A stretch of DNA of 44,165 bases. Source: a virus. The stretch lies in UHGV virus genome UHGV-1352852; one strand, given 5' to 3'. The translations under genes were made by a program, and so were the position numbers. Shown here piece by piece: positions 1 through 44,165 of this stretch (position 1 is the first letter of the stretch; the number at the start of each line of letters is the position of its first letter). Under the pieces are notes generated by a model. That model was not told where the DNA came from, did not search any database, and saw only the letters and a list, made by a program, of their open reading frames with translations.

Positions 1-1186
1 TGGCAAACGGTGATTTTTCTATTTGCATCGCGCACACTAATATACCACTAACCCCGTCACCGACAAATGAACCAACGGCGGAGTTGTTGTACACCCATGA
101 CGCTAAAAGCAGAGAAGACGCGCCACCCTGGCGTATAGCTACCGTTTCTGTAAATCGATACCAACCATTACCAAGCTCTGCTATATCGCTGCCGGGGGCG
201 CCTGCGTAAATAACCCCTGTCGATAAGTTAGCAACACAATCCGCGATAAACCCAGCATCATCAGCGGCGCGAAGTCTCGCATAATTATAACCATAGGCCT
301 TAGCAACGTAACTGAGAGTGTATACATCACCCTCCGCAAAAGCGGAAGACACCGATTGATATACGAGATGGCTGTCGTTTGTCTGGTTCGGGACTAGCGA
401 GAACGTACCACCGTTTAGAAATCCGTCAACTGCATCCGACACTGTTGCTCTAGTTTTAGTCCACGATGCGTCAGATAATTTCGACGATTTAATCAGGATA
501 TTACTGGACGCGGATTCCGGCGGAACACGTCCAACAGCAACCCCATCAATAAACGTAAGAGGCCATTCATTAGCGGCGGACTGCACAAGATTGCCGTTGC
601 GGTTGATGTAATAAACCTGCGGCCCGTCATACACAATGCGGCTATCAAGAGTCGACGCCAGAAGGTTAATAGGTGGATACCCGGCAGGCCCTTCATTGCT
701 CCAGATGCGCGGGAACGTCGTCACATAGTTAGCGTATATTTTCAGGAAACTACCCAGACAATCCCCGTAACAGCCGTACAAATCTGGCAGATTGTTAATC
801 AGGCACTGGTTCTCAAGGTCCTGGAACGGCGATTTCTCAGCGGTTGCCGTGAAAGTAATTGTCCAGTTAATCCCGTCTTCGGTGGACTCAGCGATGGTTG
901 ACGTGATTGTTACCTGGTAATCCTCGATACCCATGCCGAAGTCATGTGCCATCCAGAAACTTGACGCACCGCCATCGACTTTCTCAAGGAACGACAGAAA
1001 CGCCTGCCGCCCCATTGCGGATGTAATCAGGGTTACGCTCACCGGAAACACGTCGTAATATGTGTCACGGCCCTGACGCACTCCGCCACCAGCTAAATCT
1101 ACACTCCAGACGTTGTTACGTCTGGTCATTGAGTAGCCTTTTGACACAATGGGCTTAAGGCTACGCGGGAAATATAAGTCGCTCAT
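1..1186 (-). CDS. minor tail protein, 5' portion; ORF runs off the window start and continues in frame at the window end
   Basis: ATG at ~1184-1186 overlaps the tape-measure stop; manual reverse translation is stop-free down to position 1 (about 395 codons). Sits directly downstream of the tape measure in the tail module. Confidence 0.5.
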   Translation of the reverse strand, partial: MSDLYFPRSLKPIVSKGYSMTRRNNVWSVDLAGGGVRQGRDTYYDVFPVSVTLITSAMGRQAFLSFLEKVDGGASSFWMAHDFGMGIEDYQVTITSTIAESTEDGINWTITFTATAEKSPFQDLENQCLINNLPDLYGCYGDCLGSFLKIYANYVTTFPRIWSNEGPAGYPPINLLASTLDSRIVYDGPQVYYINRNGNLVQSAANEWPLTFIDGVAVGRVPPESASSNILIKSSKLSDASWTKTRATVSDAVDGFLNGGTFSLVPNQTNDSHLVYQSVSSAFAEGDVYTLSYVAKAYGYNYARLRAADDAGFIADCVANLSTGVIYAGAPGSDIAELGNGWYRFTETVAIRQGGASSLLLASWVYNNSAVGSFVGDGVSGILVCAMQIEKSPFA

Positions 1187-3498
1187 TATTTGAACCCCGG
1201 CGCATTTCTTGTGGCCTTGCGGGCCTTGCTAATCTTACTGTTGCTGTTCTGCAAAGAGGCGGCCACCTGCTCCTCGATGATGATACGCAAACGGCCTTCA
1301 TCATCTTGTTCGGTGGATACGTTGCCAATTTGAGAACTCGTGTTATTTACGATAGTAACATTAGATGGGCCGGAAGAAGACCCGTTTTGCCCCATAATTT
1401 CTTTCATCTGCTGTGCCGTGCGCACACGCGATGCCCCAGCGGGCATGATAACTTCGGGTTTACCGCGTTCGGCGATGGTGGAAGCCTGTCCTGCGGATAA
1501 CTGACCGCCCTGCTCACGCGCGGACCTGATGGCGGAAATCTGCGCCATACCCGCCCCAACTGCAGCAGCAGCGGCTACGGGGGCCAGGAACGGGCCAACT
1601 ACAGGGATAGCAGCCGTTGACTTATACGCTTCAATAGCTGCGGTGTACGTGGCTATAGTGGCCTGTACGATAGCGAATGCCTTATACGCGCCAGAAGCCT
1701 CACCCAACGCAGACCCGATGTTTGAAGCCATGTTACCGAAGGCGGTTGCCGTTGCGTCGGCACGCTTCGTAGCATACTGCTCATTGATGGCGTTAAGCGC
1801 CGCCTGGTACTGCTTCTCACTAATAAGCCCCTGCTCACGGTACTTATCCGCTACCTCCAGTTTCTGCTGTTCCTGGATGTCGAGAAGCTCAAGCTCAGTA
1901 GCGTTCTGACCCATAATCTGTGCCATGAAGTCCTCGCCTTTCTGCTGCTTTTCCTGCTGCTCTTTTCTTTTCTTATCCAGTTCTTCCTGTCTGGCCTGCT
2001 CGGCTGTGAGCATAATTTGAGTTTTGGCGTTTTCATACTGCTGCTGGCTTATCGTTCCGGCGCGGTTGAACTCCTCCAGTTTCGCCAGTTTCTGTTCTTC
2101 CGCAGCGGTAATGCGCGAAATCTCATCTCCGGTTGTGCGGTCGACAGTAGCCAGGAAATCTTCCGCCGCTTTTTTCTGTCGTTCAGCCGCCGTTTCTTCG
2201 CGTTTGGCTTGTGCCGCCAGCCGTTTCTCGTTCGATTTGGCCTCGCGGTCGGCCTTCGCTTTTTCGGTAGCGTCGATGCGAGCGATGTCTTGTTGTGCTT
2301 CCGTGTCACGCGCAGCATTATACGCGGCGATCTGTTCTTTGGTGACAGCTTCACGTTTAGCGAACGCCTGCTTATCCAGTTCAGCTTGCGCACGGATACG
2401 CTCGCGGTCACTTAAGATAGCGATTTGCTGGTTTTTGACGATAGCTTCGTTCTGTTCCTGGAATCTCTGCGTTGTTGAGTTGACGTTACGACCAAGATTC
2501 TTTTGGGCCTCCGCCGCCGCGTTTGCGGACTTCTCCGCGTTCTCCAGTGCCGTGGCGTTCTTGTTGGCATTGTCGGTCAGGCGGATAAGTTCCGGGTTCA
2601 ACTGTTTTGTATTACCGAGCCAGTCGGTAAACACATCGGCGATGCGACGGGCATTCTCGGCGGTTGGCTCTTTGTTAAACGCACTCTGCGCCGCTATCAT
2701 CTCCAGCGCCTGGTCACGGTTAACCCCAAACTTACTGCTAAGCTCTGCGATATTCTGCGCCAGCATGTTGACGCCTACGATGTTACCCTCGTAAGTGCCA
2801 CCGAGTTTTTCTAACGTGTCGCCTACATCCGCACCTTTAGAGACCAATGCATCGTACTGGCTGATAGCTGATGCTGTGGATGCCTTCCATGTCTCCCATG
2901 ATTCTGCGTCCTCACGAACAGCTTTAGCTGTTTGCTGTGCGATAAGGTCCGCGTTAGCCTTAGCCAGCGCAAGCTGAGTCTCCGCCGCTTCTCTGCTGAT
3001 TTGGGTAAGCTGGATAAGGCCGTCTGTCAGTTCGAGAGAGCCGGACGCCGTTTGCTGGAAAGTATCTTTTAGCTGTTTCTGTGCGGCTTCGAGGTCTTTT
3101 GAACTGCCTTCTGCTTCGGTTAACGATTTATACAGGACACCACCGATTGCTGACGCAAGAGCAATTACGGCCCCAAGCACCGCGCCACCAGGGCCGAAAG
3201 CACCCGCAAGCTGAGAGCCTTGTTGCCCGATTGCTACGAATGCAGACGTGCCGGACTGCAACTGGACGACCATGTCCTGCACCTGGAAGCCTACCTGCCC
3301 GGCGGCGTTACGGAATTTAGCGAAACCGTCAGAAGCCGCTTTAGACGTAGCGGAGTTTACTTTATTAACATCCGGCGTTAGTTTGTTTACGGATGTGTCC
3401 GCACGGTCTGCGGATGCCGCCATAGCGTCAAGCTGTTTAGCGGCTACATCAGCGCCTTCTGTTTTTACTCTGGCAATTAGGGAAGCCGTATCAGCCAT
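1186..3498 (-). CDS. tail tape measure protein
   Basis: Track ORF 1186..3513; ATG at 3498 (MADTAS...) has a better RBS than the TTG at 3513. About 770 aa, Ala/Gln/Lys/Glu-rich coiled-coil centre, Gly-rich hydrophobic segment; lies between the chaperone pair and the tail-tip genes. Confidence 0.8.
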   Translation of the reverse strand: MADTASLIARVKTEGADVAAKQLDAMAASADRADTSVNKLTPDVNKVNSATSKAASDGFAKFRNAAGQVGFQVQDMVVQLQSGTSAFVAIGQQGSQLAGAFGPGGAVLGAVIALASAIGGVLYKSLTEAEGSSKDLEAAQKQLKDTFQQTASGSLELTDGLIQLTQISREAAETQLALAKANADLIAQQTAKAVREDAESWETWKASTASAISQYDALVSKGADVGDTLEKLGGTYEGNIVGVNMLAQNIAELSSKFGVNRDQALEMIAAQSAFNKEPTAENARRIADVFTDWLGNTKQLNPELIRLTDNANKNATALENAEKSANAAAEAQKNLGRNVNSTTQRFQEQNEAIVKNQQIAILSDRERIRAQAELDKQAFAKREAVTKEQIAAYNAARDTEAQQDIARIDATEKAKADREAKSNEKRLAAQAKREETAAERQKKAAEDFLATVDRTTGDEISRITAAEEQKLAKLEEFNRAGTISQQQYENAKTQIMLTAEQARQEELDKKRKEQQEKQQKGEDFMAQIMGQNATELELLDIQEQQKLEVADKYREQGLISEKQYQAALNAINEQYATKRADATATAFGNMASNIGSALGEASGAYKAFAIVQATIATYTAAIEAYKSTAAIPVVGPFLAPVAAAAAVGAGMAQISAIRSAREQGGQLSAGQASTIAERGKPEVIMPAGASRVRTAQQMKEIMGQNGSSSGPSNVTIVNNTSSQIGNVSTEQDDEGRLRIIIEEQVAASLQNSNSKISKARKATRNAPGFK

Positions 3499-3763
3499 CT
3501 TCTCTGCCCTCAAATATTCCGTCTAAGCCCATGATAACCTCGGCTTCGAACAAACTTATGCCGTAACCGGCGACATCACGAAACGCTACCAAATCTTGCC
3601 ATTTGAGCGCATCGCGCGGGATTATAACGATAGTATCATCTGTTTCGCGCTGTAGGAATTTAATGGCACGGTATTTCTCGAACACGTCGATAAGAGAAAC
3701 GGGGCATTCCGGCCCCGTCGCTTCTTTCATCTGCGGTTCTTTAATCACGCCCATTGCAATCAA
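3491..3763 (-). CDS. tail assembly chaperone, -1 frame ORF (T-like extension of the G/GT pair)
   Basis: Track ORF; its frame stays open upstream to ~3871 and overlaps the end of the 3853..4269 ORF in the -1 frame, the conserved siphovirus G/GT arrangement just upstream of the tape measure. Confidence 0.45.
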   Translation of the reverse strand: MIAMGVIKEPQMKEATGPECPVSLIDVFEKYRAIKFLQRETDDTIVIIPRDALKWQDLVAFRDVAGYGISLFEAEVIMGLDGIFEGREDG

Positions 3764-3852
3764 AGCCGCCTGGTGGCCCGCCGCGATGTCGTCGAATTGC
3801 TTACGTTTGTGGCGGTCGACAAAGCACCATTGCGCAAATTCATACAGCGCTT

Positions 3853-4269
3853 TTACTTTTCCGAGAGTTTCTCACGGCTATCGGTGTGATGCTTAACTAC
3901 GGCCTCTGCCAACCCACTGTACTGGTCGAACAGGTTAGCAAGCGCCTCTTTGCTGAATGGTTCGTCGAATGACCAACCGGTGACGATTTCCACGGCAAGC
4001 TGCTTGTTCAGGTCCATCACCCGCCAGCCCTTCTCATCATTATAGCGCGCCCAGTTATTCAGCGCCTCGCACTCTTTATCTAATGGCGCAAGTTCTTCCG
4101 TAAGGCGTCGAATTGCCGTTGTGTAGGCACGGCCCGCACGAACACCAGCGTCACAATCGGGGCCGATGACCTGCAACCATTCACCGGAATCTTTACCACT
4201 GGGCAGAAGGATAGGCATTTTAGTACCGGCGGCGTGGCGGTCCGCAAAATAAAAATCAGAAAGTTTCAT
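3853..4269 (-). CDS. tail assembly chaperone (G-like)
   Basis: 138-aa ORF between the major tail and tape measure genes; a GGAAAAG run lies at its 3' end inside the -1 frame overlap. Confidence 0.5.
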   Translation of the reverse strand: MKLSDFYFADRHAAGTKMPILLPSGKDSGEWLQVIGPDCDAGVRAGRAYTTAIRRLTEELAPLDKECEALNNWARYNDEKGWRVMDLNKQLAVEIVTGWSFDEPFSKEALANLFDQYSGLAEAVVKHHTDSREKLSEK

Positions 4270-4376
4270 TCTTTAATCCTTTGGTTAAGAGGTTACTGGT
4301 TGATGGTGTTGCGCCAGACGGGAACCACCCGCTTTTCGTGTGCGACACTAGGCGCAAACTTATTCTAACACACTAC

Positions 4377-4405
4377 TTGCACACCCCAATATAATAGGGT
4401 ACTAT
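4377..4405 (+). promoter_or_regulatory. sigma70-like promoter TTGCAC-N17-TACTAT with embedded AATAG-N4-CTATT palindrome
   Basis: Member of a repeated promoter family (see findings); located ~30 nt upstream of the 4434 start codon. Confidence 0.5.
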
Positions 4406-4433
4406 TCACCTGTAACCTACTGAGGAAATAATT

Positions 4434-4760
4434 ATGCGTAAATTAGTATTAGCTCTGGGGTTTATGTCTTTTGCCGCTTTTGGGTCTCCGTGCGAACAGG
4501 TATTTAGTGAATCTGTTCTTATGACTTCTGGTGTTCTCGATAAAGCCGACCCTACTATTGTAAAGGCATTTAAGGACTCTACCGTTCGCGAGTGTGAGGC
4601 CGCTGTAGAGGTTGGTAAATCGGGCCTACCCCCGCAGGCCGTAACCTACACAGTGATACGTTCGGTAGAGAAAAACGGAGATGCTTTCTATAGCCTACTG
4701 ACAGCCACCCGTCTGCAAATGGTAATGACAGGGTGGGCGATAGGCGCAGAAAGTAAATAG
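4434..4760 (+). CDS. small secreted protein (Sec signal peptide), moron
   Basis: N-terminus MRKLVLALGFMSFAAFG is a typical signal peptide; GAGGA RBS; plus-strand gene inserted within the minus-strand tail module. Confidence 0.6.
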   Translation: MRKLVLALGFMSFAAFGSPCEQVFSESVLMTSGVLDKADPTIVKAFKDSTVRECEAAVEVGKSGLPPQAVTYTVIRSVEKNGDAFYSLLTATRLQMVMTGWAIGAESK

Positions 4761-4825
4761 TCGCCTTTATTTAAAGGAATGCACTGTGGTTAAATAGGAC
4801 AAATCCTAAACACGAGGAAGTAAGC

Positions 4826-5956
4826 ATGGCCCAGAAGAAAATAACCGACGAACAGTTACAGGAAGAATTGAACGCCGGGATGAAGATTATTGATATCGCC
4901 CGTAAATACGGCATCTCAGACCGCGTTATTCGTATCCGTAAAGCGAAGCTGGCTAAGAAAGGTGTAGGCCACGGGCGCGACGTTAGTCACCTTGTGCCGG
5001 ACGGCTACAAGATTAAAGGCACGTCGTCCCTGGTGGACGAGTTCGGCAACACTAAGTTGCAATGGGTTAAGACTGACACCGATGCTGAACGTCAGGTCGA
5101 GTTGATGAAAGCCGTAATTGAAGGCATGAAGTCAGAGATTACACCTGTTGCGCCTGTTAAAGCGACTCGCGCCAAACGCGACGATAAACTTCTCAATCTT
5201 TACACTGTGTCTGATTTCCATCTCGGTATGCTTGCATGGGCAGACGAGAGCGGCGACGACTGGGACATGAAGATTGCAGAAGACCTGTTCTCTCGATGGT
5301 TCGACGCGGCGTTTCAGAAAGCACCGGACGCGGGAACAGGAGTTATTAATCTGCTAGGAGACTTCGCGCACTTCGATAGTCTTGATGCCGTTACCCCTGA
5401 GTCGCGTCATGTGTTAGACGCCGATACTCGCTATCAGAAACTAGTTCGCTACATGATTCGTATGGTGCGTCGTGTTGTCGATATGGCGCTTGTTAAACAT
5501 CACACAGTCAAACTCTTAATAGTTCAAGGTAACCACGACCCTGTAGGCTCTGTATGGCTCGCCGAAATGTTCACGGTTTTATACTCAAACGACAGCCGAG
5601 TGATTGTCGATACGTCACCAGACGTTTACAAGATGGTGCAACACGGCAAAACGACGTTGTTCTTTCACCACGGGCATAAATCGCGCTTCGATGCTATCGA
5701 ACCGGTTATGATTGCCAAGTTCCGCAAAGCGTTCGGCGAGAGTGTTTACAGCTACGCCCACGTAGGCCATCTGCACCACCAGAAGATTGTAGAAAGCCGT
5801 AACATGGTTGTTGAGCAACACCGCACCTTAGCGGCTAAAGACGCCTACGCCTCCCGCGGCGGATGGATGTCGGGCCGCAGTGCTAATGTAATTACTTATA
5901 GCGCCGAATATGGTGAGGTCGCACGTTTAACTATTTCACCGGAGATGCTGGGATGA
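4826..5956 (+). CDS. HTH domain fused to a calcineurin-like metallophosphoesterase
   Basis: N-terminal HTH (IIDIARKYGISDRVIRIRKAKL); ordered metallophosphoesterase motifs DFH, GDFAHFD, GNHD, FHHGH, GHLHH; GAGGAAG RBS. Confidence 0.75.
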   Translation: MAQKKITDEQLQEELNAGMKIIDIARKYGISDRVIRIRKAKLAKKGVGHGRDVSHLVPDGYKIKGTSSLVDEFGNTKLQWVKTDTDAERQVELMKAVIEGMKSEITPVAPVKATRAKRDDKLLNLYTVSDFHLGMLAWADESGDDWDMKIAEDLFSRWFDAAFQKAPDAGTGVINLLGDFAHFDSLDAVTPESRHVLDADTRYQKLVRYMIRMVRRVVDMALVKHHTVKLLIVQGNHDPVGSVWLAEMFTVLYSNDSRVIVDTSPDVYKMVQHGKTTLFFHHGHKSRFDAIEPVMIAKFRKAFGESVYSYAHVGHLHHQKIVESRNMVVEQHRTLAAKDAYASRGGWMSGRSANVITYSAEYGEVARLTISPEMLG

Positions 5957-6183
5957 CTTCAAAATACAACCGAACAATGACAAACATTCACGGCAGCACT
6001 ATGACAGTAGACGTTTATGATGTTCTCCGTGCTTTCGATATCCGTGACCCGGCGCTACAGCACGCATTGAAGAAGCTGTTGTGTATGGGCCTGCGCGGTC
6101 ACAAGGATACCGGAACAGACTTAGCGGAAGCAATTGAAAGTCTGGAGAAGTTACGGGAATACCGAAGCAATATTGATGAGTAA
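5953..6183 (+). CDS. small helical phage protein (possibly DUF3310-like, from recollection)
   Basis: 76-aa ORF whose start overlaps the preceding stop (ATGA); segment VDVYDVLRAFDIRDPALQHALKKLLCMGLRG resembles small lambdoid-phage proteins. Confidence 0.45.
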   Translation: MTSKYNRTMTNIHGSTMTVDVYDVLRAFDIRDPALQHALKKLLCMGLRGHKDTGTDLAEAIESLEKLREYRSNIDE

Positions 6184-6210
6184 GAAAAGGCCCCTTTCGG
6201 GGCCTTAGTT
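6184..6210. terminator. bidirectional rho-independent terminator
   Basis: GC hairpin AGGCCCCTTTCGGGGCCT with A-run on one side and T-rich tract on the other; separates the plus-strand cassette from the convergent major tail gene. Confidence 0.6.
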
Positions 6211-7377
6211 TTATGCGTAGGTGATACGCTGAATAACAATAGACGACTGGTACTGGTTGCCAGTAGCCTGGCCTTCAATAGACTGAGTGATTGACTCAGG
6301 TCCGCCAATCTCAGGTGTAACCGCTGTCAGTTCCGCACGTTTTAAACTGAAAGACATAGCCCCGTTTACCCCCGCCAGAATAGAGTTAATCTCTACCTGC
6401 TGTTCGTTGATAAACTTCTGAATCATAGCCATGTCGTACAGCTTACCAGAGATAGAGAAGGTGTTAGCCGCGCGGCTACGCTCCACAAACGCCACGTTAG
6501 TGTTGCCGAGTTCGAACTGAGCGGACGCGCTGTTGTCGTTGGTGATGGCCAGGCTGTCGCAGCGCAACGGTGTTGAGCCATCGAACACAGAAACGTCAAC
6601 CGAAGAGAACGGCTCGTCACCAAACGTGACAGAGGAGAAATCAGAACCTGTCGGCTGCGTGGCGAGAATCTCCTGACTGCGACCGATGAACGGGAAGCTG
6701 CCAGTTACCATCGCGTTAACGGCCTGCTCAATAGTGAAGCCAGAAACTTCCACGCCTTTGGTCAGCGTGTACGCGTCGGCCCCACCACACTGGCCTTTGT
6801 ACCAGGTGAGAATAGAGAACGTCTTACACTGGCTACCGGTTTCCAGCTTATCGCCAGTTTTAGCCGCAGTAGTGGCGGTCTCAGTGGTCAGAGTATGTTG
6901 GGTACCAGCACCGGTGACAACTGTCGCACTTACCTCGGTTACGATAAACGGTTTGGCGTTATCGCCAGTTAAATCGGTGAACGCGATTAAGTCCCCCACT
7001 TCAACGCCGTCAGAAATAAAGCTACCTTCTGCACGGGTGAATGTCTTTCCCGCCGGTGCGACGGTAATAGACAGCCCGGACAGAGAAACGCCGGATTGCC
7101 ACGTAGAGCCTAAAGCCCCGGCTAACCAGTCGTCCTGGCTTTTCGAGCTAAGCTCAATAGCGTATTCTCCGCTAACCTGCTTGTTGCCGGTGCGGATGGA
7201 TGTAGTTTCACGGCTGCCGTCAAGTTCATTGGAGGTCAGCGTGTCGCGGGTAATGGCCGGAACACCGCCCGTATTGCGCAACGGCGACCATACCGGGTTA
7301 TCCGGTGTTACGCCCGGGGTCACTTCCGCCACATAGAATTGCGCGGTATTCGCGCCCTTAAAAGGAGTTGTAGCCAT
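6211..7377 (-). CDS. major tail protein (tube)
   Basis: Track ORF 6211..7383; ATG at 7377 preceded by AAGAGG. Thr/Ser/Gly-rich 388-aa protein positioned before the chaperone pair. Confidence 0.5.
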   Translation of the reverse strand: MATTPFKGANTAQFYVAEVTPGVTPDNPVWSPLRNTGGVPAITRDTLTSNELDGSRETTSIRTGNKQVSGEYAIELSSKSQDDWLAGALGSTWQSGVSLSGLSITVAPAGKTFTRAEGSFISDGVEVGDLIAFTDLTGDNAKPFIVTEVSATVVTGAGTQHTLTTETATTAAKTGDKLETGSQCKTFSILTWYKGQCGGADAYTLTKGVEVSGFTIEQAVNAMVTGSFPFIGRSQEILATQPTGSDFSSVTFGDEPFSSVDVSVFDGSTPLRCDSLAITNDNSASAQFELGNTNVAFVERSRAANTFSISGKLYDMAMIQKFINEQQVEINSILAGVNGAMSFSLKRAELTAVTPEIGGPESITQSIEGQATGNQYQSSIVIQRITYA

Positions 7378-7379
7378 AT

Positions 7380-7796
7380 TCACAGCCTCTTGGTGAATGC
7401 AATAAAGTTAATTGACAATGGCCGTTTGGCCCATCCGTTTTCTACAATCAGCGGCCCCAGGCTAACCGATTGAACCTCGGCGCAGATGTCGTTACGTGAA
7501 AATGACTTACCTGCTTTAAACGCCGTGTTAAGTAAGTCTGCCATTTTATTGATTGGCGCGCTACCTTTCACCGATGCGTAGTTAATGTCGACCTGATAGA
7601 TACCAGAGCGTTGTTCCGTGAAGAACAAATCCGCCTGCTCGGTATCCGCGAGTAGCATGTAACTCGCCAGATACGGGGTATCGGTTGACGTCGGCGCGTC
7701 GATGTTTTCAAGTGCAACCTTGATGCCGTTGGCGGTTCCGAAGGCTACCAGCGGCACATCGAACGCTTTTGTTAAGTCCTCAAAGTAGCCCATCAT
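7380..7796 (-). CDS. tail completion / head-tail joining protein
   Basis: 138-aa ORF in a run of translationally coupled small genes between capsid and major tail genes. Confidence 0.4.
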   Translation of the reverse strand: MMGYFEDLTKAFDVPLVAFGTANGIKVALENIDAPTSTDTPYLASYMLLADTEQADLFFTEQRSGIYQVDINYASVKGSAPINKMADLLNTAFKAGKSFSRNDICAEVQSVSLGPLIVENGWAKRPLSINFIAFTKRL

Positions 7797-8188
7797 TTCA
7801 CCTTGTTGGCTTCTTCATTAATGAGTTGCTGGAAACGCGATATATTAGTCCTGACAACCCCGGCTGGCGCCTGTTGTGACCAACCATACTCCAGCCGTTG
7901 TGCATACGGCAGGTTATTTGTCAGCGTAAACTCGTGCCAGTCAGCGGCTTTCAGCACGAAACTTGTAGCGTTTCCAGTAGCTATGTTCCCTGATTTATCC
8001 GTTGCATCTGTAACTCCGGGAGCAGGAGTACCGCCGGATGCCATCCAGTTCATACGGAATCGGCCTGTATCTACCGGACTCGCCTTTATGATAGCGGAAA
8101 ACAACTTGATAGACACCTGACGCATCACCTTCTCGGGATTCTTCTTCGCCTTTTCGACGAACTTAGAGACATCAAGCGCGAAACTCAT
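7793..8188 (-). CDS. head-tail joining protein
   Basis: 131-aa ORF with AGGTGA RBS; start/stop overlaps with neighbours. Confidence 0.4.
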   Translation of the reverse strand: MSFALDVSKFVEKAKKNPEKVMRQVSIKLFSAIIKASPVDTGRFRMNWMASGGTPAPGVTDATDKSGNIATGNATSFVLKAADWHEFTLTNNLPYAQRLEYGWSQQAPAGVVRTNISRFQQLINEEANKVK

Positions 8189-8544
8189 TTTCTCACCTGA
8201 ATAAAGTAGGCTACGACATCACCATTAACCATCTTCTTCTCGATGGCTACGACAGACCATTGCCCGCCGTCAAATTGCACCTTGTCTTCCATCTTCGGAA
8301 CGACACTGCAATCGGCTTTAACAATCACGTCACCGGCCTGAATCGTCGTACCGTTTACCCGTTCCACGTTTACCGGAACCGGGACGGCATTCAACGGCAG
8401 CACTTCATCATCAGACCAGACGTACTCACCGAGAACTTCATCCCACACTTTCGAGCCGGAACGAATTAGAGATACTGTGCTGCCGAATTTGGTTAGCAGG
8501 CGTGTACCAACGCCTTGCATACGTTTACTGAAAGCTGTGCTCAT
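8185..8544 (-). CDS. head-tail joining protein
   Basis: Track ORF 8185..8625; internal ATG at 8544 (MSTAFSK...) has an AAGAGGTG RBS. Confidence 0.4.
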   Translation of the reverse strand: MSTAFSKRMQGVGTRLLTKFGSTVSLIRSGSKVWDEVLGEYVWSDDEVLPLNAVPVPVNVERVNGTTIQAGDVIVKADCSVVPKMEDKVQFDGGQWSVVAIEKKMVNGDVVAYFIQVRK

Positions 8545-8638
8545 TTTAACACCTCTTGCAGCGTCAAAAGAACACCGTAACTGTGCAAGACTACCGCGGT
8601 AAGAAAACCAAAAACTGCGCCCCATAAGAACTTATTCA

Positions 8639-9253
8639 TTACGCGGCCTCCAGTCTCGAGATAACCAGTAGCGCGGATGGCGCGGTGCCCCATGCGGTTA
8701 CAGTAGCTGCTTGTGGGTATACGCCGCCGAAGTTAGTTCCGGCGCTATCTCGCATAATCTGAACAGCAAACGTCTGACCTGCGGTAGGGTTAATAACGAC
8801 GCGGGATTCAATAGGAATGGTCACATCCGCGCTGACCAGTTTCGTAGCTGCCGGAGATCCGTATTGAGTGCCGTTTATTAAAATGCGTGATAGCAGAATA
8901 GACGTCCCGCTCGCACCAGTACGACCAGCCTGTAACTTGATGCGAACGGCGTAGTTACCCGCGGCGTTGAACGTAACCAGCCCCGCAGCATTAATCATTA
9001 CCGGGTCGGATGTACTTCCCTGAGCGGAGCCGAAAGTTAACTGCAACGCCGTGTCCGTCGCTGTTGGCGCCTGTATTACGGTAGACGCAGCGCGAAGGAC
9101 TTCAACCTCTTTAACCCCCGGAGTGGCGTAAATAGGTGAGTCGGCCATCTGTGTCATTACTTCGCGTAACTTCTCGGGGGTGATAAGCCCGGTGGTGTTA
9201 TCGGGAAGGTTCGCTCCGATAAGGGTAAACATCTCTGATTTAGTCTTCGCCAT
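8639..9253 (-). CDS. virion structural protein
   Basis: 204-aa ORF in the head-tail connector region; Thr/Ala-rich beta-type composition. Confidence 0.4.
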   Translation of the reverse strand: MAKTKSEMFTLIGANLPDNTTGLITPEKLREVMTQMADSPIYATPGVKEVEVLRAASTVIQAPTATDTALQLTFGSAQGSTSDPVMINAAGLVTFNAAGNYAVRIKLQAGRTGASGTSILLSRILINGTQYGSPAATKLVSADVTIPIESRVVINPTAGQTFAVQIMRDSAGTNFGGVYPQAATVTAWGTAPSALLVISRLEAA

Positions 9254-9255
9254 TT

Positions 9256-9768
9256 TTAACCCCGGTACACGTTAAACGAGAAGCCATTGTTGAGACCACC
9301 ACACAGTAACGGGCGTAGAGCGTCATCCGCCGCGGTAATCGCGGTTGTGGCCCCACTGTCGCCATTGTTGAAGTAGGTCACTGTCACTGCACCCTCTACA
9401 CGCTCAGTCTGCACGGAACGACCGTCTGAGTTAGCCCGAACCTCAGTACCCGCACCGTATGTAGCCGTGGCGATTACCTGCGCAAGAATTACCTGTTTCG
9501 GAATGGCGTTGTTCGCGACAGGGAACCCGTTTAACGTAACACCGGTGCGAGGGTACGCCAGAGACTGTTCAGCGGATACGCGACGCCCGCACATCTGCGG
9601 TTCTGCAAGCCCTACATAAGTAGCGCCGTTTCGCAAGGCCACCTCTGCGGCGGTATCGTCTGCCGGCAACTCCAGACCATAATTAGCCGCTAACGCGCGG
9701 GCGTCAGCCAGACTAATGTAACTGTCAGCGCCAGGTACTATTGACCCATCTTCCACGATTAGCGGCAT
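9256..9768 (-). CDS. virion structural protein
   Basis: 170-aa ORF; its ATG overlaps the stop of the upstream small gene. Confidence 0.4.
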   Translation of the reverse strand: MPLIVEDGSIVPGADSYISLADARALAANYGLELPADDTAAEVALRNGATYVGLAEPQMCGRRVSAEQSLAYPRTGVTLNGFPVANNAIPKQVILAQVIATATYGAGTEVRANSDGRSVQTERVEGAVTVTYFNNGDSGATTAITAADDALRPLLCGGLNNGFSFNVYRG

Positions 9769-9951
9769 AAATTATTCCTCTGACTTACGGCGACGACGCT
9801 TGGTACCGCCGCCGTTGTTGTGCGCTTCTTCGTTGTCCTGTTGGGTTGCAACCAGTTCATCCGCTTCTACCACACCGCGAACAGGCATCACCTGACCATC
9901 GACAATGTCAACGTGGGTATACTTTTCTCGGATTACATAATTATCTGCCAT
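9769..9951 (-). CDS. small basic-tailed protein (not in ORF track; coordinates approximate)
   Basis: Manual translation MADNYVIREKYTHVDIVDGQ...KRRRRKSEE (59 aa) with AAGGAAAGG RBS. Confidence 0.3.
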
Positions 9952-9987
9952 GACCTTTCCTTATTACGGCCCCGAAGGGCTGTTGTA

Positions 9988-10329
9988 TTAAGACACAGTT
10001 GCTACGGTGCTGCTGGAGATAATATTACCATACACATCGTGAACAACCACTTTATACGTGCCTGAATCGGCGGTAGTAGTGGACGCCTTCGCATAGGAAG
10101 CAGCGTTTGCCCCGGCGATAGCGTTGTTGTTCTTGTACCACTGGTAGGAATATGGCTCCAGGCCGCCAGTTACTGCGACGGTCAGGGTCATAGTTTCACC
10201 TGCGGTCACTGCGGTAGTAGCCGCCAGCGCGGAAGAGAAAGACGCAGGAGAAATAGTTGCCATGTCGATCTTAGCGCCCGGGGCGTCAGCGGAGACGCCG
10301 GTGATGCGTCGTTTCAATACGTCTGCCAT
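9988..10329 (-). CDS. Ig-like domain protein (probable capsid decoration)
   Basis: Ig-like signature TLTVAVTGGLEPYSYQWYKNN...DSGTYKVVVHD; immediately downstream of the major capsid gene. Confidence 0.55.
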   Translation of the reverse strand: MADVLKRRITGVSADAPGAKIDMATISPASFSSALAATTAVTAGETMTLTVAVTGGLEPYSYQWYKNNNAIAGANAASYAKASTTTADSGTYKVVVHDVYGNIISSSTVATVS

Positions 10330-10344
10330 TGAGGAATCCTCTTA

Positions 10345-10374
10345 GTAAATGAAAAGAGGGACCGAAGTCCCTCT
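10345..10374 (-). terminator. rho-independent terminator after the major capsid gene
   Basis: On the minus strand: hairpin AGAGGGACTTCGGTCCCTCT followed by TTTTCATTT. Confidence 0.5.
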
Positions 10375-10390
10375 CGATTATAGCTTAACC

Positions 10391-11440
10391 TTAAGCACCG
10401 ACACCAGTTACCAGGAAGGCAATCGGCACATGCTTACGCTCAACAACACGGTTCCAGTTGGAGGCGTTCGCCAGGTCCTGCCATGAAGCAGAGCGCGGGG
10501 TAGTCTCAGTACCGTTACCGGTGATTACCGCACTGGTGAAGCTGTAGCCCAGTGGGTGCAGCAACCAGGTCTTACGGGTCCACAGGGTTTCAACGCCGCC
10601 GCCATTGCCGCGGGACGCTTCGCGCTCGTATTCCAGCGGGTTGGACGGAGAACCTTCACCGTAACCGATAGCGCCGTTACCGAAGATGATGGAGATGAAC
10701 TTACGGCTAGGGCCAGTACCGACTACGGTCATGCTGTCGTCAACAATAACACGGTAGCCCTGGTAGGTGGCGAACATGGTGTTGTTGTCGGCGTCTTTGA
10801 TGAAGTCAATAAGCTGCTGCTTACGGGCCTGCGCATAAACGAAGCTGTGCATCGCGATAGCGCCCAGCACTTCACCGCCGTTACCCATCAGAGCATCACC
10901 CATAGTCTGGGTAGCGTCGATGAACGCGCCCGCGTCGAAGCCCAGAGTAGATGACACGTCGATTACCATGTCATTCTGCTCGTGGTATGCGTCGGTAGCG
11001 GCCACGTTGTCATTATACAGGCCAAGCGCAGTAGCAATCAGACGGCGTTGCGCCTGGCGCTGCCAGAAGTTATCCAGGCGAGAAGCCACAGATTGCAGCG
11101 GGTTCTGGCTGGTCAGTTCAACGGTCAGGTCAGCCTGGCCAAAACCTTCGTTCAGGTAAGCTACGCGCGCCATCATCTCACCGGTCTGGACATTACGCGG
11201 GGTAGCGATGTCCTGGTATACGTCGTTCGAGTAGTTTGGCTCGATAGATGTATCAATCGCTTTCCAGAAAGGAATATTAGCGATGTTGGACGGGCCGCGG
11301 GCAATCTCGGCGGCGTATGGGGTCGGGGTCAGAATACCAGACTGGAAGAACGCGGTTTTTTCTACCGGGTCCTCGGTCATATAAGACGCCAGGACCGGGA
11401 TGTTGCCAGTTACGATATCGCCGATAGTGGTAATTGCCAT
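10391..11440 (-). CDS. major capsid protein (HK97 fold)
   Basis: 349-aa ORF downstream of the scaffold gene with a terminator after it; composition and length typical of siphovirus major capsid proteins. Confidence 0.8.
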   Translation of the reverse strand: MAITTIGDIVTGNIPVLASYMTEDPVEKTAFFQSGILTPTPYAAEIARGPSNIANIPFWKAIDTSIEPNYSNDVYQDIATPRNVQTGEMMARVAYLNEGFGQADLTVELTSQNPLQSVASRLDNFWQRQAQRRLIATALGLYNDNVAATDAYHEQNDMVIDVSSTLGFDAGAFIDATQTMGDALMGNGGEVLGAIAMHSFVYAQARKQQLIDFIKDADNNTMFATYQGYRVIVDDSMTVVGTGPSRKFISIIFGNGAIGYGEGSPSNPLEYEREASRGNGGGVETLWTRKTWLLHPLGYSFTSAVITGNGTETTPRSASWQDLANASNWNRVVERKHVPIAFLVTGVGA

Positions 11441-11442
11441 TA

Positions 11443-12144
11443 TTATTTCCTCAGGGCTTTAAGTTGCCGTTCAAATTCGGCAGGGTTCGATTTATACAGA
11501 GCTAAACGCTCCGCTTCACTCATGTCTTTAAACGCTGGTGCGGCCCCGCCGCCTTTGCTACCGGAAGCCCCGCCGCCGGAAGCTGCATTTGCTTTAATCA
11601 AATGCGAAAACGCTTTGTGTTCACGCAGATATTTACGGAACTGTTCCGGGTCAGTCGTGATTACGTTTCCGTCTGCACCAACAAACTTAGTAACCACATC
11701 GTCACCTTCGAACTCAGTCTTGACGAACGGCGCAAGGATGTCCACTGCTTCCGGGGTAATAAAGTCACCTGCGAAAGAGCCTAACACCGCTTTACGTTCG
11801 CTGCCGAGGATGCGCTCCGCCATTCTGGAGATGCGACCGTCTTTCTCGGCTAACACCGGGTCATACTGGCTACGAATCGTCTTTTCGAACTCGTCCATCT
11901 TACCTGCGGCTTTTAACGCCTCCTGGTGTGCGCGCTGCCGTTCTTCTTCGGCCTCTTTTGCTTTGCGAGCGGCTTCTTTCTTCTCCGCCAGCAATGCTTC
12001 CTGATTGGCCTTAAGCCCGGCAACTTCTTTCTCAATCAGCGCCTGAACTTCTTCAGCGGTGAACATTTTCGGCGCGCCACCGCCACCGGCTTTATCTTCT
12101 ACCCCAGCTTCTTCCCGGAACGGATAACGTAAAAAACGATTCAT
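11443..12144 (-). CDS. scaffolding protein
   Basis: Track ORF 11443..12198; ATG at 12144 (MNRFLRYPF). Highly charged Ala/Glu/Lys-rich coiled-coil protein directly upstream of the capsid gene. Confidence 0.65.
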   Translation of the reverse strand: MNRFLRYPFREEAGVEDKAGGGGAPKMFTAEEVQALIEKEVAGLKANQEALLAEKKEAARKAKEAEEERQRAHQEALKAAGKMDEFEKTIRSQYDPVLAEKDGRISRMAERILGSERKAVLGSFAGDFITPEAVDILAPFVKTEFEGDDVVTKFVGADGNVITTDPEQFRKYLREHKAFSHLIKANAASGGGASGSKGGGAAPAFKDMSEAERLALYKSNPAEFERQLKALRK

Positions 12145-12359
12145 AGTCAGTATGTCCCCTGGACGTTGGAACCCGGGCCACCCGGATTTACATGTCAAGA
12201 ATAAATTATTACTGATTATGTTGCAACCTGGAATAATTTACTCAACTACCCCGCCACAGCTTACGGTTGCGATACAAAGATTCCCGCTTAACCGGGTTGG
12301 CAATAGCCTTGATAGCGTTCTTAAGTTTCTGGTGTTTAAGGTCTTCTAAACTGAACGGT

Positions 12360-12629
12360 TTAGTCGGCATTTGTTATGTTCCTCACGTAATCCTGCAACA
12401 TGAACACTTTCAGCCTCAGTTGCCGTACACATTCGGCGTTCTGAACGTCGATAGCCAAATCCTCATCGGCGTCGCTACTTGGCAGCGCCAGCTTGCACGG
12501 CGGCTGCATCATTGTCATATCCGGGGATGGAATTGGCGTTTGCGACGGCGCGGGACTTGAGCTGCACGCGCTCAGGGTCAAAAGTGCACACGCTGCGACC
12601 AGGCGTTCTAATGTACTTAACGACTTCAC
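12360..12629 (-). CDS. o-spanin (Rz1-like outer-membrane lipoprotein)
   Basis: GTG start; lipobox LTLSAC followed by Pro-rich periplasmic segment; embedded in and extending beyond the i-spanin gene in another frame. Confidence 0.6.
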   Translation of the reverse strand: MKSLSTLERLVAACALLTLSACSSSPAPSQTPIPSPDMTMMQPPCKLALPSSDADEDLAIDVQNAECVRQLRLKVFMLQDYVRNITNAD

Positions 12630-12861
12630 GGGTAATCACCTCTGATTTCGTCTTGCCTTCGTTGTCAGCGGCGGCGGCCTTCGATTCGTCCTGCTGCTGC
12701 CGTTGTGTTTTCTTTACCAGCTCGGCCTGTGATTTCTGCTGTTGCTGCGAAACGAGATTAGCGCGGCCTTCGTTCCAGCCGATGCGGTACTGGTAGATGC
12801 CGTGTGCGTAAGCCAGGATGACGAAACATGCTCCTGCTACGACAGTTGCTTTAAGATTCAT
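12475..12861 (-). CDS. i-spanin (Rz-like)
   Basis: N-terminal TM helix (LKATVVAGACFVILAYAHGIY) then charged Gln/Lys-rich periplasmic domain; AAGGAGA RBS; overlaps the o-spanin gene. Confidence 0.55.
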   Translation of the reverse strand: MNLKATVVAGACFVILAYAHGIYQYRIGWNEGRANLVSQQQQKSQAELVKKTQRQQQDESKAAAADNEGKTKSEVITREVVKYIRTPGRSVCTFDPERVQLKSRAVANANSIPGYDNDAAAVQAGAAK

Positions 12862-13112
12862 GTTTCTCCTTTCTCGATAAGTAAAGCCCCGCCTTAAAGC
12901 GGGGCGCTAGTCCTTATCATTTAAACATAGAAACGGCGTAATCTCAGTAAACCAGTTACTTTTTACACAAGCAATAGAGTATGGCCCTTCCGAACGCGTC
13001 AGCGTAACTACACTCAGGACTTACGTCCCGCTCCGTTACCTGCCCGCGCCGCGGTCGCTTGTTCATACTTCACAAGCTCAGGTGGAGCTTATCATATTTT
13101 TAGTGAAAAGTC

Positions 13113-13128
13113 AACTATTCGAATAGTT
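13113..13128. promoter_or_regulatory. perfect 16-bp palindrome AACTATTCGAATAGTT
   Basis: Read directly; same AATAG/CTATT half-sites as the operator family, in inverted arrangement, in a 375-bp intergenic region. Confidence 0.3.
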
Positions 13129-13180
13129 TATTCTAACATTTACAATTCGGTGGAATAACTGGAATACGTAAATAAATAGT

Positions 13181-13209
13181 TTGCGCACACCAACATAACA
13201 GGGTACTAT
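13181..13209 (+). promoter_or_regulatory. sigma70-like promoter TTGCGC-N17-TACTAT with embedded palindrome
   Basis: Near-identical to the copies at 4377 and 16229; ~28 nt upstream of the 13237 start. Confidence 0.5.
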
Positions 13210-13236
13210 TCAGTTAATTTAAACAGGAGATGAAAA

Positions 13237-13758
13237 ATGGTTACTACAGTAATTACTTTCCCTGCGTATGTAGGGGCGAAAATATGCAGGGCTAAAAATG
13301 ATGTTCGCTACTATTTGAACGCTTTTTACATAGACCCTGAAGGATTGATAGTGTCTACGGACGGTCATAGATTGTTCTGCGACAATGTGAAGACCAACGT
13401 TGAGAAAGGGACTCTCATAGACATCAAAGGGAGAGAGCCTTCTAAATTTAACTACGCGGAGGTAAACCACGACAACGGCAGTGTATCTTTCTATGACGAT
13501 AATCGTGCGCTTATATGTACACTTCCGGTAGATGTTGTAGAAGGAAACTTTCCTGACTGGAGACGCGTGGCGCACATCACACCGGGTGTTGTCGATAGTA
13601 TAGGGTTCACCCTGCGTTATTTGGCAGACGCGTACAAGATTTCTAAGGCATACAAAAATGAAATTGCTCGTTTCGATTTCCAGGACCAAACCAGAGGATG
13701 TAAAATACTATTTTCAAACACGGCCTTTATGGTGTTAATGCCTGCGCGATTTAAATAA
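13237..13758 (+). CDS. beta sliding clamp (DnaN)-derived mini-protein
   Basis: Carries DnaN hallmark motifs in order: DVRYYLN, TDGHRL, GNFPDWRRV, IGFTLRYLADA and C-terminal FMVLMPARF (compare E. coli DnaN DVRYYLNG, TDGHRL, GRFPDYRRV, IGFNVSYVLDV, YVVMPMRL). AGGAGA RBS; terminator downstream. Confidence 0.7.
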   Translation: MVTTVITFPAYVGAKICRAKNDVRYYLNAFYIDPEGLIVSTDGHRLFCDNVKTNVEKGTLIDIKGREPSKFNYAEVNHDNGSVSFYDDNRALICTLPVDVVEGNFPDWRRVAHITPGVVDSIGFTLRYLADAYKISKAYKNEIARFDFQDQTRGCKILFSNTAFMVLMPARFK

Positions 13759-13761
13759 AAC

Positions 13762-13785
13762 TAGGGCCCCATACGGGGCCTTTTA
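13762..13785 (+). terminator. rho-independent terminator
   Basis: Hairpin GGGCCCCATACGGGGCC followed by TTTT, directly after the DnaN-like gene. Confidence 0.55.
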
Positions 13786-14247
13786 TCATTCTGGCTTAGT
13801 GACCTTCGCCGCTTTACTGAAGGCCTCTACGCCATCGGCATCGGTAACCTTGACGAAGTATTCACCGACTGCATTAACCGTCAGAGACAAAGCCTCTTCA
13901 GGTGCGTTTACCACTTCCTTACCGTCTTTGTACCAGGTCAGCACATATGGCGCTTTACCAGCCTTAACTTCGACAGTGAGAGTCGCGCTGCCGTCTGTCA
14001 GTTCGGTATCCTGCGGTTGCGCAGAGAAATACACGTCTCCAGCGTCTGCCAGATACGGAATCTCGTAAAGCATACCTGCGGTCGGTAGCGCAATACCAGT
14101 TTTATCTGCAAACGGCATATCGTCTACAGGTGTACCGAGTACACTTTCATCTTCAATAAATACCACGTTCTCACCGGAGCCAGACACACGGGCGTACTGG
14201 ACTACGCGACGCGACGGTACGTCAGTTACTTTGAAAAAGCCCATCAT
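13786..14247 (-). CDS. Ig-like domain structural protein
   Basis: Segment TLTVEVKAGKAPYVLTWYKDGKEV...GEYFVKVTDADG is Ig-like; downstream of the head-morphogenesis gene. Confidence 0.45.
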   Translation of the reverse strand: MMGFFKVTDVPSRRVVQYARVSGSGENVVFIEDESVLGTPVDDMPFADKTGIALPTAGMLYEIPYLADAGDVYFSAQPQDTELTDGSATLTVEVKAGKAPYVLTWYKDGKEVVNAPEEALSLTVNAVGEYFVKVTDADGVEAFSKAAKVTKPE

Positions 14248-16184
14248 TATTCCCCTTTCAGATAATCAGCAACACGTTTATCGAGTTCCGCCATCTGCTT
14301 AAGCGTGAGCGGACGCCCAAAACCATCTACAGATATTACGCGAAACTCCTCTGGTGATATACCGCTGTTACGGAAAATCTTACCGCGAACAGGGCCGAGC
14401 GCCTGGTCCTGAAACCATGCGGGCTGTTGTTTAAGGAACTCGTAGTAGGTTGTGTCCGCGCTTACCTGAGTACCGCCGTCCGCCCCGCGTGCCGCGCGTT
14501 TTGCGCCTTTATCAAGGAAGTCGAACTCCGAGCTAATCACCGGGGCCGTGGTACTTCTGCAATTCGGATGCGCTGGCGGCATCGGCCCTTTTCCAATTTC
14601 CCACGTCATTCCGTCTCTGGCCCTGCAATTCTTGACTATCGCACTACCTGCTGTATAATATCCTTGACTACTAGAGAGGGTATAAACATGGCACGTTCTA
14701 AACTCGACGCTTATGCGGATGATATTTGTTCTTTGTACCGAGATGGCACTCCCGCCAGCATCATAGCCAAGAATTACGGCGTCACTACCACCACGGTAAC
14801 AACATTTCTCAAGAAGCTCGGACTCATGCATGATCGACCCCGTGGTTGGGTTTCTAACGACACCATTTTGAATCAAAAAAGGGCTATAGAATTGTTCGAG
14901 TCCGGCGTCCCGCCTATTGAGTGCATAAGAAGGACCCAAGTAAGCAAAACAGTTTTCTATTCTATGGTCAAAACACTTGGCCTCGCTAAGCGCGGGCACA
15001 CTCACAGGACATTCACCCCGGAGGAGAAAATCGCCAGAGCTATCGTCCGACAGCAAAGCGGCGCTATGAATAAGACTGAAACCCTCGCTTTTGAATTGTT
15101 TAATTCCGCTGGCGTGGACGTAGTTCCGCAGTTTGCAATCGGCCCGTACAATGTCGATTTTGCCATTGAGTCCCACTCCATCGCCATAGAAATCTGTTGC
15201 CGCGGGACTCGTGCTTACCATTTTCCTGATGGGGAAATCAGCGAGCGTATTAAAAATATAATCCGCTCTGGCTGGCATGTTTATGTTCTTCACTGTTTCG
15301 AGCACAGTCACTTTGTCAACAGTGGTATACAAGACATGCTTAGTTGGATCGAGTTCATCAAGCGGAGTCCATCCGTATTGCGTGAGTACAGGGTGTTTCG
15401 GGGTGCCACTGAACTTCTCGCCGTTGGAAAGTTCGATGGTAAAGATTTTTCCTGAATAGAGTCCGCGCATTACCGCGTCCATCCCCGCGATGGGCGCTAA
15501 TTCTGTTTCAGCCGTGAAACACGTTGTACTGGTACGGCTGTCCAGCGTTGACACCCACTCGTATTTCTCGATGATGTCGTCGTTCTGGCGGTACGTCTCG
15601 TTACGGGCTTCGTTGGATACGTGAGCCAGCGCCGTACGTATTACGGTAGCGGCGTTACGCTCAGAGATGTCGGCCAGTCCGCCAGCGCCTACAACATTCT
15701 TAACAATCTGCCGTGTGGTTTGACCCTGAACAAAGCCCATCTTAACGCCAGTTACCAGGCGCGATACTTCTGTTTCACCCCAGCCACCCATCAGCTTAGT
15801 GAAATCTACTGGCTTGTCGCTTAACGACAGAGGCTGAAACTCGGCAGCGGCCCACACCTGTTCGGCAGTAGGCGTAACAAATTCAGCGTTGACGTTGGCC
15901 GTGAGTGTCTTTACATTCCACTCAGCCTCATACGCCGCCAGGTCCTTAAGGTCTTCTGTCAGCTTTGTTTGCCAGTCACCCGTAAGTCCTGTCAGTGCTT
16001 CTTCTAGGTCGCGTAACAATTTATTCAGTCGCGCAGTGCTTCGCCCGTCGTCACCGAATAACAGCACCTGCCGTTTGATTTCATCCCGCATCTCCTGAAT
16101 GAACGGTGTGAGGTCTTTCACTTCGCCGGATGCGGTGCGTTGCAGCCATATCTGGTGGCTGATTAGGGATGTAAGTAAGCTCAT
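14247..16184 (-). CDS. head morphogenesis protein (Mu F / SPP1 gp7-like), intein-containing
   Basis: Track ORF 14247..16241; ATG at 16184 (MSLLTSL) with GGAGGG RBS. C-terminal PPAHPNCRS motif typical of the Mu F family; central ~300-aa insertion with intein motifs. Confidence 0.7.
   Translation of the reverse strand: MSLLTSLISHQIWLQRTASGEVKDLTPFIQEMRDEIKRQVLLFGDDGRSTARLNKLLRDLEEALTGLTGDWQTKLTEDLKDLAAYEAEWNVKTLTANVNAEFVTPTAEQVWAAAEFQPLSLSDKPVDFTKLMGGWGETEVSRLVTGVKMGFVQGQTTRQIVKNVVGAGGLADISERNAATVIRTALAHVSNEARNETYRQNDDIIEKYEWVSTLDSRTSTTCFTAETELAPIAGMDAVMRGLYSGKIFTIELSNGEKFSGTPKHPVLTQYGWTPLDELDPTKHVLYTTVDKVTVLETVKNINMPARADYIFNTLADFPIRKMVSTSPAATDFYGDGVGLNGKIDIVRADCKLRNYVHASGIKQFKSEGFSLIHSAALLSDDSSGDFLLRGECPVSVPALSEAKCFDHRIENCFAYLGPSYALNRRDAGLEQFYSPFLIQNGVVRNPTTGSIMHESELLEKCCYRGGSDAVILGYDAGGSAISVQRTNIIRISVEFRTCHVYTLSSSQGYYTAGSAIVKNCRARDGMTWEIGKGPMPPAHPNCRSTTAPVISSEFDFLDKGAKRAARGADGGTQVSADTTYYEFLKQQPAWFQDQALGPVRGKIFRNSGISPEEFRVISVDGFGRPLTLKQMAELDKRVADYLKGE
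14632..14659 (+). promoter_or_regulatory. sigma70 promoter TTGACT-N16-TATAAT for the intein-embedded endonuclease gene
   Basis: Near-consensus -35 and -10 hexamers read directly; GAGAGGG RBS follows ~8 nt before the ATG at 14688. Confidence 0.55.
14688..15455 (+). CDS. homing endonuclease-like protein: two HTH motifs + Vsr-like (DUF559) PD-(D/E)XK nuclease domain
   Basis: Internal ATG of track ORF 14427..15455. HTH segments SIIAKNYGVTTTTVTTFLKKLGL and IECIRRTQVSKTVFYSMVKTLGL; C-terminal core YNVDFAIESHSIAIEI...GWHVYVL; encoded antisense within the intein. Confidence 0.6.
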   Translation: MARSKLDAYADDICSLYRDGTPASIIAKNYGVTTTTVTTFLKKLGLMHDRPRGWVSNDTILNQKRAIELFESGVPPIECIRRTQVSKTVFYSMVKTLGLAKRGHTHRTFTPEEKIARAIVRQQSGAMNKTETLAFELFNSAGVDVVPQFAIGPYNVDFAIESHSIAIEICCRGTRAYHFPDGEISERIKNIIRSGWHVYVLHCFEHSHFVNSGIQDMLSWIEFIKRSPSVLREYRVFRGATELLAVGKFDGKDFS

Positions 16185-16228
16185 ATGCCCTCCTGTAGTA
16201 TCGCCAGTGTAACGCATAAAAATAATAT

Positions 16229-16257
16229 TTGCAGACACCAATATAATAGGGTACTAT
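16229..16257 (+). promoter_or_regulatory. sigma70-like promoter TTGCAG-N17-TACTAT with embedded palindrome
   Basis: Third near-identical copy; leader shares TATCGAAACGAGA with the copy at 26613. Confidence 0.5.
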
Positions 16258-16291
16258 TCAGCTATCGAAACGAGAGATAAGGGATTTAAAG

Positions 16292-16504
16292 ATGAAAGAA
16301 TTAATTATCGCGGTATTGACGACACTGGCAGTTTCACTGGTAATTGCTGCTGGTGTACGTAGCTTAGATAAACACGGGTGTGAGAACTACGGAGATGTCA
16401 CAGGCAGAGAGGTAATGTATAGTTACACAACTTGTTATGTGAAAACTGATAGAGGTTTTATCCCTCGTGAAGAACTTAATTTCAGAGCAGCGACACATGA
16501 ATAA
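16292..16504 (+). CDS. small membrane-anchored protein, moron
   Basis: 70 aa; N-terminal TM segment LIIAVLTTLAVSLVIAAGV then a short Cys-containing domain; AAGGGA RBS; terminator downstream. Confidence 0.5.
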   Translation: MKELIIAVLTTLAVSLVIAAGVRSLDKHGCENYGDVTGREVMYSYTTCYVKTDRGFIPREELNFRAATHE

Positions 16505-16505
16505 A

Positions 16506-16532
16506 ACTAAGGCCCCGAAAGGGGCCTTTTTC
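16506..16532. terminator. bidirectional rho-independent terminator
   Basis: Hairpin AGGCCCCGAAAGGGGCCT flanked by an A-run and TTTTT; lies between the convergent 16292 gene and the portal gene. Confidence 0.55.
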
Positions 16533-16533
16533 T

Positions 16534-18003
16534 TTACTCCTGTTGCTGCGCCGACTGCGGAATCTCCCCCGCCGCCTGAGTGACAGCGCCTAACGGCAGT
16601 GGTGCATCCTCGATAGCGTTCTGAATGTCCTCGTCAGTCCAGTCAGTTACACCAGCCTTACGCAATGCCGCGTAGTAAGCAGTAGCGGGTAACAGGCCGG
16701 CGTTAATATCCGCCATCCACTGTGCGCGGTCCTGAGCAGTCATAGGTTGCAAGAAGAACTCCATATTCAGCTTGAACTCAATCTCTGTGTCTTCCCGCAG
16801 TCCCAGCATCGCCGCTACCCAGCGCAACGCATCGGTATACGCCATACTTACGTTACGTGCGATTGTTGCCATAACGGACGTATCCGCCCCGCGTTGCAGA
16901 CGGGCAGATTCAGCGGTGATTTGCTGCGTCGGGGTGATAAGCTGCGCACCAATCTGAATGGCCTGGTTCTCTTTATCCAGCATATTCTGTTTAGCGAGGT
17001 TGTTCTCCTCCGCCTGAACCAGAAACGCATTGCCGCCGTAACCGATGTTATGACCCGAGCGCGACCCCATGCGTACGCCGTGAGGGTTGGCTTCTTTCCA
17101 CTGTTCCATGCTCATGTTCTCGCCCGGGGCGATGAACAGAGTAGGCTGACCTACGACGAAACTGGATTCCTCATTGTCCGCACTGTTGCGGAAATGCCCG
17201 ATATTAAGCTCAGCCAACGGCAGCAAAGGTGCGTCGTCAATGGTTGCGTCATTGTTGCTTGCCCCAATAAAAGTGAACGGTATTTTACCGCGTAACTGTT
17301 CGCCAAGTTCCGGGAAGATTTCGATTACTTCATCCTGAGCACCGCCTTCAGCATCGAAGCGGTAAATGCGCTGACGGTAACGGCCTTCAATCAAATCGAG
17401 AACACGGTATTGCTCCCCGAACTTTGTTTCAAACTCTGCGCCTGGTTCTGAGTATTCCCACACCTCGCGCAATACGACCATCGTCACACGGTTCACTGAG
17501 CCGACGCGGGTCAGCCGCCAGTTGATGATGTTCTCTGCAGTGTAGAATGCAATGACCGGGTTTAATAGCCCCGCGTTCTGTTCTGCCGCCGTTGCTGCTG
17601 CTGTCTCCGGCGCGTCCACCAGCAGCCCCCCACGGCCCACCGAGTCAATCTCCATCAAAGAATCCTGAGCGTGCTGCCACAGCCCGACACCGGAACCGTC
17701 GGCATTACGCAGCAGGTACTCCATTTCAGGAGGTATAATCTGCTCTGGGTCTTTGCGCATGACGCTACCAACCATCCCGGCCAGGGTACGTTTGGTGAAG
17801 TTGTAGCAGATAGCGCCGTTCTCGTACTCTTCCTGCCGTTGGGCCGCATAGGTCGGGTCAGGTTCGTTCTTCCCAACGTTACGCAGATAGCGAATAAGGT
17901 CGCCCTCCAGCGCATGGCGTACCTTCTGCCATTTATCGAAGTGATGCAGCCATTCCCGGTGTTTAGTCTTAACACCCTGATTCTGACCGTTCATAGTTAA
18001 CAT
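16534..18003 (-). CDS. portal protein
   Basis: 489-aa ORF immediately downstream of the large terminase; AAGAGGA RBS. Confidence 0.8.
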   Translation of the reverse strand: MLTMNGQNQGVKTKHREWLHHFDKWQKVRHALEGDLIRYLRNVGKNEPDPTYAAQRQEEYENGAICYNFTKRTLAGMVGSVMRKDPEQIIPPEMEYLLRNADGSGVGLWQHAQDSLMEIDSVGRGGLLVDAPETAAATAAEQNAGLLNPVIAFYTAENIINWRLTRVGSVNRVTMVVLREVWEYSEPGAEFETKFGEQYRVLDLIEGRYRQRIYRFDAEGGAQDEVIEIFPELGEQLRGKIPFTFIGASNNDATIDDAPLLPLAELNIGHFRNSADNEESSFVVGQPTLFIAPGENMSMEQWKEANPHGVRMGSRSGHNIGYGGNAFLVQAEENNLAKQNMLDKENQAIQIGAQLITPTQQITAESARLQRGADTSVMATIARNVSMAYTDALRWVAAMLGLREDTEIEFKLNMEFFLQPMTAQDRAQWMADINAGLLPATAYYAALRKAGVTDWTDEDIQNAIEDAPLPLGAVTQAAGEIPQSAQQQE

Positions 18004-18015
18004 TGAATAATCCTC

Positions 18016-19251
18016 TTAAAGTGCGAAACGAACTGGTGTATTGATAACAGGGCGAACAACAGGGAACAACCTATGCATACAATAGCCTAAACTGTCGTTC
18101 CAGTCGTCAATCGCCGGGTGGGTTTTAAACTTCTCTGGTTCACCATTATCGTTATACCCCTGCGTCTCCAGTGACTGCGTTAGTTTAGGGCATTTTGAAG
18201 TGTTAACCCTCAAACGGCTATGCGACAAAAGAGCGTTAACCGCGTTTATTCTGTCTTTAACGAATGGGTTCTTACTTGGAGCGTTAACGCGTAAGCCGGC
18301 CTTTTCGATGATACCTATGTCGGATAATGATGCGTTAGTGTGGCCTGAGCGACCAGACGCGTCAGGGTAAACCGTAACCGTATGGCCTGGATACCGTATC
18401 CTGACATTATTGACGAAGTCGTCGGTATTATGGCTGACAAACTCATCAACAACCGTCGGGTTGCCGTCTTCGATAACGCTCACGGTGGCGCAACATCCAC
18501 CAATATTAAAGTCCAGCCCTATGTGGAGCGCATCTCCGTTCCGCAAGGTGCGAGTGGAGTCATGGGTGCTTCGTTTGAAATAGTGATACACCTTATTAGC
18601 AGTCAAACTGACAAATTCACCGTTGATATACATATCGGCTAAAGCCGCATCGTAGTTCCTGCGTATCTGTTCGACGTAGCCGTCAGGTAAATATGGGTTC
18701 GACAATGTAGACGCCTTAATCAGTTCCGTAGAACTGTCAGCGTTAGTGACCCAATAGTCATACACAAATCCAGAGAATCCCTGGTCAGGGGTAGTCACAG
18801 CGGCAATACTGTTACCCCCTCTGCAAGGCTGTCGGGTACGCTCTGAAATTTTACGCCACACCAGAGACGCCTGTTCTTTAGTAAGAACGTCAAGTTCATC
18901 GGCGACAGAATGGGCTACTTCAAAAGCGATTAGACGGTTCGGGTTGTCGTATGACCTGAAAAACATAGTACCGTACCCCTTAACGTGGATACTGTATTCC
19001 GATTTGTTGAGGTCATACTTAAGCCCCATCATATTCAGGTCATCAACCACACCAGGGATGGCGCGCAGCTTCAACAGGTCATACGTAGGCATGGTGTACA
19101 GGGTGTTTATCCCGCGCTCGCGCAACATAAGATACAAAAGGCGCATCGTTGCCGCGCGGGACTTACCCGCCCCCAGTCCTGCGACAATAGCCGGATGTGT
19201 TTTTGTGCTGAATACAAAGTCTTGTTGGGGTTCGGTTAATGGGATATCCAT
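18016..19251 (-). CDS. terminase large subunit
   Basis: N-terminal Walker A-like VAGLGAGKSRA, nuclease-type C-terminal half; ATG overlaps the small-subunit stop. Confidence 0.8.
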   Translation of the reverse strand: MDIPLTEPQQDFVFSTKTHPAIVAGLGAGKSRAATMRLLYLMLRERGINTLYTMPTYDLLKLRAIPGVVDDLNMMGLKYDLNKSEYSIHVKGYGTMFFRSYDNPNRLIAFEVAHSVADELDVLTKEQASLVWRKISERTRQPCRGGNSIAAVTTPDQGFSGFVYDYWVTNADSSTELIKASTLSNPYLPDGYVEQIRRNYDAALADMYINGEFVSLTANKVYHYFKRSTHDSTRTLRNGDALHIGLDFNIGGCCATVSVIEDGNPTVVDEFVSHNTDDFVNNVRIRYPGHTVTVYPDASGRSGHTNASLSDIGIIEKAGLRVNAPSKNPFVKDRINAVNALLSHSRLRVNTSKCPKLTQSLETQGYNDNGEPEKFKTHPAIDDWNDSLGYCMHRLFPVVRPVINTPVRFAL

Positions 19252-19763
19252 TACTCCACCCCCGGTTTAACAGCCTTAACAAAACGAATCTCGATAGGTT
19301 CAGAACCCTCGCCAGTCGATTCTTCTTTCTTATTCAGCCCCAGTTTCGCGGCAGCAAACGTAGCGGAGATACCCGCAGCCCCTGTCTCAGTGAAATACGC
19401 CTCTTCCAGCGCCTGTGCTGTTTCATAGGCTTCCGCAAATGCTGGAATCTCGCGCAACCACAGCTTAATAATCGGGATAGTGACGCCGATGTGTAAGGCA
19501 AAGCGGGCCAATGACGGCGGCTTATCCTGAATAAGGGGGCGTTCGTCACCCTTAGACGTAGGTACAAGTTCCCACGACGTGCGGTCGAAGAAACGAATCA
19601 ATTCGTCGCAATAGTCCGGGTCCCACAACGCGGCGGAATTACGGGATGATTGATAAAGGCTCTGTTTACCGCGCGGTCGTTTACGGCGACGGTTTGCGCT
19701 AACAGCTTCTTCATGTGCAGCTTGCACCACCTCTGGTGATGGCTGCTTAAGTTTCAGCTTCAT
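19251..19763 (-). CDS. terminase small subunit
   Basis: Track ORF 19251..19802; ATG at 19763 with AAGGGGA RBS; basic N-terminal segment (RRRKRPRGK) typical of DNA-binding small subunits; directly upstream of the large subunit. Confidence 0.55.
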   Translation of the reverse strand: MKLKLKQPSPEVVQAAHEEAVSANRRRKRPRGKQSLYQSSRNSAALWDPDYCDELIRFFDRTSWELVPTSKGDERPLIQDKPPSLARFALHIGVTIPIIKLWLREIPAFAEAYETAQALEEAYFTETGAAGISATFAAAKLGLNKKEESTGEGSEPIEIRFVKAVKPGVE

Positions 19764-19861
19764 AGAATCCCCTTGCATATGCGTCTGACCATCAGAGCGC
19801 ACCAGACGCGCCCTACGCGTCTAAAGGGATTATATAGGGGTATTAGGCGGGATGTACAGAA

Positions 19862-19885
19862 AAGCCCTCCGTAGAGGGCTTGTGG
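19862..19885 (-). terminator. rho-independent terminator between the early block and packaging genes
   Basis: Minus-strand hairpin AGCCCTCTACGGAGGGCT followed by TTTT. Confidence 0.4.
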
Positions 19886-20036
19886 TGTGGTTATTTTCGG
19901 CTTGCCACCCATTGCAGTAATTGATTTATGCAATCTGCTTCCGAAAACCCGTTAAAGGACTTTGAGTAAACACCGTACATCACGGTCAAAAACACCATTC
20001 CGTGGTATTCCTCAAATAAAACATCATCAAACTCAA

Positions 20037-20297
20037 TCATTCCCCTCTCCCCTCTTTAGTGATACGTTGCTCTGTTTTAGTGATACCCCGGCGCGTGAAT
20101 AACACCGGGCTTGTCTTAACGTGCGTCATCAGACGGTTGTTATAAATTACGTGGCGCTCGCAGTTCACGTCTTTGCTGTACTTCGCAATCGTCATTTCGT
20201 TGATGCCGGTTTGTCGGCATGTCTCCGCCATCGTGCCGAATTCTTTAATCAGGTTCGGAATGCTGGTAATCATCCTAAGAAATTCCTCGTTGTCCAC
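20037..20297 (-). CDS. small HTH DNA-binding protein
   Basis: HTH-like segment AETCRQTGINEMTIAKYSK; true start may be the internal ATG near 20273. Confidence 0.4.
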   Translation of the reverse strand: MDNEEFLRMITSIPNLIKEFGTMAETCRQTGINEMTIAKYSKDVNCERHVIYNNRLMTHVKTSPVLFTRRGITKTEQRITKEGRGE

Positions 20298-20442
20298 ATC
20301 GCATTCGGGTATTTGTTATCGCGGTCCTGTACTACGGCAACCATGTTACCTCGTTGCACGAGGCAGAAGTGCCGTTGTTGCTCGCCGTTGTAGCGACGCC
20401 AGATTGCTTCTTCGATTGCTGCGTTGATATCACTGAACATAC

Positions 20443-20625
20443 TTACCACACTATCTCATCACCAAGCCACGCCGTTTCTCGTATATCGTCAACCACACAC
20501 GCGGCGTGCTCACGGCTAATTGCAAAAATGTAGAAACTAAACTTCTTCCCGTCGGCGTCGATGTGGTTAACCGAGTAGGGCTTCCACAGGACGCCATCGA
20601 TAACTACTGGCTCAGGCGCTTTCAT
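20443..20625 (-). CDS. hypothetical protein
   Basis: 60-aa track ORF in the co-oriented early block. Confidence 0.35.
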   Translation of the reverse strand: MKAPEPVVIDGVLWKPYSVNHIDADGKKFSFYIFAISREHAACVVDDIRETAWLGDEIVW

Positions 20626-20763
20626 TCTTCATGCGTTCAAGCAACAATTTAAACGCCTCCAGTTGAAACTCGCCATTAATTGACAGTTGCCCGCCTAACG
20701 TCTATTTCTCCGACTCAAGCACCATAATACGACGCTCAAGTGATGCGATTGTTATTTTAGGCA

Positions 20764-21000
20764 TTATTCAGCCCCCTCATAAAAATCGCCATTTCGGTAA
20801 TCTCCATCGAAATCATCAGAAATAGTGCGCCCCTTATTTAGGTTGAAGCGGTTAATCAGTTCACGGCGTGTCTCATAAAGCGACTCTACCATTTGCTCGG
20901 CTACCGCGATTTTAGTATTCAGGACGTGCATCACGTGGCTTATGTCTACGCCGCTGTTAACAGCCTCAACCATCATCTTTTCGTATTCGCGGTCGGTCAT
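20764..21000 (-). CDS. hypothetical protein
   Basis: 78-aa track ORF, acidic C-terminus. Confidence 0.4.
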   Translation of the reverse strand: MTDREYEKMMVEAVNSGVDISHVMHVLNTKIAVAEQMVESLYETRRELINRFNLNKGRTISDDFDGDYRNGDFYEGAE

Positions 21001-21151
21001 TCTTTACGCTCTCCCCACATGCGATTGAGATACTTGTTCTTGTCCGGCCCCGGGAAACTGTTACGTTTCATCAGTTCCTCGCGTGTCGGGAACGGGGTGT
21101 GACTGACTTTACGGCCTACTCGTAATGGTTGGCTTACCTGACCTTGTTCGC

Positions 21152-21349
21152 TCATTCTACAACCTCCCATTTAACGCCGTGGAAACCATCACCTTCATCG
21201 TTACCAAAGTCTATGAAAATATCGCAGTCGTCGTCGGCGACTATATAACCGAAACCAGTAGCTGTCGGGTTGTATACATCGTACACTTTACCCTCTGTCA
21301 CATAGTCAAGGGCGGCTAACCAGAGAATTTTAGCGGCTTTAACTTTCAT
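21152..21349 (-). CDS. hypothetical acidic protein
   Basis: 65-aa track ORF; ATG overlaps the stop of an upstream 48-aa ORF (~21354..21497) that has a GGAG RBS. Confidence 0.4.
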   Translation of the reverse strand: MKVKAAKILWLAALDYVTEGKVYDVYNPTATGFGYIVADDDCDIFIDFGNDEGDGFHGVKWEVVE

Positions 21350-21529
21350 TTCTTCTCTCCTGCATAAGCGGCCTTCATGGTCTGCATCGCAGCGAACCAG
21401 AACGCGTCCGCTGGAATGCTACTGCTCAGATTACTAACGGCAATGCGTGCCATCAGTTGCGCGTCTTTGAATGCTTCGATATCTGTGATTTTCATTTCTC
21501 TCTACTCCGTTCTCATTGTCGATGGAGTA

Positions 21530-21558
21530 AATATAATAGGGTCTAAGGTAATAGTCAA
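21530..21558 (-). promoter_or_regulatory. sigma70 promoter TTGACT-N17-TATATT (minus strand)
   Basis: Read on the minus strand; ~30 nt upstream of the small gene starting near 21497. Confidence 0.4.
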
Positions 21559-21580
21559 CTAGTCATTACAGAAAACAGAT

Positions 21581-21611
21581 AAAAAAAAATCCCGGCTGGG
21601 TCAGGGCCGGG
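21581..21611 (-). terminator. strong rho-independent terminator after the lysis cassette
   Basis: Minus-strand hairpin CCCGGCCCTGACCCAGCCGGG followed by a run of nine T. Confidence 0.6.
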
Positions 21612-21686
21612 ATAAAACTGGAGAGCAGATGGATGGAACAGGAGGTGATTTAAGTATCGTCGGATTAGTCTCAGGTGTCAATTGGT

Positions 21687-21714
21687 AAAATAAAACCCGG
21701 ATTCGCGGTCCGGG
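21687..21714 (-). terminator. second rho-independent terminator downstream of the endolysin gene
   Basis: Minus-strand hairpin CCCGGACCGCGAATCCGGG followed by TTTTATTTT. Confidence 0.45.
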
Positions 21715-21844
21715 TTTCGGTCATAAGCCCCTGAACCCTACGCAGTCTCCACCGCTTGGGCTGCTGCTTCGGGTTTACCGGGGCTTAGTATGCAAGCACA
21801 AGCAGCGTAGGGATAAGTTTACTAAACGCCTTCGTATTCGTCCA

Positions 21845-22330
21845 TCATTTAACAGCCCTCCCAATAGCCTCCGCCTCCTGCCACGGTTTACCGTTGAACA
21901 ATGCCAGCCGCCCGGCTGTACGGCGACGCAGGCCAAGTAGTGGTTTGCCGTTCTGGTTGATGAACAGTGCCAGCTTAGCCCGCAGTGTTGCAGTATCACC
22001 AGAACGCAGTGCCTTGCCTGTGCCCGTAGTAGACGCAATCACGCCAGCGCCAGCGTTATACACCAGGTCACACACTGCGTCGAACTGCGCCTGTGTCAGT
22101 GAATGGTGCGCCGCTGCATCAACCGCAGCTACGGCCTTAGCCATATCACGGTTCAGTAACAGGAGGCCTTGCCCCGGGGTGATGGTCTTACCTGGTGTTA
22201 CGTCTGGCCCGTAGTGACCGTAGCCTATAGTCAGGTACTTCTCATTTGGGGTAGCGCGATACGCGGTACCGCGGAATCCCTCGAACGCGGCGGTAAAATG
22301 CAATCCATTATCTGAAATGTTTCGAGACAC
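21845..22330 (-). CDS. endolysin, T4 lysozyme-like (GH24 muramidase)
   Basis: Motif FEGFRGTAYRATPNEKYLTIGYGHYG carries the GH24 catalytic Glu/Asp/Thr pattern; GTG start at ~22330 preceded by GGAGGA (track ORF runs to 22381). Confidence 0.8.
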   Translation of the reverse strand: MSRNISDNGLHFTAAFEGFRGTAYRATPNEKYLTIGYGHYGPDVTPGKTITPGQGLLLLNRDMAKAVAAVDAAAHHSLTQAQFDAVCDLVYNAGAGVIASTTGTGKALRSGDTATLRAKLALFINQNGKPLLGLRRRTAGRLALFNGKPWQEAEAIGRAVK

Positions 22331-22580
22331 GCTTATGTCCTCCGTATGACAGCCACGCCTGACGAATCTGACGCAGCGCAACTAATGTGATTAACGTCTC
22401 AGGCAGCGTTGGTGACATGCTGCTCTGTAACAGGTGTATACATCCGGCAGCACAGACGATGGCAGTCAGGATATAGAGCACCCGACCGAATAACCCGTCG
22501 TCCACGCTGGGGTGATATACATTAAACAGCGATGTGCCTCCTATTACCAGCATACCGCCGAACCAGAATAGCTCATTCAT
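22308..22580 (-). CDS. holin-like protein (two TM helices)
   Basis: Internal ATG (MNELFWFGGMLVIGG...) of track ORF 22308..22742 with GAGGAGG RBS; two hydrophobic helices; directly upstream of the endolysin. Confidence 0.5.
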   Translation of the reverse strand: MNELFWFGGMLVIGGTSLFNVYHPSVDDGLFGRVLYILTAIVCAAGCIHLLQSSMSPTLPETLITLVALRQIRQAWLSYGGHKRVSKHFR

Positions 22581-22881
22581 CTGTGCCTCCTCGACGTGCA
22601 ATGTATTCTCCGGCGACGATACCAGAGAGACGGGAATAGATAGGCATCCAGAGAATAGCGATAATGAAGCCCAGGCCAGCGATTTCACGGTCGCCAGTGA
22701 TACCGAACCATTGAGCTGCGAGAGGTGCGCCAAATACGGCACAAGTGAAGCCAGTAGCGATAAAGCAGAAGCCGTCGATAGGGCCAGAAATAACGGACTT
22801 ATGTTGTCGTAGTCCGATTACCCCACCGGCTAGTGCGGCAGCCAGAAGCCAGCCTGTCACTGTTTCAGTAAATTTATCCAA
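22573..22881 (-). CDS. holin (multi-TM)
   Basis: 102-aa protein with three hydrophobic segments; TTG start preceded by GGAGGA; first gene of the lysis cassette. Confidence 0.55.
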   Translation of the reverse strand: MDKFTETVTGWLLAAALAGGVIGLRQHKSVISGPIDGFCFIATGFTCAVFGAPLAAQWFGITGDREIAGLGFIIAILWMPIYSRLSGIVAGEYIARRGGTDE

Positions 22882-22940
22882 GATGAATCCTCCAGGTGCG
22901 TATTAAGTATGCAGTAACTGGAGGATACCACGGTTAGGAA

Positions 22941-23381
22941 TTATCCTAATAGTTGTTTGGTAATAATCTTGCCGCCGGTGTTAGTGTCGAACTTCGACGC
23001 AACGGCTACACCACCGTGTGCCGAGTATCCACATTCCATAGCTGCCAGTGCATAAGGAGAACCAGACCCCACGGCTGAAAAACTATCGGCAACCGGAATA
23101 ACTGAACTAAGTGCACAATCCCACGATTTATAAAACGCGACTTTGTACACCTTTTCTGTGTCTTTCACGAACACCAGAGCTTCGAAATCGAAGTCATAGC
23201 GCTTTGGCACTAAAATTCCTCGGTCACCAACGAGAATATCCCCTACCCCCGCATCACCAGCCACCCCGATAACAGCAAAATCGTTCTCGTATATCTTCGT
23301 GTCTGTGTTGTAACAGTTACTCCCGCACACAACACGCGTGTCACATGCCATTGTCTTTCCGTCAAACGCGATAGTCGTCAT
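22941..23381 (-). CDS. HslV / proteasome beta-subunit-like Ntn-hydrolase
   Basis: Starts MTTIAF (Thr after the initiator Met, as in HslV MTTIV), GVAGDAG and SAVGSGSPYALAAM motifs matching HslV GFAGG and IGSGGPYAQAAA; GGAGA RBS. Confidence 0.6.
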   Translation of the reverse strand: MTTIAFDGKTMACDTRVVCGSNCYNTDTKIYENDFAVIGVAGDAGVGDILVGDRGILVPKRYDFDFEALVFVKDTEKVYKVAFYKSWDCALSSVIPVADSFSAVGSGSPYALAAMECGYSAHGGVAVASKFDTNTGGKIITKQLLG

Positions 23382-23671
23382 TTATGTCTCCAGATGTATT
23401 GTCGTCTCTGCGGTTTCGTTGGAATATCCTCGTATCCCAGCGATTTCCAGTAATTAAATAGCCGGTTAGCGATTGCTGCGCGTTCCTTTGTCTTGAACTC
23501 ACCCAGATTCACGGCCTTCCCGTTCTGGAACCCACAGGCGCGGACAGCTTTGCGTCTGGCCTGAATCTCAGGGTACAGCGCGTTACCTCGGCGCTTGTAT
23601 ATCCTGGTGTTCGCTCTCGGTGACAGCGGCGCAAGGCCGCTTCTTTTCAGGATGTCAGTTGCGAGGCTCAT
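23378..23671 (-). CDS. small basic protein, possible AP2-like DNA-binding domain
   Basis: Internal ATG of track ORF 23378..23758 with GGAGG RBS; segment KAVNLGEFKTKERAAIANRLF resembles AP2-type motifs (weak). Confidence 0.35.
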   Translation of the reverse strand: MSLATDILKRSGLAPLSPRANTRIYKRRGNALYPEIQARRKAVRACGFQNGKAVNLGEFKTKERAAIANRLFNYWKSLGYEDIPTKPQRRQYIWRHK

Positions 23672-23960
23672 TCTCATCCTCCGCAGGAAATACGACCCAT
23701 TGCCCCACTCCTTCCCAGTATCCGTAGGCACACCGCTGCGCTGTGAACGTGCGCCCAAACAATTCGTAGTTAGCGAGGAAGAGCCTGAACCAGTTGTGCA
23801 CTTTAATCCTGTGCACTTTCCCGAGTCTTCTGTAGTACCGTGCCATGCTGGCGGCTTCTACAGCAGGGAATAGTACCCAACACCAAAGCGCCCAAAGAAA
23901 CGCGGCGACAAGGGTGAAATTAAAAGCTATCCCGCTCCAATAGATATACGCGTCAACCAT
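23655..23960 (-). CDS. small membrane protein
   Basis: Internal ATG (MVDAYIYWSG...) with AGGTGGA RBS; one hydrophobic helix (FTLVAAFLWALWCWVLF). Confidence 0.35.
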   Translation of the reverse strand: MVDAYIYWSGIAFNFTLVAAFLWALWCWVLFPAVEAASMARYYRRLGKVHRIKVHNWFRLFLANYELFGRTFTAQRCAYGYWEGVGQWVVFPAEDENEPRN

Positions 23961-24220
23961 CACTCCACCTCTTCCACATGTGTAACTGACCCACAGTTCG
24001 CGCACTCGACGTAATCCGGGAACTGGTCTTTGTATTTCTGTAACTCGGCTTCGAGTTCCTTAATTACCCCCGCATACTGCTCTGCAACCATGTAAGCAGA
24101 GGCTTTGTACGCCTTAAAATCTGCTTCGAGTTTCGCATAGTCTTCATAACTTACAAACTCACCGGCATCGTTTTCATAATAGTCGTTATATGAAGCGTTA
24201 TATCTCTGTACCATAATCAC
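23960..24220 (-). CDS. hypothetical protein
   Basis: 86-aa track ORF; coiled-coil composition, C-terminal CxxC. Confidence 0.4.
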   Translation of the reverse strand: MIMVQRYNASYNDYYENDAGEFVSYEDYAKLEADFKAYKASAYMVAEQYAGVIKELEAELQKYKDQFPDYVECANCGSVTHVEEVE

Positions 24221-24420
24221 TTCTCCTGTTTACCAAGTCGCTTGGGTGAGCAGATAGCGCGTACCTCTGAATCGTTGGGCTTGTCGCCCTGAAACAGGAA
24301 GTGCGAGTTCTCTGTGGCACGTGCCGCTGACTGGCACGCCTCCATCGAGTAAAACGTTTCTGCTGCCGCGAGTTGCATCTGGCCCGCGGACAGTACCCAT
24401 ATAAATAAGATGCTGGTCAT
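24217..24420 (-). CDS. small secreted protein
   Basis: Internal ATG (MTSILFIWVLSAGQMQLAAA) gives a signal-peptide-like N-terminus; overlaps the upstream stop. Confidence 0.35.
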   Translation of the reverse strand: MTSILFIWVLSAGQMQLAAAETFYSMEACQSAARATENSHFLFQGDKPNDSEVRAICSPKRLGKQEK

Positions 24421-24773
24421 GTCGTTTCCCCACATCTGCGGCACACAAAATAATCCTCGTCGGCGTCTAACACCCAATCATGCTCACCTATTTGGCAACC
24501 GGATTGCTCCAGCCCGTGCTCACCTACTACATATCGCCGACCGCCATTGACGTACCCACCCTTGCGGATAAGTTTGTAAGCCTCTACATCACCGGCGGCC
24601 TTAACCAGCGCCAGATGTAGCTCCTTAATCTGCACCGAAGCATCACGTAACTGATTCTTAAGTGACTGCACCTCATGCGCCAGGTCTTCACACTGTTGTT
24701 TGTATGGGTTGTTAATTACCTGCTGCCGTAGCCGGTCAATCAGGTACTCGAATACTTCGTTTTTGTTACTCAT
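24417..24773 (-). CDS. hypothetical protein with C-terminal zinc-ribbon-like CxxC...CxxC
   Basis: 118-aa track ORF; C-terminal CQIGEH...CRRCG. Confidence 0.4.
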   Translation of the reverse strand: MSNKNEVFEYLIDRLRQQVINNPYKQQCEDLAHEVQSLKNQLRDASVQIKELHLALVKAAGDVEAYKLIRKGGYVNGGRRYVVGEHGLEQSGCQIGEHDWVLDADEDYFVCRRCGETT

Positions 24774-24993
24774 TGGTTTCCCCTAACACCGACTCAATAA
24801 TGTAAGTATGGACCGCATGGGTTAATGTGTCGCCGTATGACACGCCTGGCGTACCAGGGATACCCGCCATCCAACGCATATCACCTTTCGACTGGCGACC
24901 TATCATGTGGATGCCGTATCTCTCTACAAGGATGTCCACCTCATCGAGAATCCCCTTGCGGCGTAACAGCGCACGTGCTTTTGCGGGGGTCAT
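24766..24993 (-). CDS. hypothetical protein
   Basis: 75-aa track ORF in the co-oriented early gene run. Confidence 0.4.
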   Translation of the reverse strand: MTPAKARALLRRKGILDEVDILVERYGIHMIGRQSKGDMRWMAGIPGTPGVSYGDTLTHAVHTYIIESVLGETNE

Positions 24994-25188
24994 TGCGCAA
25001 CCTCATACAAAGTTTCCGGGTAACCCCATGTTGCTTTAGCGACAAGATTATTACCGCTATCTATGTAGATAGACTCTGGCGTACCCGCATTAATAACCAT
25101 GTGATACATAAGACCTTCTACTGTGCTGAAAAACTCATCTTTAGTTACTTCTTTCATCTTCCGTCTCTCCTCTCGTTTGTGTAAATGA

Positions 25189-25217
25189 ATAGTAGCCTAT
25201 TCTATCTTAGTGTGCAA
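25189..25217 (-). promoter_or_regulatory. sigma70-like promoter TTGCAC-N17-TACTAT (minus strand) with palindrome
   Basis: Same promoter family, read on the minus strand; upstream of a small minus-strand ORF starting near 25157. Confidence 0.45.
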
Positions 25218-25530
25218 ATAAATTTTATTGGTGTTTTAACGATAATTGTTCGCCGCGAATCCAATAGTACCTCGGGCGTCGTGCCAACTGACGCCACCTC
25301 ATAACCCGGTACTTGTTGCCGTCTGACGCAACAATAAGCCCGAATCGCTTTTTTCCGTTTCTACCGGCCCAGGTCACGATGTCATTCAGTTTCATTGTTG
25401 CATCTCCTGCAATAATCGCTTCTATTGTTGCGTTCGGTGAAAGTGTCGCTTTTTGACGACACTAATCTAAAGTTGTACGCTGCTGTGTAGCAGCGTAAGT
25501 CACTCAGTCAAATAGTAACCTATTGACCTG

Positions 25531-25731
25531 TTACACCAGTTTCGGCGGTTTAGGCAATTTCCTCCAGTGCGTTATATCCTCGTTGTCTATGACAGAGTTG
25601 AATTCATCCCAACTATCCCACTCATCCGAATCATCATCGAACCATTTAATCTCAACCTCTCCCCCATCAGTCACAAGTACATGAGAGAAAGGAGCGGGCA
25701 TCTGCTCACTGCACTTAATCCACTTACTCAT
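25531..25731 (-). CDS. DUF551-like small phage protein
   Basis: N-terminal WIKCSEQMP and acidic Trp-rich C-terminus; paralogous to 25882..26094. Confidence 0.5.
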   Translation of the reverse strand: MSKWIKCSEQMPAPFSHVLVTDGGEVEIKWFDDDSDEWDSWDEFNSVIDNEDITHWRKLPKPPKLV

Positions 25732-25881
25732 ATCTCACCTCGTATTCATCACAGCTTGCACACCAGCTTTCCACGCCCGCCACGCTAGACGCGTCTTAAC
25801 GTTCAGGTACTCTTTCTTTGAACCTTTGTTAACCGGCAGACCCTCGACGACAGCCCACCGTTCGAATGCTTCTCTCATAAC

Positions 25882-26094
25882 TTAGTCCTCCTCGGGAAAC
25901 GGCATCCATGCAACCACTTTTTCGGAACCGGATTCAACGAATGCTGACGTTCTTTGCCAGTATTCACCTTGACAGGCTAGACGGAACACATCCCCGGTAT
26001 CACTTAGTGCAATAACATCTTTTGACCACCTACCCGGCTCGCAGCACGGCATCCGCTCACTACACTTAACCCACTTGCTCACACCAAACCCCAC
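25882..26094 (-). CDS. DUF551-like small phage protein (paralogue)
   Basis: WVKCSERMP ... VVAWMPFPE; same pattern as 25531..25731. Confidence 0.5.
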   Translation of the reverse strand: MGFGVSKWVKCSERMPCCEPGRWSKDVIALSDTGDVFRLACQGEYWQRTSAFVESGSEKVVAWMPFPEED

Positions 26095-26142
26095 AGCGCG
26101 TGCACCACATAAACGGAGCTGATGATTAAAATGAACGGGTAA

Positions 26143-26385
26143 TTATTCACGGCAACCTCCCTCAGAGTCGTCGGCGCGAGCATCATGATTCGATGCCGTT
26201 GTGAATGAAGCTTTCAGTCCACCATCGAACACCCCGAATTCGTCGTCCCCGAACTGGTCAACTACCCATTCGCTTCCTGTTTCATCTATTACATAATCGT
26301 AATCAGGTGTTGAATAGCCGACATATGAACTTCCCGGCTTGAACTCAGCTAATTTACTTTTCACACAAATTAATTCTTCCATCAC
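26143..26385 (-). CDS. hypothetical acidic protein
   Basis: 80-aa track ORF. Confidence 0.4.
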   Translation of the reverse strand: MMEELICVKSKLAEFKPGSSYVGYSTPDYDYVIDETGSEWVVDQFGDDEFGVFDGGLKASFTTASNHDARADDSEGGCRE

Positions 26386-26579
26386 TTCGCCCCTTTGAAT
26401 TTAAAATTGTTGCCGATGAGTTCTAAATCGGATGGCTTGCGATACGCTATCCATGAACCTGTAACAGTTTTAACAGGCAAGAATCCTTTAAATTCAGATT
26501 CAATATTAATAGGCTCGCTGACAACCTGAACTAAAAGCCCTGTACCTATATCCCTAGCCAACTGACCCTTCTTAAACAT
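26382..26579 (-). CDS. hypothetical protein, first gene of the leftward early block
   Basis: 65-aa track ORF with AGGAG RBS and a family promoter directly upstream. Confidence 0.4.
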   Translation of the reverse strand: MFKKGQLARDIGTGLLVQVVSEPINIESEFKGFLPVKTVTGSWIAYRKPSDLELIGNNFKFKGAK

Positions 26580-26612
26580 AACCCCACTCCTCTGTCTCGT
26601 TTCGATAAGTGA

Positions 26613-26641
26613 ATAGTATCCTATTATGTTGGGGTGCGCAA
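26613..26641 (-). promoter_or_regulatory. sigma70-like promoter TTGCGC-N17-TACTAT (minus strand) with palindrome
   Basis: Minus-strand reading GCGCACCCCAACATAATAGGATACTATTCAC is near-identical to the plus-strand copies at 4377, 13181 and 16229. Confidence 0.5.
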
Positions 26642-27001
26642 GAGAATAGTTACGTTGCCGTTGTGATTCTTCGGGGAAGGTTGTGCCTTTATTCTTATTA
26701 CTTGGTAACTAAAGGGCAGGCCTTAAGGCCTGCCCAATAATCGTTACATTTTTACGGTTGCGAATCTACGGCATAGGAAGAAACAGTAGATATTTCAGCT
26801 GGTTACTTCTTTAAATGAGATTTAGATACACTTATCCTTAAACCCCAAGGCAAGCATCTCAGCTGTCTGGGAGGGGTTGACGAATCCCTCGGGGAGGGTT
26901 CGTCAACTCCGTAATACATACAAGTCCCAAAACCATTATACAAACATGAGTCAAGAACTTTCAATAACTTTTTTGTAAAGATTAAATATTGCAGGGATTG
27001 G

Positions 27002-27030
27002 TTGCTTTTACATTCCCGCTATCCTATACT
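27002..27030 (+). promoter_or_regulatory. sigma70 promoter TTGCTT-N17-TATACT for the rightward replication block
   Basis: Read directly; ~30 nt upstream of the 27063 start with AGGAGA RBS between. Confidence 0.4.
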
Positions 27031-27062
27031 CGGTTTCACTAAACAAACAGGAGATATAAAAA

Positions 27063-27245
27063 ATGCAGCATTACATGACACAGAATGAAGTCGCCGAACG
27101 TATCGGGGTAACACGTCAGACAATTAATAACTGGTTGCGCAGTGGTAAATTCCCGGATTGTTGTATTAAGGTTATGGGTCGCCGTTTACCCGGTACATTT
27201 GATCGAAATAAAGTTGAAGCGTGGATTAAGGAGAACGTGAAATGA
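27063..27245 (+). CDS. AlpA/excisionase-type HTH DNA-binding protein
   Basis: MTQNEVAERIGVTRQTINNWLRSGKFP is a typical AlpA/Xis-like HTH. Confidence 0.55.
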   Translation: MQHYMTQNEVAERIGVTRQTINNWLRSGKFPDCCIKVMGRRLPGTFDRNKVEAWIKENVK

Positions 27246-27532
27246 AAGGTGTAATTTTCCACAATAAAGCAGAAAACGAAGTGTATATGGTCCACACCGT
27301 GGCGGGAGAGTTCGCCTTATGTTTCAATATCTCTTGTCACCTTGATACCTACCGGCCTTTCTGCGTAGAAACAGAAATGAAGCTAATTAGCTTACGCCAA
27401 CTAAGCACCATGTCGGCATCGCTTAACGTAGGAGATAATATCGAGTATATCGACTTCTATTTCGGCGACGATTTGGTCGAGGAATATTTTGAAGAGTATA
27501 AAAATTTGCTGGAAGAGTTGGCTAAACGGTGA
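27242..27532 (+). CDS. hypothetical protein
   Basis: 96-aa track ORF with start/stop overlap to the previous gene. Confidence 0.4.
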   Translation: MKGVIFHNKAENEVYMVHTVAGEFALCFNISCHLDTYRPFCVETEMKLISLRQLSTMSASLNVGDNIEYIDFYFGDDLVEEYFEEYKNLLEELAKR

Positions 27533-27726
27533 AAAGAAACCCCAACGCCAGAACGTCGGGGTTAAAGTACAAATCATCAAAGTAAGCACAAGGATTATAC
27601 AATGACAAAGTTGATAGTTCCACAGCTACGCCGCCAGAAACACGGCGCTGATTTCTTCGCACCGGTAAAGATGAACCGCGCAATGCGCCGTATGCAGGAA
27701 GCCTTAGAACGTGCGGAGAAAAAGAA

Positions 27727-29946
27727 ATGAATATTGTTTTTGCAACGCTGCGTAACACATTCGATAAAAACCCTGTAGCGCGTGAAATGCCGCTGGAGCA
27801 GTTCGTAGAGTATGTCTGTGATACATCAAAGCGTTTGTCCGTGGACCCGTCATGGACTAAAGAAGAGTACGACGCTGCCAAGATTAAACAGAAAGCTATT
27901 GCGCCTGTTGGTGGCCGCCGTAAAAACGCTATTCTGGAAGACAGTGTGGTTAAGTTCGACTTCGACCATCTAAACCGTACTCAGTACCGCGACCTTACCC
28001 GCAAATTCAAGATCGCACCGTTCTTCAATATTCTGCACACAACGGCATCGCATCAACATGCGTGTAAAAACGGTGATTACGCCTTCCGCGTTCTCGTACC
28101 GGCTCGCACGCCGTTTAACTCTAACGACGCGTGGATGGTTCAACGGGCTATTTGTGCAGAGTTAGAAATAGACGAAGCATTGCGCGACCACTGCACGGAA
28201 GATGGCAACCGCCTCATCTACCTGCCACATAGAGAGTCGAAGATAACGGTTACAGAAGGGCGTGTTATCCGTGCCGAGCGGTACATCAAGAAAGCCGAAG
28301 AGATGGGGTTGCGTAAACGCGAAGCTAAGACACTTGCCGCCGATGAGCATGGGCTTAACGCAGATATAGCGCATTTCTGCGAAGCCGAGCTTGGCCTTGA
28401 CGTCTTATCTTCTGGTCGCGGGTACGAAGTGCCATGCCCTAACGAACATCTGCATACAGGCAAGGGCTCCACCAGCATCATGCTCGACGGTAAAGAAGTT
28501 CGCTTTGTCTGCCAGCATACAAACAACGGCGCTTGCACCGAGCTTAACCGTAGGCAGCATTTGGCCCTGCGTATGTGTGGCCTACCCGACGAGCTTAACG
28601 TAGATAAGCAACCTATCAGCATTAACAGCATTCGTGCGGCTCTACCTGATTTACCGGAAGAAGAGATTGAAGAACTACACCGCACAGAGAACGAGGATCC
28701 AGTAACTTGCAGCCTCGACGACCTGGAAGACGAGGGCTCAGAAGAGGACGAGCTACCGGAACCGGTAAAGGCTGATTTCGTCGTTGAGGGGTACATGCCG
28801 TCAGATTGCATATGGGATATTGTCGGTGAATCTGGTACGTACAAATCATTCTATACGCTGGGGATGATGTACCTGAGCGCCGCCGGATACCGGTTTGCAG
28901 GGGCGGATACCCAGCGTTGCCACCATTTCTATATCGATGGCGAAGGCGGTGCAGCTACACGTACACGTATTGATGCGCTAGCGGCTAAATATGGCGAGGA
29001 AGGTAAAGATTATGTACATGTTATCGATATGGGCGAAGTCGGAAAACTGAAAAGCCTGATTAAGTTAATGCGTGAAACTGCTGGCGATGAGCCAATTGGG
29101 GTGGTCGCGTTTGATACCCTTAACCAGACGCTAGCCCTGACGATTGATAAGTTCGACGAGAACAGTTCGTCCACGGCAATCGGTATGGGTAAAGTTATCG
29201 CCATCCTGAAAGAAGTACGTGATGCGACTAAAGCCGCGGTGGGCGTTGTCCACCATACGCCGAAGGGTGGAAAGAAAGCCCGTGGCAGCGGGGCACTGTA
29301 TGCAGGTGTCGACGTCGAGCTGACAATCGAACGCGCTACCGACCGCCAGATAAACGTATACCACTCGAAATTTAAGCACGGGCCTCAACAGAAAACCGTC
29401 GGCATGGTGCTTGAGTCTGTACAGTTCCGTGAAGCCCCGCCGCCGAAAGAATACCGTGCTGTTGAGTTCCTGGGTAGCACAGAAGAATACGGCACAATCG
29501 TAAACCTGGACCTTCCTGAGCCGCATAAGGCACTTGTGCTGATGCCGTGGGGCTTCGAGCCGTTCAAAACCGACGAGGAGAAAGAGCGCGAAGAAGGGCT
29601 GGCAAAGGAAGGTAAAGAAAACGTAAAGAATGCCGTAAAACGTGGGAAGGATGAAGTAAGGAAGGAGTCAATACTTTCGGCACTGGAAGACCTGCAACAG
29701 TCAGATGACACAGGTCGCGGTTTTACTCAGCAGCAGATAGTTGCCCGTTCCGGTGACTTTTCTGTGACTAACACCCATCTTGATAAAATGCTGAAAGATG
29801 GTGAACTAATGCTAGGCTGTGATGCTAATGGCGAAGTAGTACCGAGAACGTATCGTATACCTGAAAGAATAGGGGATAGACTAAGACCGAAGACAATATA
29901 CGAACCGAATGAAATGCTGGTAGTGACAGAAGAGGATTTGGAATAG
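27727..29946 (+). CDS. DNA primase/helicase (primase-like N-terminal domain + RecA-like AAA_25-type ATPase)
   Basis: Central Cys/His cluster (CPNEHLHTGKG...CQHTNNGAC), Walker A-like GESGTYKS, Walker B VVAFDTL, downstream HHTPKGG; 739 aa. Confidence 0.65.
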   Translation: MNIVFATLRNTFDKNPVAREMPLEQFVEYVCDTSKRLSVDPSWTKEEYDAAKIKQKAIAPVGGRRKNAILEDSVVKFDFDHLNRTQYRDLTRKFKIAPFFNILHTTASHQHACKNGDYAFRVLVPARTPFNSNDAWMVQRAICAELEIDEALRDHCTEDGNRLIYLPHRESKITVTEGRVIRAERYIKKAEEMGLRKREAKTLAADEHGLNADIAHFCEAELGLDVLSSGRGYEVPCPNEHLHTGKGSTSIMLDGKEVRFVCQHTNNGACTELNRRQHLALRMCGLPDELNVDKQPISINSIRAALPDLPEEEIEELHRTENEDPVTCSLDDLEDEGSEEDELPEPVKADFVVEGYMPSDCIWDIVGESGTYKSFYTLGMMYLSAAGYRFAGADTQRCHHFYIDGEGGAATRTRIDALAAKYGEEGKDYVHVIDMGEVGKLKSLIKLMRETAGDEPIGVVAFDTLNQTLALTIDKFDENSSSTAIGMGKVIAILKEVRDATKAAVGVVHHTPKGGKKARGSGALYAGVDVELTIERATDRQINVYHSKFKHGPQQKTVGMVLESVQFREAPPPKEYRAVEFLGSTEEYGTIVNLDLPEPHKALVLMPWGFEPFKTDEEKEREEGLAKEGKENVKNAVKRGKDEVRKESILSALEDLQQSDDTGRGFTQQQIVARSGDFSVTNTHLDKMLKDGELMLGCDANGEVVPRTYRIPERIGDRLRPKTIYEPNEMLVVTEEDLE

Positions 29947-29947
29947 G

Positions 29948-29976
29948 TAAAAAAGAAAGGGGCTTTAAGCCCCTTC
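29948..29976 (-). terminator. rho-independent terminator for the XRE regulator gene
   Basis: Minus-strand hairpin AAGGGGCTTAAAGCCCCTT followed by a T-rich run; the gene stop codon lies in the hairpin. Confidence 0.45.
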
Positions 29977-30180
29977 ACCGAACGCCAGCCACTTGGCGTC
30001 TACTTCCAGCACTTCCGCCAGTTTAAACAGCGTTGCCGGGCGGACGTCCTGAGTTACCCCAAGTGCCAGCTGGTTAATCGCGCCCTGTGAAACGCCAGCC
30101 AGGACAGCCAGACGGCGCTGGGAGATGCCGAGTTCTTTGCGGCGTTGTTCTACACGGATGCCTAGTTCAGAGGGTTGCAT
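29965..30180 (-). CDS. XRE-family (Cro/CI-type) HTH transcriptional regulator
   Basis: RRKELGISQRRLAVLAGVSQGAINQLALG is a classic XRE HTH; transcribed opposite to the surrounding replication genes; GGAG RBS. Confidence 0.7.
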   Translation of the reverse strand: MQPSELGIRVEQRRKELGISQRRLAVLAGVSQGAINQLALGVTQDVRPATLFKLAEVLEVDAKWLAFGEGA

Positions 30181-30210
30181 ATCAATTACTCCTTAGTTAG
30201 TTGATATGCG

Positions 30211-30273
30211 AATAGTACCATATTAATTATTTTAGAAAAACCCATTGACATGTGAATAGTTCGCTATTATAGT
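30211..30273. promoter_or_regulatory. operator/promoter region: two AATAG-N4-CTATT palindromes and TTGACA-N17-TATAGT promoter
   Basis: Palindromes at ~30211-30224 and ~30255-30268; plus-strand TTGACA (~30245) and TATAGT (~30268) bracket the second; lies between the divergent XRE gene and the 30305 gene. Confidence 0.5.
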
Positions 30274-30304
30274 TAGCCCATACCAAACGAGAGGAGAGAA
30301 ACAA

Positions 30305-30805
30305 ATGTTAGAACAATTTCTGAAATTACTGGAACGTTTCGTAGTTGCGCATGAACTGATTGCTGCGAACAGTGTGAAACAGGTTGTTCAGGTTGCCGCG
30401 CCGCTGGAAGTAGAGACGGTAGTGTATGCCAAAGAAGCGGTAGCCGAGTGCACCGAAGAAGCAACAAAAGAAATCCCGGTCGAAGGTGAAAACATCGTCG
30501 ACACTAAACCGGCGGAAGACGAGAAGCCTAAACGCAAGCCGCGTAAAGCTAAAGCAGAGGAGCCTACGCCAGAGCCGGAAGAAGAGAAAGAAGAAGTCGA
30601 TTACCAGTCTCTTCGGGACCAGATTCAGGCTATCGACGATGCGATTAACGAAGGTCCAAGCGATGCCGCGTGCGACGATTCTGACGAACTGCTGGAAGAG
30701 TTCACCGGTAAGAAGATGAAGATTGCCGCGATTAAAGATGAAGACCTGGCAGAGTACCTGGAACGCCTGACGGCGATCAAGAACAAGTATTTCGAAGAAG
30801 AATAA
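30305..30805 (+). CDS. acidic protein of unknown function
   Basis: 166 aa, Glu/Asp/Pro/Lys-rich low-complexity centre; GAGAGGAGAGA RBS; hairpin terminator downstream at ~30810-30832. Confidence 0.45.
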   Translation: MLEQFLKLLERFVVAHELIAANSVKQVVQVAAPLEVETVVYAKEAVAECTEEATKEIPVEGENIVDTKPAEDEKPKRKPRKAKAEEPTPEPEEEKEEVDYQSLRDQIQAIDDAINEGPSDAACDDSDELLEEFTGKKMKIAAIKDEDLAEYLERLTAIKNKYFEEE

Positions 30806-30848
30806 TTATCTGGCGGCCTTCAGGCCGCTTTAACTGAGGGTCGGAATT

Positions 30849-31121
30849 ATGATTTACCAACTCTACCGCGCCGTTGACAGGCGGGATAACACAGATGCGC
30901 TATGGCTGTTGCGTGCGCCGTCCGGTGCGCACCAGATGGAAGAGATGGCGTACTTAGGCAAAGTGCCACGGCCTAAAGACATAGGCCGCCACGTGTCACA
31001 TATTAAGCGCACGACTTTCGCCAAACCTGACTTTTATGTCTTCGAGTCGATGTATGGGTGGGCTATGCACTGCGACCATAAGACACGACATTTAATTGAC
31101 CAGTGGGAGAGCAGGGTATGA
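30849..31121 (+). CDS. hypothetical protein
   Basis: 90-aa track ORF; its stop overlaps the next start (ATGA). Confidence 0.4.
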   Translation: MIYQLYRAVDRRDNTDALWLLRAPSGAHQMEEMAYLGKVPRPKDIGRHVSHIKRTTFAKPDFYVFESMYGWAMHCDHKTRHLIDQWESRV

Positions 31122-32392
31122 TTTTAAAGGAACGCGGCGGCAATAACGATGTGCACGCCTTACTGTCGCCGTCTGGTGCTAAAAAGTGGCTGGCGTGCAG
31201 TGCATCACTGGCCTGTGAAAAAGATATTCCTAACACGTCAGGTAAAGCCGCCGTATTAGGAACGGCTATGCACACCATAGCTGAGATGCACTTAAACCAG
31301 TACATCAAAGGCACTGCGTTGCCGTTAGAGCGCGAAGTAGGTGCTTACGTGCTGGATGAGGGTAAAGGCCAGATTAAGGCGCTAATCAGTCCTATGAAAG
31401 GCGCGGTACTGATTACGGCGGACATGATTGAGCAGGTGCGCAAGTACACCGACTACTGCAAAGCGATTATCGACGTAGCGACTTATGCCAAGCTCGAGAT
31501 GCGCGTAAATCTTACTCAGGTGCTACATCCTGGCTACAAAGTACCCGCTGATGGTGAAGAAGGCGAGGAGGATGATTTAGAGACGTTCGGAACCGCTGAC
31601 CTTGTTGCCGTGCTAGAAAAAGCAAATACAGACGAATTTATACTTAATATCACAGACCTGAAAACAGGACGGCATCGCGTCGAAGCGAAAGAAAACAAAC
31701 AGCTTATGCTTTACGCTCTTGGTGTTTATCGCCGACTCAAGAGACGTTATAACATCACCGTGGTTCGTCTGGTCATCTTCCAGCCATACGCGGGCGGTGC
31801 GTCGGAGTGGGACATCTCGGTTGAAGGTCTGGAACTGTTCGCTAAGTTCGCACAGAAACGCGCGCTGTTAGCGCTTGATGCTTATTTCCGCGGTAAGAAG
31901 AACCTGAAAGCGTCGGACTTCAGGCCGTCGGTCGATGGTTGTCAGTGGTGTAGGTTCTCGGAACAATGCGCCGCGCGTACAAAGACGGTTAATTCCGTAC
32001 TGGCGGAAGAACTGGAGGACGACTTTGCGCTGGAACTCACTCCTGAGCAACTCGTAGCTGAGTATGAGAAGTTGCCGATGCTGCGCCAGCACATCGACAA
32101 GGTTGAGAAAGCTATGGCTGCCGCGTTGCATTCCGGTAAGAAAGTTCCAGGGTACAAACTGGTTGAGGGTCGCCCGGGTAATCGTGCGTGGAAAGATACC
32201 GATGCAGTATTCGAGAAGTACGGTACTATGCTGCAAAAGGTAGTTCTCATGACGCCCACCGAAGCGGTTAAAGTTATACCGGAAGAAGAACTGAAAGACT
32301 TTATTACCCGTAAGCCAGGCGCACCATGTGTCGCAACGGCAGACGACAAACGTCCTGAGTGGGATCAGGTTAGTGAAGAAGATTTAGAATAA
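31118..32392 (+). CDS. PD-(D/E)XK RecB/Cas4-family exonuclease
   Basis: Nuclease motifs ADLV, ITDLK (D/E-x-K), QLMLY (QxxxY) plus C-terminal Cys cluster CQWCRFSEQC and an N-terminal Cys. Confidence 0.7.
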   Translation: MILKERGGNNDVHALLSPSGAKKWLACSASLACEKDIPNTSGKAAVLGTAMHTIAEMHLNQYIKGTALPLEREVGAYVLDEGKGQIKALISPMKGAVLITADMIEQVRKYTDYCKAIIDVATYAKLEMRVNLTQVLHPGYKVPADGEEGEEDDLETFGTADLVAVLEKANTDEFILNITDLKTGRHRVEAKENKQLMLYALGVYRRLKRRYNITVVRLVIFQPYAGGASEWDISVEGLELFAKFAQKRALLALDAYFRGKKNLKASDFRPSVDGCQWCRFSEQCAARTKTVNSVLAEELEDDFALELTPEQLVAEYEKLPMLRQHIDKVEKAMAAALHSGKKVPGYKLVEGRPGNRAWKDTDAVFEKYGTMLQKVVLMTPTEAVKVIPEEELKDFITRKPGAPCVATADDKRPEWDQVSEEDLE

Positions 32393-32396
32393 AGTG

Positions 32397-32425
32397 TTGA
32401 CACCTGAATAGTAAGCTATTATAGT
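32397..32425 (+). promoter_or_regulatory. sigma70 promoter TTGACA-N17-TATAGT with AATAG-N4-CTATT palindrome in the spacer
   Basis: Same arrangement as at 30245; upstream of the 32479 gene. Confidence 0.5.
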
Positions 32426-32478
32426 TCTAATCACTGGCCGGGCGGTTCCCGGAGTAAACTTAAAAGCGAGAAATCAAG

Positions 32479-33105
32479 ATGGGACTGAAATTAAATCTGC
32501 GTAAAGTAAACACTGCTTGGGTTAACGTATTCGAACGCGAAAAAGACCGTGAAAACGATGATGGCTCAATCACTAAAGGTCAGTATAGCGCAACTATCAT
32601 CCTGCCGTCTGACCACGCGCAAATCGATGCGCTCTACGACACAGTCTACGCTGTAGTTGAAGAAGCATTAGGTGCAGCCGCCGCCGAGAAGTGGATGAAG
32701 TCCAACTACGGCGAAGGTAAGCACATGGATAAATGCGCGATTAAAGACATCGCCGAGCGCGACAATCCGTTTGAAGACTTCCCGGAAGGCTTCTACTTCA
32801 AAGCGAAGGCACAGAAACAGCCACTGATTGTAACCTCTAAAAAAGGTGAGACTCAGGTAGAACAGGACTTCAATGTAGACGGTGAACAGATTGAAGGCGA
32901 ACAGGTTTACAGCGGCTGCGTTGCTAACGTAAGCGTCGAAATCTGGTTCAGTCAGAAATACAAAGTCCTCGGTGTTAACCTGCTGGCGATTAAATACGTT
33001 GGTGAAGGTAAAGCGTTTGGCGGTTCTAAAGTCGCTGCAAGCGTCAATGACCTGGAAGACGACGAAGAAGATGAAGCACCGCGCCGCGAGCGTCGTCGCC
33101 GCTAA
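32479..33105 (+). CDS. putative ssDNA-binding / recombination-associated protein (partner of the exonuclease)
   Basis: 208-aa protein directly after the RecB/Cas4-like nuclease, acidic tract near the C-terminus; assignment by context and weak recollection only. Confidence 0.35.
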   Translation: MGLKLNLRKVNTAWVNVFEREKDRENDDGSITKGQYSATIILPSDHAQIDALYDTVYAVVEEALGAAAAEKWMKSNYGEGKHMDKCAIKDIAERDNPFEDFPEGFYFKAKAQKQPLIVTSKKGETQVEQDFNVDGEQIEGEQVYSGCVANVSVEIWFSQKYKVLGVNLLAIKYVGEGKAFGGSKVAASVNDLEDDEEDEAPRRERRRR

Positions 33106-33123
33106 TATCTGAATCAATTTAAC

Positions 33124-33150
33124 TAAGGCCCTTCATTGGGCCTTTTTACT
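33124..33150 (+). terminator. rho-independent terminator
   Basis: Hairpin AGGCCCTTCATTGGGCCT followed by TTTTT. Confidence 0.5.
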
Positions 33151-33164
33151 AAGGGTCGAAAATA

Positions 33165-35336
33165 ATGAGTTACCTGTTCTTAGACTTTGAAACATTCTCC
33201 GAAGCCGATTTAAAGAAATTCGGCTCCTATGCTTACGCCGAACACCCGACTACCGAAGTGCTTATCTGTACCTATGCTTTTGATGACGAGCCTGTACAGG
33301 TATGGGATTGCACAGACGGCAGCGACATGCCGGGGGATTTGCACCGCGCACTGCGCCGTCTGGTTAAGCCAAACAGTCGCATTAAGATGGTGTGGCACAA
33401 TGGCTCAATGTTCGACAGGCTCGTCATGAAGCATTGCTGGGGCTTTGATATTCCGGTAAGCAACACTATCGATACGATGATTTGGGCGTTTCGTCACGCG
33501 CTGCCGGGTTCTCTTGATGCGCTGTGTGAAGTGCTTGGCGTGTCCGCAGACAACGCGAAAGACAAACGAGGCAAAGCGCTTATTCAGCGTTTTTCTAAAC
33601 CGACACCGAAGAACTACAAAATCCGCCGCTACACTGCTGAAACGCACCCGGATGAGTGGGCGCTGTTCATCAAGTACGCCGTGAGCGACATCACTGCGAT
33701 GCGTGAAGTCTTCCATAAGCTGCCGCGTTGGGGTAACTCCGAGTTCGAAGACCGTGTACTGGAACTTGACCAGTTAATCAACGACCGCGGATTTAAGGTT
33801 GACGTCGCACTGGCGGAAGCCGCGATTGAAGCCGTAGAGAAGCACAAGGCACAGTTACAGGAAGAAGCTCAACGTAAATATGGCGGCTCGCTTACCGGTA
33901 AAGACTTCCTTCCGATTCTGCGTGAACTTTCGCCCGCGCACCGCATACACAATGCACAGAAGTCGACGCTTAACGACCTGTTGGCAGATGATGATTTACC
34001 GGACGACGCCCGGATGATTATCGAAATGCGCCTCGGGGCCGCGTCAACAGCGTCAACGAAATATACCCCGCTGCTGCTGGGCCGCTCTTCGGACGACCGC
34101 CGACGCGGTTGCATACAGTATGGTGGAGCTAAGCGTACATTACGATTTGCCGGTAAAGGCTTCCAGCCGCAGAACCTGGCGCGCGGGTACTATCATGATG
34201 ATGAACTGGATAAAGGCATTTCTGCGTTACTTAAGGGCCGTGCGCACCGCCGATTTGACGTAGCCAAGCTAACGGCATCGACGGTTCGCAGTTGCATCAT
34301 ACCGGAAGCAGGGCATAAGTTTGTCGTCGCCGATTACTCTAACGTTGAGGGTCGCGGGCTTGCGTGGCTGGCGGGTGAAGACGATTTAATCGAAGTATTT
34401 GTAAACGGGGTTGATGTGTATAAGAAACTCGCATCAACGGTGTTCAATGTTGCATATGAAGCCGTAACAAAGGACCAAAGACAAATAGCCAAAGCAATGG
34501 TTCTGGGACTCGGCTACGCGGGGGGCGTCGGTGCTTTCGTCACGTTTGCTAAAAACTTAGGTCTTGATTTGAATGACATGACTAACACTTTAGACGGTAC
34601 ATTCCCGGACCATATTTGGGCCGCTACCGCACGCGGATACGAATGGGCGCGTATTCAGGAAGCCAAGCGACCACCACGTCCTGGTGAAAAAGATGACCGA
34701 CCCTCATATATCCTTGATAAGAAAGTTTGGCGCACCTGTGACGCTTTAAAGCGCATGTACCGGGAAGCTAATCCTGCAATAGTCCAATTCTGGCGCGATA
34801 TTGAAGACGCGGCTATGGCGGCTATCCGCAACCCAGGTAAAGAGTTCACCGCAGGGCCGCGTGGCGTTAAGTTTTCGCGCAACGTGGAGACAGATAACAA
34901 CGGCAACAAAGTCGCCGGTTGGTGGCTGCGCATGACGTTGCCGTCTGGTCGCGTTATGTCTTATCCAGGCGTCGGGTTGAGCGTGTCGAAAGAAACAGAC
35001 GAAGATGGAAAAGTGTCTACTAACGTGCGCATTAAGTACCAGGGCGAAAATCAGCTAACCCGTCAGTGGGGGTTCCAGTACACCTACTCGGGTAAACTGG
35101 TGGAAAACTGCACTCAGGCATTGTGCCGTGATTTGCTGGCTAATGCCCTGCTGAACGTAGAAGCAAACGGCTACCCGATTGTACTTCACGTACACGATGA
35201 GATTATCTGCGAGACACCAGATTCACCGGAATACAATGTAGCAGAGCTTGAGCGGTTGATGTGCGAATTGCCGGAATGGGCGGAGGGGTTCCCTCTTGTA
35301 GCAGAAGGTAGCGAAATGTACAGATACGCCAAGTAG
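33165..35336 (+). CDS. DNA polymerase I (family A) with 3'-5' exonuclease domain
   Basis: Exo motif LFLDFETFS; polymerase motif A DYSNVEGRGLAWLAGE, motif B QRQIAKAMVLGLGYAGG, motif C VLHVHDEIICE. Confidence 0.85.
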   Translation: MSYLFLDFETFSEADLKKFGSYAYAEHPTTEVLICTYAFDDEPVQVWDCTDGSDMPGDLHRALRRLVKPNSRIKMVWHNGSMFDRLVMKHCWGFDIPVSNTIDTMIWAFRHALPGSLDALCEVLGVSADNAKDKRGKALIQRFSKPTPKNYKIRRYTAETHPDEWALFIKYAVSDITAMREVFHKLPRWGNSEFEDRVLELDQLINDRGFKVDVALAEAAIEAVEKHKAQLQEEAQRKYGGSLTGKDFLPILRELSPAHRIHNAQKSTLNDLLADDDLPDDARMIIEMRLGAASTASTKYTPLLLGRSSDDRRRGCIQYGGAKRTLRFAGKGFQPQNLARGYYHDDELDKGISALLKGRAHRRFDVAKLTASTVRSCIIPEAGHKFVVADYSNVEGRGLAWLAGEDDLIEVFVNGVDVYKKLASTVFNVAYEAVTKDQRQIAKAMVLGLGYAGGVGAFVTFAKNLGLDLNDMTNTLDGTFPDHIWAATARGYEWARIQEAKRPPRPGEKDDRPSYILDKKVWRTCDALKRMYREANPAIVQFWRDIEDAAMAAIRNPGKEFTAGPRGVKFSRNVETDNNGNKVAGWWLRMTLPSGRVMSYPGVGLSVSKETDEDGKVSTNVRIKYQGENQLTRQWGFQYTYSGKLVENCTQALCRDLLANALLNVEANGYPIVLHVHDEIICETPDSPEYNVAELERLMCELPEWAEGFPLVAEGSEMYRYAK

Positions 35337-35414
35337 TAGATTTAGGAAATACGTTGTAGAAAATGTAAATACCGATATAATGGCTATGTCGGTATTTTTT
35401 TTTTGGAGTTATTA

Positions 35415-36110
35415 ATGAAAAAGTGTTCAAGATGCGGCGAAGATAAACCGGCGACTACAGAGTATTTTTCAAAGTCAACGCGCCTCGGGCTGCAACGCTG
35501 GTGTAAAGAGTGTGTAAATGCTAACAGGAAGGAAAAGTATGACGAAAAACTTAAATTACAAGGTAAATCCAGACGAGAAAGCCCTTGGTATGTTTTCACT
35601 GGGAAGCCTGTTAAATGCAGAAAGTGTGGGGAGGTAAAACCTTTAACAGAGGAAAACTTCAGGAAAGGAAATAAAAGTAATGGCTCTCATATCAGGAAAG
35701 ATTGCCGGGAGTGTCTCAACAAGCAACGCAGGGAACTGGTGAATAAGGACCAAAGGACGCGGGCGTACGCGCTTTTGTTAGGATACAAAAGAGCAGATTC
35801 AGGAAAAGGGCTTATCTGCGATTTAACACTGGAAAGCGTTATTAAACTAATATCACAGCCATGCCATTATTGCGGAAGCACTACAAAAGTCGGGGTAGAC
35901 CGCATAGATAATACAAGCGGGCACATAGTATCTAACTGCGTTTCTTGTTGTCAGACATGTAATCTTACCAGAGGACACCGGTTTACATTCATTGAAATGG
36001 TCACGGAGATAGGTCCCGCCATTAAAAGAATAAAAGCGGCGAGAGAAGTTTCACATATACCGTCTTTTCCTAATAGGTGGCCTGAAGGAGAATGTAGAGA
36101 TGCCAAGTAA
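35415..36110 (+). CDS. HNH homing endonuclease with N-terminal zinc-ribbon repeats
   Basis: Internal ATG of track ORF 35403..36110; repeated CxxC (CSRCG, CKEC, CRKCG, CREC) and HNH core CHYCG...VDRIDN...H...CVSCCQTCN; GGAG RBS. Confidence 0.7.
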   Translation: MKKCSRCGEDKPATTEYFSKSTRLGLQRWCKECVNANRKEKYDEKLKLQGKSRRESPWYVFTGKPVKCRKCGEVKPLTEENFRKGNKSNGSHIRKDCRECLNKQRRELVNKDQRTRAYALLLGYKRADSGKGLICDLTLESVIKLISQPCHYCGSTTKVGVDRIDNTSGHIVSNCVSCCQTCNLTRGHRFTFIEMVTEIGPAIKRIKAAREVSHIPSFPNRWPEGECRDAK

Positions 36111-36462
36111 ACTGATTATCGCGGTACTGGCGGGATTTGCTGCCGGTGTCTACTGTCACGAGGGTCAATACGGCATGATGGTTGCCATATTGGGCATGTT
36201 CATCGCAATTTATCTGTGGGTGCTGGAATGAAAATCTACTGGTTTTATGAAGAAGACTGTCGAATCTGTCCGCGCTGCGGTACTGAACATACGAAACGTG
36301 AGGGGTGTGTATTATGACAAAGTTTGTATTTTGGACCATAGTAACCATGCTCGCACTGTTACTCGGCGCGGGAATAGCTGCGATGTTCTGTTACGGCCTG
36401 TTCTTTAAGTTTGTTGGCGTTGCCGTTCTGGGCGGGGCATTTATAACTTGGGTTCTGCGCTC

Positions 36463-36747
36463 ATGACCCCGGAAGGAAAAATACAGAAATACGCAAAAGA
36501 GCGATTCGAGGCCATCGGGGGCCTCGTCCGTAAACTGTCTTATGAGGGGCGCTCCGGCGCTCCCGACCTGCTGGTAATTCTCCCGGGCGGCATCGTCTGG
36601 TTCGTCGAGGTGAAGAAAGACGAAAGCACGAAGCCTGACCCACACCAGTTACGAGAGCATGAGCGGATGCGTAAACGTGGTGCGAATGTTTTTGTCGTCG
36701 GGTCGTTCAAACAGGTTGACGACCTAATAGCGAACTATTATAGTTAG
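36463..36747 (+). CDS. VRR-NUC domain nuclease
   Basis: Internal ATG of track ORF 36448..36747; PD-(D/E)XK-type core GAPDLLVILPGGIVWFVEVKKDESTKPDPHQLREHERMRKRG. Confidence 0.6.
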   Translation: MTPEGKIQKYAKERFEAIGGLVRKLSYEGRSGAPDLLVILPGGIVWFVEVKKDESTKPDPHQLREHERMRKRGANVFVVGSFKQVDDLIANYYS

Positions 36748-36777
36748 CCCTACACCAACAATATAAGGAATTGATAG

Positions 36778-36969
36778 ATGAAATACGAATATGACCGTAA
36801 ACCAGCACGTGACATCGTACCTGGCGACATGATTTTCAACGTTAAGACCCGCCAGCCTGTTGCCGTTGATACGGTGTTCGTCGAGTCAAACGGTAAACTG
36901 GTTATCGAAGATGTAACAGGCAATGTTACAGCGTTCGGGCGTAAAGAGTTAGTTCTGGTGGCAAAATGA
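36778..36969 (+). CDS. hypothetical protein
   Basis: 63-aa track ORF; stop overlaps the helicase start. Confidence 0.4.
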   Translation: MKYEYDRKPARDIVPGDMIFNVKTRQPVAVDTVFVESNGKLVIEDVTGNVTAFGRKELVLVAK

Positions 36970-38390
36970 GTAAGTTTCAAAGGCGCGAATATCAGAAGCT
37001 CATGACTTCGTTCATGTTGCAACACCATCGCTGCAACATATGGGCGAGCATGGGTGCCGGGAAGACTGGCAGCGTACTGTGGGCATTAAACCGCCTGTTC
37101 CGCAACGGGCAGCTTACGGAAGAGGACCGCGTGTTAATCCTCGCCCCTTTACGTGTTGCGTCAGGTACGTGGCCCGCAGAACAAACTAAGTGGGGTTTCC
37201 CGTGTCTGCGTGTCGTCGATGCAACGGGTTCGGAGAAGCGCCGCATCGCGGCGCTGGAGTCTGACGCTAATGTGGTGTGCACGAACTACGAAGTTATCGA
37301 GTGGCTGATTGACTACTACGGCAAAGACGACTGGCCTTTTACGGTTATCGTTGCCGATGAAAGCACGAAGCTGAAATCGTTCCGTAGCCGTTCTGGTGGC
37401 AGCAAGCGAGCAAAGGCGCTTAGTAAAGTGGCGTTCGGTAAGGTTAAGCGTTTTATTAACCTCACCGGCACACCATCACCAAACGGCCTCAAAGACCTGT
37501 GGGGGCAGAACTGGTTTATCGACGCAGGCGAGCGCCTCGGCTCATCGTACACGGCATTCACCGACCGCTGGTTTAACTCGGTGCAGAAAGGCAAATCAGC
37601 TATGGCCCGTGAATATCACGCACGCCCGGGGGCTGATAACGAGATTCATCAGAAGATGAAAGACATCAGCCTTACGATTGACGCCGCCGAGTGGTTTGGT
37701 TGTGAAGCGCCGATTATTGTACCGGTTGAAATCGACCTGCCGAAGAAGGCGCGTCAGGCGTACATTGATATGGAGGAAAAATTATTTGCGGAACTGGAGA
37801 GCGGGGAAGTTGAAGCGGCTAACGCGGCGGCGAAGACGTCGAAGTGCCTGCAGATTGCATCCGGTGCCGTATATGTGTCCGGGCCGGATGGCGAAGCAAC
37901 CAAAGACTGGGAGAGAGTGCACGACACGAAACTGGATGCGCTCGAGTCGATTGTTGAGGAGTTACAGGGTGCGCCGCTGCTTGTGGCTTATCAGTTCAAG
38001 CACGAACTGGAACGTATCCTTAAGCGGTTCCCGCAGGCGCAGGCGTTCGCCAAAGGTGTTAAGGGCAATAAGCAGATGGAAGCGTGGAACCGTGGCGAAA
38101 TCGAAATCTTATGCGTGCACCCCGCGTCAGCGGGGCATGGTTTGAATTTGCAGGACGGCGGACATCATCTGGCGTTTATTTCGCAAGGCTGGAACCTTGA
38201 GCACTATTTGCAGGTTGTCGAGCGTATTGGCCCGGTCCGCCAGAAACAGGCGGGCCACGAGCGCCCGGTGTTCCTCTATCATATCGTTGCTAAAGACACG
38301 CTTGATGAGGTTGTTGCCGCGCGTACTGACGAGAAGAAATCGGTGCAGGAAGAGTTGCTTAATTACATGAAGAGACGAGGTAAGAAATGA
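36966..38390 (+). CDS. SNF2-family DNA helicase/ATPase
   Basis: Walker A MGAGKTG, DExx box VIVADEST, SNF2-type motif INLTGTPSPNGLKDLW, C-terminal helicase domain. Confidence 0.75.
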   Translation: MSKFQRREYQKLMTSFMLQHHRCNIWASMGAGKTGSVLWALNRLFRNGQLTEEDRVLILAPLRVASGTWPAEQTKWGFPCLRVVDATGSEKRRIAALESDANVVCTNYEVIEWLIDYYGKDDWPFTVIVADESTKLKSFRSRSGGSKRAKALSKVAFGKVKRFINLTGTPSPNGLKDLWGQNWFIDAGERLGSSYTAFTDRWFNSVQKGKSAMAREYHARPGADNEIHQKMKDISLTIDAAEWFGCEAPIIVPVEIDLPKKARQAYIDMEEKLFAELESGEVEAANAAAKTSKCLQIASGAVYVSGPDGEATKDWERVHDTKLDALESIVEELQGAPLLVAYQFKHELERILKRFPQAQAFAKGVKGNKQMEAWNRGEIEILCVHPASAGHGLNLQDGGHHLAFISQGWNLEHYLQVVERIGPVRQKQAGHERPVFLYHIVAKDTLDEVVAARTDEKKSVQEELLNYMKRRGKK

Positions 38391-38523
38391 ACATCATAGC
38401 CCCGATTCCAGCATTGCAAAAACGTATCAAGGAACTCGAGGAGGAGGTTCTACGACTACGCCAGCAAAGAGACGCCGCTAATGCGCAACTGGCGTTTGTA
38501 CTTGAGAAGTTATCAGAAGAGTA

Positions 38524-38552
38524 GAGAAAAGGCCCCGTTTGGGGCCTTTTCA
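38524..38552. terminator. bidirectional rho-independent terminator
   Basis: Hairpin AGGCCCCGTTTGGGGCCT flanked by AAAA and TTTT; sits between the convergent replication block and the tailspike gene. Confidence 0.6.
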
Positions 38553-38555
38553 TTG

Positions 38556-40511
38556 TTACAGCGTAAGGATAGACCCAGAAATTATAATCCCAGACGCCCC
38601 CGAGGTTGTTGGTACAAATATTTTGCCAGTGCTATCTATAACCGCGCTACCAAAGCTATTTCCAGTAGTACTGGCTACGGAGCAGACAGTTTGTGCCGAT
38701 AATGTACCAAATGGAAGTTGTATAAAGCTTATACCAAGCGATGTTGATAGGGAGTTACCACTCACGGTGAGTGTAAAATCAACACGCTTACCGCTGCGAA
38801 TATACTTCCCACTCATCACTGGAGATGTTACCGTCCAACCTGGGATGGTGAACGTGAAATCTCTTTGAGAGAGGTCTCCACTAAGGCTGAGGTTTGAAGC
38901 CGCCCACGAAGATTCACCACCAATACCTTTCAGTAGGTTTTCTGCGTACACGTTTGTGACACTCATGTTTTTATTGGCCGAAAGAAAACCAATATCATGC
39001 TGTGCGTTTGAACCTGGGGTCAGGCTTACTGGATTATCTATATGAATATTAGCATTATACCCACCACTGCCATCCACCAAAACAAGCGCACCAGCTACTG
39101 CTGTATTGCCTGTGTTATTACCTGCACCAAAAGGAGAGAGTATTTCTACATTACTAGAGCCATTAGAAATATAGAACACCCCGTTTTTATTGGCTCCGCC
39201 CGCACAGTTTATAGCTGTAAACCCTTTTACGGCATACAGAACATAGCCATAACCTTTTACCTCGCTTCCTTCTGAAGCGCAGGTTACCATGGAGGTATAA
39301 ATGCAGCTCTGGAAGTAGTAGTAGCCCCCAATTTGGTAGCAGTTTTTAAATGTTATGGATGTACATAGAGGTTGTACGGCAACCGCCGGGCCTCCTCCGT
39401 GCATCCATATTTTACAGTTATCCACCGAACCCATGAAGGCACAGTCTTCTCCTCCAGACTCGCCGAAACGCATACCCTGCCCGGCCGGGCCAGAATTTGA
39501 ATCGATAGTTACACCATCAATTTTAAAGTTATCAAGTTGCGTAACCCATAACGCAACTGATAGTGATGGGCTAACTTTACGGTGTGATATATGGAAATCA
39601 TTTAAGGTAAGCCCTCTAACACCTTTGAATGTTAAAGCTCTTGAGTTTTCTGGAATATCATCAAAATCAAGATAACAGTAGTTATCTGTCTTCGCGCCGC
39701 TCTTATGGTTTGAACTTCCAGTACCTATCACCTTGAGGCTATATTGGTCCTCGTAGTCAACTACAATAGGGCTAAGGAATTTATACTTACCACCGAGCCT
39801 TACTTCTTTTCCTTTTGCAGACGCAAAACACTTATTAAAAGCACTCGTGCAATCTGAGGTACCTGATGGATCGGCCCCAAACCATTCTGGGAGTAAAACC
39901 CCATTAAATACGCGGCCCCATCTCCGATTGATTGCATCTACTAAAACGGTCCCATCATCATCTTGCGTTGTAGCATCGCCTGAAATTACGCTAAACCATC
40001 CGCCAGCCATTGTTGCTCCAGCGCTACGGCCTCTGACATACAGATATGTTGCCGGGCCAGAATACGCGCGCAAATCATCGTAGCTCGGGAGGTATACCAA
40101 ACTTAAGCCATCTATGCTGGCCAAATCTTCTCTCAAATTAGGGTCTGTCCGAGGTTTCCAGTCAGCGTTTCCTACTGGGTTAAAACCAGCGGGAACTGTA
40201 ACAGGAAGTGCACCTACGTACGAATACCATGTTTCACTTACGGGGTCGTAGACAACTTTGTCGCGGTCATTAACAGTTAACGTACCGCCGGTAGAGAAGT
40301 CCCACGACACAGGAGAAAACCCAGCGTCACGTAACACCGCCGGGAGCGTCTTCTGTGTCTGTCCTGTAACCTGGTTTGTTGCGTAATCAATATCAGCGCC
40401 ACCTGCGACACCACCAGATTTACCGGTGATAACTTCAGCTTCAAAAATTTGGTGTTTCTTGGCGGTTTGTAAATCCGCCAGGCTTAAAACGTCACCGCAT
40501 CCGCTTGACAT
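38556..40511 (-). CDS. tailspike / receptor-binding protein (probable beta-helix depolymerase)
   Basis: 651-aa Gly/Asn/Thr/Ser-rich protein with periodic beta-helix-like composition; last gene of the tail module. Confidence 0.6.
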   Translation of the reverse strand: MSSGCGDVLSLADLQTAKKHQIFEAEVITGKSGGVAGGADIDYATNQVTGQTQKTLPAVLRDAGFSPVSWDFSTGGTLTVNDRDKVVYDPVSETWYSYVGALPVTVPAGFNPVGNADWKPRTDPNLREDLASIDGLSLVYLPSYDDLRAYSGPATYLYVRGRSAGATMAGGWFSVISGDATTQDDDGTVLVDAINRRWGRVFNGVLLPEWFGADPSGTSDCTSAFNKCFASAKGKEVRLGGKYKFLSPIVVDYEDQYSLKVIGTGSSNHKSGAKTDNYCYLDFDDIPENSRALTFKGVRGLTLNDFHISHRKVSPSLSVALWVTQLDNFKIDGVTIDSNSGPAGQGMRFGESGGEDCAFMGSVDNCKIWMHGGGPAVAVQPLCTSITFKNCYQIGGYYYFQSCIYTSMVTCASEGSEVKGYGYVLYAVKGFTAINCAGGANKNGVFYISNGSSNVEILSPFGAGNNTGNTAVAGALVLVDGSGGYNANIHIDNPVSLTPGSNAQHDIGFLSANKNMSVTNVYAENLLKGIGGESSWAASNLSLSGDLSQRDFTFTIPGWTVTSPVMSGKYIRSGKRVDFTLTVSGNSLSTSLGISFIQLPFGTLSAQTVCSVASTTGNSFGSAVIDSTGKIFVPTTSGASGIIISGSILTL

Positions 40512-40523
40512 ATAGAGTCCTCT

Positions 40524-43082
40524 TTAATTAAAACCATTGCTGAATCCGTCGGAGAAACCGCTGCCGTATGGCGCGACGCCGTCGTATTTATAGAATCCGT
40601 CATCATAGTTGTAGCCCGTAATCTTGACCGTGCGGTCGTCGCCGGGGTCGATTGAAGAAACAACTATCTTCTGAGCATTATGCCTTGCTTCGTTGCCGAA
40701 TGAAAACTCAGTTTTTAGCGCACTATTCCCCGTGTAGATTGCCTCCTCCGGTGCGGAGAGCATAATCACTTCGCGGTCGTGGCTTCCTTTGATAACAGAG
40801 ATACTCTGCACAGAGCCGTCGCGCTTCTTGAGGATAATGGAGTGGTCGTCGCCCGGGGTAAACGTAACCGGCTGAGATAGTGTAAGTGTAAGCCCGTTAA
40901 CGGCAACAACATAACCATCCTGCGGGGCGATGCGGGAGCCCTTAACCACGCTGATTACACCGCCGGGTGTAGCGAGAGCGCCTTCTTCTGTAGCTTCGAA
41001 CTCTACGACAACTTTACTTAACGCGTTGCGCTGGTAGCGACGCCATGCCAGCCAATATGCCTGTTGGTAGTTGCGCACGCCCTTCGATTCGTATTCCTCG
41101 GTGTTTGCACCGAGTTCTTCCGGGATATAAATTGTCTCCTGTACGTTAGTATACGGGTCGATGTACGAGAACGACAGGCTATCGTAGGTTGTCGAATCGT
41201 TGAACGTGCGGGTCCATTTCTCCGTACCCGTCGTCTTACTGCGGTGGGTGAACACCATTTCAGGCCCCGCGACAGGACGGTCGAATCGCAGCATAATATC
41301 CGCACCTTTACGGTACGCGGTACAGAACACGGCTTCCGCTATGGTCTGAACGATGTCCTGCATGGTTGTGTCATAGTCGTCGAACGTGTAGCAGAATTGC
41401 CCTGCTAATTCACTTCCGAAATAGGACTCAATTTCTTCCTGCACAGCAAGTAACTTGTCCATGTTTGCCGTTGTCAGTTCCAGATTGCCTACTGCGGGGT
41501 CGCGCGCCAGTCGAATTAGAGATTGTACGGCTTGCGTGTTCGGTGTCATTACTGTATCGAATACCCCATTGCCGAGGTATTTGTAGCACATCTCGGTCGC
41601 AATCATGCGCAGTTCAGGGTTATCGATACTGGCGGCCCGCGGCGTCTGTTTACGTGCGCAATGTACGGTAGTTCTGTTGCCGTAGTGCGGGGTGGTGTCT
41701 AGTGATTGCCCGTACAGGTTGATGAAGGTTATCTCGTCACTTACTGTACCGTCGTAGTCCTTATCGAAATTCGTTATACGGCGCATACGGGCGCGGAAAC
41801 GAGACGCGGTCGGCAATTGCCCGTAGATAGACGTACCGACGTAATCCGTGCTATTACCAGTAATTGTAGCCCGTACCGTGTAAATGCCGCTCAAAGGGTT
41901 ACGCTGAGAGTCAATCATCTGGTACTGGAGTTCTACAGTTACGCTGGTGCGGTTATAGCCGCCGTCGTATTTGTAGAGGCCATTTTGCCCCGCAACGTTA
42001 ACTAGCACCCGGTCAACTTCTCCGCGCACCATGTAGTACCAGTCCGAAAGCGATGGTTCATAAGTGTCTTTGGGCCCGATAAACGTGATTGATTGCTCGG
42101 TCAGGTTGTAGGTGGTGCTTCCGAGGTTAGGCCATTGGTTAGTGCCACCTGTAGCTATTCTCACCTCAAAATCGTCCACGTAAAGCACTTCAAACTCCCC
42201 GTCTAAAACGGCAACGTCCTTAACCCAAAATTCAGTTAAGACCGCGATGTCTCCGACGTTAAGAAACTCGGTGAAGGCGGAATCCCCAGAGCTATCATAT
42301 ATGTAGCCTATTTTAGTTGACGAGTCATAACGAACTTTCCCGTCGGCGCTTGGGTTAGCCCCAATGTCGTTTGGAGCTTTCAGTACAATACCGTCAACGT
42401 CGTCGTTGGAGTATGTCACATAGAGTTTCTGGTCAATGACGTCGCCGATTTGTAGTTGCGGAGATGTGGTGTTGTTCGGCGACGTATACGGCGCATACAC
42501 GGCAACAGAGGAACCTGTGATGTCGCTTATCAGGGTGTCACCTTCCGTGACGCCATCGGCCTCAATATACAGATGCCCGCGCCCTGCGTCGTAGTATGAA
42601 TACTCCAGCAAAGCACCGGTGGAGTTGAACGCCTTATACGTCTGCATCAGGTCGTTAGGGATTGTCTGTACAGTCCCGCAGATGTCATAAGAGCGCTCGT
42701 AAGGGCGTGGTTTGTTGGAGCGGTCTGTGAGGCTGTTATTTGGTGATGTTGTCTGGTTGTTAGTCGCCGTGTAGTTGGCGTTGGTGGCTGTGTTAAGGCC
42801 GAACAACTTGGCAATTGGCTTAAGGATAAAACCAAATACCTTACTAACGGCACCAAGCGCCCCGCTACCCGCTCCCTCAATAATGTGGTACACGGCGTCC
42901 TCGTCTTTAAGCGCATCGAAGTCGTCCGTTACGTCTGTATCATCGCCAATCTCGCCGAGGTAGACGCGCACCGGCACGCCGTCCGGGATACGGTTAACGA
43001 CAAACTCCATCGGCATCCCGACGTGTTTTGTACGGGCGAAAGCGCCTTCCGCGTTTCGCGTGTAGTGCAAGATTATCGCCAA
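40524..43082 (-). CDS. tail tip / host-specificity protein (lambda gpI-like N-terminus fused to J-like body)
   Basis: 852 aa; N-terminal segment with PDGVPVRVY...AGSGALGA resembles gpI-type ubiquitin-like tail proteins; large beta-rich body. Confidence 0.5.
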   Translation of the reverse strand: MAIILHYTRNAEGAFARTKHVGMPMEFVVNRIPDGVPVRVYLGEIGDDTDVTDDFDALKDEDAVYHIIEGAGSGALGAVSKVFGFILKPIAKLFGLNTATNANYTATNNQTTSPNNSLTDRSNKPRPYERSYDICGTVQTIPNDLMQTYKAFNSTGALLEYSYYDAGRGHLYIEADGVTEGDTLISDITGSSVAVYAPYTSPNNTTSPQLQIGDVIDQKLYVTYSNDDVDGIVLKAPNDIGANPSADGKVRYDSSTKIGYIYDSSGDSAFTEFLNVGDIAVLTEFWVKDVAVLDGEFEVLYVDDFEVRIATGGTNQWPNLGSTTYNLTEQSITFIGPKDTYEPSLSDWYYMVRGEVDRVLVNVAGQNGLYKYDGGYNRTSVTVELQYQMIDSQRNPLSGIYTVRATITGNSTDYVGTSIYGQLPTASRFRARMRRITNFDKDYDGTVSDEITFINLYGQSLDTTPHYGNRTTVHCARKQTPRAASIDNPELRMIATEMCYKYLGNGVFDTVMTPNTQAVQSLIRLARDPAVGNLELTTANMDKLLAVQEEIESYFGSELAGQFCYTFDDYDTTMQDIVQTIAEAVFCTAYRKGADIMLRFDRPVAGPEMVFTHRSKTTGTEKWTRTFNDSTTYDSLSFSYIDPYTNVQETIYIPEELGANTEEYESKGVRNYQQAYWLAWRRYQRNALSKVVVEFEATEEGALATPGGVISVVKGSRIAPQDGYVVAVNGLTLTLSQPVTFTPGDDHSIILKKRDGSVQSISVIKGSHDREVIMLSAPEEAIYTGNSALKTEFSFGNEARHNAQKIVVSSIDPGDDRTVKITGYNYDDGFYKYDGVAPYGSGFSDGFSNGFN

Positions 43083-43438
43083 AATTCAATCTCCGTGTAC
43101 GTGTCTCTGAGGTCCGCCAGCCTGTCAAGCCGTACCTGGCGAGAAGCAAGCTCACAATGACTCACCATCCCGTCGAAGTAAACTCCTGCATGCCACACGA
43201 TACGACCGCCGCGGTGATACCCCATCAACACCGCACAGAAGTTTTCGGGCTTATCAATTTTTGTAAGCCCCTTCGTGTTGCGATGTCCTTCGTCAAACGC
43301 TTCGTTAATCGCCGTTGGGTTTGTAACGTCGAACGCCGGTGTTTCTAACCCGGCATCCGCGCGGACAATGCGCACGTGATGCCAGCAATTGCGTTTGCGA
43401 AAGTCGTAAGGTATGCCCGTGTAGTCGTTAATATTCAT
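43073..43438 (-). CDS. tail assembly protein (lambda gpK-like, possible NlpC/P60-type)
   Basis: 121 aa with Cys/His residues (NCWHH...GYH...SHC) and position between minor tail and tail-tip genes. Confidence 0.35.
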   Translation of the reverse strand: MNINDYTGIPYDFRKRNCWHHVRIVRADAGLETPAFDVTNPTAINEAFDEGHRNTKGLTKIDKPENFCAVLMGYHRGGRIVWHAGVYFDGMVSHCELASRQVRLDRLADLRDTYTEIEFWR

Positions 43439-43950
43439 GTGGTCAACAGGCCGCGTAATAACGGTATCTCTTTAGGTGTCATCAGTATACCAGTGCTTCG
43501 TTGGTTCAGCATAGGCGTACCGACATCCGCGGAGAACTCGCCTTTCTCCTGGTTGATGGCCTGTAACTCGTACCCGACAGGACCGTCAGCCGGATAAGAC
43601 AGGTCGGTACTGACGTAACGGCGGAAGACGAACTTCGGCAACTCGGTGTTACTCATCGGGATTTTATCCATCTCATCATCCAGTTGATTGAGAATATCCG
43701 GTAAAGTAAACGTCGTCGTCTGGTCCATATCACTGTTGTTAGCGGCTCCCGACGCCTCCATCGGGGTTGGCTCGAACGTGATAATTTCGCCTGTCTCCAG
43801 TGTTGCGGTAAGTTCCTGTAGCCCGCGCACAAGATAGTACGTCTTCGACAACAACGGGTGGCTGATTTGCAACGTGATGTAGTCCATCTCGCCGTCGGGG
43901 TTTGAGGCCAACTTACGGCGGTAGGCTGCTTCTACTGATTCCTGACTCAT
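43435..43950 (-). CDS. minor tail protein
   Basis: 171-aa track ORF in the translationally coupled tail-tip gene run. Confidence 0.45.
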   Translation of the reverse strand: MSQESVEAAYRRKLASNPDGEMDYITLQISHPLLSKTYYLVRGLQELTATLETGEIITFEPTPMEASGAANNSDMDQTTTFTLPDILNQLDDEMDKIPMSNTELPKFVFRRYVSTDLSYPADGPVGYELQAINQEKGEFSADVGTPMLNQRSTGILMTPKEIPLLRGLLTT

Positions 43951-43953
43951 AAG

Positions 43954-44165
43954 TTATCCGTCCACATTAAAATCAATACGGGTGATGTACTTGCTTCCCC
44001 ACGCAGAGTCTGCTTGAGGGATGGCGGCGTAACCGTCAACAGACGGAACGTTTACCACAGAGCCGTCTGAATATGTAATATCAATGCTTGTTGCACCGTT
44101 CATTACTACTTTTGCCGATGCCATAGGGCGTGCGGATGGTGATGCGTCGGTTACTATCGGCGATG
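43954..44165 (-). CDS. 3' portion of the minor tail gene that begins at ~1186 (wraps across the window boundary)
   Basis: Minus-strand frame is open from the window end to a TAA at ~43954-43956 and is in phase with the ORF that runs off position 1. Confidence 0.4.
   Translation of the reverse strand, partial: SPIVTDASPSARPMASAKVVMNGATSIDITYSDGSVVNVPSVDGYAAIPQADSAWGSKYITRIDFNVDG

Follow-up and report, generated by a model that had tools for sequence, protein, structure and literature searches.

The window analysed here is the complete 44,165-nucleotide sequence of the virus genome UHGV-1352852. Its gene for a MuF-type minor head protein contains a long segment that is read through in frame, and a second open reading frame runs across this segment on the opposite strand. 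The locus raises the question of whether the segment is an intein, whether the opposite frame is a gene, and how the two are related. Analysis of the locus and its relatives makes it highly probable that the MuF gene harbors a composite mobile element, comprising a minus-strand class-1-type intein and a plus-strand homing nuclease gene (Table 1).

Table 1. Positions of the MuF gene, the intein and the antisense nuclease gene in the window.
Feature	Coordinates	Strand	Evidence
MuF / SPP1-gp7-like minor head (head morphogenesis) gene	14247..16184	-	ORF list; Pfam; PHROG; orthologues
N-extein, MuF residues 1-221, ending ...LDSRTSTT	15522..16184	-	alignment with intein-free K1ind2
Intein, 298 aa, MuF residues 222-519, Cys1 (15519-15521) to Asn298 (14628-14630)	14628..15521	-	precise insertion when aligned with K1ind2
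N-terminal Hint lobe, intein residues 1-70; block B GTPKHPVLT at 15381-15407	15312..15521	-	AF2, family alignment
Central intein-frame segment, residues 129-258, stop-free, predicted disordered passenger linker	14748..15137	-	pLDDT, alignment, substitutions
C-terminal Hint lobe, residues 259-298, blocks F/G CHVYTLSSSQGYYTAGSAIVKN	14628..14747	-	pLDDT, conservation
+1 Cys of the C-extein, splice-junction nucleophile; C-extein continues to the stop at 14247	14625..14627	-	K1ind2 alignment
Sigma-70-type promoter-like site TTGACT-16 nt-TATAAT, predicted start near 14666	14632..14659	+	consensus scan
Shine-Dalgarno GAGG, 8 nt before ATG	14676..14679	+	sequence
Antisense homing-endonuclease gene, 255 aa	14688..15455	+	ORF, register, homologues, substitution pattern
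Tandem helix-turn-helix DNA-binding region, residues 7-96	14706..14975	+	profile, Pfam, AF2
Vsr/DUF559-like nuclease domain, residues 129-249; Asp157 at 15156-15158, Glu168 at 15189-15191	15072..15434	+	
Terminator-like hairpin, 20 nt downstream of the nuclease stop codon, within coding sequence of the intein N-terminus	15475..15497	+	pattern scan (weak evidence)

The MuF gene and its intein

The host gene belongs to a Kagunavirus, a lytic phage of E. coli. Its 645-aa product matches Pfam Phage_Mu_F (E=6.8e-9) and the head morphogenesis family PHROG 241 (E=5e-146), and its orthologues are annotated as minor head protein. The original prediction that this gene is longer than expected was borne out by the alignment with an intein-free homologue that it had proposed: relative to the K1ind2 orthologue there is one clean in-frame insertion of exactly 298 codons, running from CFTAETEL to AIVKN and followed by Cys. 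The insertion does lie within the predicted extent of 14625..15521; the intein proper, however, ends one codon earlier, since the last three positions are the +1 Cys codon. The column of this Cys is invariant in intein-plus and intein-free alleles alike, and the insertion splits the most conserved motif of MuF immediately 5' of it. Among 202 related phage records the intein occurs in only 4, about 200 related phages being without the insertion. The uninterrupted frame, the Hint motifs and the exact Cys...Asn/Cys junctions rule out both a group I intron and a mere domain inserted in frame. The spliced product is expected to comprise 347 aa.

The family profile of the intein matches RecA, DnaB, RadA and other solved inteins (best E=2e-9), and the top-50 Foldseek matches of the intein model in the PDB are all inteins or Hint domains, in agreement with the predicted Hint-type intein with an N-terminal Cys, block B, a C-terminal Asn and a +1 Cys. 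The N-terminal lobe (AF2 pLDDT 75-94) can be aligned by the family profile to the RecA mini-intein block, and its block B contains T40-P-K-H43, with T40, H43 and T47 invariant in the family alignment. The same alignment shows conservation of H278, V279, Y280, L282 and N298 in the C-terminal lobe (pLDDT 78-94). Cys1, Asn298 and Cys+1 are all kept in 13 of 13 aligned elements. A word-indexed protein search with the intein frame returned only two partial proteins; a profile of 11 inteins found 15. On both strands significance was reached only with family alignments, single-sequence Pfam scans remaining below the curated cut-offs (21.8 bits against 35.8 for Intein_splicing PF14890, and 20.1 against 38.2 for MTES_1575 on the nuclease strand). 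Outside the nuclease ORF, the Hint segments measure about 20 codons apiece, too short for a co-phylogeny of Hint and nuclease, whose overlapping parts are not independent.

The penultimate residue of the intein is Lys297 rather than the His of the class-1 block G HN motif. A penultimate His is common, though not universal, in active inteins. The Lys, which had been pointed out as unusual, is indeed present but is not special, since this position is occupied by K, H, R or S across the relatives. The missing His would fit an insertion that does not splice and is tolerated as a large surface loop of MuF, as in ShiLan, and read-through insertions with hidden nuclease genes and without splicing do exist (PMC11855218). 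Such a loop is very unlikely here, given that both the Hint fold and every other splicing residue have been conserved, and that the insertion breaks the most conserved MuF motif right before the conserved Cys. In comparison with the related locus L018, moreover, intein codons 1-23, located outside the nuclease ORF, are under purifying selection on the intein frame, and the two loci share 95% identity over the C-terminal block F/G.

Selection and expression signals on the two strands

The antisense ORF of 255 aa that had been predicted inside the intein is present, and its codons are in register with those of the intein. This is the sole antisense register in which synonymous choice of Leu and Ser codons alone avoids stops. 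The triplets TTA, CTA and TCA, which are stops in the opposite frame, are absent from all 255 codons (P about 1e-3 under the codon usage of this phage), and in the other long genes of the genome this antisense frame is open in 0 of 3576 windows of the same length. In all 51 related loci, a nuclease ORF lies antisense and in the same register inside a MuF intein, with both frames open throughout; related loci were searched for with clade-specific nuclease alignments, the broad 32-sequence alignment having no conserved stretch. The open antisense frame is thus more than a chance occurrence.

Substitutions between the window and L018 differ along the element. In its centre, 49 codons alter only the intein frame and 6 only the nuclease frame, with identities of 0.46 and 0.72, respectively; in the sense frame, the differing codons of intein residues 129-258 comprise 11 synonymous and 89 non-synonymous ones. 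Outside the nuclease ORF the pattern is reversed, with 0 intein-frame-only and 8 nuclease-frame-only changes. A second pair, Snoke and VSe101, has 16 synonymous and 8 non-synonymous changes in the nuclease frame vs 4 and 20 in the intein frame, 15 being intein-frame-only and 3 nuclease-frame-only. The selected frame therefore switches along the element, with constraint on the intein frame at both ends giving way to constraint on the nuclease frame in between. Over the central ~160 codons conservation is confined to the nuclease frame; the intein frame encodes a non-conserved linker there, predicted to be disordered (pLDDT 23-38 for residues 129-258), which has no detected homologues and is not alignable between family members. 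Both frames are presumably translated. Both frames stay open over the ~770 nt that had been thought to code on both strands, whereas true two-sided constraint spans only roughly 130-300 nt.

The promoter and ribosome-binding site predicted for the plus strand were also found inside the intein. The promoter-like site, matching 11 of 12 consensus positions, is the best in the region; it lies within the coding sequence of block G, and two metagenomic relatives (L013 and L014) have identical hexamers in the identical place. The GAGG sequence is the reverse complement of the block F Leu codon CTC plus the following base, and the nuclease ATG is that of the block F His278 codon CAT. Among the elements compared, (G/A)AGG occurs at this spacing in 12 of 13, Leu is CTC in 9 of 12 and His is CAT in 12 of 12. 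The conservation of promoter and Shine-Dalgarno sequence is confounded, both being under the intein block F/G constraint as well. The terminator-like hairpin has 9 pairs, 6 of them G-C, and such sites occur in this region at chance level.

These data bear on the possibility that the plus-strand ORF is not a gene at all and merely mirrors, free of stops, an endonuclease domain that is conserved in the intein's own frame. Conserved sense motifs do yield conserved antisense motifs in a shared register, as DFHGD..EVEIV mirrors YNLDFA..VAVEV and TPxHPVLT mirrors EYRVxRG, and the ORF is called in no annotated record. In both pairs compared, however, the central changes mostly leave the plus-frame protein unaltered and alter that of the minus frame, whose centre is predicted to be disordered and gave neither homologues nor an alignment. 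The plus-frame protein matches independent non-intein families and solved structures, and its ATG and Shine-Dalgarno sequence are kept even in GC-rich actinophages. A mirror of this kind is extremely improbable, and the plus-strand ORF is treated below as a nuclease gene.

The nuclease and its spread

The two HTH motifs and Vsr/DUF559-like core attributed to the 255-aa protein are confirmed. The family profile matches PDB 2lvs, a tandem HTH (E=2.2e-14); a resolvase HTH was also matched. Pfam HTH_7 was detected in 27 of 32 family members, and the AF2 model of the N-terminal region consists of two three-helix bundles. This tandem HTH occupies the region N-terminal to the nuclease domain, where no NUMOD-type DNA-binding modules were found. 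The protein has a Vsr-type nuclease fold and, by its match to family models or a solved member, is assigned to the DUF559 / MTES_1575 branch of the PD-(D/E)xK superfamily. PHROGs contains no family for it apart from a weak HTH match. The profile searches that had been proposed for both translations thus matched Hint/intein families on one strand and HTH plus nuclease families on the other.

Two residues, Asp157 and Glu168, never vary, and variation is slight at Glu131, Gln148, Asn155 and Arg187; this holds within the clade of the window as well, where Arg172 is additionally invariant. This clade has CCRGT vs GGxWH in the wider family; judging by the sequence alignment, the His of GGxWH is absent, and the composite EDxHD motif, which includes the general-base His, is not found in the clade. 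The missing His is the general base in Vsr and EDxHD enzymes. Because the CCRGT clade lacks it, the chemistry of its nucleases may be different or impaired. This would agree with a real gene whose product, formerly a homing endonuclease, is now inactive or has another role, for example as a DNA-binding regulator, the intein spreading only by ordinary recombination between co-infecting phages; the two HTH domains could bind DNA by themselves. Such a history is improbable in view of the conserved residues listed above, including the clade-specific Arg172, the purifying selection on the nuclease domain, and the pattern of divergence around the intein.

The intein DNA differs between phages at 0 and 2 of 894 positions (99.8-100% identity). 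The matching GenBank entries, vB-Eco-KMB36 and fEg-Eco06, are annotated as 'minor head protein with inserted intein'. The extein DNA of the same phages is only 88-92.5% identical, no closer than to intein-less phages, and divergence restarts 18-28 nt from the intein junctions. An identical intein in genes of 88-92% identity, with divergence resuming so near, is the pattern expected from break-induced homing and not from random recombination. Because the intein DNA is nearly identical and the flanking gene DNA is 8-12% different, recent homing is indicated. The nuclease gene thus combines residence inside an element of the self-splicing type with signs of horizontal spread, as characteristic of homing endonucleases. 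The intein-free site of the K1ind2 type is ...AGTACGATT followed across the insertion point by TGCAGGGTC..., the corresponding DNA of the intein-less MuF gene being ...GACAGCCGCACCAGTACGATT followed by TGCAGGGTCAGAGACGG....

Related elements and significance of the composite element

The view that neither an intein at this site nor an antisense endonuclease gene within an intein had been described has to be abandoned. This same 900-bp intein was reported in phage vKMB36 (vB-Eco-KMB36) in 2024 (PMC11162368), and a second MuF intein, located 19 codons downstream in the same gene, is known from coliphage Snoke/Jerseyvirus (PMC6776784). The records and papers on vB-Eco-KMB36, fEg-Eco06 and Snoke neither annotate nor mention the plus-strand nuclease gene. 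A whole-word literature search for intein with MuF and phage returned no papers, and an 'opposite strand' passage in PMC8966425 concerns cleavage sites, not gene orientation.

The closest precedent is the antisense VSR-like homing endonucleases in contiguous inteins of actinobacteriophages, where minor capsid (MuF) inteins are reported to carry exclusively non-canonical endonucleases (Gosselin, Arsenault & Gogarten, bioRxiv 10.1101/2025.01.02.630785). The intein of the window has the features by which that text recognizes such elements: it is contiguous, with an opposite-strand VSR-like ORF in the usual endonuclease-insertion region and an in-frame middle without recognizable structure. By tblastn (E 4e-10 to 7e-12), its nuclease has homologues among the ORFs lying antisense within MuF genes of Gordonia phages. 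The family surveyed here is, however, distributed more widely, with 996 clusters of homologues (about 1000 at 50% identity) and a host range of Enterobacteria phages and prophages or MAGs of >10 phyla, while the preprint covers PhagesDB only. The clade of the window also differs in its insertion site, between LDSRTSTT and C, and in the CCRGT variant of the active-site loop. The two clades use the sites LD.RT../C (site a) and HPN/C (site b). Text searches of the preprint found no discussion of the fixed register, the shared ATG/His and Shine-Dalgarno/Leu codons or an internal sigma-70 promoter.

Other known systems share parts of this arrangement. Antisense LAGLIDADG endonuclease ORFs in the Ssp DnaX and Chloroflexus SpoVR-like inteins (Gorbalenya, 1998; Gogarten, 2002, as cited in bioRxiv 10.1101/2025.01.02.630785) likewise lie opposite a contiguous intein; going by this citation, they involve another nuclease family and other host proteins. 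Vsr-like homing endonucleases such as I-Bth0305I are known (Taylor et al., 2011, PMC3239194), and in fractured phage genes a free-standing Vsr-like (EDxHD) endonuclease gene lies between the halves of a split intein (Dassa et al., 2009, PMC2677866). There, too, a Vsr-fold homing nuclease is encoded within a phage intein by a separate gene with its own control elements; this gene, however, cuts the host gene in two and the intein acts in trans, whereas in the window the antisense orientation of the nuclease gene, with an intein frame that reads through it, leaves the intein in one piece. The fractured-gene nucleases carry NUMOD motifs, in contrast to the tandem HTH and the absent catalytic His in the clade of the window. 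In ShiLan, an out-of-frame HNH gene overlaps an in-frame, stop-free insertion of a phage methylase, leaving the host frame open (PMC11855218); unlike in the window, with its Hint domain and all junction residues, the nuclease gene uses a different frame of the same strand, and a splicing domain cannot be detected.

In the proposed composite element, the MuF precursor would be translated straight through the intein, whose Hint lobes (residues ~1-70 and ~259-298) would pair although a long unstructured stretch separates them. Excision by Cys1, Asn298 and the +1 Cys would follow, and the exteins would be joined as ...DSRTSTT-CRARDGM..., which makes the most conserved MuF motif whole again; the predicted junction peptide is ...TSTT-CRARDGMTWEIGK. 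The plus strand would carry an independent gene with a near-consensus sigma-70 promoter, a ribosome-binding site and possibly a terminator, its product combining two HTH DNA-binding domains with a nuclease of the Vsr/DUF559 fold. Signals are shared between the strands, the ATG lying opposite the block F His codon, the Shine-Dalgarno sequence opposite the block F Leu codon and the promoter in block G. In a mixed infection the most likely role of the nuclease is to cut MuF alleles that lack the intein, at the insertion site or close by, and repair off the intein-bearing genome would copy intein and nuclease gene as one.

It is possible, with the balance even in our judgment, that the whole family of HTH-plus-Vsr-like nucleases is an obligate antisense resident of MuF inteins. 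The family would then represent one ancient, co-evolved two-strand element distributed over phages and prophages of many bacterial phyla, with a fixed register and with start codon, ribosome-binding site and promoter made from the complement of blocks F/G. The current proposal, by contrast, is that free-standing nucleases invaded inteins rarely and independently.

Because it lies on the other strand, the mobility gene of a widespread intein family systematically escapes the pipelines used to annotate inteins. The element provides a clean natural case of two translated frames on opposite strands, in which selection passes from one frame to the other along the sequence and the expression signals of one gene are embedded in the catalytic motifs of the other. 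Judging from its predicted domains, the tandem-HTH nuclease with a small Vsr-like domain is probably an uncharacterized site-specific enzyme. A lytic E. coli phage and a sigma-70-type promoter make splicing, antisense expression, cleavage and homing accessible to standard tools, the actinophage examples being harder to study. If the obligate antisense residence holds, few protein families whose entire coding sequence faces a second translated frame would be larger, and the copy in the coliphage could serve as a tractable model of the antisense nuclease family.

The minor head gene and its intein

The window belongs to a Kagunavirus (Guernseyvirinae), a siphophage of E. coli, whose minor head gene encodes a 645-aa protein of the MuF/SPP1-gp7 type (Pfam Phage_Mu_F, E=6.8e-9; PHROG 241, E=5e-146). 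Megablast of this gene against phage records retrieved 202 related ones, all but four of which matched it in two pieces with about 900 nt skipped. Alignment with the orthologue of the intein-free phage K1ind2 revealed, as originally predicted, a single clean insert, CFTAETEL...AIVKN, between ...DSRTST(T/I) and CR(A/V)RDGM; the predicted range was slightly too long, having taken in the +1 Cys codon outside the intein proper.

Coordinates of the features in the window
Feature	Position	Strand	Remarks
Minor head (MuF) gene	14247..16184	-	645 aa
Intein	14628..15521	-	298 codons; insert relative to K1ind2
+1 Cys codon	14625-14627	-	outside the intein proper
Nuclease ORF	14688..15455	+	255 aa; promoter-like site and RBS present
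Nuclease motif opposite block B	15381-15407		27 nt
Extein codons -2/-1	15522-15527	-	ACA ACG
MuF-portal spacer	16185-16533		~350 nt
ORF in spacer	16292..16504	+	70 aa
ORF with weak clamp match	13237..13758	+	173 aa

The insert is an intein that is predicted to splice. It carries Cys1, block B (T40-P-K-H43), the C-terminal Asn298 and Cys+1, all kept in 13 homologous elements extracted from phage and metagenome loci. A profile of 11 of these elements hits inteins of solved structure (best E=2e-9), among them Mtu RecA, Ssp/Npu DnaB, Pho RadA and PI-PkoII. Beta structure dominates residues 1-70 and 260-298 (pLDDT 75-94) of an AlphaFold model made with 14 homologues, and the best 50 Foldseek matches of the model in the PDB were all inteins or Hint domains, in agreement with the Hint-type intein proposed originally. 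The penultimate Lys is present and unusual, yet this position is variable in the family (K, H, R or S). The centre of the intein frame (residues 129-258) has a pLDDT of 23-38 and could not be aligned between relatives, and no homologues of it were found; it is thus a stop-free passenger linker and no endonuclease domain.

The low-GC (0.40-0.43) spacer between the MuF and portal genes contains an ORF with a hydrophobic N-terminal segment, for which the Pfam search gave no match. This gap is only ~70 nt in fEg-Eco06 and vB-Eco-KMB36, two phages with the same intein, and most of the window's insert here was found in only one phage record, EC3-1; the spacer thus looks like a variable "moron" slot. 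Another ORF lies on the downstream side of the Hoc-like decoration gene, on the opposite strand. It weakly matches the central domain of the DNA polymerase III beta-clamp (E=0.007), and its orthologue in Snoke bears an HHpred-based annotation as a sliding clamp.

The antisense nuclease gene

The plus-strand ORF, its promoter-like site and its RBS are all present within the intein. Fold, family size, conserved context and substitution pattern agree in indicating a real gene, probably for a Vsr/DUF559-fold nuclease with tandem HTH units, as had been read from the sequence. In the AF2 model, based on four sequences only (mean pLDDT 74), an alpha-beta-beta-beta-alpha-beta core comes after a pair of three-helix HTH units. 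The profile of 32 family members hits 3hrl (E=5e-7) and, for the tandem HTH, 2lvs (2e-14); Pfam MTES_1575 was detected in 20 of the members and HTH_7 in 27. An exhaustive phmmer search (E<=1e-3) yielded 996 clusters of homologues at 50% identity, mostly of 230-300 aa. The window's clade retains the invariant Asp157 and Glu168, and Arg172 is invariant within it, while the histidine of the GGxWH loop, by alignment the counterpart of the general base in Vsr and the EDxHD enzymes, is absent. Owing to this absence, the enzyme is better regarded as a nuclease of Vsr/DUF559 fold whose active site is a variant one, outside the EDxHD members.

In tblastn searches of phage genomes the nuclease matched only MuF-type head genes, and on the opposite strand in every checked case (Snoke, VSe101, Gordonia phages Fosterous and Malisha, Mycobacterium phage Sejanus, Aaphi23, Idiomarinaceae phage 1N2-2, a Vibrio phage and Cronobacter ES2). 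The same arrangement was found in three short metagenome contigs, seven IMG/VR contigs and 31 loci of bacterial genomes and MAGs from Proteobacteria, Planctomycetota, Gemmatimonadota, Armatimonadota, Chloroflexota, Firmicutes, Actinomycetota, Bacteroidota and others, with an identical codon register of the two genes in 51/51 loci. Two insertion sites in MuF are tracked by two nuclease clades: LD.RT..|C by the CCRGT clade, including the window, and HPN|C..N|CRC by the GGxWH-type clade of Snoke, actinophages, Aaphi23 and the genome loci. This pairing fits site-specific recognition.

A second, different MuF intein (PPAHPN|C) is found in Snoke (L004, 1456..2205) and in Jerseyvirus records, L009 among them. 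Its site lies 19 codons further downstream than that of the window, and it has its own antisense nuclease gene of the same family (~25% identical). Roughly 35 records of Salmonella and E. coli phages have this type; none of the loci examined carried both inteins. In Gordonia phages Affeca and Angelicage the MuF antisense strand matches the window's nuclease (E about 1e-10; matches H48 and H94-95), and a preprint lists an "Angelicase, Affeca, Keitabear, Sedona" cluster in a sentence on endonuclease VII-like HENs (Gosselin et al., bioRxiv 10.1101/2025.01.02.630785). The intein classification in this group may deserve a second look.

Shared coding and selection on the two frames

By the genetic code, a stop in one frame of the shared register corresponds only to TTA, CTA or TCA in the other, Leu and Ser codons that can be avoided synonymously. 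None of the three occurs among the 16 Leu and 19 Ser codons of the window's nuclease gene (P about 7e-4 to 1e-3), and no 255-codon stretch of the phage's other long genes is open in this antisense frame. Read on the opposite strand, the CAT codon of His278 in block F (CHVYTL) supplies the ATG of the nuclease; this His is CAT in 12/12 elements having it, GC-rich actinophages included. The Leu codon of block F, CTC in 9/12, is in turn complementary to the SD sequence (G/A)AGG. The promoter-like TTGACT-16-TATAAT (11/12 consensus positions) lies inside block-G coding sequence and recurs in L013 and L014, relatives whose nucleases are only 45-53% identical to the window's. As all these signals fall within conserved splicing blocks, neither strand alone can be credited with their conservation.

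Differing codons were counted between the window and L018, an IMG/VR relative with a gap-free, 73% identical nuclease. In the centre (164 codons), 49 codons differ non-synonymously in the intein frame only and 6 in the nuclease frame only (identity 0.46 and 0.72, respectively), and the 23 codons of the intein that the nuclease ORF does not cover show the reverse (0 versus 8). Snoke and VSe101 agree with this: between them the central differences comprise 16 synonymous and 8 non-synonymous codons in the nuclease frame, 4 and 20 in the intein frame. Where the nuclease 3' end overlaps the N-terminal Hint lobe, identity (window versus L018) is 0.6-0.8 in either frame. Two folded domains are under constraint from both strands over roughly the final 45-100 nuclease codons and this lobe, a much shorter stretch than the 770 nt originally predicted to code on both strands. 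Exactly opposite block B (TPxHPVLT) lies (E/Q)YRV(x)RG, the best conserved of the nuclease's C-terminal motifs; conservation of these 27 nt may be driven by either strand.

Mobility and relation to known inteins

Over the 894 positions of the intein DNA, the window shows no difference from fEg-Eco06 or from an IMG/VR contig and two differences from vB-Eco-KMB36. The MuF DNA on either side is only 88-92.5% identical among these phages, a level also seen between them and intein-less K1ind2 or Snoke. Divergence restarts 18 nt after and 28 nt before the junctions, and extein codons -2/-1 are ACA ACG (Thr-Thr) in all intein-bearing alleles versus ACG ATT (Thr-Ile) in intein-less Kagunavirus alleles. 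The Thr-Thr pair could be donor co-conversion or a -1 residue adapted for splicing. Together, the near-identical inteins in diverged exteins, the divergence resuming near the junctions and the shared junction codons bear the signature of horizontal spread that was recent and left short co-conversion tracts, which implies a working mobility function.

The 900-bp intein of the vB-Eco-KMB36 minor head gene (PMC11162368) and the Snoke intein (PMC6776784) were reported earlier, and GenBank annotates the gene as "minor head protein with inserted intein"; neither these papers nor the GenBank records of the gene mention the plus-strand gene. The preprint by Gosselin, Arsenault and Gogarten (bioRxiv 10.1101/2025.01.02.630785) describes actinophage inteins with anti-sense VSR-like endonucleases, likewise with an unstructured in-frame middle and evidence for ongoing transfer, reports only non-canonical endonucleases in actinophage minor capsid (MuF) inteins, and cites earlier anti-sense LAGLIDADG cases. 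Vsr-like nuclease genes between halves of split inteins were found by Dassa et al. (2009; PMC2677866), and I-Bth0305I was characterised by Taylor et al. (2011; PMC3239194). The insertion and ORF were correctly anatomised in the original prediction, but its claim of an undescribed arrangement does not hold: the element belongs to a kind known from actinophages, and the intein itself from vB-Eco-KMB36. As far as text searches of the preprint showed, four points appear to be additional to it: a range that takes in enterobacterial phages as well as many phyla, the constancy of the register, the start, RBS and promoter signals shared by the two genes, and the frame-switching selection. The window's element is a clear, tractable example of an architecture recognised only recently.

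Follow-up and report, generated by a model that had tools for sequence, protein, structure and literature searches.

A 70-residue gene in an antisense cassette of a Kagunavirus-like phage and its widespread, unnamed family of predicted membrane proteins

In the 44,165-nucleotide stretch of viral DNA analysed here (UHGV virus genome UHGV-1352852, hereafter the window), a 70-amino-acid (aa) ORF at 16292..16504 is a genuine accessory gene within a self-contained unit comprising a promoter, a ribosome-binding site (RBS), one ORF and a bidirectional terminator. Sequence comparison places such units at slots among the structural genes and assigns the product to a family of small predicted membrane proteins; the protein would be a disulfide-bearing effector in the host envelope, and its role may be of the superinfection-exclusion type. 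Taken as a whole, from accessory gene to exclusion-type role, this statement falls a little short of an even chance in our judgement. In kind the gene is an ordinary phage accessory gene, and the family is sizeable and unnamed.

The gene and its antisense cassette

The elements of the unit and the adjoining portal gene are as follows.

16224..16530, + strand: transferable unit of ~307 bp, the block common to the slot-A cassettes of EC3-1, L009 and L010 (see below)
16229..16257, + strand: sigma-70-type family promoter, with -35 TTGCAG at 16229..16234, a 17-nt spacer and -10 TACTAT at 16252..16257
16279..16283, + strand: Shine-Dalgarno-like AAGGG, 8 nt 5' of the ATG, read from the sequence
16292..16504, + strand: 70-aa ORF, translation MKELIIAVLTTLAVSLVIAAGVRSLDKHGCENYGDVTGREVMYSYTTCYVKTDRGFIPREELNFRAATHE
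16301..16357, + strand: codons of the transmembrane (TM) helix, approximately residues 4-22
16379..16381 and 16433..16435, + strand: codons of Cys30 and Cys48
16509..16533, both strands: bidirectional intrinsic terminator with an 8-bp GC-rich stem, a GAAA loop and U-runs, the hairpin occupying 16509..16528
16534..18003, - strand: portal gene (DUF4055 / phrog_145)

The first-pass annotation had placed the gene between portal and head-morphogenesis genes and had described it as transcribed against both. Pfam and PHROGs matches to the flanking genes bore this out: the flank opposite the portal gene is a Mu-F-like head-morphogenesis gene (Phage_Mu_F / phrog_241), and the 70-aa ORF, on the + strand, is antisense to both neighbours, the late genes running on the - strand. 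The same annotation had called the unit a moron, and this claim was strengthened by mobility, with an independent promoter-ORF-terminator cassette lying antisense inside the late operon here and occupying another slot in phage EC3-1 and in two IMG/VR contigs. As judged from sequence elements, the gene is dispensable to the flanking operon and is enclosed by its own promoter and its own terminator, and close relatives are polymorphic for its presence or absence with the flanks intact.

The program-made ORF list gives the Mu-F gene a TTG start at 16241, with which the gene would run into the cassette promoter. The true start is likely the ATG at 16187 (region 16185..16241, - strand), which has an AGGAGGG Shine-Dalgarno sequence and agrees with the start of the EC3-1 orthologue.

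The 5' untranslated region of the 70-aa ORF, TATCGAAACGAGAGATAAGG, was also found in other cassettes when 5' untranslated regions were compared. Pairwise pN/pS values among four close nucleotide copies of the gene ranged from 0.10 to 0.28. Rfam and tRNA searches returned no family above threshold and no tRNA accounting for the cassette region; a Histone3 Rfam match at the terminator lay below threshold and is a hairpin artefact.

Promoter and terminator modules

Both the family promoter and the bidirectional terminator that had been proposed from the letters alone held up. The promoter core ATAGGGTACTATTCA, located at 16246..16260 and including the palindrome AATAG-N4-CTATT, is present in nine copies in the window against 0.12 expected, starting at 4394, 13198 and 16246 on the + strand and at 25186, 25509, 26610, 30209, 30253 and 32405 on the - strand. 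Approximately 30 nt, TTGCRCACMCCAAYATAAYAGGGTACTATTCA, are held in common among the aligned copies that precede the ORFs at 4434 (+), 13237 (+), 26579 (-) and 25201 (-). A generic sigma-70 scan did not detect the family promoter, TTGCAG and TACTAT matching the consensus at too few positions, so that the promoter was called from its repetition and its position. The copies precede clusters of small ORFs, an HTH gene and the three antisense islands described below, and in relatives the slot promoter precedes different cargo genes. The motif had also been found by PHIRE as a repeated 'phage promoter' in the paper on fBC-Eco01 (PMC9825357).

Conservation of the core far exceeds what sigma-70 would need, which suggests that it may also be an operator for a phage regulator. 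The palindrome AATAG-N4-CTATT overlaps the -10 element. The copy at 32405..32419 (-) has no obvious downstream ORF and points antisense into replication genes.

The terminator abuts the portal stop codon at 16534. Its hairpin, scored on both strands, gave folding energies of -17.2 kcal/mol (+) and -20.9 kcal/mol (-), with z-scores of -3.6 and -4.5, respectively, relative to shuffled sequence, and the + strand has the stronger U-run (UUUUUCUUU; AGUUUUAUU on the - strand). Termination would thus probably be efficient for the cassette and leaky for the late operon. The terminator module recurs at 6185..6214 in inverted orientation (30/30 nt), and a similar module lies at 13754..13784.

Cassette slots and exchange of cargo

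A 2-kb query around the gene matched approximately 350 records of Guernseyvirinae phages, the best of which were Escherichia Kagunaviruses at 88-91% identity, and by sequence the phage of the window is a Kagunavirus-like virulent siphophage. Three slots were defined: slot A between the spanin and Hoc-like genes, slot B between the portal and Mu-F genes, where the 70-aa gene resides in the window, and slot C, a third antisense island. The occupants of slots A and C in the window are as follows.

13187..13784, slot A: second antisense cassette, with an ORF at 13237..13758 (+) encoding a 173-aa clamp-like protein
4377..6214, slot C, between tail genes: family promoter and inverted terminator, first gene at 4434..4760 (+)

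In EC3-1 and in the IMG/VR contigs L009 and L010, the ~307-bp block lies in slot A, between an Rz-like spanin gene and the Hoc-like gene. The alignments pair L001 3932-4239, L009 4926-5237 and L010 4931-5240 with window positions 16220/16224 to 16528/16530, at 92.6-94.8% identity. Enterobacter phage phiEap-2 likewise carries a homologue (51% protein identity) in the spanin-adjacent slot. Conversely, the slot-A 173-aa ORF of the window is the slot-B gene of fBC-Eco01, with one residue different. This protein has weak similarity to beta-clamp domains (phrog_3007, phrog_947) and goes in GenBank under the names 'DNA polymerase III sliding clamp' or 'RusA-like resolvase', and slot B of SHAK7693, Shashou and Sciku holds genes annotated in like manner. 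Cargo thus appears to have been swapped between slots A and B in the relatives compared with the window.

Slot B carries other cargo in fBC-Eco01, phiWAO78-1, EF2-1, CR01 and L010, and across relatives zero to three unrelated ORFs stand behind an identical promoter: ORFs of 64, 94 or 93 aa, three ORFs in L010, and the hairpin alone in L009. L009 (IMGVR_UViG_3300045988_018079) is ~88-93% identical to the window in aligned blocks and lacks the intein described below; it has the 70-aa cassette in slot A and an empty slot B. In slot C, the window product is 108 aa long, carries a signal peptide and contains two Cys (phrog_14165, a function-unassigned family), while fBC-Eco01 and EC3-1 carry an Imm_superinfect (PF14373) gene there; the window itself was found to have no Imm homologue. 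Slot A of fBC-Eco01 carries a lipoprotein-like ORF.

Alignment of the junctions indicated slot-specific sequence 5' of the -35 element; starting with the promoter core, the sequence either accompanies its cargo or is common among cargos. On this comparison, three slots in the structural region have resident promoter and terminator modules, between which the cargo ORFs are exchanged, because the window cassette and the slot-A 173-aa ORF occupy other slots in relatives. We infer that exchange would proceed by short-homology recombination at the promoter and terminator modules. Genes for an exonuclease and for a Gp2.5-like annealing protein are present in the lineage, according to the EC3-1 annotation.

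This arrangement resembles the PeSL cassettes of T4-type phages, in which variable ORFs lie between conserved early-promoter and terminator motifs whose short homologies allow modular gene shuffling (Arbiol et al. 2010, PMC2839356; Comeau et al. 2014, PMC4122927). Here, promoter cores of ~30 nt that are near-identical and a terminator of 30 identical nt flank the swapped cargo. The two differ in that other sequences are involved, in a small siphovirus, and in that the cassettes form antisense islands in the late structural operon, whereas PeSL cassettes occupy hyperplastic early regions; recombination is our reading for the present case.

Protein family, predicted fold and orientation

An exhaustive HMMER search of 1.84 billion representatives returned 161 clusters at E<=1e-3, all of 64-117 aa. 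By tblastn, identity was 97% in EC3-1 and 51% in phiEap-2, and only one GenBank record exceeded 60% identity; weaker matches (~30-55%) came from Escherichia siphoviruses such as Dhillonvirus EK99P-1 and from approximately 50 Acinetobacter T4-like phages. A word-indexed search added six close variants from metagenomic contigs that reach 44 kb in length. Three PHROGs matched, phrog_26710 (E-value 2.9e-11), phrog_18961 (7.9e-8) and phrog_27356 (1.3e-7), all function-unassigned families. Pfam (E<=0.1), NCBIfam and PADLOC gave no match for the 70-aa protein, the annotated PHROG, NCBIfam and PADLOC models yielded no known defence or anti-defence match, and a sequence-profile search of the PDB returned nothing meaningful. 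Foldseek neighbours in BFVD were all uncharacterised proteins of this type, coming from phiEap-2, 9NA, Titan-X, Proteus PM93 and Saba, Cronobacter A24 and GAP52, Serratia Muldoon and Pectobacterium CBB.

The single N-terminal TM helix and Cys-containing segment of the first description held up: the window protein has one N-terminal hydrophobic segment (mean Kyte-Doolittle hydropathy 2.64 over 19 residues), and C30 and C48 lie after it. A hydrophobic segment (mean above 1.6 over 19 residues) is present in all but one of 157 family members (99%), with a family mean of 2.67. Exactly two Cys follow the TM helix in 150 of the 157, at a spacing of 18-19 residues; C48 is invariant, C30 is at least 90% conserved, and there are no CxxC pairs. 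The family core reads C-x2-Y-x3-TGRE(T/V)-x-Y-x4-5-C(Y/F)VK-x3-G(W/F)-x-P-x2-E, frequently with RAITNE at the end, and the window protein has C-x2-Y-x3-TGREV...CYVK...GFIP..E. With its N-terminal TM helix, this motif and the Cys spacing of 18-19, it belongs to what we term the TGRET/CYVK family.

AlphaFold2, given 148 sequences, predicted a confident fold (pLDDT 93.8) with helices at residues 2-37 and 59-68 and strands at 41-44, 47-52 and 55-58. Helix 2-37 is continuous in the model, spanning the TM and juxtamembrane parts and bearing C30, and strand 47-52 bears C48. The family is, as modelled, a widespread and unnamed set of phage proteins consisting of a TM helix and a mini-domain of ~45 residues, built of an extension of that helix, a three-stranded sheet and a short helix, with two near-invariant Cys. 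An uncleaved signal anchor is favoured, because the predicted helix runs on without a break and there is no conserved A-x-A site.

A Cys pair without CxxC is most simply read as a periplasmic disulfide, which would in turn imply an N-in/C-out orientation; pointers to this are the near-invariance of both Cys and a weak bias in charge. Across the family, K+R density drops from 0.145 on the N side to 0.10 over the 15 residues that follow the helix, and among the long N-terminal extensions several are strongly basic and a few acidic. The opposite topology, N-out/C-in, would make the Cys pair cytoplasmic, for example as an inter-subunit metal site, and would place the target in the cytoplasm or at the inner leaflet. 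The weakness of the charge bias speaks for this orientation, the window protein having MKE N-terminal of the helix and RSLDKH behind it; however, the presence of exactly two conserved Cys with no CxxC, the higher K/R content on the N side and the strongly basic N-extensions argue against it, and we consider it improbable.

Timing and genomic context of homologues

Outside the Guernseyvirinae, the Acj61 homologue lies between regA and gene 43, that of Dhillonvirus EK99P-1 in the early/replication region, and those of lambdoid Serratia prophages and metagenomic phages in the nin region, between replication genes and ninB or near ninG. In the Serratia marcescens prophages L025 and L026, the family member at 8001..8240 sits between a phiTE_015-like gene and ninB. 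Since members also reside in lambdoid prophages on Serratia chromosomes, the family is not confined to virulent phages. By their positions, the homologues of Acj61, EK99P-1 and the nin regions are all at early or delayed-early lytic locations, and none is at a site of lysogen-expressed morons. Early expression is the probable reading for the window gene, given the genes that the promoter copies precede and the placement of homologues among early genes elsewhere; middle or constitutive expression is possible. We looked for a conserved partner gene adjoining the homologues and for an association with lysis cassettes in lambdoid contexts, and found neither.

An intein with an antisense ORF next door

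The Mu-F gene beside the cassette is itself interrupted.

14628..15521, - strand: intein of 298 aa (C...VKN|C) in the Mu-F gene, inserted precisely before a Cys relative to the intein-less EC3-1 allele
14688..15455, + strand: antisense ORF of 255 aa, wholly inside the intein

Homologues of the 255-aa ORF were found at 53%, 45% and 26% identity, the latter two on ~1-kb contigs that are stop-free on the other strand, where they encode Mu-F extein and Hint intein. The model of the 255-aa product has two HTH units and a nuclease domain, for which Foldseek matched the homing endonuclease I-Bth0305I (probability 0.99), a DUF559 protein and Vsr. In 'fractured genes', free-standing Vsr-like endonuclease genes lie between split-intein halves (PMC2677866), and the pairing seen here looks like a contiguous-intein, antisense variant of that arrangement. 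A literature search turned up no account of antisense dual coding within a contiguous intein, and this element may be more unusual than the 70-aa cassette.

Discussion

Several known exclusion proteins were considered as relatives of the 70-aa protein and rejected. An hhalign comparison with the HK97 gp15 / YebO-like exclusion protein gave a probability of 0.2%, and one with T4 Sp (spackle) gave 2.9%. For T4 Imm (PF14373) there was no Pfam match at E<=0.1 and no phrog_1039 match, and hhalign was negative; the 70-aa protein has one hydrophobic segment, and two are reported for T4 Imm. A Cor/Llp-type exclusion lipoprotein was likewise rejected, there being no Cys before residue 30, no L-x-x-C lipobox and no such PHROG match.

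There are nonetheless likenesses of architecture. HK97 gp15 is an inner-membrane moron that confers superinfection exclusion, reviewed in 'The moron comes of age' (PMC3594210). Like the 70-aa protein it is, in the HK97 annotation, a small single-pass membrane protein encoded in an independent promoter-ORF-terminator unit among late structural genes. The two differ in that gp15 is without Cys and is co-oriented with the late genes, whereas the 70-aa cassette is antisense and belongs to a virulent phage. Moreover, gp15 exerts its action from the prophage, HK97 being a temperate phage. With T4 Imm and Sp the 70-aa protein would share small size, an envelope location and early production by a virulent phage; in T4 the two proteins serve to exclude secondary infection. 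The sister cassettes of fBC-Eco01 and EC3-1 place their Imm_superinfect gene behind the same family promoter.

We propose that host RNA polymerase would use the family promoter early in infection and that the protein would insert into the inner membrane in N-in/C-out orientation as an uncleaved signal anchor. A C30-C48 disulfide, made by DsbA, would lock a periplasmic knob against the juxtamembrane helix, and the conserved TGRE/CYVK face would bind an envelope component conserved across Gammaproteobacteria. The envelope of the infected cell might thereby be altered during lytic growth such that later phages would fail at or after DNA entry. The resulting role, of the superinfection-exclusion type and working like T4 Imm/Sp while being unrelated to them, is speculative, and we regard it as possible but doubtful. 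The first-pass annotation had likewise suggested a superinfection-exclusion or host-takeover factor, and its interpretation is supported in part. Early bitopic envelope proteins with known roles in virulent phages mostly serve exclusion or lysis inhibition (T4 Imm, Sp and RI; T5 Llp). We rank an exclusion-type effector first for this reason and because the cassettes of the lineage carry envelope-directed cargo, namely Imm_superinfect, the signal-peptide protein and the lipoprotein-like ORF. Mutual exclusivity of the 70-aa gene and Imm_superinfect was considered and rejected: EC3-1 carries both, and the two are therefore not simple substitutes. A search of the literature found no functional data on small membrane proteins of Guernseyvirinae or on any family member, and the motifs TGRET, TGREV, CYVK and CFVK were absent from the text supplementary files of the paper on the Gnarl accessory-gene screen.

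Against phage-specific exclusion stands the occurrence of the family in sipho-, myo- and podoviruses with unrelated injection machinery, which a conserved host target fits better than does exclusion of the classical, phage-specific kind. The explanation that we place second, and consider unlikely, takes this further: the protein would be a host-takeover effector whose periplasmic knob inhibits a conserved envelope machine, such as the divisome, peptidoglycan synthesis, secretion or a sensor kinase, and the phage would gain from halted host growth or signalling rather than from exclusion. Small bitopic proteins are capable of such effects, as SPO1 gp56 blocks cell division and MgrB inhibits PhoQ. 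Unrelated virions and hosts ranging from Enterobacterales to Acinetobacter, the placement of the family with early and replication genes and the conserved polar TGRE/CYVK face are all consistent with takeover. However, the Pfam, NCBIfam and PDB profile searches gave no homology or fold match to a known inhibitor, and the gene is patchy and dispensable in Kagunaviruses, as the single GenBank record above 60% identity illustrates.

Somewhat less probable still is a counter-defence factor acting against membrane-associated host immunity or abortive infection. The gene is accessory, horizontally shuffled hot-spot cargo, as is typical of anti-defence genes, and in one Serratia prophage an Acb2/Tad1-like gene lies ~5 kb downstream, with a Lar-like gene near the family member in L016. 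Yet there is no PADLOC or known anti-defence similarity and no conserved neighbour, and a periplasmic disulfide domain would be unusual for an inhibitor of cytoplasmic sensors. A regulator of lysis timing, whether an antiholin, an RI-like protein or a modulator of spanins, strikes us as very unlikely. The bitopic topology would suit it and the cassette abuts spanin genes in four Guernseyvirinae genomes, but there it lies on the opposite strand from the spanins, in the window the lysis genes are remote from it, the other contexts have no lysis association, and two holin-like genes, an endolysin and spanins are already present in the lineage. Finally, that the ORF is spurious and the region regulatory DNA or a non-coding RNA between late genes, as its shortness and the lack of cargo in this slot in some relatives might suggest, is effectively refuted by the 161 homologous clusters that share the motif, by purifying selection and by the confident fold; an RBS, promoter and terminator in register and the lack of an Rfam match above threshold also speak against it.

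In a broader reading, the TGRET/CYVK proteins may constitute a new and widespread class of early phage envelope effectors, each with a disulfide-locked periplasmic knob, held by a membrane anchor and directed at one envelope target conserved in Gammaproteobacteria. Their users would be virulent sipho-, myo- and podoviruses and lambdoid phages in lytic growth, and in small siphoviruses the genes would be traded, by short-homology recombination, between antisense promoter/terminator slots lying within the late operon. As a joint proposal we hold this tentatively, and on balance it is rather more apt to fail than to stand. If a single conserved envelope target were indeed shared, a 45-residue domain binding it would offer a small tool with which to probe or inhibit a Gram-negative envelope process, and the recurrence of an unannotated gene in therapeutic-candidate phages (Kagunavirus, Dhillonvirus and Acinetobacter T4-likes) would be explained. 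The three resident docking sites are also natural insertion points for the engineering of these small siphoviruses, because they tolerate zero to three foreign ORFs.

Follow-up and report, generated by a model that had tools for sequence, protein, structure and literature searches.

A candidate small RNA gene and a decayed accessory module downstream of the endolysin gene in a Kagunavirus genome

The window, which is the whole stretch of 44,165 nucleotides of the virus genome UHGV-1352852, represents a Kagunavirus (Guernseyvirinae) with the relatives K1G, K1ind1-3 and Schulenburg (BLAST). Matches to some part of the query were obtained in 445 phage records (BLAST). The genes around the locus are located on the minus strand and encode a holin, a second holin and an endolysin (PHROGs). 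The endolysin gene matches PHROG endolysin families (E 7e-47); its product ends in ...EAIGRAVK*, and its stop codon is a TGA at 21845-21847. It is followed by about 350 nt without a credible open reading frame (ORF), until an ATG at 21495. A preliminary description of this DNA had placed a non-coding stretch after the lysis cassette, which agrees with this finding. From the ATG onward, a run of small ORFs is found, and the terminase genes are located after these. Spanins in the Guernseyvirinae group are encoded at another place, according to the annotation of phage Jersey, and thus the endolysin gene is indeed the last one of the lysis cassette. No tRNA or tmRNA was detected in the window (ARAGORN), and the whole window yielded zero Rfam matches at gathering thresholds. 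A replication origin at the locus was considered and rejected, as the GC-skew minimum is located near 27 kb instead. The features of the locus, all on the minus strand, are listed in the direction of transcription.

21845..22381, minus strand: endolysin gene.
21822..21848, minus strand: 8-codon mini-ORF MMDEYEGV*, overlapping the endolysin stop codon (ATGA).
21682..21844, minus strand: accessory, non-conserved module, comprising a gene remnant, a 3' non-coding tail and terminator T1.
21805..21812, minus strand: 5' arm CCCTACGC of the long-range helix proposed in the preliminary description, located by an inverted-repeat search.
21722..21791, minus strand: indel of about 66 nt within the module, flanked by the inverted repeat TAAGCCCC/GGGGCTTA.
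21736..21743, minus strand: 3' arm GCGTAGGG of the proposed helix, located by the inverted-repeat search and in an alignment of eight relatives.
21684..21717, minus strand: terminator T1, with a stem at 21693-21717, a 7-nt loop and the tail UAUUUU.
21653..21681, minus strand: putative promoter P1, with the -35 hexamer TTGACA at 21676-21681, a 17-nt spacer and the -10 hexamer GATACT at 21653-21658.
21581..21646, minus strand: predicted small RNA of 66 nt, with the putative +1 at A21646 and its end in the U9 tract.
21614..21646, minus strand: 5' pyrimidine-rich region ACCUCCUGUUCCAUCCAUCUGCUCUCCAGUUUU, with CUCCU close to its 5' end and a U-rich stretch directly preceding the hairpin.
21581..21613, minus strand: terminator T2, with a stem at 21589-21613, a 9-nt loop and the U9 tract at 21581-21589.
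21496..21558, minus strand: promoter P2 and its leader, with TTGACT at 21553-21558, a 17-nt spacer and TATATT at 21530-21535.

The upstream half of the non-coding stretch is accessory. The segment 21682-21845 (164 nt) is present in 43 phage records, 42 of which are Kagunavirus or Escherichia phages; the remaining record, from a Klebsiella phage, matches over 26 bases. E. coli genomes gave no match to the module. Most Kagunaviruses and every Jerseyvirus locus examined are devoid of it, and BLAST coverage in relatives ends at query position 202, equivalent to position 21681 of the window. Phage M01 harbors an intact 38-codon ORF (MSRREILDEMVALADRISEIVSEMESRKKAMMEENWDV) at the equivalent place, which has a similar ending (…KKAMMEENWDV). 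Compared with this ORF, the mini-ORF MMDEYEGV* reads as a start codon joined to the last codons of the 38-codon gene that is intact in M01. Elsewhere the junction contains nothing, a 30-codon membrane-like ORF or a 25-codon ORF. Further contents are a different non-coding block of about 125 nt and a shorter version of the module that retains T1 without the central 66 nt or so; the corresponding indel is missing in Golestan-type phages that retain T1 (L023, L028). In the simplest history, an accessory small gene with its own terminator would have entered after the endolysin gene. A later deletion would have removed most of this gene, leaving an 8-codon stub, the 3' non-coding tail and T1.

Two minus-strand intrinsic terminators had been claimed for the region, and both are real. 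Each consists of a hairpin and a U tract and folds well beyond shuffled sequences. The stem arms of T1 are AAACCCGGA and TCCGGGTTT, arranged as AAACCCGGA-CCGCGAA-UCCGGGUUU with UAUUUU after the hairpin. A folding energy of -14.4 kcal/mol was obtained (z -3.21), and 1 of 200 shuffles was equally good. T1 is present in one copy in the window genome and shows no variation wherever it occurs (alignment of eight distinct full-module sequences). T2 has the stem arms ATCCCGGC and GCCGGGAT in the layout AUCCCGGC-CCUGACCCA-GCCGGGAU, which leads into U9. It folds with -13.8 kcal/mol (z -3.78), a value reached by none of 200 shuffles. In both cases a G+C-rich hairpin with a U tract is combined with a stability beyond that given by composition. 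Neither T1 nor T2 was listed by a standard terminator scan; T2 was missed because its 9-nt loop exceeds the scan maximum of 8.

The folding and covariance analysis suggested in the preliminary description was performed on the region. The terminators stand out, and the proposed long-range helix shows no covariation. The whole 286 nt, formerly regarded as a structured region of about 285 bp, folds no better than shuffles (z -0.55), and this designation is not upheld. The 98 nt with the long-range repeats likewise have no folding excess over shuffles (z -0.94). Long-range complementarity between CCCTACGC and GCGTAGGG had been reported and is present in the window; in relatives, the helix is broken. 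Among eight relatives, 73% of the cells of this helix are paired, and four of the eight pairs are broken with none compensated. The arm CCCTACGC becomes ATCCACGC or is missing in relatives, again without compensation, and it is also found in phages without the 3' arm GCGTAGGG. A second 8-bp pair is formed by TAAGCCCC (21780-21787) and GGGGCTTA (21724-21731). It is 100% paired in eight sequences, with one compensatory change from C-G to U-A and some G-U pairs, and these few sequences give weak support to a conserved structure. The two long-range helices interleave in the order A-B-A'-B' and are mutually exclusive unless a pseudoknot is formed. Perfect 8-mer inverted repeats occur four times in 21682-21845, compared with a mean of 0.17 in dinucleotide shuffles; 0.3% of the shuffles reach four, and two of the four repeats are part of T1. 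The stretch with the long-range repeats is best read as what is left, after decay, of an optional small gene together with its terminator.

BLAST conservation across the 445 records covers window positions of about 21491-21681 only. Within this interval, 46 distinct sequences from both genera, Kagunavirus and Jerseyvirus, were aligned, and three more Jerseyviruses were read directly. The order of elements in the alignment is P1 (TTGACA, 17 nt, (G/C)ATACT), about 33 nt of pyrimidine-rich sequence, UUUUAU or CUUUAU, and the T2 hairpin. The hairpin is followed by 7-14 U, ATCT…, P2 (TTGACT, 17 nt, TATATT), the leader and the ATG. Endolysin-anchored loci were taken from IMG/VR, a choice independent of the non-coding DNA. 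P1 and T2 are present in every endolysin-anchored locus of the Kagunavirus or Jerseyvirus type with downstream sequence. The preliminary description had named a lack of conservation in related phages as evidence against its proposal: such a lack is found for the upstream half, and the downstream half, from P1 to T2, is conserved in two genera.

P1 matches the consensus at 10 of 12 positions, the -10 hexamer GATACT alone at 4 of 6. Its hexamers are 100% identical between the consensus sequences of Kagunavirus and Jerseyvirus, and the spacer is 59% identical at a fixed 17 nt. The lineage L045/L103 has an entirely different spacer and CATACT as -10 hexamer. Every insertion junction is located just 5' of the -35 hexamer of P1. 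Whether it is coding sequence, the T1 module or another insert, the upstream DNA meets the conserved block no more than a few bases from this hexamer. The endolysin stop codon is found inside or adjoining the -35 hexamer in most relatives (AAAGGTTGACA or TAGGTTGACA). Most Kagunavirus loci from IMG/VR have it within the hexamer (…GTGAAAGGTTGACACC…), and the Jerseyvirus sequences read directly have it one base 5' of the hexamer (…AAGTAGGTTGACAC…). Constant hexamers, fixed spacing, a free spacer and a recombination edge at P1 are expected of a functional promoter. T2 shows one pair changed from C-G to U-A between the genera (8 of 24 sequences), a compensatory change that probably goes back to one evolutionary event; in Jerseyvirus, the stem is longer. 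The U tail of T2 comprises 7-14 nt across all 46 variants. P2 starts 23 nt (Kagunavirus) or 22 nt (Jerseyvirus) past this tail and carries a promoter annotation in the phages Jersey and PVP-SE2. Its leader runs to the ATG at 21495 and is 94% identical between the genus consensus sequences.

The interval from P1 to T2 has the anatomy of a small RNA gene. Setting the start as the seventh nucleotide after the -10 hexamer gives predicted transcripts of 62-71 nt across the 46 distinct variants. In the 5' region (31-35 nt), C makes up 41%, U 39%, A 10% and G 9%; in the genome, each base accounts for 25%. The mean unpaired probability of the 5' region is 0.87 (46 variants). Both genera share an invariant CUCCU close to the 5' end. 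Their consensus sequences agree in CAUCCCUCU, of which a few phages carry point variants, among them the window with CAUCCAUCU; the 5' region is only about 50-70% identical between the genera. This region thus provides a conserved, single-stranded stretch suited as a seed. The U-rich stretch 5' of the T2 hairpin is UUUUAU in Kagunavirus and CUUUAU in Jerseyvirus. U-rich stretch, terminator hairpin and long poly-U tail are arranged as in an Hfq-binding module. A conserved ORF was found on neither strand of the P1-T2 interval, and the genera differ by indels of 2 nt and 4 nt.

A covariance model of the family detects one copy per genome, with scores of 89 bits (window) and 70 bits (phage Jersey). 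In a more distant relative, it detects a weak homologue of 28 bits at the equivalent place. Distant relatives, with endolysins 67-79% identical, possess a -10-like TATAGT or TATATT after the endolysin stop codon. Past this hexamer, 90-330 nt of non-coding DNA, a hairpin with U9-10 and a second promoter are located. The like layout together with the weak homology of 28 bits indicates that the architecture is apparently older than the sequence family. The preliminary description had considered a small RNA released between the terminators. The short RNA itself is retained here in altered form, as a predicted transcript initiated at P1 and ending at T2. P1 is located between T1 and T2, and the RNA would therefore be a primary transcript, not a released fragment.

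Searches for targets in the phage gave values at chance level. Complementary 9-mers in the window phage genome amount to 20, with 10 +/- 5 expected, and complementary 10-mers to 5, with 2.6 +/- 2.3 expected. Duplex energies with translation-initiation regions deviate by about 1.5-1.8 sd from shuffled seeds in the window, where no clear target emerged, and by about 0.6-1.6 sd in phage Jersey. A whole-genome duplex scan of the putative seed revealed no phage target clearly above chance. The blocks CUCC, CUCU and CAUC of the RNA are complementary to three 4-nt blocks of the conserved P2 leader GGAGUAGAGAAGAUG (GGAG-U-AGAG-AA-GAUG). This complementarity is not an energetic outlier, and leader variants do not co-vary with variants of the small RNA. 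Complementarity to the gp57 leader of phage Jersey is suggestive and not an outlier either. When 185,579 bacterial and archaeal genomes were scanned for the motif, 21 matches were obtained, all in unrelated taxa, where chance would give about 11 (author's estimate). The matches are within about two-fold of chance, so no enterobacterial or prophage counterpart is indicated. Rfam searches at permissive thresholds with the region, phage Ivi and six distant loci gave sub-threshold, terminator-driven matches only. The best was RF02278 with 25 bits, compared with a gathering threshold of 50. In the literature, no small RNA or transcriptome was found described for Kagunavirus, Jerseyvirus or Guernseyvirinae.

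The explanation given preference here, at slightly better than even confidence, combines two unrelated parts: a decayed cassette at 21682-21845 and an autonomous gene at 21581-21681 for a small RNA of about 62-71 nt with an Hfq-type layout. Host sigma-70 RNA polymerase would initiate at P1, near 21646. It would then copy about 33 nt of unstructured RNA, 80% pyrimidine, with the invariant CUCCU at the 5' end. Transcription would stop at the T2 hairpin, which has UUUUAU on its 5' side and 7-14 U on its 3' side, yielding an RNA of 62-71 nt. Enterobacterial Hfq-dependent small RNAs carry a single-stranded seed at the 5' end, then a U-rich stretch and a terminator hairpin with a long U tail. The similar layout suggests a trans-acting, base-pairing regulator, presumably dependent on Hfq. 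The predicted RNA may pair with purine-rich, Shine-Dalgarno-like mRNA sites of the host or the phage; since its seed is anti-Shine-Dalgarno-like, purine-rich ribosome-binding regions are the most likely partners. In this phage, T1 would now end the lysis-gene transcript. With T1 located 5' of P1, T2 is redundant here as lysis-operon terminator and would be needed only for P1 transcripts or for read-through of T1. The P1-T2 unit is nevertheless intact, which suggests that it is kept for its own sake.

Transcriptional punctuation alone is the main alternative to a small RNA, although it is considered rather unlikely. T2 would serve as lysis-operon terminator and as insulator before P2, the transcript would be functionless, and P1 would be a minor or incidental promoter, e.g. 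for read-through into the downstream operon or as a polymerase sink. T2 is indeed the sole terminator after the endolysin in most relatives, and published annotations show just a terminator and P2 at the locus. The failure of phage targets to rise above chance points in the same direction, as does a transcript body less conserved than the P2 leader; promoter and terminator could stay conserved for transcriptional reasons alone. Punctuation leaves unexplained, however, why both hexamers of P1 and their distance of 17 nt stay constant around a diverging spacer. Insertions always spare P1, even the one bringing the terminator T1, and the 33 nt or so remain 80% pyrimidine and unpaired with an invariant CUCCU in 46 variants. 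A short transcript between a promoter and a strong terminator, 5' of packaging and structural genes, also recalls the pR'-6S-tR' leader of phage lambda. P1 would then be a late promoter, and T2 would be bypassed by a factor-modified polymerase that proceeds into the terminase and structural genes. Such a leader is improbable at this locus: a near-consensus P2, conserved like P1, is located right after T2, and no Q-type antiterminator was found among 20 neighbouring proteins. By inspection, the first bases (ACCTCCTG in Kagunavirus, GCTCCTG in Jerseyvirus) contain no conserved -10-like pause element, and the G-poor 5' region is unable to form an alternative structure with T2.

Two further explanations assign the non-coding stretch to the endolysin mRNA or to a protein. 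A stable 3' UTR element had been suggested in the preliminary description; it could take the form of a pseudoknot of the two interleaved 8-bp helices and would stabilize or regulate the endolysin mRNA. The over-represented 8-mer inverted repeats in 21682-21845 could be taken in its favor, and so could the TAAGCCCC/GGGGCTTA helix, retained in eight relatives with one compensatory change. The module is, however, an optional insert missing in most relatives, and its folding energy is no better than that of shuffles. The CCCTACGC/GCGTAGGG helix has broken, uncompensated pairs and shows no covariation, its 5' arm occurs without the 3' arm, and no Rfam match exists. The suggestion finds no support as a description of the region, and a slightly smaller chance is left to it than to the antitermination leader. 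A small protein encoded in the P1-T2 interval is hardly credible. Hypothetical CDSs are annotated over the interval in the GenBank records of the phages Shelanagig, Ivi and Bas76, and the window has a 19-codon plus-strand ORF with GGAGA before it. Against these annotations, no frame is conserved across the 2-nt and 4-nt indels between Kagunavirus and Jerseyvirus. The plus-strand mini-ORFs have 6, 7 or 19 codons and unrelated sequences, and the minus-strand frame begins at the TTG of the -35 hexamer, without a ribosome-binding site.

The small RNA reading can be carried further. The Kagunavirus 5' end AUCACCUCCU equals 10 nt of the 3' end of the E. coli 16S rRNA. With such an anti-Shine-Dalgarno 5' end, the RNA could reprogramme host translation or time the expression of the phage P2 operon. 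That the P1-T2 unit represents an undescribed small RNA family of virulent Guernseyvirinae, acting by broad binding of ribosome-binding sites or as a decoy, is a doubtful proposition, ranked well below plain punctuation. The P1-T2 unit is at present either unannotated or mis-annotated as a hypothetical protein. To our knowledge, little has been charted of the regulatory small RNAs of strictly lytic phages, and the majority of known phage small RNAs originate from temperate phages or prophages. If expressed, the unit would offer a compact, easily mutated handle on post-transcriptional control in lytic infection. It would also illustrate neatly how a recombination hot-spot can leave the limits of a small RNA gene untouched. 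Without expression, the locus would amount to ordinary operon punctuation and the "structured region" to the debris of a gene. The P1-T2 family is carried by lytic phages of E. coli and Salmonella (Kagunavirus, Jerseyvirus), and the unit is present in 445 database records. Kagunaviruses and Jerseyviruses have been widely isolated and are in use for therapy and biocontrol.

The comparison with known systems concerns both halves of the locus. Tandem terminators around a structured element, emphasized in the preliminary description, are ordinary. Phage morons are accessory genes with their own terminator between conserved genes. The segment 21682-21845 resembles them as an optional small-gene cassette with its own terminator, in whose place relatives carry other small ORFs. 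It differs from morons in that its gene is almost wholly deleted and that no cassette promoter was identified.

For the downstream half, Hfq-dependent small RNAs of the DapZ/MicL type are comparable. According to Chao and coworkers (2012), these RNAs reportedly begin at, or close to, the 3' end of a coding gene, whose mRNA has the same terminator; the Hfq-binding module is said to have been described by Ishikawa and coworkers in the same year. In most relatives P1 reaches into the end of the endolysin gene or lies directly next to it, and the terminator is common with the upstream mRNA. The seed at the 5' end, short and single-stranded, is also in common, and so are the U-rich stretch, the one hairpin and the long U tail. 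In contrast to this type, the P1-T2 unit encodes a predicted RNA and belongs to a virulent phage, and in the window the inserted T1 uncouples it from the endolysin mRNA. The RF02278 family, a toxic small RNA of Betaproteobacteria, is similar in size (57-92 nt) and in a UCUCC-type pyrimidine motif followed by a terminator (PMC4603805). The match of 25 bits, half of the 50 bits for gathering, owes its score to the terminator hairpin and the U tail, and the host clade is another one. The function of the RF02278 family is itself unknown (PMC4603805).

By analogy, PreS (LPR1) and the 6S RNA of phage lambda appear as the nearest characterised analogues. Lambda PreS (LPR1), LPR2 and 6S RNA are phage-encoded short transcripts in lytic growth (bioRxiv 10.1101/2024.10.31.621285). 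PreS acts via Hfq and a single-stranded seed on host mRNAs, while the 6S RNA, an antitermination leader, results from a layout of promoter, short transcript and terminator (bioRxiv 10.1101/2024.10.31.621285). The P1-T2 unit shares no sequence similarity with the lambda small RNAs, and lambda is temperate. Instead of forming an antitermination leader like 6S, the unit is followed by the separate promoter P2 after its terminator. With these differences, P1-T2 probably constitutes a phage-encoded, terminator-anchored small RNA of a kind that is already known.

The promoter P2 lies beyond the intrinsic terminator T2 on the minus strand and is followed by a short leader.

21496-21529, minus strand: P2 5′ leader, ACUCCAUCGACAA(C/U)GAGAACGGAGUAGAGA…AUG

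The leader is the most conserved of the non-coding pieces of the locus, with 94% identity between the genus consensus sequences of Kagunavirus and Jerseyvirus, and exceeds the body of the putative sRNA, the predicted transcript from the minus-strand promoter P1 to T2. In phage Jersey, a leader resembling that of P2, UCUAUCGAAACGAGAGGAGCUAAGAGAUG, precedes gp57. Among the initiation regions of this phage, the gp57 leader is the best match of the Jersey counterpart of the putative sRNA. A second complementarity involves a gene elsewhere in the window.

31103/31118-32392, plus strand: gene of 424-429 codons, initiation region 31103-31120

The GGAGAGCAG in this initiation region is the exact complement of CUGCUCUCC in the putative sRNA and spans the Shine-Dalgarno sequence; the match is a 9-mer and within chance expectation. 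A near-identical initiation region, ACATTTAATTGACCAGTGGGAGAACAGGGTATG, precedes gp46 of phage Jersey, where it ranks fourth for the Jersey RNA.

A promoter-like site is located antisense inside P2 and its leader.

21510-21537, plus strand: TTCTCA, 16 nt, TATAAT; 10/12 consensus match

A transcript from this site would run antisense to the putative sRNA, and T2 has no terminator on the plus strand. The -35 element would read TTCTCG in most relatives. The AT-rich -10 element of P2 probably generates this site as a by-product.

The junction between the endolysin stop codon and the -35 element of P1 (window 21682-21845) is a recombination hot-spot. Inserts were found in the loci L031/L072, L035/L059, L125, L033, L050, L070, and L103. 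Three types occur, in different Kagunaviruses.

Junction insert: 30-codon membrane-like ORF, MTEFDFIFLAIGAGAVVGAFWGAIDAFRKG
Junction insert: 25-codon ORF, MALQEFTNPVKSRDDIDEQVGYGEG
Junction insert: non-coding block of ~125 nt, …GAGGGCAYYCCGGGTAYCATCACCC…GCCGGAGAATCTCTG, without a match in Rfam

Both ORFs and the non-coding block end exactly at the P1 -35 element. Hypothetical proteins have been annotated over the terminator or across the P1-T2 interval in three GenBank phage records.

Shelanagig (L126): gp59
Ivi (L125): ECPH5_11
Bas76 (L124): Bas76_0074/0075

The reading frames of these CDSs are not conserved, and the annotations are probably over-calls. The poly-T run of T2 (window 21581-21589) contains or directly adjoins the start of at least four IMG/VR contigs (L040, L058, L061, L069) and of the GenBank record NC_073205.1 (LP31). 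These starts probably represent a homopolymer assembly break in circularly permuted genomes.

The equivalent site was also inspected in more distant relatives.

IMG/VR loci L114-L119, ~2000-2350: region following the endolysin gene

A few bases 3′ of the endolysin stop codon, these loci have a -10-like element, TATAGT/TATATT, which in L114, L115, and L118 is TGn-extended. Next comes a non-coding stretch of 90-330 nt, which falls into two sequence types; beyond this lie a hairpin with U9-10 and then a second promoter. With the covariance model built from the P1-T2 family, L115 showed weak homology to the Kagunavirus/Jerseyvirus unit.

Follow-up and report, generated by a model that had tools for sequence, protein, structure and literature searches.

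Does a phage gene lying next to a lysis cassette encode a true HslV that could work with the HslU of its host, or an enzyme of another kind? The gene in question is found in the virus genome UHGV-1352852, of which a stretch of 44,165 nt was analysed in full (the window). A sequence-only reading had taken the product for an HslV or proteasome-like Ntn-hydrolase, had proposed that it might pair with host HslU, and had regarded such a peptidase as unusual in a phage of this size. The window belongs to a Kagunavirus-like E. coli siphophage (Guernseyvirinae); about 79% of its first 25 kb can be aligned to known isolates, at about 91% identity. By PHROG annotation, its ten largest ORFs encode the usual structural and replication proteins. 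A tRNA scan of the whole 44 kb found no tRNA genes, and no Rfam family reached its gathering score in the same 44 kb. PADLOC defence models gave no match.

The Peptidase Gene and Its Setting

The open reading frame lies on the minus strand, which the sequence-only reading had not named, and contains all that was claimed for it: a product of 146 aa, the N-terminus MTTIAF, and the segments GVAGDAG (residues 39-45) and GSGSPYALAAM (residues 105-115). A Shine-Dalgarno GGAG is located 6 nt 5' of the ATG. The ORF is a genuine gene, and more than a chance ORF, since it matches PHROG 1040 in a profile search (E=1.7e-34), has 294 close homologues (those listed are 82-97% identical), retrieves 1,479 clusters in an exhaustive homologue search (50% identity, E<=1e-3), and shows a dN/dS of 0.13 against the peptidase of phage Bas73, with 47 synonymous and 31 non-synonymous differences. 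The gene is under purifying selection, and the full catalytic site is kept. The Pfam Proteasome model (PF00227) gives 17.8 bits, below its gathering cut-off of 22.4; the same model is matched by 61 of 106 family members at E<=0.01.

Table 1. Positions in the window of the peptidase gene, its catalytic codons and its immediate neighbours.
Feature	Position	Strand	Remarks
PPH-type proteasome-like peptidase gene	22941..23381	-	ATG start, 146 aa plus stop
Ribosome-binding region GGAGACATAA	23382..23391	-	Immediately 5' of the peptidase ATG; sequence read
Thr2 codon (ACG)	23376..23378	-	Predicted N-terminal nucleophile after Met1 removal; aligns with HslV Thr1
Asp14 codon	23340..23342	-	Equivalent of proteasome/HslV Asp17 (hhalign)
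Lys29 codon	23295..23297	-	Equivalent of Lys33; aligned to HslV Lys33
Gly42 codon in GVAGDAG	23256..23258	-	Oxyanion-hole Gly (Gly47 in proteasome, Gly48 in HslV); aligned with HslV GFAGG
Residues 43-68, remnant of H1/H2 layer	23178..23255	-	Short helix 46-51, then lower-confidence loop
Gly105-Ser106-Gly107	23061..23069	-	Proteasome Gly128-Ser129-Gly130; HslV Gly123-Ser124-Gly125
Asp132-Thr-Asn-Thr135 (FDTNTGG)	22977..22988	-	Proteasome Asp166/Ser169 region
Upstream 97-aa gene	23378..23671	-	phrog_9632, E=1.3e-54; no assigned function
Holin	22573..22881	-	Immediately downstream of peptidase; phrog_2359, E=4.2e-29
Second holin	22308..22583	-	phrog_2508, E=4.7e-33
Endolysin	21845..22330	-	Pfam Phage_lysozyme, E=3.8e-27; PHROG endolysin families

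In an ATGA, the start codon of the peptidase shares bases with the stop codon of the 97-aa gene upstream, an overlap that suggests translational coupling. Bas73 and a Jerseyvirus-like locus (L010) likewise have a homologue of the 97-aa gene ahead of the peptidase. The two genes are probably a conserved, translationally coupled pair of the Guernseyvirinae. The 97-aa protein itself has no Pfam match, and an impression of likeness to AP2 is unsupported.

On the other side, a holin, a second holin and an endolysin come next on the same strand, so that the gene does stand directly upstream of the lysis cassette, as had been proposed. The order peptidase, holin, holin, endolysin is common to other Kagunavirus phages and to Jerseyvirus, where the peptidase is about 62% identical. 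When eight neighbouring small ORFs were compared with Pfam, the endolysin alone gave a match, and no spanin gene was identified downstream of the lysis genes in the window. The second holin overlaps the start of the endolysin by about 23 nt, while Bas73 has an annotated ORF of 105 nt between the two; a small indel thus distinguishes the lysis cassettes of these close relatives.

Catalytic Site

Conservation was counted in an alignment of 106 diverse homologues. The predicted nucleophile, Thr2, is a threonine in 104 of these and a serine in the other two. Asp14 is kept as Asp in 103 and replaced by Glu in three, Lys29 is invariant (106/106), and the oxyanion-hole position, Gly42, is Gly in 105. 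In the Gly-Ser-Gly segment both glycines are found in all 106 homologues and Ser106 in 99. Asp132 is kept in 102, and position 135 is occupied by Thr, Ser or Cys in every one of the 106; in comparison with 20S beta subunits, this FDxxTGG segment falls on their RDxxSGG (Asp166/Ser169) region.

The comparison with HslV leads to the same residues. The two motifs that had been likened to HslV GFAGG and GSGGPYAQAAA are indeed aligned with them in the profile comparison (hhalign 97.5%), and equivalents of the N-terminal Thr, Lys33, Asp17 and Ser124 of HslV are all present, as judged by hhalign columns and conservation. The sequence-only reading had staked its case on an Ntn-type fold and on the conservation of Thr2 and the Gly-Ser-Gly region; the latter two are conserved in distant homologues, and the fold is confirmed, as described in the next section.

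Methionine aminopeptidase strips Met before small residues such as Thr. The crystallised chain of E. coli HslV starts at a Thr that is residue 2 of an MTT... ORF. In the phage family, 140 of 146 full-length unbiased representatives begin with Met/Val-Thr or Met-Ser, and most of the exceptions look like mis-called starts. Given that Thr or Ser follows directly after the first residue in these 140, the PPH-type family has no propeptide. The conservation of Thr2 and its alignment with HslV Thr1 support the proposal that Thr would be exposed as the N-terminal nucleophile once Met has been removed.

Fold and the Reduced Helical Layer

The predicted structure, a monomer AF2 model, confirms a proteasome-type Ntn beta-sandwich fold, and BPH is its top structural match. 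The model departs from HslV in the first helix pair. According to DSSP, the sole helix between strands 36-42 and 66-72 is formed by residues 46-51, and pLDDT is 67 at residues 51-60. The H1/H2 region is about 19 residues shorter than that of HslV by hhalign, and the spacing from the oxyanion Gly to the Gly-Ser-Gly segment is 63 residues in the peptidase, which is also the family median, versus 75 in HslV. The model ends with strand 139-143 and has no S12/H5 and no C-terminal extension. Small size is typical of the family, with a median length of 147 aa and 126 of 146 representatives at or below 160 aa.

In the 20S particle and in HslV, the H1/H2 helices make up the outer face, while H3/H4 provide the ring-to-ring contacts (PMC8665760). 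H3/H4 is the most conserved non-catalytic segment of the phage family, with A111, A114, M115, G118, A124 (consensus) and A128 at 90% or more. This pattern is compatible with a conserved interface and suggests that the protein may self-assemble.

Relation to HslV and to Host HslU

The sequence-only reading stands as far as a proteasome- or HslV-like Ntn hydrolase is concerned, while an assignment to HslV proper does not hold. BPH and 20S beta subunits are relatives at least as near to the peptidase as HslV (ClpQ; PDB 1e94, 1g3i, 1m4y) is. The models for HslV equivalogs, TIGR03692 and NF003964, give 13.1 and 12.5 bits versus cut-offs of 157.75 and 137. E. coli HslV is 30 residues longer than the phage peptidase and has two long H1/H2 helices, in contrast to the six-residue H1 stub and absent H2 of the phage protein. 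The failure of the equivalog models, the altered HslU pocket and the missing helices together place the peptidase outside the HslV family.

The C-termini of HslU enter pockets at the subunit boundaries of HslV, with Phe54, Phe57, Ala79, Lys80 and Gln114 as lining residues (PMC6429459). The corresponding positions in the phage peptidase, by hhalign, are Asp48, Val51, two positions in the non-helical loop, and Pro96. With the H1/H2 deletion and these changed residues, docking to host HslU would be left without a structural basis. The proposed pairing with HslU thus finds no support in alignment and model, in which the helices and residues of the C-tail pocket appear deleted or changed.

Gene content agrees with this picture. 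HslV pairs with HslU, whereas the phage gene has no adjacent hslU. No unfoldase is found by PHROG annotation among the large ORFs of the window or in annotated relatives, and no HslU/ClpX-type unfoldase lies beside 52 diverse homologues. A Walker-A scan (G-x4-G-K-[ST]) of window ORFs of at least 100 aa gave zero matches, with a pattern so strict that even the helicase and the terminase were missed.

A Known Phage Family

The study of Fuchs, Alva & Lupas (Bioinformatics 2021) added 22 new homologues of the proteasome, for which they report no AAA+ partner and no informative gene context (PMC8665760). Judged by the defining features of the family, the peptidase is a member of the phage family PPH (PHROG 1040; representative WP_042125023.1, KEGG OC.1434257), which is already known. 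PPH proteins are compact, at about 140 residues, and lack both S12/H5 and a C-terminal extension; the present protein has 146. H2 of the first helix pair is missing, as seen by both DSSP and hhalign. Equivalents of Thr1, Asp17, Lys33 and the oxyanion Gly47 are present and there is no propeptide. The family is found in Caudovirales phages and prophages and belongs to group I, which radiates from BPH; here the carrier is a Kagunavirus-like siphophage and BPH is the top structural match.

Nothing substantive separates the peptidase from PPH as described by Fuchs et al. in 2021, with which it shares BPH as nearest neighbour, the lack of an AAA+ partner and an uninformative gene context. The PPH paper reports only H2 as missing, whereas the Kagunavirus member also has a very short H1 (6 residues in the model). 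Differences from the other relatives are larger. BPH (PDB 5ovs, 5ovu) is larger, at about 185-200 aa against the 146 aa of the phage peptidase, and possesses both pairs of helices as well as a long, acidic pore loop. BPH is described as forming tetradecameric double rings (PMC5777263); the phage peptidase was modelled as a monomer. Compared with 20S beta subunits (beta5/beta5i, archaeal beta), the phage peptidase is about 55 residues shorter and is devoid of propeptide, H2, H5 and an alpha-subunit partner.

For a phage of this size, such a peptidase is not the rarity that the sequence-only reading had supposed. The gene is present in 337 phage records (315 at >=80% coverage), mostly of Jerseyvirus and Kagunavirus, and belongs to the standard gene set of that group; BFVD contains at least 37 viral structure clusters with the same fold. 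Public phage records label the gene 'peptidase HslV family', 'protease' or 'ATP-dependent protease'. With the gene annotated in public records and its family in the literature since 2021, this locus brings nothing of a new kind. Among known proteasome-like proteins PPH is the smallest, and it is present in hundreds of coliphages and Salmonella phages that are well studied and used in therapy collections. Literature searches for a functional study of PPH, of phage HslV-like proteins or of Guernseyvirinae proteases found none. The anti-Dnd protein JSS1_004, from a paper in which HslV is mentioned, was considered and rejected: it is a kinase/shutoff protein resembling T7 gp0.7, and the paper names HslV only as a host gene that is repressed.

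Gene Neighbourhood in Distant Phages

Whether PPH has a preferred genomic setting was examined in 80 IMG/VR loci, dereplicated to 52 at 80% identity, with two flanking genes counted per side. There is no recurrent partner across these 52 loci: any one neighbour family, by BLAST clustering, occurs in six at most, and Pfam families mostly occur once. The flanking Pfam families include replication and recombination functions (UvsY, VRR-NUC, RecA-dependent nuclease, Prim-Pol, ribonucleotide reductase) as well as packaging and head functions (terminase, P22-type portal and coat, DnaT_2). Lysis-related families flank the gene in 5 of the 52 loci (lysozyme in two, M15 peptidases in two, a holin in one), a count in which small genes such as holins are under-represented because flank ORFs were called crudely (longest ORFs, greedy). 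Guernseyvirinae-like loci account for 3 of the 52. A Klebsiella Jedunavirus carries the homologue in an island of three genes with tail genes on either side. Since the flanks are this mixed, the lysis-gene neighbourhood is a trait of the Guernseyvirinae and not of PPH as a whole, and the peptidase looks like a stand-alone module. What the present analysis adds for the family is the loss of the HslU docking surface, the lack of a recurring partner gene in diverse phages, and the confinement of the lysis neighbourhood to one lineage.

Some individual settings are worth recording. A DnaT_2 (PF20557) gene lies directly upstream of the PPH homologue in four loci (L028, L051, L067 and L071), ending at about 4001-4004, or at 1084 in L071; its stop overlaps the PPH start in L028, L067 and L071 and is immediately adjacent to it in L051. 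P22-type coat and portal genes are found no more than two genes from PPH in several of the 52 loci. In some lineages, PPH may thus stand beside the head module and not beside lysis genes.

Counter-defence genes are also encountered. On one distant viral contig, an Acb2/Tad1-like (Acb2/Tad1-hairpin) gene (L059:3645-3992, plus strand) lies directly upstream of the PPH homologue, which is at 4001. On another, a Tad2-like gene (L068:3079-3573, plus strand) lies two genes upstream of the homologue, again at 4001. Genes of the Acb3 and Lar families turn up in further loci of the census, at most two genes away from PPH. PPH may be associated with counter-defence islands, or these raw counts may simply reflect a position in variable accessory regions.

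Proposed Mechanism and Alternative Readings

The product is likely to be a PPH-type N-terminal-threonine peptidase that is active as a stand-alone enzyme, without HslU. Host methionine aminopeptidase would take off Met1, and the free alpha-amine of Thr2 would then serve as the base and its side-chain hydroxyl as the nucleophile. Lys29 and Asp14 would assist, Gly42 would form the oxyanion hole, and Ser106, Asp132 and Thr135 would support the site, an arrangement known from 20S beta subunits and HslV. Because the family has no propeptide, no autoprocessing step would be needed. Given that the apical H1/H2 layer, which binds HslU in HslV, is cut to a stub, the enzyme is most likely HslU-independent. 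Proteasome subunits on their own, apart from the assembled complex, show no activity (PMC8665760), so the activity of the phage peptidase would hinge on a putative assembly, probably one formed by self-association through the strongly conserved H3/H4 helices. Its substrates may be peptides and unfolded or loosely folded proteins in the infected cell. The substrates of host HslV include sigma32, SulA, RcsA and LpxC (PMC7730581), which makes these proteins candidate targets for the phage peptidase.

It is very unlikely that the protein acts as a phage HslV that docks onto host HslU hexamers, replaces or competes with host HslV and thereby redirects ATP-dependent proteolysis. The replaced residues of the C-tail pocket, the H1 stub and the absent H2 speak against this, as do equivalog scores of 12.5-13.1 bits versus cut-offs of 137-158. 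The affinity to BPH and 20S beta subunits, which is at least as near, points the same way, and BPH has no known unfoldase. The lack of an AAA+ partner for the new homologues, as reported by Fuchs et al., is a further argument. A catalytically irrelevant decoy or poison subunit, which would co-assemble with host HslV and inactivate it, is extremely improbable. The HslV core fold is common to the peptidase, and phages do inhibit host proteases, for example T4 PinA acting on Lon. Against a decoy stands the complete catalytic set, nearly invariant over a very divergent family, which is to be expected of an enzyme. Ntn hydrolases with the same catalytic set can also be ligases, as is the case for connectase. 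That PPH is a non-degradative Ntn enzyme, either a connectase-like sequence-specific ligase or transpeptidase or an amidase with a small molecule or one particular protein as its target, is unlikely.

Two further readings assign the protease a particular role in infection. In the Guernseyvirinae, it could be a processing protease that cleaves a component of the lysis pathway or a related host factor, and so affects lysis timing or envelope breakdown. The gene order kept from Kagunavirus to Jerseyvirus argues for this, as does the precedent that overproduction of host HslV lowers LpxC, the controller of LPS synthesis (PMC7730581). The LpxC experiments, however, retained chromosomal hslU (PMC7730581), gene adjacency by itself is weak evidence, and the link is lineage-specific, given the few loci with lysis flanks in the census and the tail-gene setting in Jedunavirus; a role in lysis is decidedly unlikely. 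It is doubtful, too, that PPH is an unfoldase-independent protease for host takeover or counter-defence, a minimal proteasome that would degrade particular proteins of the host, for example immune effectors or stress regulators. What hints there are come from gene context alone, namely the counter-defence genes found near PPH in distant phages. If this counter-defence reading were true, PPH would have become fixed at the head of the lysis cassette in the Guernseyvirinae and would reside in accessory gene regions elsewhere. Kagunavirus and Jerseyvirus growing on E. coli K-12 or Salmonella offer a convenient genetic system for the function of PPH, whether as a stand-alone peptidase or otherwise.

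Other Features of the Window

Two large genes of the window seem to contain additional segments. A 664-aa Mu F-like head-morphogenesis protein (14247-16241, minus strand) has a split match to PHROG 241 and a weak Intein_splicing match at residues 254-317 (E 4.5e-4, under the gathering score). Its homologue in phage fEg-Eco06 is annotated as 'minor head protein with inserted intein'. An intein inside this protein is therefore possible. Of its PHROG profile, the family-A DNA polymerase ORF (33165-35336, plus strand; 723 aa) spans no more than about 563 positions, and residues 441-537 give a match of their own to an 'endonuclease' PHROG (phrog_93); with Pfam, no endonuclease domain is seen. The extra segment appears to be an insertion in the polymerase.

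The peptidase gene is part of a long leftward run of small ORFs, which starts close to a promoter-like site (about 26964). The interval 26714-26964, on the minus strand, holds the best sigma70-like promoter match of the region, TTGAAA-18-TATAAT (11/12), and about 200 nt downstream of it, on the same strand, a strong terminator-like hairpin with a 9-bp stem of which eight pairs are GC. This arrangement could serve as an attenuator at the start of the leftward peptidase operon, or give rise to a short leader transcript there.

Follow-up and report, generated by a model that had tools for sequence, protein, structure and literature searches.

The phage genome examined here has only two gene arms, and both diverge from a single intergenic gap. 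The window, that is, the whole 44,165-nucleotide stretch of virus DNA that was analysed (UHGV-1352852), carries a 12-kb rightward arm for replication and a leftward arm of about 30 kb with small, lysis, and virion genes. An initial annotation had described a divergent region from 26642 to 27062 and had proposed it as a candidate origin or control hub. In this study, we find that the gap is probably the main divergent transcription-control region of a Kagunavirus-type (Guernseyvirinae) coliphage genome. The hub part of the proposal is well supported, with three promoter-like sites, a terminator, and conserved signals in its favor, whereas the origin part is unsupported. The divergence is confirmed, but the left boundary at 26642 does not, as it cut off one more promoter; the divergent start codons are 483 bp apart and the true gap is 26580-27062.

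Conserved signals of the divergent gap

The control-hub reading is based on the hexamers and stems of the three promoter-like sites and the terminator, which are kept across nonhomologous cassettes, and also on the fact that the two gene arms diverge at this one point. The leftward sigma-70 promoter, the terminator character of the hairpin, and the second leftward promoter (Table 1) were absent from the initial annotation. At all three of these sites, the computational annotation of phage fBC-Eco01 has a signal as well: a host promoter, a terminator, and a phage promoter. All of the promoters and the terminator were called by their match to a consensus, and scans of this kind score about as often in shuffled sequence. 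A literature search on the Guernseyvirinae found no transcript maps and no experimental origin mapping. A search of 5,426 E. coli genomes gave no match to the sequence of the region, and the sole match in PLSDB was a 44-kb record that shares part of its sequence with the phage; a host or plasmid source was therefore rejected.

Table 1. Position, strand, and main characteristics of the features in and next to the divergent gap
Feature	Position	Strand	Characteristics
First leftward-arm gene, 65 aa	26382..26579	-	ATG ORF, GAGGAG upstream
Leftward promoter, the phage's repeated type (predicted)	26613..26641	-	-35 TTGCGC 26641..26636, 17-nt spacer, -10 TACTAT 26618..26613
Conserved non-coding module	26679..26773	-	terminator hairpin with ~38 nt upstream and ~35 nt downstream (leftward sense)
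Leftward intrinsic terminator (predicted)	26707..26735	-	stem-loop 26735..26714, then TTTAGTT 26713..26707; from terminator scan
Predicted non-coding leftward transcript, ~220 nt	26707..26928	-	inferred from promoter and terminator positions
Type-1 cassette, variable mid-gap	26799..26997		holds the inverted repeat and the leftward sigma-70 promoter
Imperfect inverted repeat	26873..26910	-	arms 26873-26890 and 26894-26910
AT-rich tract	26911..26990		25% GC, lowest of all 80-nt windows in the 44-kb sequence
Leftward sigma-70-type promoter (predicted)	26935..26964	-	TTGAAA 26964..26959, 18-nt spacer, TATAAT 26940..26935
Rightward promoter (predicted)	27002..27030	+	TTGCTT 27002-27007, 17-nt spacer, TATACT 27025-27030
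MerR/excisionase-type winged-helix DNA-binding protein, 60 aa	27063..27245	+	first rightward-arm gene

The rightward promoter TTGCTT-N17-TATACT, listed in the initial annotation, is present and conserved across relatives. It lies about 60 nt upstream of the ATG at 27063, and its -35 TTG(C/A/T)(T/G)T, its -10 TATA(C/G)T, and the 17-nt spacing are kept in 43 of the 45 related loci with spacers of differing sequence; in locus L014 the same promoter is found 200 nt upstream of the ATG. This sigma-70-type promoter would drive the early MerR/Xis-like helix-turn-helix (HTH) gene, whose product matches Pfam HTH_17 (E = 1.6e-8) and PHROG 66 and is 80-100% identical in nearly all related loci (~70% in two). 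Its structural model (pLDDT 81.7) is matched best, by fold, to BldC, the MerR DNA-binding domain, RacA, and the Xis/RdfS excisionases. In the relative K1B4, the HTH gene is one of four early genes according to RNA-seq with gene-level classes (PMC12645636). There is a 14/16 match between positions 26778-26793 and the ribosome-binding site of the HTH gene.

At the other end of the gap, the repeated-type leftward promoter overlaps the palindrome AATAGTATCCTATT (26612-26625), and about 47 nt at this site recur at 4356-4412, 13160-13216, and 16208-16264. The palindrome AATAG-N4-CTATT is observed 15 times against 1.05 expected. The published form of this palindromic promoter motif is tgAATAGTa-ccTATTat-T (PMC9825357), and the equivalent site in fBC-Eco01 is annotated as 'phage promoter6'. 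Nearly all relatives share the module around this promoter, 26580-26671, with 94-99% conservation; a conserved block, AGTTACGTTGCCGTTGTG, is located at 26650-26667. Lying beyond the terminator, this second leftward promoter would serve the first leftward gene, whose product matches PHROG 12538 (E = 1.4e-11) and which has homologues at the same position in most related loci.

The GC hairpin reported between the two arms proved to be real, with its position corrected to 26714-26735 (GGGCAGGCC-TTAA-GGCCTGCCC) and its stability far above that of shuffled sequence. In a 51-nt context it folds at -24.5 kcal/mol in the minus sense (z = -4.7) and at -23.2 kcal/mol in the plus sense (z = -4.3), and none of 200 shuffles was equally stable. 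The stem has 9 bp, eight of them G-C, and closes a TTAA loop of 4 nt; the invariant tail TTTAGTT (5 T in 7 bases) makes the hairpin T-tailed on the minus strand only. Among 15 distinct sequences 99.2% of the stem cells are paired, and one pair is compensatory, CG in 11 sequences and UA in 4, with a covariation score matched by 0 of 500 shuffles; the change from CG to UA is probably a single evolutionary event. The hairpin is labelled a terminator in fBC-Eco01. We infer that it would act as a leftward intrinsic terminator and stop RNA polymerase in vivo, and its efficiency may be partial because the U-tract UUUAGUU is short and interrupted. At 89-100% identity, the conserved module around the hairpin can be found in 335 phage records (266 Salmonella, 58 Escherichia), in which it is almost never annotated; it is kept in cassette types 1, 4, and 5 although the helicases are only about 53% identical.

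A predicted promoter-to-terminator unit

The leftward sigma-70-type promoter in the mid-gap agrees with the consensus at 11 of 12 positions, and only four such sites exist in the 44 kb. It is invariant in 13 type-1 sequences, corresponds to 'host promoter3' in the annotation of fBC-Eco01, and has a predicted start near 26928. From there TTGAAA-18-TATAAT would start a leftward transcript that would form a 17-bp stem-loop first and would end about 220 nt later at the terminator. The stem-loop corresponds to the imperfect inverted repeat noted initially, which we confirm at 26873-26910 and which would fold 18 nt into the predicted RNA. It consists of a 17-bp stem with a GGG loop, one bulged T, and one G.T pair, and it is far more stable than shuffled sequence (-27.9 kcal/mol in the plus sense, z = -3.95; -24.0 kcal/mol in the minus sense, z = -5.58; 0/200 shuffles as stable). 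The G.T position is G-C in locus L002 and A-T in locus L056; the type-1 sequences are 96-98% identical, which allows almost no covariation test of the repeat itself.

Given the order of promoter, stem-loop, and terminator, the mid-gap would be a self-contained non-coding promoter-to-terminator unit, which most likely yields a discrete structured early RNA. Judging from the positions of its signals, a non-coding early RNA of about 220 bases is probable in this gap, and the terminator most likely shields the regulated promoter downstream of it from the strong, constitutive leftward promoter. We infer that the leftward and the rightward promoters would fire in vivo. The 224-nt leftward RNA folds at -80.4 kcal/mol (z = -5.48), and its region contains no conserved ORF.

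The strand of the predicted RNA is taken only from the orientation of promoter and terminator, because the folding energies separate no sense: the alifold energy is -36.9 for the leftward and -37.5 for the rightward sense, which does not favor the leftward one, and the inverted repeat of the window is more stable in the plus sense. An assignment of the strand from G.U asymmetry was dropped because neither alifold nor single-sequence energies separate the senses. Against the covariance models of Rfam 15 the best score was that of sbrA, 24.3 bits versus a threshold of 45, on the terminator; with no score near the gathering threshold, membership in an Rfam family was rejected. Antisense control of the HTH gene by the leftward RNA was also rejected, because the pairing energies were no better than those of shuffles (RNAduplex in 13 loci, paired with the 5' region of the HTH gene; z between -2.5 and +1.7, in most cases near 0).

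Cassette exchange among relatives

To judge from the alignments of 45 related loci, the mid-gap is a swappable cassette. The type-1 cassette of the window is found in only 21 GenBank kagunaviruses, at 95.7-98.1% identity, and in loci L001-L003. Bas71, fBC-Eco01, and K1B4 are type-1 phages; in K1B4, locus L059 (OQ696342.1, 19058-19868) holds the cassette. Relatives without it, even close ones, have unrelated sequence at the same place. Each cassette keeps a divergent promoter pair, a 5'-proximal hairpin that differs in sequence and shows compensatory changes, and a terminator-like hairpin. A back-to-back leftward promoter is found in 43 of the 45 related loci by a search pattern, TTGA(C/A)N-16..18-TA..NT, that was designed after the alignments had been inspected. 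It occurs in four sequence versions with diverged spacers, namely TTGAAA-18-TATAAT, TTGACT-17-TAAGCT, TTGACA-17-TAAGGT or TAAGTT, and TTGACA-16-TAAAAT; in most of the other cassettes its -10 is weak (TAAGNT, 3/6). The rightward partner reads TTGNNT-17-TATA(C/G)T across cassettes.

In other cassettes, compound hairpins of another sequence take the place of the inverted repeat. Double changes (AU/GC/GU, GC/AU, CG/UA) are seen in types 4 and 5, both in the outer stem and in a flanking helix, and in types 2, 3, and 7 a GC hairpin lies 45-60 nt upstream of the repeated-type promoter. The type 4 and 5 cassettes have no shared ORF, and coding potential of the cassettes was rejected since no ORF is conserved. 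Over the eight cassette types AGTTAC is the most enriched 6-mer, with 25 observed against 3.5 expected from the genome background, and AAGTTAC is not enriched genome-wide (5 versus 6.06 expected). A role of AGTTAC/AAGTTAC as a protein-binding motif or iteron was set aside, as the copies are largely the complementary arms of predicted helices, for example GUAAC...GUUAC around the terminator.

The fixed 3' module (38 nt plus terminator) combined with a 5' stem-loop that is wholly replaced while its pairing is kept could be read as diversifying selection on the stem-loop. The unit would then represent an early non-coding RNA family throughout the Guernseyvirinae and not a passive leader, an idea that we regard as speculative and improbable. 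If true, the RNA would be, for example, a decoy or a specificity element in phage-host or phage-phage conflict.

Alternative readings, known systems, and implications

That the region is, or also contains, a replication origin seems unlikely to us. In a T7-like form of this reading, the promoters and the AT-rich stretch would give transcript priming or transcription-driven opening; in another, the hairpins would serve as loading or priming signals at a site recognized by the primase-helicase. The AT-rich tracts of the initial annotation are indeed present: no other 80-nt stretch of the genome is as AT-rich as 26911-26990, which takes in the leftward promoter along with the interval between the divergent promoters (a 10-bp tandem, TCAAGAACTT x2, 2.1 copies, lies at 26951-26971). 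Such an AT minimum between divergent promoters would suit an origin, as would the promoter-plus-AT-rich design retained by all cassettes, the primase-helicase gene (27727) about 650 bp downstream, the position of the region at the head of a T7-like replication module (Gp2.5-like SSB, family-A polymerase, exonuclease), and the fact that the genome offers no better candidate elsewhere, such as an iteron array. However, promoters that coincide with the AT minimum are equally the look of an ordinary strong promoter region, and the other AT-rich minima of the genome are also at promoters. The GC-skew analysis, named as a check in the initial annotation, places the cumulative minimum near 27000, but this turning point coincides exactly with the switch in gene orientation and is for that reason not independent evidence. 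There are no iterons and no tandem array of at least three copies in the region or the whole genome, no DnaA-box cluster (four TTWTNCACA sites genome-wide, none in the gap, the nearest at 27255), no IHF consensus beside the AT-rich element, and no similarity to PLSDB plasmid origins. Moreover, the inverted-repeat cassette is exchanged between near relatives, and cassette type is uncoupled from the type of the N-terminal domain of the primase-helicase (MNIVF..., MSDVIL...): the type 2 cassette occurs with both N-terminal types, and the MNIVF type of the window occurs with cassette types 1, 2, and 3. The repeat array, the DnaA/IHF sites, and the co-variation with an initiator domain that would mark an iteron-type (theta) origin are all missing, and the origin reading is unsupported, given the lack of iterons, of a DnaA-box cluster, and of co-variation with the primase-helicase, and the replacement of the cassette in relatives. 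The features that remain, namely the AT minimum, the skew turn, and the strong promoters, are generic and are compatible with an origin. The primary origin of T7 is made up of promoters followed by an AT-rich stretch. The window resembles it in its T7-like replication module (Gp2.5-like SSB, family-A polymerase, primase-helicase), in its lack of iterons, and in having strong promoters next to its most AT-rich segment; it differs in that the promoters are host-type and divergent, and the AT-rich stretch is the promoter region itself and not downstream of it.

Other readings concern the unit itself. It might be a gate and not an RNA gene, at which polymerase stops at 26707-26735 unless a phage factor or partial read-through carries it into the ~30-kb leftward arm, past its internal terminators. 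We consider this distinctly unlikely, although the layout fits, with a strong constitutive promoter, a non-coding leader of about 220 nt, and, beyond an intrinsic terminator, a long arm in the same direction with lysis and virion genes and several further terminators. The same succession of constitutive promoter, ~200 nt leader, intrinsic terminator, and long lysis/structural operon is seen in lambda PR'-6S RNA-tR' and in P. aeruginosa PalpB-tB, the systems of Q-/AlpA-type processive antitermination (PMC7969949, PMC9371919). Unlike in those systems, neither the adjacent HTH protein nor the annotation of Bas71 provided a Q-/AlpA-like protein, and no clear pause-inducing -10-like element was found here. 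The PHROG-based annotation of Bas71 lists no antiterminator, and the adjacent 60-aa HTH protein consists of a MerR/BldC/Xis-like winged helix alone; P. aeruginosa AlpA, a 21Q-like protein, is far larger, with eight helices and with contact residues as far along as position 142 (PMC9371919). Neither AlpA nor Q was among the PDB sequence or fold matches of the HTH protein; its candidacy as an AlpA-like antiterminator was rejected, given that AlpA is much larger and that the folds retrieved are those of BldC, MerR, and Xis. By inspection, the first 25 nt contain no convincing -10-like pause element (A at position 2, T at position 6); the initially transcribed sequence GGGACTTGTATGTATTACGG offers partial matches only, for example TATTAC and TATGTA, none with both A2 and T6. 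Another difference from those systems is that the genes downstream have their own promoter right behind the terminator, a conserved one in the case of the first leftward gene, and read-through is unnecessary because of it. The inverted repeat could instead be a double-stranded DNA operator with two half-sites, TTGACGAA and TTCGTCAA, at a distance of about two helical turns, from which a dimeric regulator would block or tune the leftward promoter from +18 to +55. At its core, GTTGACGAA and TTCGTCAAC form a perfect palindrome pair of 9 bp, the repeat lies just downstream of a strong promoter, and an early DNA-binding protein is encoded next door. An operator is nevertheless highly unlikely: nearly all relatives have the HTH protein at 80-100% identity, yet the repeat is cassette-specific and unrelated between cassettes; pairing is conserved and not sequence, with wobble variants restoring Watson-Crick pairs and other cassettes covarying; and the half-sites recur nowhere else in the genome. 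It is extremely improbable that the gap encodes small proteins, of 33 aa (26877-26978, plus strand), 43 aa (26609-26740), or 38 aa (minus strand, from the ATG at 26919). Coding sequences of this kind are annotated in Bas70-76 and DUEC01, but other annotators call nothing in the gap, and the ORFs have TTG/GTG starts or no Shine-Dalgarno sequence. In Bas72, both of the ORFs that span the repeat are put out of frame by an insertion of 2 nt, and the annotated CDS goes from 33 to 30 aa; the 43-aa ORF passes through the terminator hairpin.

The preferred reading, a divergent control region with a predicted non-coding unit in its middle, can be set beside other phage systems. Lambda OOP, P22 sar, and phi29 pRNA are small RNAs of phages, each with a promoter and a terminator of its own. 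The unit described here is likewise a compact promoter-to-terminator non-coding unit of an early or control region, strongly structured and with a conserved 3' terminator module; in contrast to them, it shows no antisense gene overlap, no supported target, and no Rfam family. It is also longer than OOP or sar, and its 5' half is hypervariable between relatives. With the divergent early regions of virulent and temperate coliphages the gap shares sigma-70-type promoters that stand back-to-back where the genome is richest in AT, an adjacent gene for a small early DNA-binding protein, and an intrinsic terminator just before a further promoter. It differs from those regions in that one promoter would feed only a non-coding unit of about 220 nt, and in that this unit is exchanged as a cassette with the positions of the signals kept.

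Kagunaviruses and jerseyviruses are common candidates for therapy and biocontrol and attractive small chassis for phage engineering. The anatomy of the gap is now fixed: the promoter pair, the terminator, and the palindromic promoter family are constant, and the cassette is exchangeable. For engineering, this indicates that about 200 bp are likely to be replaceable while the named signals must stay. Should an origin reside here after all, it would mean that a T7-style promoter-dependent origin is used with host RNA polymerase. If the predicted RNA is functional, it would add a widespread family of phage small RNAs.

The divergence point and its transcription signals

The gap is the single divergence point of the genome, since the open reading frame map of the window and the full annotation of Bas71 contain only two arms, and its true intergenic length is 483 bp. 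The region has matches in 449 phage records, most of which belong to two groups of the subfamily Guernseyvirinae, Escherichia kagunaviruses and Salmonella jerseyviruses, with vB_Ec_DUEC01 (93.5%), fBC-Eco01 and the BASEL phages Bas70-76 as top matches. No counterpart of the gap sequence was found in E. coli genomes or real plasmids (PLSDB). The PLSDB hit CP088689.1 (H92), a 44,086-bp 'non-mobilizable plasmid' of an E. coli blood isolate, matches 23% of the gap at 95.8% identity; the match takes in an annotated helix-turn-helix gene, the record length is that of a kagunavirus genome, and the record possibly represents a phage genome that was co-assembled with its host, by carrier state or contamination.

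The GC hairpin, imperfect inverted repeat, AT-rich tract and rightward promoter on which the initial annotation based a candidate origin or control hub are all present, at slightly corrected coordinates (Table). Both structures were reported by the repeat finder (I2, I5) and are far more stable than dinucleotide shuffles (z -3.95 to -5.58; 0/200 shuffles as stable). Overlooked there were a leftward sigma-70-type promoter, detected by consensus scan and one of only four 11/12 sites in 44 kb, and the terminator nature of the GC hairpin, which reads as a leftward intrinsic terminator; the plus-strand sequence after it is AATAATCG. The fBC-Eco01 record has, at each of the three corresponding sites, an independently predicted signal: a host promoter, a terminator and a 'phage promoter'.

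The best reading of the GC hairpin and the inverted repeat makes them the terminator and the 5' stem-loop, respectively, of a predicted leftward transcription unit that is short and non-coding. Its start is predicted near 26928 and the inverted repeat would begin 18 nt into the transcript; the leftward order is promoter, stem-loop, ~135 nt, terminator, ~65 nt, palindromic-type promoter, Shine-Dalgarno and the ATG at 26579 of the 65-aa gene. The 224-nt promoter-to-terminator interval folds at -80.4 kcal/mol (z = -5.48); folding energy did not discriminate the two senses. Some deposited annotations call proteins of 30-59 aa inside the gap. We consider these candidates very improbable, as they either use TTG or GTG as start codon or have no ribosome-binding site, and both ORFs crossing the repeat are frameshifted by a 2-nt insertion in Bas72. 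No shared ORF was found among type-4 and type-5 cassettes, two of the alternative versions of the gap middle in relatives. A search of Rfam gave no match (best 24.3 bits, threshold 45), pairing of the leftward RNA with the ribosome-binding site of the HTH gene was no better than in shuffles, and the enriched word AGTTAC is best explained as helix arms.

Features of the gap and related signals in the genome
Feature	Position	Strand	Remark
Rightward arm	from gap, 12 kb	+	HTH gene, primase-helicase, exonuclease, Gp2.5-like SSB, family-A polymerase, resolvase, methylase, helicase
Leftward arm	from gap, ~30 kb	-	~25 small genes, holins, endolysin, terminase, head genes, tail genes, tailspike
Intergenic gap	26580-27062
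Conserved stretch adjoining leftward gene	26580-26671		92 nt
Leftward palindromic-type promoter TTGCGC-17-TACTAT	26641..26613	-	overlaps palindrome AATAGTATCCTATT; left of the boundary in the initial annotation
Terminator module	26679-26773		~95 nt
GC hairpin GGGCAGGCC-TTAA-GGCCTGCCC	26714-26735
Putative leftward intrinsic terminator (GC hairpin)	tail to ~26707	-	TTTAGTT after hairpin on minus strand
Type-1 cassette	26799-26997		inverted repeat and leftward promoter
Inverted repeat	arms 26873-26890 and 26894-26910		17-bp stem, one bulge, one G.T pair
AT-rich tract	26911-26990		25% GC, lowest 80-nt window of whole sequence
Leftward sigma-70-type promoter TTGAAA-18-TATAAT	26964..26935	-	consensus scan, 11/12 matches
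Rightward promoter TTGCTT-17-TATACT	27002-27030	+
Hairpin AACCCCAACGCC...GGCGTTGGGGTT	27538-27563		between 96-aa and 42-aa rightward genes
Second leftward unit	29956-30256	-	promoter TTCACA-16-TAAAAT 30256..30229; 71-aa ORF 30180..29965; terminator 29976..29956
AATAG-N4-CTATT	starts 4393, 13197, 16245, 25188, 25511, 26612, 30255, 32407, 36726
AAGGCCCC-N4-GGGGCCTT(TT) hairpins	6183-6206, 13759-13782, 16505-16528, 33121-33146, 38525-38548	both orientations	near-identical
Rightward single-gene islands	~4356-6200, 13160-13785, 16208-16531	+	within leftward arm
Hairpin after polymerase gene	35367-35397		13-bp perfect stem, then nine T

Mosaic evolution of the gap

Comparison with 47 IMG/VR loci fetched through the primase-helicase and 12 GenBank stretches shows that the gap is a mosaic. 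The 92 nt adjoining the leftward gene are 94-99% conserved almost everywhere, and many loci conserve the 65 nt around the rightward promoter; at least seven unrelated versions of the gap middle occur among relatives. Only 21 GenBank phages have the type-1 version, all at 95.7-98.1% identity. The terminator module occurs in 335 phage records (266 of them Salmonella) at 89-100% identity, is almost never annotated, and is kept even where the helicase is only ~53% identical. Three Salmonella jerseyvirus records, NC_073180.1 (templet), NC_073202.1 (celemicas) and NC_073201.1 (dunkel), start no more than ~50 nt apart, in or just beside this module (~26750-26800 equivalent), which either follows a common re-orientation convention or hints at a physical end close to it.

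Across these versions, the signals are conserved although the sequence differs. A leftward promoter stands back-to-back with the rightward one in 43/45 loci, a pattern devised after the alignments had been seen and with a chance rate of ~0.01 per locus by our own estimate, and it takes four sequence versions (TTGAAA-18-TATAAT; TTGACT-17-TAAGCT; TTGACA-17-TAAGGT or TAAGTT; TTGACA-16-TAAAAT). On the rightward side, TTGNNT-17-TATA(C/G)T is retained ~60 nt ahead of the ATG while the spacers differ. Pairing is kept in 99.2% of the terminator stem across 15 distinct sequences, in which one CG-to-UA double change occurs, and the T-tail is invariant. Different compound hairpins take the place of the inverted repeat in other cassettes; RNAalifold on 18 type-4/type-5 sequences gave an outer stem with AU/GC/GU and GC/AU changes and a flanking helix with CG/UA, and the single wobble position of the type-1 repeat is G-C in one related locus (L002) and A-T in another (L056). 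In types 2, 3 and 7, a GC hairpin lies 45-60 nt upstream of the palindromic promoter and, by inspection, inside an outer helix followed by TTTT.

Two further variations were seen among the related loci. Beside the GC hairpin (~26740-26760 equivalent), type-2 cassettes (L012, L022 and others) have a (GAGT)n microsatellite that varies in length, from 3 to at least 6 units. An additional gene separates the rightward promoter from the HTH gene in L014 and L019, which puts the promoter at least ~200 nt ahead of the HTH start codon.

Related signals elsewhere in the genome

About 47 nt of the palindromic-type promoter element are repeated at three other genome sites (D1, I1). Its palindrome, AATAG-N4-CTATT, has 15 hits in the genome against 1.05 expected, and overlaps either the -10 or the spacer in promoters of two families, TTGCRC-17-TACTAT and TTGACA-17-TATAGT, the second at 30245, 32397 and 36716; both host-type promoters of the gap are without it. 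It looks like a putative operator for a dimeric regulator common to perhaps nine middle-type promoters. The same motif has been published for fBC-Eco01 (tgAATAGTa-ccTATTat-T) and ascribed to a phage RNA polymerase (PMC9825357); none is annotated in the Bas71 record.

Within the rightward replication arm, the second leftward unit is placed back-to-back with a rightward promoter (30245-30273) and, unlike the gap unit, appears coding. The 27538-27563 hairpin reads as a putative leftward-facing terminator within the same arm, because its T-rich tail is on the minus strand only; it is annotated as bidirectional in fBC-Eco01. In the middle of the replication arm, the hairpin after the polymerase gene makes a very strong candidate for a rightward terminator; the segment around it (35341-35420) ranks second in the genome for AT richness. 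The AAGGCCCC-N4-GGGGCCTT(TT) hairpins are reused around the genome, and each of the three rightward islands has a palindromic-type promoter at its start and one of them at its end.

Origin, gate or promoter hub

The control-hub half of the initial proposal stands, given the divergent promoters and the terminator, but its origin half is unsupported, and we consider a replication origin in the gap unlikely. The AT-rich minimum, the cumulative GC-skew minimum near 27000 and the location of the region ~650 bp upstream of the primase-helicase gene would favor an origin. However, the skew reverses at exactly the point where gene orientation switches and the other AT-rich minima of the genome likewise lie at promoters, so neither minimum is independent of transcription. 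Moreover, neither the region nor the rest of the genome contains iterons or tandem arrays, and no DnaA-box cluster or IHF consensus was found. A cis element specific to the primase-helicase should co-vary with it or be conserved, and the inverted-repeat cassette does neither; the two unrelated N-terminal domains of the enzyme (MNIVF... and MSDVIL...) do not track cassette type. These findings argue against a classical origin; T7-style origins consist of promoters and AT-rich DNA only, and such an origin is still compatible with the gap. Among loci L003-L049, the N-terminal ~340 residues of the primase-helicase (window 27727-28750) occur in two unrelated versions, MNIVFATL... versus MSDVILSYSW.../MSTGNLAYSW..., both fused to one and the same AAA_25 half of the helicase, a sign of domain swapping among close relatives.

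A minor alternative, which we regard as rather improbable, is that promoter, leader and terminator form a gate ahead of the long leftward operon. In its arrangement, a promoter and 200-nt leader followed by a terminator and a long operon, the region resembles lambda PR'-6S-tR' and the AlpA-controlled alpB promoter (PMC7969949). However, P. aeruginosa AlpA, a 21Q-like protein, is much larger than the adjacent 60-aa protein (PMC9371919) and is absent from the sequence and fold matches of the latter, the best fold matches being BldC, the MerR DNA-binding domain, RacA and Xis/RdfS excisionases. In addition, no antiterminator is annotated in Bas71, and the 65-aa leftward gene has its own promoter beyond the terminator. 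The 60-aa protein belongs to Pfam HTH_17 and PHROG 66, has close homologues only, and its model has a pLDDT of 81.7. Since the HTH gene of the related phage K1B4 is among four early genes by RNA-seq (PMC12645636), reading the rightward promoter as an early host-type promoter without the palindrome fits.

The gap is thus an ordinary but well-organised divergent promoter hub. Its promoter and terminator predictions are already in one deposited annotation (fBC-Eco01), and what is new here is limited to the predicted non-coding unit and its cassette-like evolution.

Follow-up and report, generated by a model that had tools for sequence, protein, structure and literature searches.

A 71-residue Cro-like protein is the best candidate binder of a palindrome recurring at the promoters of a Kagunavirus-type phage

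In a viral genome of 44,165 nucleotides (UHGV-1352852; the whole of this analysed stretch is called the window hereafter), comparative evidence supports a 71-aa XRE-family protein as the best candidate binder of AATAG-N4-CTATT, a palindrome recurring at the phage promoters. The protein probably binds this palindrome and represses the promoters that carry it, its own only weakly. We infer the link between protein and palindrome from their shared distribution among related phages, from the change of the site in Pantoea phage AH01, from the spacing of two local operators in helical steps, and from the kinship of the protein with phage 434 Cro.

The gene and the end of its transcript are located as follows.

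29965-30180, minus strand: XRE/Cro-like regulator gene, 71 aa, one HTH_3 domain
29956-29976, minus strand: intrinsic terminator of the XRE transcript, GAAGGGGCTTAAAGCCCCTTT plus a T-run, found by a terminator scan

The regulator gene converges on the helicase-primase gene (27727-29946, plus strand) and diverges from orf166 and the exonuclease, SSB-like and DNA polymerase genes, all on the plus strand; the preliminary description had placed a minus-strand HTH gene within a plus-strand replication block, and these neighbours bear it out. The terminator overlaps the final codons of the gene, and with its own promoter at one end and the terminator at the other, the transcription unit is monocistronic. 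No Pfam family matches the divergent partner orf166 (30305-30805), which contains neither a DNA-binding nor a peptidase domain; it corresponds to phrog_3127, of unknown function.

The protein belongs to the HTH_3 family by profile (PF01381, residues 11-65, E = 2.3e-12, 47.2 bits against a curated cut-off of 23). Its recognition helix is predicted to be S31-Q-G-A-I-N-Q37, and the Gln at the start of this helix is invariant in all aligned homologues. The closest solved relative by sequence is phage 434 Cro, likewise of 71 aa (E = 5.4e-7), followed by the 434 repressor, HipB, HigA and P22 c2. A single-sequence AF2 model (pLDDT 84) placed helices at residues 5-17, 21-28, 32-39, 48-57 and 62-66, and Foldseek returned 2cro as its best match (TM 0.73-0.79 for 2cro and 1pra). 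According to the model, the protein is a compact five-helix domain that superposes on 434 Cro and the 434 repressor. The regulator has no C-terminal oligomerisation domain or S24 peptidase domain; S24 domains were likewise absent from the early- and replication-region ORFs scanned and from the annotation of phage Bas76. It is 95-100% conserved at 36 Kagunavirus loci, and a homologue is present in over 550 GenBank phage records, the majority of them from Guernseyvirinae; many records already label the gene 'transcriptional repressor' or 'Cro'.

The 2.5 kb between 29000 and 31500 are 91-95% identical to Escherichia coli phages of the genus Kagunavirus (Guernseyvirinae), such as HSE2 and the BASEL phages Bas70-76, the latter at 91%, and the gene order is that of the annotated Bas76 genome, which is deposited in reverse orientation. 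For every window ORF of at least 300 aa, Bas76 has a homologue annotated with a structural or replication function. An integrase or other lysogeny function is annotated in none of Bas76, Ent1, VSiA, PhiSTP2, Tsm2, AH01 and TS33; together with the Bas76 homologies this upholds the absence of an integrase claimed earlier. No RNA polymerase gene was found in Bas76 or in six further annotated Guernseyvirinae genomes, and an Rfam scan of the whole window gave zero matches.

Upstream of the regulator gene, the divergent intergenic region holds one promoter and two operators.

30245-30273, plus strand: P_right, sigma-70 promoter of the orf166-exonuclease operon (TTGACA, 17 nt, TATAGT)
30255-30268, no strand assigned: O1, exact operator AATAGTTCGCTATT in the P_right spacer, centred at about -18.5
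30211-30224, minus strand: O2, imperfect operator, AATATGGTACTATT on the minus strand, its right arm holding the XRE -10

The hexamers of P_right (TTGACA, 30245-30250; TATAGT, 30268-30273) match 11 of the 12 consensus positions. O1 extends 1 nt into the -10, and an exact palindrome does lie, as had been proposed, within the spacer and -10 of this promoter. Across Kagunavirus variants the arms of O1 are invariant, while its central four bases and the stretch between it and the -35 differ in both sequence and length. O2, which reads AATAGTACCATATT, has one mismatch in the right arm; thus, of the two palindrome copies described upstream of the regulator, the first is exact and the second is not a true copy. 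This mismatch is conserved, with AATATGGTACTATT in nearly all Kagunavirus variants examined and another single-base change at one locus, and 'AATAGTAC' is invariant in 44 distinct Kagunavirus and Jerseyvirus variants.

In the XRE promoter the -10, TACTAT (30217-30212), is conserved and lies in the right arm of O2, in an architecture like that of the family-1 promoters listed below; the Jerseyvirus XRE promoter is a regular member of that family (TTGCGT, 17 nt, TACTAT). An alternative XRE promoter (TTCACA 30256-30251, 16 nt, TAAAAT 30234-30229), back-to-back with P_right, is present in Kagunavirus only and is not conserved in Jerseyvirus.

The centres of O1 and O2 are 44 bp apart, and no other 14-mer in the region has fewer than four mismatches. 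In the Kagunavirus, Jerseyvirus and AH01 lineages the corresponding distances are 44, 55 and 65 bp; successive values differ by roughly one turn of the helix, the pattern that interacting dimers on the two sites would be expected to give. The three lineages also share the ranking of the sites, with the strongest local one at the divergent promoter and the weakest at the XRE gene's own -10 (one mismatch in Kagunavirus, two in Jerseyvirus, one in AH01). The layout had been described as an autoregulated switch. A divergent two-operator arrangement with the weaker site on the regulator's own promoter is indeed present; a lambdoid cI/Cro bistable switch was rejected, since there is no divergent cI-type gene, there are no lysogeny functions, and the operators are two and not tripartite.

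AATAG-N4-CTATT occurs in eight exact copies in the 44 kb, against 0.04 expected, and none of 100 shuffled sequences reached eight. It ranked first in an unbiased scan of all 5-N(0-8)-5 palindromes (p = 1.7e-16), for which the highest copy number of any palindrome in 40 Markov-1 simulations was three, and it is the first-ranked recurrent 14-mer of the window. Three conserved sites with one mismatch come in addition to the eight exact ones. The sites at recognisable promoters fall mostly into two families, listed here with their members and the remaining sites (operator coordinates in brackets).

4393, 13197 (one mismatch) and 16245, plus strand, and 25188, 26612 and 30211, minus strand: family 1, site centred at about -13.5
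30255, 32407 and 36726: family 2, spacer site centred at about -18.5, TTGACr-N4/5-AATAG-N4-CTATTATAGT
32397-32425, plus strand: family-2 promoter and operator AATAGTAAGCTATT (32407-32420), heading the SSB-like/DNA polymerase operon
36716-36744, plus strand: family-2 promoter and operator AATAGCGAACTATT (36726-36739), heading the operon of a 63-aa gene and the helicase
26613-26641, minus strand: family-1 promoter TTGCGC, 17 nt, TACTAT (operator 26612-26625), heading a leftward small-gene operon
25188-25218, minus strand: family-1 promoter and operator (25188-25201), heading a second leftward small-gene operon
4376-4406, plus strand: family-1 promoter and operator (4393-4406), heading an opposite-strand island (4434-6183) in the late region
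13181-13210, plus strand: family-1 promoter and one-mismatch operator AACAGGGTACTATT (13197-13210), heading island gene 13237-13758
16228-16258, plus strand: family-1 promoter and operator (16245-16258), heading island gene 16292-16504
21530-21563, minus strand: promoter TTGACT, 17 nt, TATATT, upstream of a small-gene and terminase operon
25511-25524, no strand assigned: orphan exact operator, no recognisable promoter

Family-1 promoters have the layout TTGCnn-N10-AATAGGnTACTATT, in which the right arm of the palindrome is the -10 (TACTAT). The small-gene operon that starts at 25188-25218 runs on into the lysis genes. At the terminase operon the one-mismatch operator ACTAGTTGACTATT (21550-21563) overlaps the -35, with its centre at about -33.5, and is conserved in Kagunavirus and Jerseyvirus. 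The orphan operator lies directly downstream of gene 25531-25731, beside a hairpin, and is conserved in the Kagunavirus variant L034. The putative promoter of the helicase-primase operon (TTGCTT 27002-27007, 17 nt, TATACT 27025-27030) is free of the palindrome and is the only one without a site among the predicted promoters examined, in a promoter map that is not exhaustive and may leave room for others. The proposal that the palindrome marks early promoters was therefore right in that the motif recurs at further promoters far beyond expectation, but early promoters are not its sole carriers.

The palindrome behaves as an element independent of the promoter. It occupies three registers relative to the promoter hexamers in the window and a fourth, at about -15.5, in Pantoea phage AH01. 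Its arms never change among the 44 distinct intergenic variants, whereas the four base pairs at the centre and the linker from the -35 to the site differ in sequence and even in length. The homologous promoters of Cornellvirus retain a good -35 and -10 and have lost the palindrome, which indicates that the promoter itself does not need it. In Cornellvirus, Hafnia phage TS33 and the phiEap-2-like phages only a degenerate site is left at P_right, and there is no genome-wide palindrome. The dyad is intact across registers and stands once without a promoter, which suggests a protein-binding site and not a part of the core promoter; the four registers, the promoterless copy and the Cornellvirus promoters rule out a core promoter element or chance. 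A de novo search for a Cornellvirus equivalent returned GC-rich coding repeats only. Two palindromes of other phage groups were discarded as evidence: TAAGA-N4-TCTTA (L055 and L060 groups), most copies of which are coding and one of which lies over a ribosome-binding site, and TAATA-N8-TATTA (L070 group), with few copies in no clear promoter context.

Besides the XRE protein, the window encodes one other recognisable DNA-binding protein, of the HTH_17 type and 60 aa long. The XRE protein is present wherever promoters embed the palindrome regulon, that is, in Kagunavirus, Jerseyvirus, Serratia phage Tsm2 and AH01 with its near-identical metagenomic relative L053, and ORF profiling of seven complete genomes showed it to be the only recognisable DNA-binding protein common to all regulon-bearing genomes. 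When all window ORFs were profiled across these seven genomes, none was restricted to those with the motif. A 63-aa phrog_4879 protein (36778-36969) was also considered as the binder and set aside; it is found in Kagunavirus, Jerseyvirus and Tsm2 only, has no DNA-binding signature, and is missing in AH01.

The site and the protein change together in some lineages. The XRE protein of AH01/L053 is 44% identical and has the recognition helix TQGGIGH, compared with SQGAINQ in Kagunavirus. AH01 has no exact AATAG-N4-CTATT, and instead has five exact copies of AATAC-N4-GTATT (0.033 expected, p = 3e-10) besides copies with one mismatch. These sites lie at the promoter divergent from the XRE gene (exact), at the XRE gene's own promoter (one mismatch), at an early promoter and at late-region islands. 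The AATAC variant belongs to this one lineage, and a search of IMG/VR for further AH01-type genomes returned only L053 itself. In genomes L069 and L075, with the helix SQGYISH, TTAGC-N2-GCTAA lies in promoter spacers. In Jerseyvirus (helix SQSLITH) a T flanks 36 of 36 half-sites, whereas Kagunavirus half-sites are flanked by T or G.

It is also conceivable, if rather unlikely, that another factor, an unrecognised phage or host protein, binds the palindrome and that the XRE protein acts locally or elsewhere, adjoining two sites simply because sites lie at nearly every promoter. In favour of such a factor, the XRE proteins of Kagunavirus and Jerseyvirus are about 50% identical and differ strongly in the recognition helix (four of seven positions), yet the core palindrome is the same. 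Syntenic XRE orthologues (35-43% identity) are encoded by Cornellvirus, TS33 and the phiEap-2-like phages, which lack the regulon-wide motif, and in Tsm2 the XRE-proximal region has only three-mismatch sites although other Tsm2 promoters have good ones. No function is known for many of the small early ORFs, and an unrecognised lineage-specific DNA-binding protein would show equal co-variation. Against it stands the unique position of the XRE protein among the recognisable DNA-binding proteins of the motif-bearing genomes. The shift of the motif between phage lineages (AATAG, AATAC, TTAGC-N2-GCTAA) argues against a conserved host factor in particular, and the weak site on the XRE gene's own promoter and the phased O1-O2 spacing, both recurring in three lineages, also count against the other-factor reading.

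If the XRE protein is the binder, a dimer would sit on the 14-bp palindrome, contacting the arms and leaving the central 4 bp uncontacted. At nearly all recognisable promoters the palindrome covers a hexamer (-35 or -10) or the space between the two, and a dimer bound there would exclude the host sigma-70 RNA polymerase; repression is suggested by the fact that all site positions would obstruct the polymerase. Synthesis of the protein would be driven by its own promoter of the family-1 type, with the -10 enclosed in the weakened O2. As its level rises, it would first lower the promoters with strong operators, namely those of the small-gene early operons, the three replication operons and the opposite-strand islands. 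At a higher level it would also lower its own promoter, a negative autoregulation that may be aided by cooperative binding to O1 and O2 on one face of the helix. The island promoters run antisense to the long late operon, and shutting them may relieve interference with late read-through. The net role of the protein, as read from the sequence, looks like that of a Cro-like global shut-off or feedback repressor, or a dosage governor, in lytic growth. Operators were found at the small-gene promoters (25188, 26612), the replication promoters (30255, 32407, 36726), the island promoters (4393, 13197, 16245) and the terminase promoter (21550). The preliminary description had named the protein as prime candidate repressor for the early-to-middle transition. 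As candidate binder it stands, on comparative grounds; the operators over replication, island and terminase promoters fit a dedicated early-to-middle switch poorly, and a global turn-down with feedback fits them.

The presence of operators at nearly all promoters, including that of the terminase operon, would also suit an immunity or dormancy repressor that keeps an integrase-less genome quiescent as an episome (carrier state or pseudolysogeny) and confers superinfection immunity. We regard this as improbable, and equally so the corollary that the antisense island promoters with operators would take part in the decision. One deposit agrees with it, a circular 44-kb 'plasmid' record from an E. 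coli blood isolate that is a complete Kagunavirus genome; however, this record may equally represent a phage contaminating the culture. The regulator has neither a C-terminal oligomerisation domain nor an S24 peptidase domain, no antirepressor or cI partner accompanies it, and partition or plasmid-replication genes were not seen. A search of 5,426 complete E. coli genomes gave zero phage genomes and only a CRISPR spacer, and the literature (PMC7203180, PMC9825357) describes Kagunavirus-type phages as strictly lytic. Serratia phage Eta forms unstable lysogens; according to its authors, only the structural module is in common.

The second recognisable DNA-binding protein of the window could be the binder in place of the XRE protein.

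27063-27245, plus strand: HTH_17 (excisionase/MerR-like) protein, 60 aa, Pfam HTH_17 E = 1.6e-8

This excisionase/AlpA/MerR-like protein would act as a spacer repressor or as an AlpA-like factor loading onto RNA polymerase; AlpA-type proteins bind elements near promoters. It initially looked better than the XRE protein: its Kagunavirus and Jerseyvirus versions, from two genera that share the motif, are 82% identical, it is missing from the motif-less Cornellvirus, and its own putative promoter is free of the motif. It then proved to have no tblastn match (E <= 0.01; E <= 1e-3) in the motif-bearing L034, L025, Tsm2 and AH01/L053. In L034, with six exact sites, unrelated genes occupy the slot, while for the Kagunavirus variant L025 the absence rests solely on the missing tblastn match. 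This makes the HTH_17 protein a quite improbable binder.

It is very hard to credit that the XRE protein is a HigA/HipB-like antitoxin or a restriction-modification C protein with the nearby palindromes as its private operator: HipB, HigA and C-protein structures are among the weaker sequence and fold matches, but the gene is monocistronic and its neighbours are the primase gene, on which it converges, and orf166, with no toxin, kinase, endonuclease or methyltransferase gene adjacent; no co-transcribed toxin or restriction-modification partner was seen in nine annotated genomes, and the palindrome recurs at 10 other genome positions.

Our literature search returned no paper connecting the XRE protein with the palindrome, nor any functional or transcriptomic work on these phages. 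The motif itself has been reported. In the Kagunavirus phage fBC-Eco01, a PHIRE 'promoter' consensus, tgAATAGTa-ccTATTat-T, with seven matches, was credited to a phage-encoded RNA polymerase (PMC9825357). This consensus is the same motif as AATAG-N4-CTATT; that paper noted neither its dyad symmetry, nor its shifting position against the -35 and -10, nor a link to an HTH protein. To read the recurrent motif as the promoter of a phage RNA polymerase is mistaken; no gene for such an enzyme is annotated in relatives. What is new here is a previously unstudied member of the Cro/434 kind of repressor-operator system in a widely isolated phage group; the type of circuit is familiar, and the case is notable mainly for operators spread across the whole genome of a virulent phage.

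Few groups of phages are isolated on E. coli and Salmonella as often as the Guernseyvirinae (Kagunavirus, Jerseyvirus and their relatives), which are promoted for therapy, for biocontrol and as synthetic-biology chassis. If the proposed repression is true, one 71-aa protein and a 14-bp site would account for the bulk of the regulatory circuitry in these genomes, and it could be predicted which promoters are strong and unregulated when the XRE protein is absent. The AATAG and AATAC types would then be natural orthogonal repressor-operator pairs, and there would be a direct handle on a possible self-shutdown of these phages inside the host. The carrier-state reading, if true, would matter because the use of these phages in therapy is argued from their inability to lysogenise.

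Among known systems, the closest is phage 434 Cro, which binds 14-bp dyad operators (ACAA-N6-TTGT) with an uncontacted centre (PDB 2cro, 3cro). Like 434 Cro, the XRE protein is a single-domain, five-helix HTH_3 protein of 71 aa with a Gln opening the recognition helix; its proposed operator, too, is a dyad of 14 bp in which the outer bases are conserved and the centre, presumably free of contacts, varies, and it overlaps promoter hexamers, those of the protein's own promoter included. The two differ in operator sequence and in arrangement, with two local operators 44 bp apart here and three adjacent ones in 434. Here there is no divergent cI, integrase or immunity region, the divergent partner is orf166 and the phage is virulent, and the sites lie over about 11 promoters genome-wide, whereas in 434 they are confined to OL and OR.

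The role proposed here resembles that of lambda Cro, a small early repressor that lowers early transcription later in lysis and limits its own synthesis. This resemblance, drawn by analogy, is functional and implies no homology: the lambda fold is winged and contains beta structure, and lambda has two operator clusters only (PL and PR). SinR and the C proteins share the HTH_3 fold and size, and C proteins autoregulate via paired operators of unequal strength; in contrast to both, the XRE gene of this phage is accompanied by neither restriction-modification genes nor a SinI-like partner, and its putative sites are distributed genome-wide.

The sequence conservation associated with the promoters that carry the operator (the palindrome AATAG-N4-CTATT, candidate binding site of the XRE protein) extends to their leaders. 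Most of these promoters are followed by a conserved 5′UTR block, (c)gAAACGAGAGGAG, which has a Shine–Dalgarno sequence at its end and is common to Kagunavirus, Jerseyvirus and the Serratia phage Tsm2. The family-1 promoters (TTGCnn/TACTAT type, with the −10 in the right arm of the operator) also have in common the sequence ACCCCAAyAT, located between the −35 and the operator. Along with relatives, the block was found at:

4407-4433
16259-16291
25157-25187
26580-26611
30274-30304

The long minus-strand late operon is broken by three islands of opposite-strand genes:

4434-6183, plus strand, gene island
13237-13758, plus strand, gene island
16292-16504, plus strand, gene island

Each of them begins at a family-1 promoter with an operator, and their transcription would be antisense to late read-through. 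The annotated Kagunavirus Bas76 lacks homologues of two of the three, 13237-13758 and 16292-16504.

One exact operator lacks a recognisable promoter:

25511-25524, operator just past the stop of gene 25531-25731, ahead of a hairpin

The adjacent hairpin is ACGCTGCT-ACAC-AGCAGCGT, and in the Kagunavirus variant L034 a tandem GGTGTAACAGGT repeat precedes the counterpart of this operator. It lies 323 bp from the site at 25188, and could act as a roadblock or as a looping partner of that site.

A divergent region of 480 bp with few genes (26580-27062) includes three features:

26964-26935, minus strand, strong promoter TTGAAA-18-TATAAT
26878-26907, inverted repeat TTGACGAA...TTCGTCAA
26735-26714, GC-rich terminator hairpin

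This region, in which no Rfam match was found, could be the source of a short non-coding transcript or the location of the replication origin.

Between Kagunavirus and Jerseyvirus, the following gene product shows 97% identity, a much higher value than for the adjacent genes:

36778-36969, plus strand, 63-aa beta-rich protein (phrog_4879)

Tsm2 also has a version of it (43%); none is present in Cornellvirus, Pantoea phage AH01 or Hafnia phage TS33. In the Cornellvirus VSiA, the intergenic region 3′ of the primase gene (37005-37296) contains two copies of the repeat GTGAATAGTTAT together with G-rich repeats in the form of GGGGGAGA and runs of CCCCC, a composition that is unusual among these genomes.

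In a search of 5,426 complete E. coli genomes, positions 29983-30017, inside the XRE gene, had a single match, a 100% identical CRISPR spacer (type I-E) in strain 2017.09.02CC:

NZ_AP025214.2, 4038605-4038639, spacer adjoining cas1e/cas2e

Finally, CP088689.1 (pC16EC0033-2), a circular “plasmid” of 44,086 bp from an E. coli blood isolate, typed as non-mobilizable, is apparently the complete genome of a Kagunavirus, because it shows 90% identity across 87% of segment 29000-31500 and the same gene order. It has an additional gene between XRE and its divergent neighbour orf166. This record may reflect a carrier state or a culture contaminated by phage.

Follow-up and report, generated by a model that had tools for sequence, protein, structure and literature searches.

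The window, that is, the whole 44,165-nt stretch of DNA analysed (UHGV virus genome UHGV-1352852), is the genome of a new E. coli phage belonging to Kagunavirus (Guernseyvirinae); the nearest records, Bas72, KMB35 and Bas74, are about 91% identical to it across about 77% of the half-genome used as query. The segment of interest starts where the gene for the family A DNA polymerase (polA) ends (Table 1). The polymerase ORF closes with a TAG at 35334-35336, directly followed by a second TAG, and a leader of 78 nt separates its stop from the ATG of a 231-aa ORF encoding a nuclease. The initial annotation had described this ORF with four CxxC pairs and a run of about ten T before its ribosome binding site, and all these elements were found in place, the four pairs being N-terminal. 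At the other end, the nuclease ORF overlaps the ATG of a 43-aa core gene, in the same way as the polymerase stop overlaps that ATG in many phages that lack the insert.

Table 1. Features of the polA 3' region in the window
Feature	Position	Strand	Basis and remarks
Family A DNA polymerase gene (polA), 723 aa	33165-35336	+	ORF list; annotated as DNA polymerase in all relatives
Inserted cassette, 763 nt	35337-36099	+	Adjoins the polymerase 3' end; comparison with empty sites
Conserved leader block GGAAATACGTTGTAG, with -35-like TTGTAG (35354-35359)	35345-35359	+	Nearly invariant in six cassettes
AT-rich hairpin, 13-bp stem, 5-nt loop	35367-35397	+	Terminator-like in a pattern scan; dG about -14 kcal/mol, z = -3.6
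-10-like TATAAT	35376-35381	+	16 nt 3' of TTGTAG; within the 5' arm of the hairpin
T10 run, putative U-tract of the terminator-like hairpin	35395-35404	+	Directly 3' of the stem; first T's inside the hairpin
Shine-Dalgarno GGAG	35405-35408	+	6 nt 5' of the ATG at 35415
Nuclease ORF, 231 aa, PacI-like His-Me finger	35415-36110	+	ATG 35415, TAA 36108-36110
Zinc-ribbon repeat 1 (C4, C7, C30, C33)	35424-35513	+	pLDDT >94; weak alignment to the PacI N-terminal Cys4 ribbon
Zinc-ribbon repeat 2 (C68, C71, C97, C100)	35616-35714	+	Cysteines near-invariant in the family
Beta-beta-alpha-metal core CHYCG..VDRIDNTSGH..N..CCQTCNLTRG	35862-35972	+	Alignment to PacI; family conservation
Downstream core gene, 43 aa	36100-36231	+	ATG 36100 overlaps the last nuclease codons (GATGCCAAGTAA)

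The junction downstream of polA

Regarding its distribution, the cassette segment (763-774 bp) was present in only four of about 442 related phage records, Bas72, Bas73, Bas74 and KMB35, and the IMG/VR contig L017 encoded an identical nuclease protein. Between carriers the cassette was at least 99.5% identical (99.5-99.7% for the four records against the 774-bp segment, 99.6-100% where cassette and flanks were compared), far more than the flanks, whose identity was 89-95% and, in sliding windows, dropped to about 90% within 35-200 bp of the cassette; at least three distinct left-flank haplotypes bore it, and the five carriers may represent only two or three transfer events. The cassette is compositionally foreign: its GC content was 41.5% against 50.4% for the genome, so that only 1.3% of windows of that size are as low, and its GC3 was 40.7% against 56-63% in the neighbouring genes. 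The phages are heavily mosaic in the cassette region.

Two kinds of empty junction were recovered. In the first, type A, typical of most relatives, the polymerase stop overlaps the ATG of the 43-aa gene (...CGCTATGCTAAGTAAACTG), and the last eight polymerase codons commonly read QELKRYAK, versus SEMYRYAK in the carriers. The second, type B, occurs in the Ro145 phages, where SEMYRYAK and the stop are followed by 12 nt and then by ATGCTAAGTAAACTG. The cassette stands exactly in place of this 12-nt type B spacer, GAGGTGGTTCTA (e.g., in Ro145c2YLVW); relative to the type A sites, positions 35308-36099 stand in place of 16 nt. At its 3' end the cassette ORF continues into the remaining GATGCCAAGTAA, thereby rebuilding the stop/ATG overlap for the downstream gene.

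Two candidate marks of the insertion were rejected. The GCCAAGTA repeat flanking the insert resembled a target-site duplication; Ro145c2YLVW already has it at its type B empty site, hence it was not made by the insertion. As for a recoded polymerase end carried along by the cassette, SEMYRYAK also occurs in cassette-less genomes (XY2 and the Ro145 phages) and homologous cassettes elsewhere come after polymerase ends of the form QEL[FKS]RYAK, so that SEMYRYAK is to be read as an allele of the site and not as a proven immunity change.

A close view of the insertion came from comparing the occupied Bas72 with its near-isogenic empty partner DUEC01, from which it differs only by the insert and a short converted tract. 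The two are identical over 34896-35302, have one substitution at 35303 and then the insert; nine substitutions follow within 36104-36287, all nine (9/9) being the allele common to the carriers, and identity is again complete 3' of the tract, up to about 36963. The conversion tract thus spans 35303-36287, with about 35 nt to the left and about 190 nt to the right of the insert. The initial annotation had taken the gene for a free-standing endonuclease gene of mobile type, to be checked against relatives without the insertion, and this reading held: the gene is sporadic and at this locus in few relatives (4 of about 442), empty sites exist, the cassette is much more conserved than its flanks, and both a co-conversion tract and a foreign GC content mark the insertion. 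The same did not apply to the VRR-NUC gene, which had also been counted among the genes of mobile type; of the relatives examined, all except one have it annotated, the exceptional record having hypothetical proteins at that locus, and from its distribution it looks like a core gene.

The junction has received more than one kind of nuclease gene. In phage XY2, the same place is taken by an unrelated gene of the canonical HNH_3 type (PF13392, with a score over the Pfam cut-off), which makes the junction a hot spot for free-standing endonuclease genes. Homologs of the window nuclease, 60-64% identical, were located directly after polA in five syntenic metagenomic contigs (L013, L014, L018, L027 and L028); these contigs form a third, Guernseyvirinae-like clade, whose nearest cultured relatives are Cornellvirus-like Salmonella phages that do not carry the gene. 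More distant homologs, about 49% identical, lie between polA and the VRR-NUC gene in Dhillonvirus, where they were found in 26 of 158 related records. Between homolog lineages, pS was 0.73-0.95, that is, saturated, versus a pN of 0.10-0.37, values that indicate purifying selection on the protein.

The nuclease

The protein combines two N-terminal zinc-ribbon repeats with a catalytic core, and its AF2 model had a pLDDT of 91.6. Beyond the four N-terminal CxxC pairs, two more (C150/C153 and C179/C182) flank the catalytic core. Within 81 family members, D162, R163, D165, N166, G169, H170, N174, N183 and the cysteines, including C179 and C182, were near-invariant, and the family consensus was PCxYCG-x5-GxDRIDNxxGHxxxNxVPCCxxCNxxR.

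The core had first been read as an HNH core, which stood in part. The beta-beta-alpha-metal fold is there, with a predicted metal-binding residue of the Asn/His type on the helix; what is absent is the general-base His that ends strand 1 in the canonical 'DH' motif, since this position is taken by R163 (DRIDN..GH), an Arg that is near-invariant in the 81 members. The nuclease had no significant match in Pfam, including the HNH and Endonuclease_7 models, and none in NCBIfam; the Pfam HNH model PF01844 was touched, weakly, by only 4 of the 81 sampled members (best E 3.6e-4). The family profile instead matched PacI with E = 4.4e-11, and the similarity to this enzyme, both structural and at the profile level, was specific and extended over the catalytic domain. 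The catalytic domain is PacI-like and not canonical HNH.

PacI itself has no canonical His; it uses a Tyr located in the loop between two strands, and an Asp and an Asn hold the metal (PMC5714182, PMC4081073). In the alignment, D162, R163 and N183 of the window protein correspond to the Asp, to the Arg that replaces the canonical His and to the Asn, respectively, and D162 and N183 are accordingly the predicted metal ligands. The catalytic Tyr of PacI has its counterpart in H170, which is likewise found in the inter-strand loop, and by this alignment H170 would be the general base that activates water. Between the repeat and the N-terminal Cys4 ribbon of PacI there is a weak alignment, so the window nuclease looks like a PacI with a duplicated ribbon.

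The family is large. Counted by exhaustive HMMER search, it comprised 15,719 representative clusters at E <= 1e-3 (about 15,700 clusters at 50% identity), whereas a word-indexed homolog search gave only five proteins.

The leader and its hairpin

The leader of the 60-64% identical homologs has the same order of elements as that of the window: the stop codon or codons, AAATRCGTTGYWG, a spacer of 16-17 nt, TATAAT or TATTGT within a hairpin, a T-rich tail and the Shine-Dalgarno sequence. At the -10-like position, the homologous cassettes have TATAAT, TATAGT or TATTGT, always with this 16-17 nt spacing. Synonymous sites of the adjacent ORF are saturated, so the conservation of the -35-like block and of the -10 argues for functional constraint. 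The leader of the Dhillonvirus homologs is shorter, with likewise a hairpin and then T's.

A TATAAT-like element belonging to the gene itself had been noted at first sight, and this was borne out to the extent that it is part of a conserved -35-like/-10 pair, with a 16-nt spacer; less straightforward is that it lies within the hairpin and that the two hexamers differ in quality. TATAAT matches the consensus at 6/6 positions, while TTGTAG matches it at only 3/6, under the threshold of the promoter scan, which for this reason did not call a -35. Two further searches on the leader were negative: in local alignments of the 78-nt leader with the type A and type B empty junctions, made with operator mimicry of the I-TevI type in mind, scores were no better than those of shuffled sequences, and for the conserved block GTAAATACGTTGTAG neither the window nor Bas76 gave a significant second copy.

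The hairpin folds in all six cassettes, with z from -2.4 to -7.3. Across them, compensatory double changes were found at four of nine core pairs and none was broken, as counted in folds of single leaders registered at the -10, because the MAFFT alignment of the leaders mis-registers the 3' arms, and with the -10 anchors of L014 and L027 offset in this count. The leader thus presents a stem-loop with an adjoining U-tract, as in an intrinsic terminator, and the structure is under selection. Only three of its pairs are G-C, while the terminator-like sites native to the phage are GC-rich with tetraloops, a difference that fits a foreign origin for the cassette hairpin.

The base composition of the stem also speaks for a second reading of the hairpin, namely that it serves RNA stability, processing or translational control, the T run acting only as unstructured spacing ahead of the Shine-Dalgarno sequence. 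The T tails of L014 and L027 are weak and interrupted, and seg43(25) has a stable hairpin just 5' of an unsequestered ribosome binding site, whose function is open (PMC2988022). Against this reading, a T-rich tail starts within 0-3 nt of the stem base in all copies, the Shine-Dalgarno sequence is not covered by the stem, and no other terminator-like site in the 44 kb has as long a stem or as pure a T tail as the window copy; a role other than termination is therefore rather unlikely.

In the window no homopolymer is longer than the T run, the only other run of at least 8 being an A9 at 21581. The initial annotation had suggested that slippage in the T run could modulate expression. Its length does vary, from T9 in Bas72, Bas73, Bas74 and L017 to T10 in the window and T11 in KMB35, as the sole indel in otherwise identical carrier leaders, and L018 and L028 differ likewise (T9 and T10). 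Only the T11 length puts an upstream ATG (equivalent to 35380) in frame, which explains the longer annotation of the gene in KMB35; this ATG has no Shine-Dalgarno sequence and sits inside the hairpin loop. The run lies outside the 231-aa ORF, between the conserved hairpin and the Shine-Dalgarno sequence, and 3' of the -10, so its length alters neither the reading frame nor the promoter spacing. In the homologous cassettes the tail is T7, T9, T10 or the interrupted TTTTCTTTGT, always directly 3' of the hairpin, and differences in homopolymer length between assemblies can be sequencing errors. A phase-variable tract that switches or tunes nuclease expression is thus very unlikely; judging from its position and from the homologous leaders, the T10 is most likely a transcription-terminator tail.

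Role of the cassette and comparison with known systems

The segment is probably the cassette of a free-standing homing-endonuclease gene, one that spread recently through Kagunavirus phages together with its own putative terminator/promoter leader. Among close relatives it occurs sporadically, at one and the same intergenic place, and neither an intron nor an intein is involved; the cassette is much more conserved than its flanks, and the adjacent markers are co-converted. In a mixed infection, the enzyme would cut cassette-less genomes near the 3' end of polA, and recombinational repair would then copy the cassette and short flanks into the cut genomes; the two N-terminal Cys4 zinc ribbons would recognise the DNA, and the Zn-braced beta-beta-alpha-metal site would cut it.

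Regarding expression, the hairpin and the T10 would stop read-through from polA, and a sigma-70-like promoter (TTGTAG-16-TATAAT) within the hairpin would start transcription about 7 nt past the -10, in the 3' arm. Transcripts that start there could not form the hairpin, so that the nuclease would be expressed, and the same transcripts would also express the downstream genes, via the rebuilt ATG overlap. The arrangement of the leader has been kept past synonymous saturation in at least two lineages, with the simpler hairpin-plus-T version in Dhillonvirus. It is possible, and we propose it tentatively, that an insulated transcription unit, made of the terminator hairpin and the embedded promoter, travels with the nuclease, and that the nuclease represents a large PacI-like homing clade with a loop His in place of the Tyr.

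The data may also be read in terms of an accessory nuclease carried passively by general recombination, with no transfer of its own, that degrades host or competitor DNA or acts as an orphan restriction-like enzyme. PacI is itself a restriction enzyme, and its giant-virus homologs have been proposed as viral 'restrictases' (PMC5714182); mosaic recombination is pervasive in the region and, with phages so heavily mosaic, ordinary homologous recombination could shift the cassette without nuclease action. In addition, the tested PacI-like enzyme of Skunavirus was not reported to strongly exclude the tested phage (PMC12724721). Such passive carriage is nonetheless unlikely. The gene has stayed next to the polA 3' end in three diverged lineages (49-100% identity) from different genera, as would suit a site-specific element more than a randomly placed moron, and the unrelated HNH_3 gene occupies this very junction; moreover, the conversion tract closely surrounds the insert, and the two extra zinc ribbons suggest a target longer than a restriction site. 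Finally, a junction resolvase of the endonuclease VII type with a housekeeping role in DNA processing, the name used in the GenBank records of Bas72-74 and that of the best PHROG match (phrog_1035 'endonuclease VII', E = 1.3e-29), is extremely improbable, given that neither the model nor the fold of the T4 endonuclease VII family was found, Pfam Endonuclease_7 included, and that about 99% of relatives lack the gene and already possess a VRR-NUC resolvase.

In conclusion, the cassette is well supported as a homing-endonuclease cassette, and an ordinary one, which leaves the current understanding of homing endonucleases unchanged. As names for the gene, 'endonuclease VII' and 'restriction endonuclease' are both probably mistaken, and neither Pfam nor NCBIfam has a model for the very large PacI-like 'DRxDN..GH' family. 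The conserved terminator with its embedded promoter may illustrate how a selfish gene enters an operon with the downstream genes still expressed. Besides, the occupied Bas72 has a near-isogenic empty counterpart in a DUEC01-like phage, and both types of empty junction, A and B, are defined in sequence, which makes a direct homing test of a PacI-like nuclease possible, and the BASEL collection's phages can be obtained publicly.

Among known enzymes, the closest is R.PacI (PDB 3ldy/3m7k, His-Me finger group 20). The two proteins share the pattern G-x-D-R-x-D...G-[Y/H]...N...C-x-x-C-N-x-x-[K/R], a Cys4-braced beta-beta-alpha-metal core, an N-terminal CxxC...CxxC ribbon and the Arg in place of the canonical His. 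They differ in that R.PacI uses a Tyr as base or nucleophile at the position where the nuclease family has a near-invariant His, and has one N-terminal ribbon and not two; besides, R.PacI is a bacterial restriction enzyme, a homodimer with an 8-bp site, whereas the window nuclease is the product of a sporadic phage gene with an insertion signature.

As for the position of the gene, a comparable case among the HNH homing endonucleases is the free-standing product of gene 5.3 of T3/T7, encoded just downstream of gene 5. The enzymes I-HmuI, I-HmuII, I-BasI, I-TslI and I-PfoP3I belong to the HNH superfamily and target the family A polymerase gene of phages; they are mostly intron-encoded inside that gene and have the canonical DH...N...H/N motif (PMC3428280), whereas the window gene is free-standing at the 3' end of polA and PacI-like.

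Recent work on the Skunavirus phages of Lactococcus distinguished a PacI-like branch among their free-standing HNH genes (PMC12724721). As in the window, those genes are phage-encoded and variably present, they occupy one insertion location and they were read as homing endonucleases; they belong to another host and phage group and lie in the morphogenesis module, not after polA, and no leader analysis was reported for them (PMC12724721).

The T-even free-standing homing genes (mobE, segB and segG, along with the regulation of I-TevI) lie between conserved genes, and their flanking markers are co-converted; they come with intrinsic terminators and with promoters whose transcripts are free of the inhibitory hairpin, and the expression of the downstream gene is kept (PMC2988022). 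In contrast to the PacI-like window nuclease, the T-even enzymes are canonical HNH or GIY-YIG; their hairpins usually sequester the ribosome binding site, while that of the window lies 5' of it and has a U-tract, and their promoters are T4 middle or late (PMC2988022), whereas the promoter-like element of the window resembles those of sigma-70. On the whole, the element would appear to work like the T-even free-standing homing genes, with an enzyme drawn from the PacI-like branch of the His-Me fingers.

Allelic states of the polA/43-aa-gene junction and variation around it

The junction between polA and the 43-aa gene, which holds the PacI-like nuclease cassette in the window, exists in four or more allelic states and is a hot spot for endonuclease genes; among its states in relatives are an HNH_3 gene in phage XY2 and the type B form of the cassette-less junction in the Ro145 phages (table below).

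Within the essential gene polA itself, positions 34350-34900 of the window form a sharp mosaic block, with 55-80% identity to KMB35, Bas72-74, Bas70 and K1H, and 99-100% identity to JSSK01, XY1 and DUEC01, the empty near-isogenic partner of Bas72. As a separate observation, intein-containing polymerases are annotated in some relatives.

Relatives differ in which tiny ORFs they carry from polA to the VRR-NUC gene; a segment of ~100 nt with one small ORF (36310-36420) is found in the window, Bas73, Bas74, Bas76, XY1, Bas70, K1H and Snoke, and is missing in KMB35, Bas72, DUEC01 and JSSK01. Most relatives carry, between a 63-aa ORF and the helicase, a DNA cytosine methyltransferase gene of ~0.8 kb that the window lacks at 36963-36969; it is likewise missing in XY1 and Snoke, and is therefore another presence/absence gene of the module.

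Coordinates of features in the window and in related records
Feature	Record	Position	Strand	Remark
Canonical HNH_3 gene	L030 (phage XY2)	1555-2052		At the polA/43-aa-gene junction; unrelated to the window's nuclease gene
Junction with the 12-nt "type B" empty spacer	L031 (Ro145c2YLVW)	1530-1560		polA/43-aa-gene junction of Ro145 phages
664-aa ORF	Window	14247-16241	-	Phage_Mu_F head-protein domain; weak Intein_splicing match
A9 run	Window	21581-21589		Sole other homopolymer of at least 8 bases, besides T10
Promoter-like TTGACT-17-TATCTT with overlapping hairpin	L018	3690-3745		Directly 3' of the homologous nuclease gene

Intein candidate and the KMB35 reading frame

The 664-aa Phage_Mu_F ORF is probably the intein host mentioned in the initial annotation; its Intein_splicing match (E = 4.5e-4) is below the Pfam cut-off.

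As for KMB35, its annotated nuclease CDS (L003, 3044-3775) exceeds that of the other carriers by 12 codons. An upstream ATG, in the hairpin loop, is in frame in this phage because its T-run is T11, and the extension is probably an annotation artefact.

Conserved leader block and promoter-like elements

The conserved leader block (G)TAAATRCGTTG (35345-35359 in the window) has equivalents in five metagenomic contigs (L013, L014, L018, L027 and L028) and in L029, and a CGTTG core is retained even in the Dhillonvirus leader. A search for similarity between this block and the empty site found none. The conservation reaches well upstream of the -35-like TTG and exceeds the needs of a -35 hexamer; the block could serve as a protein-binding site.

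The second promoter-like element of contig L018 overlaps a hairpin (TTAGCGATG...CATCGCTTAA), and the nesting of promoters in hairpins may recur in the phage clade to which this contig belongs.
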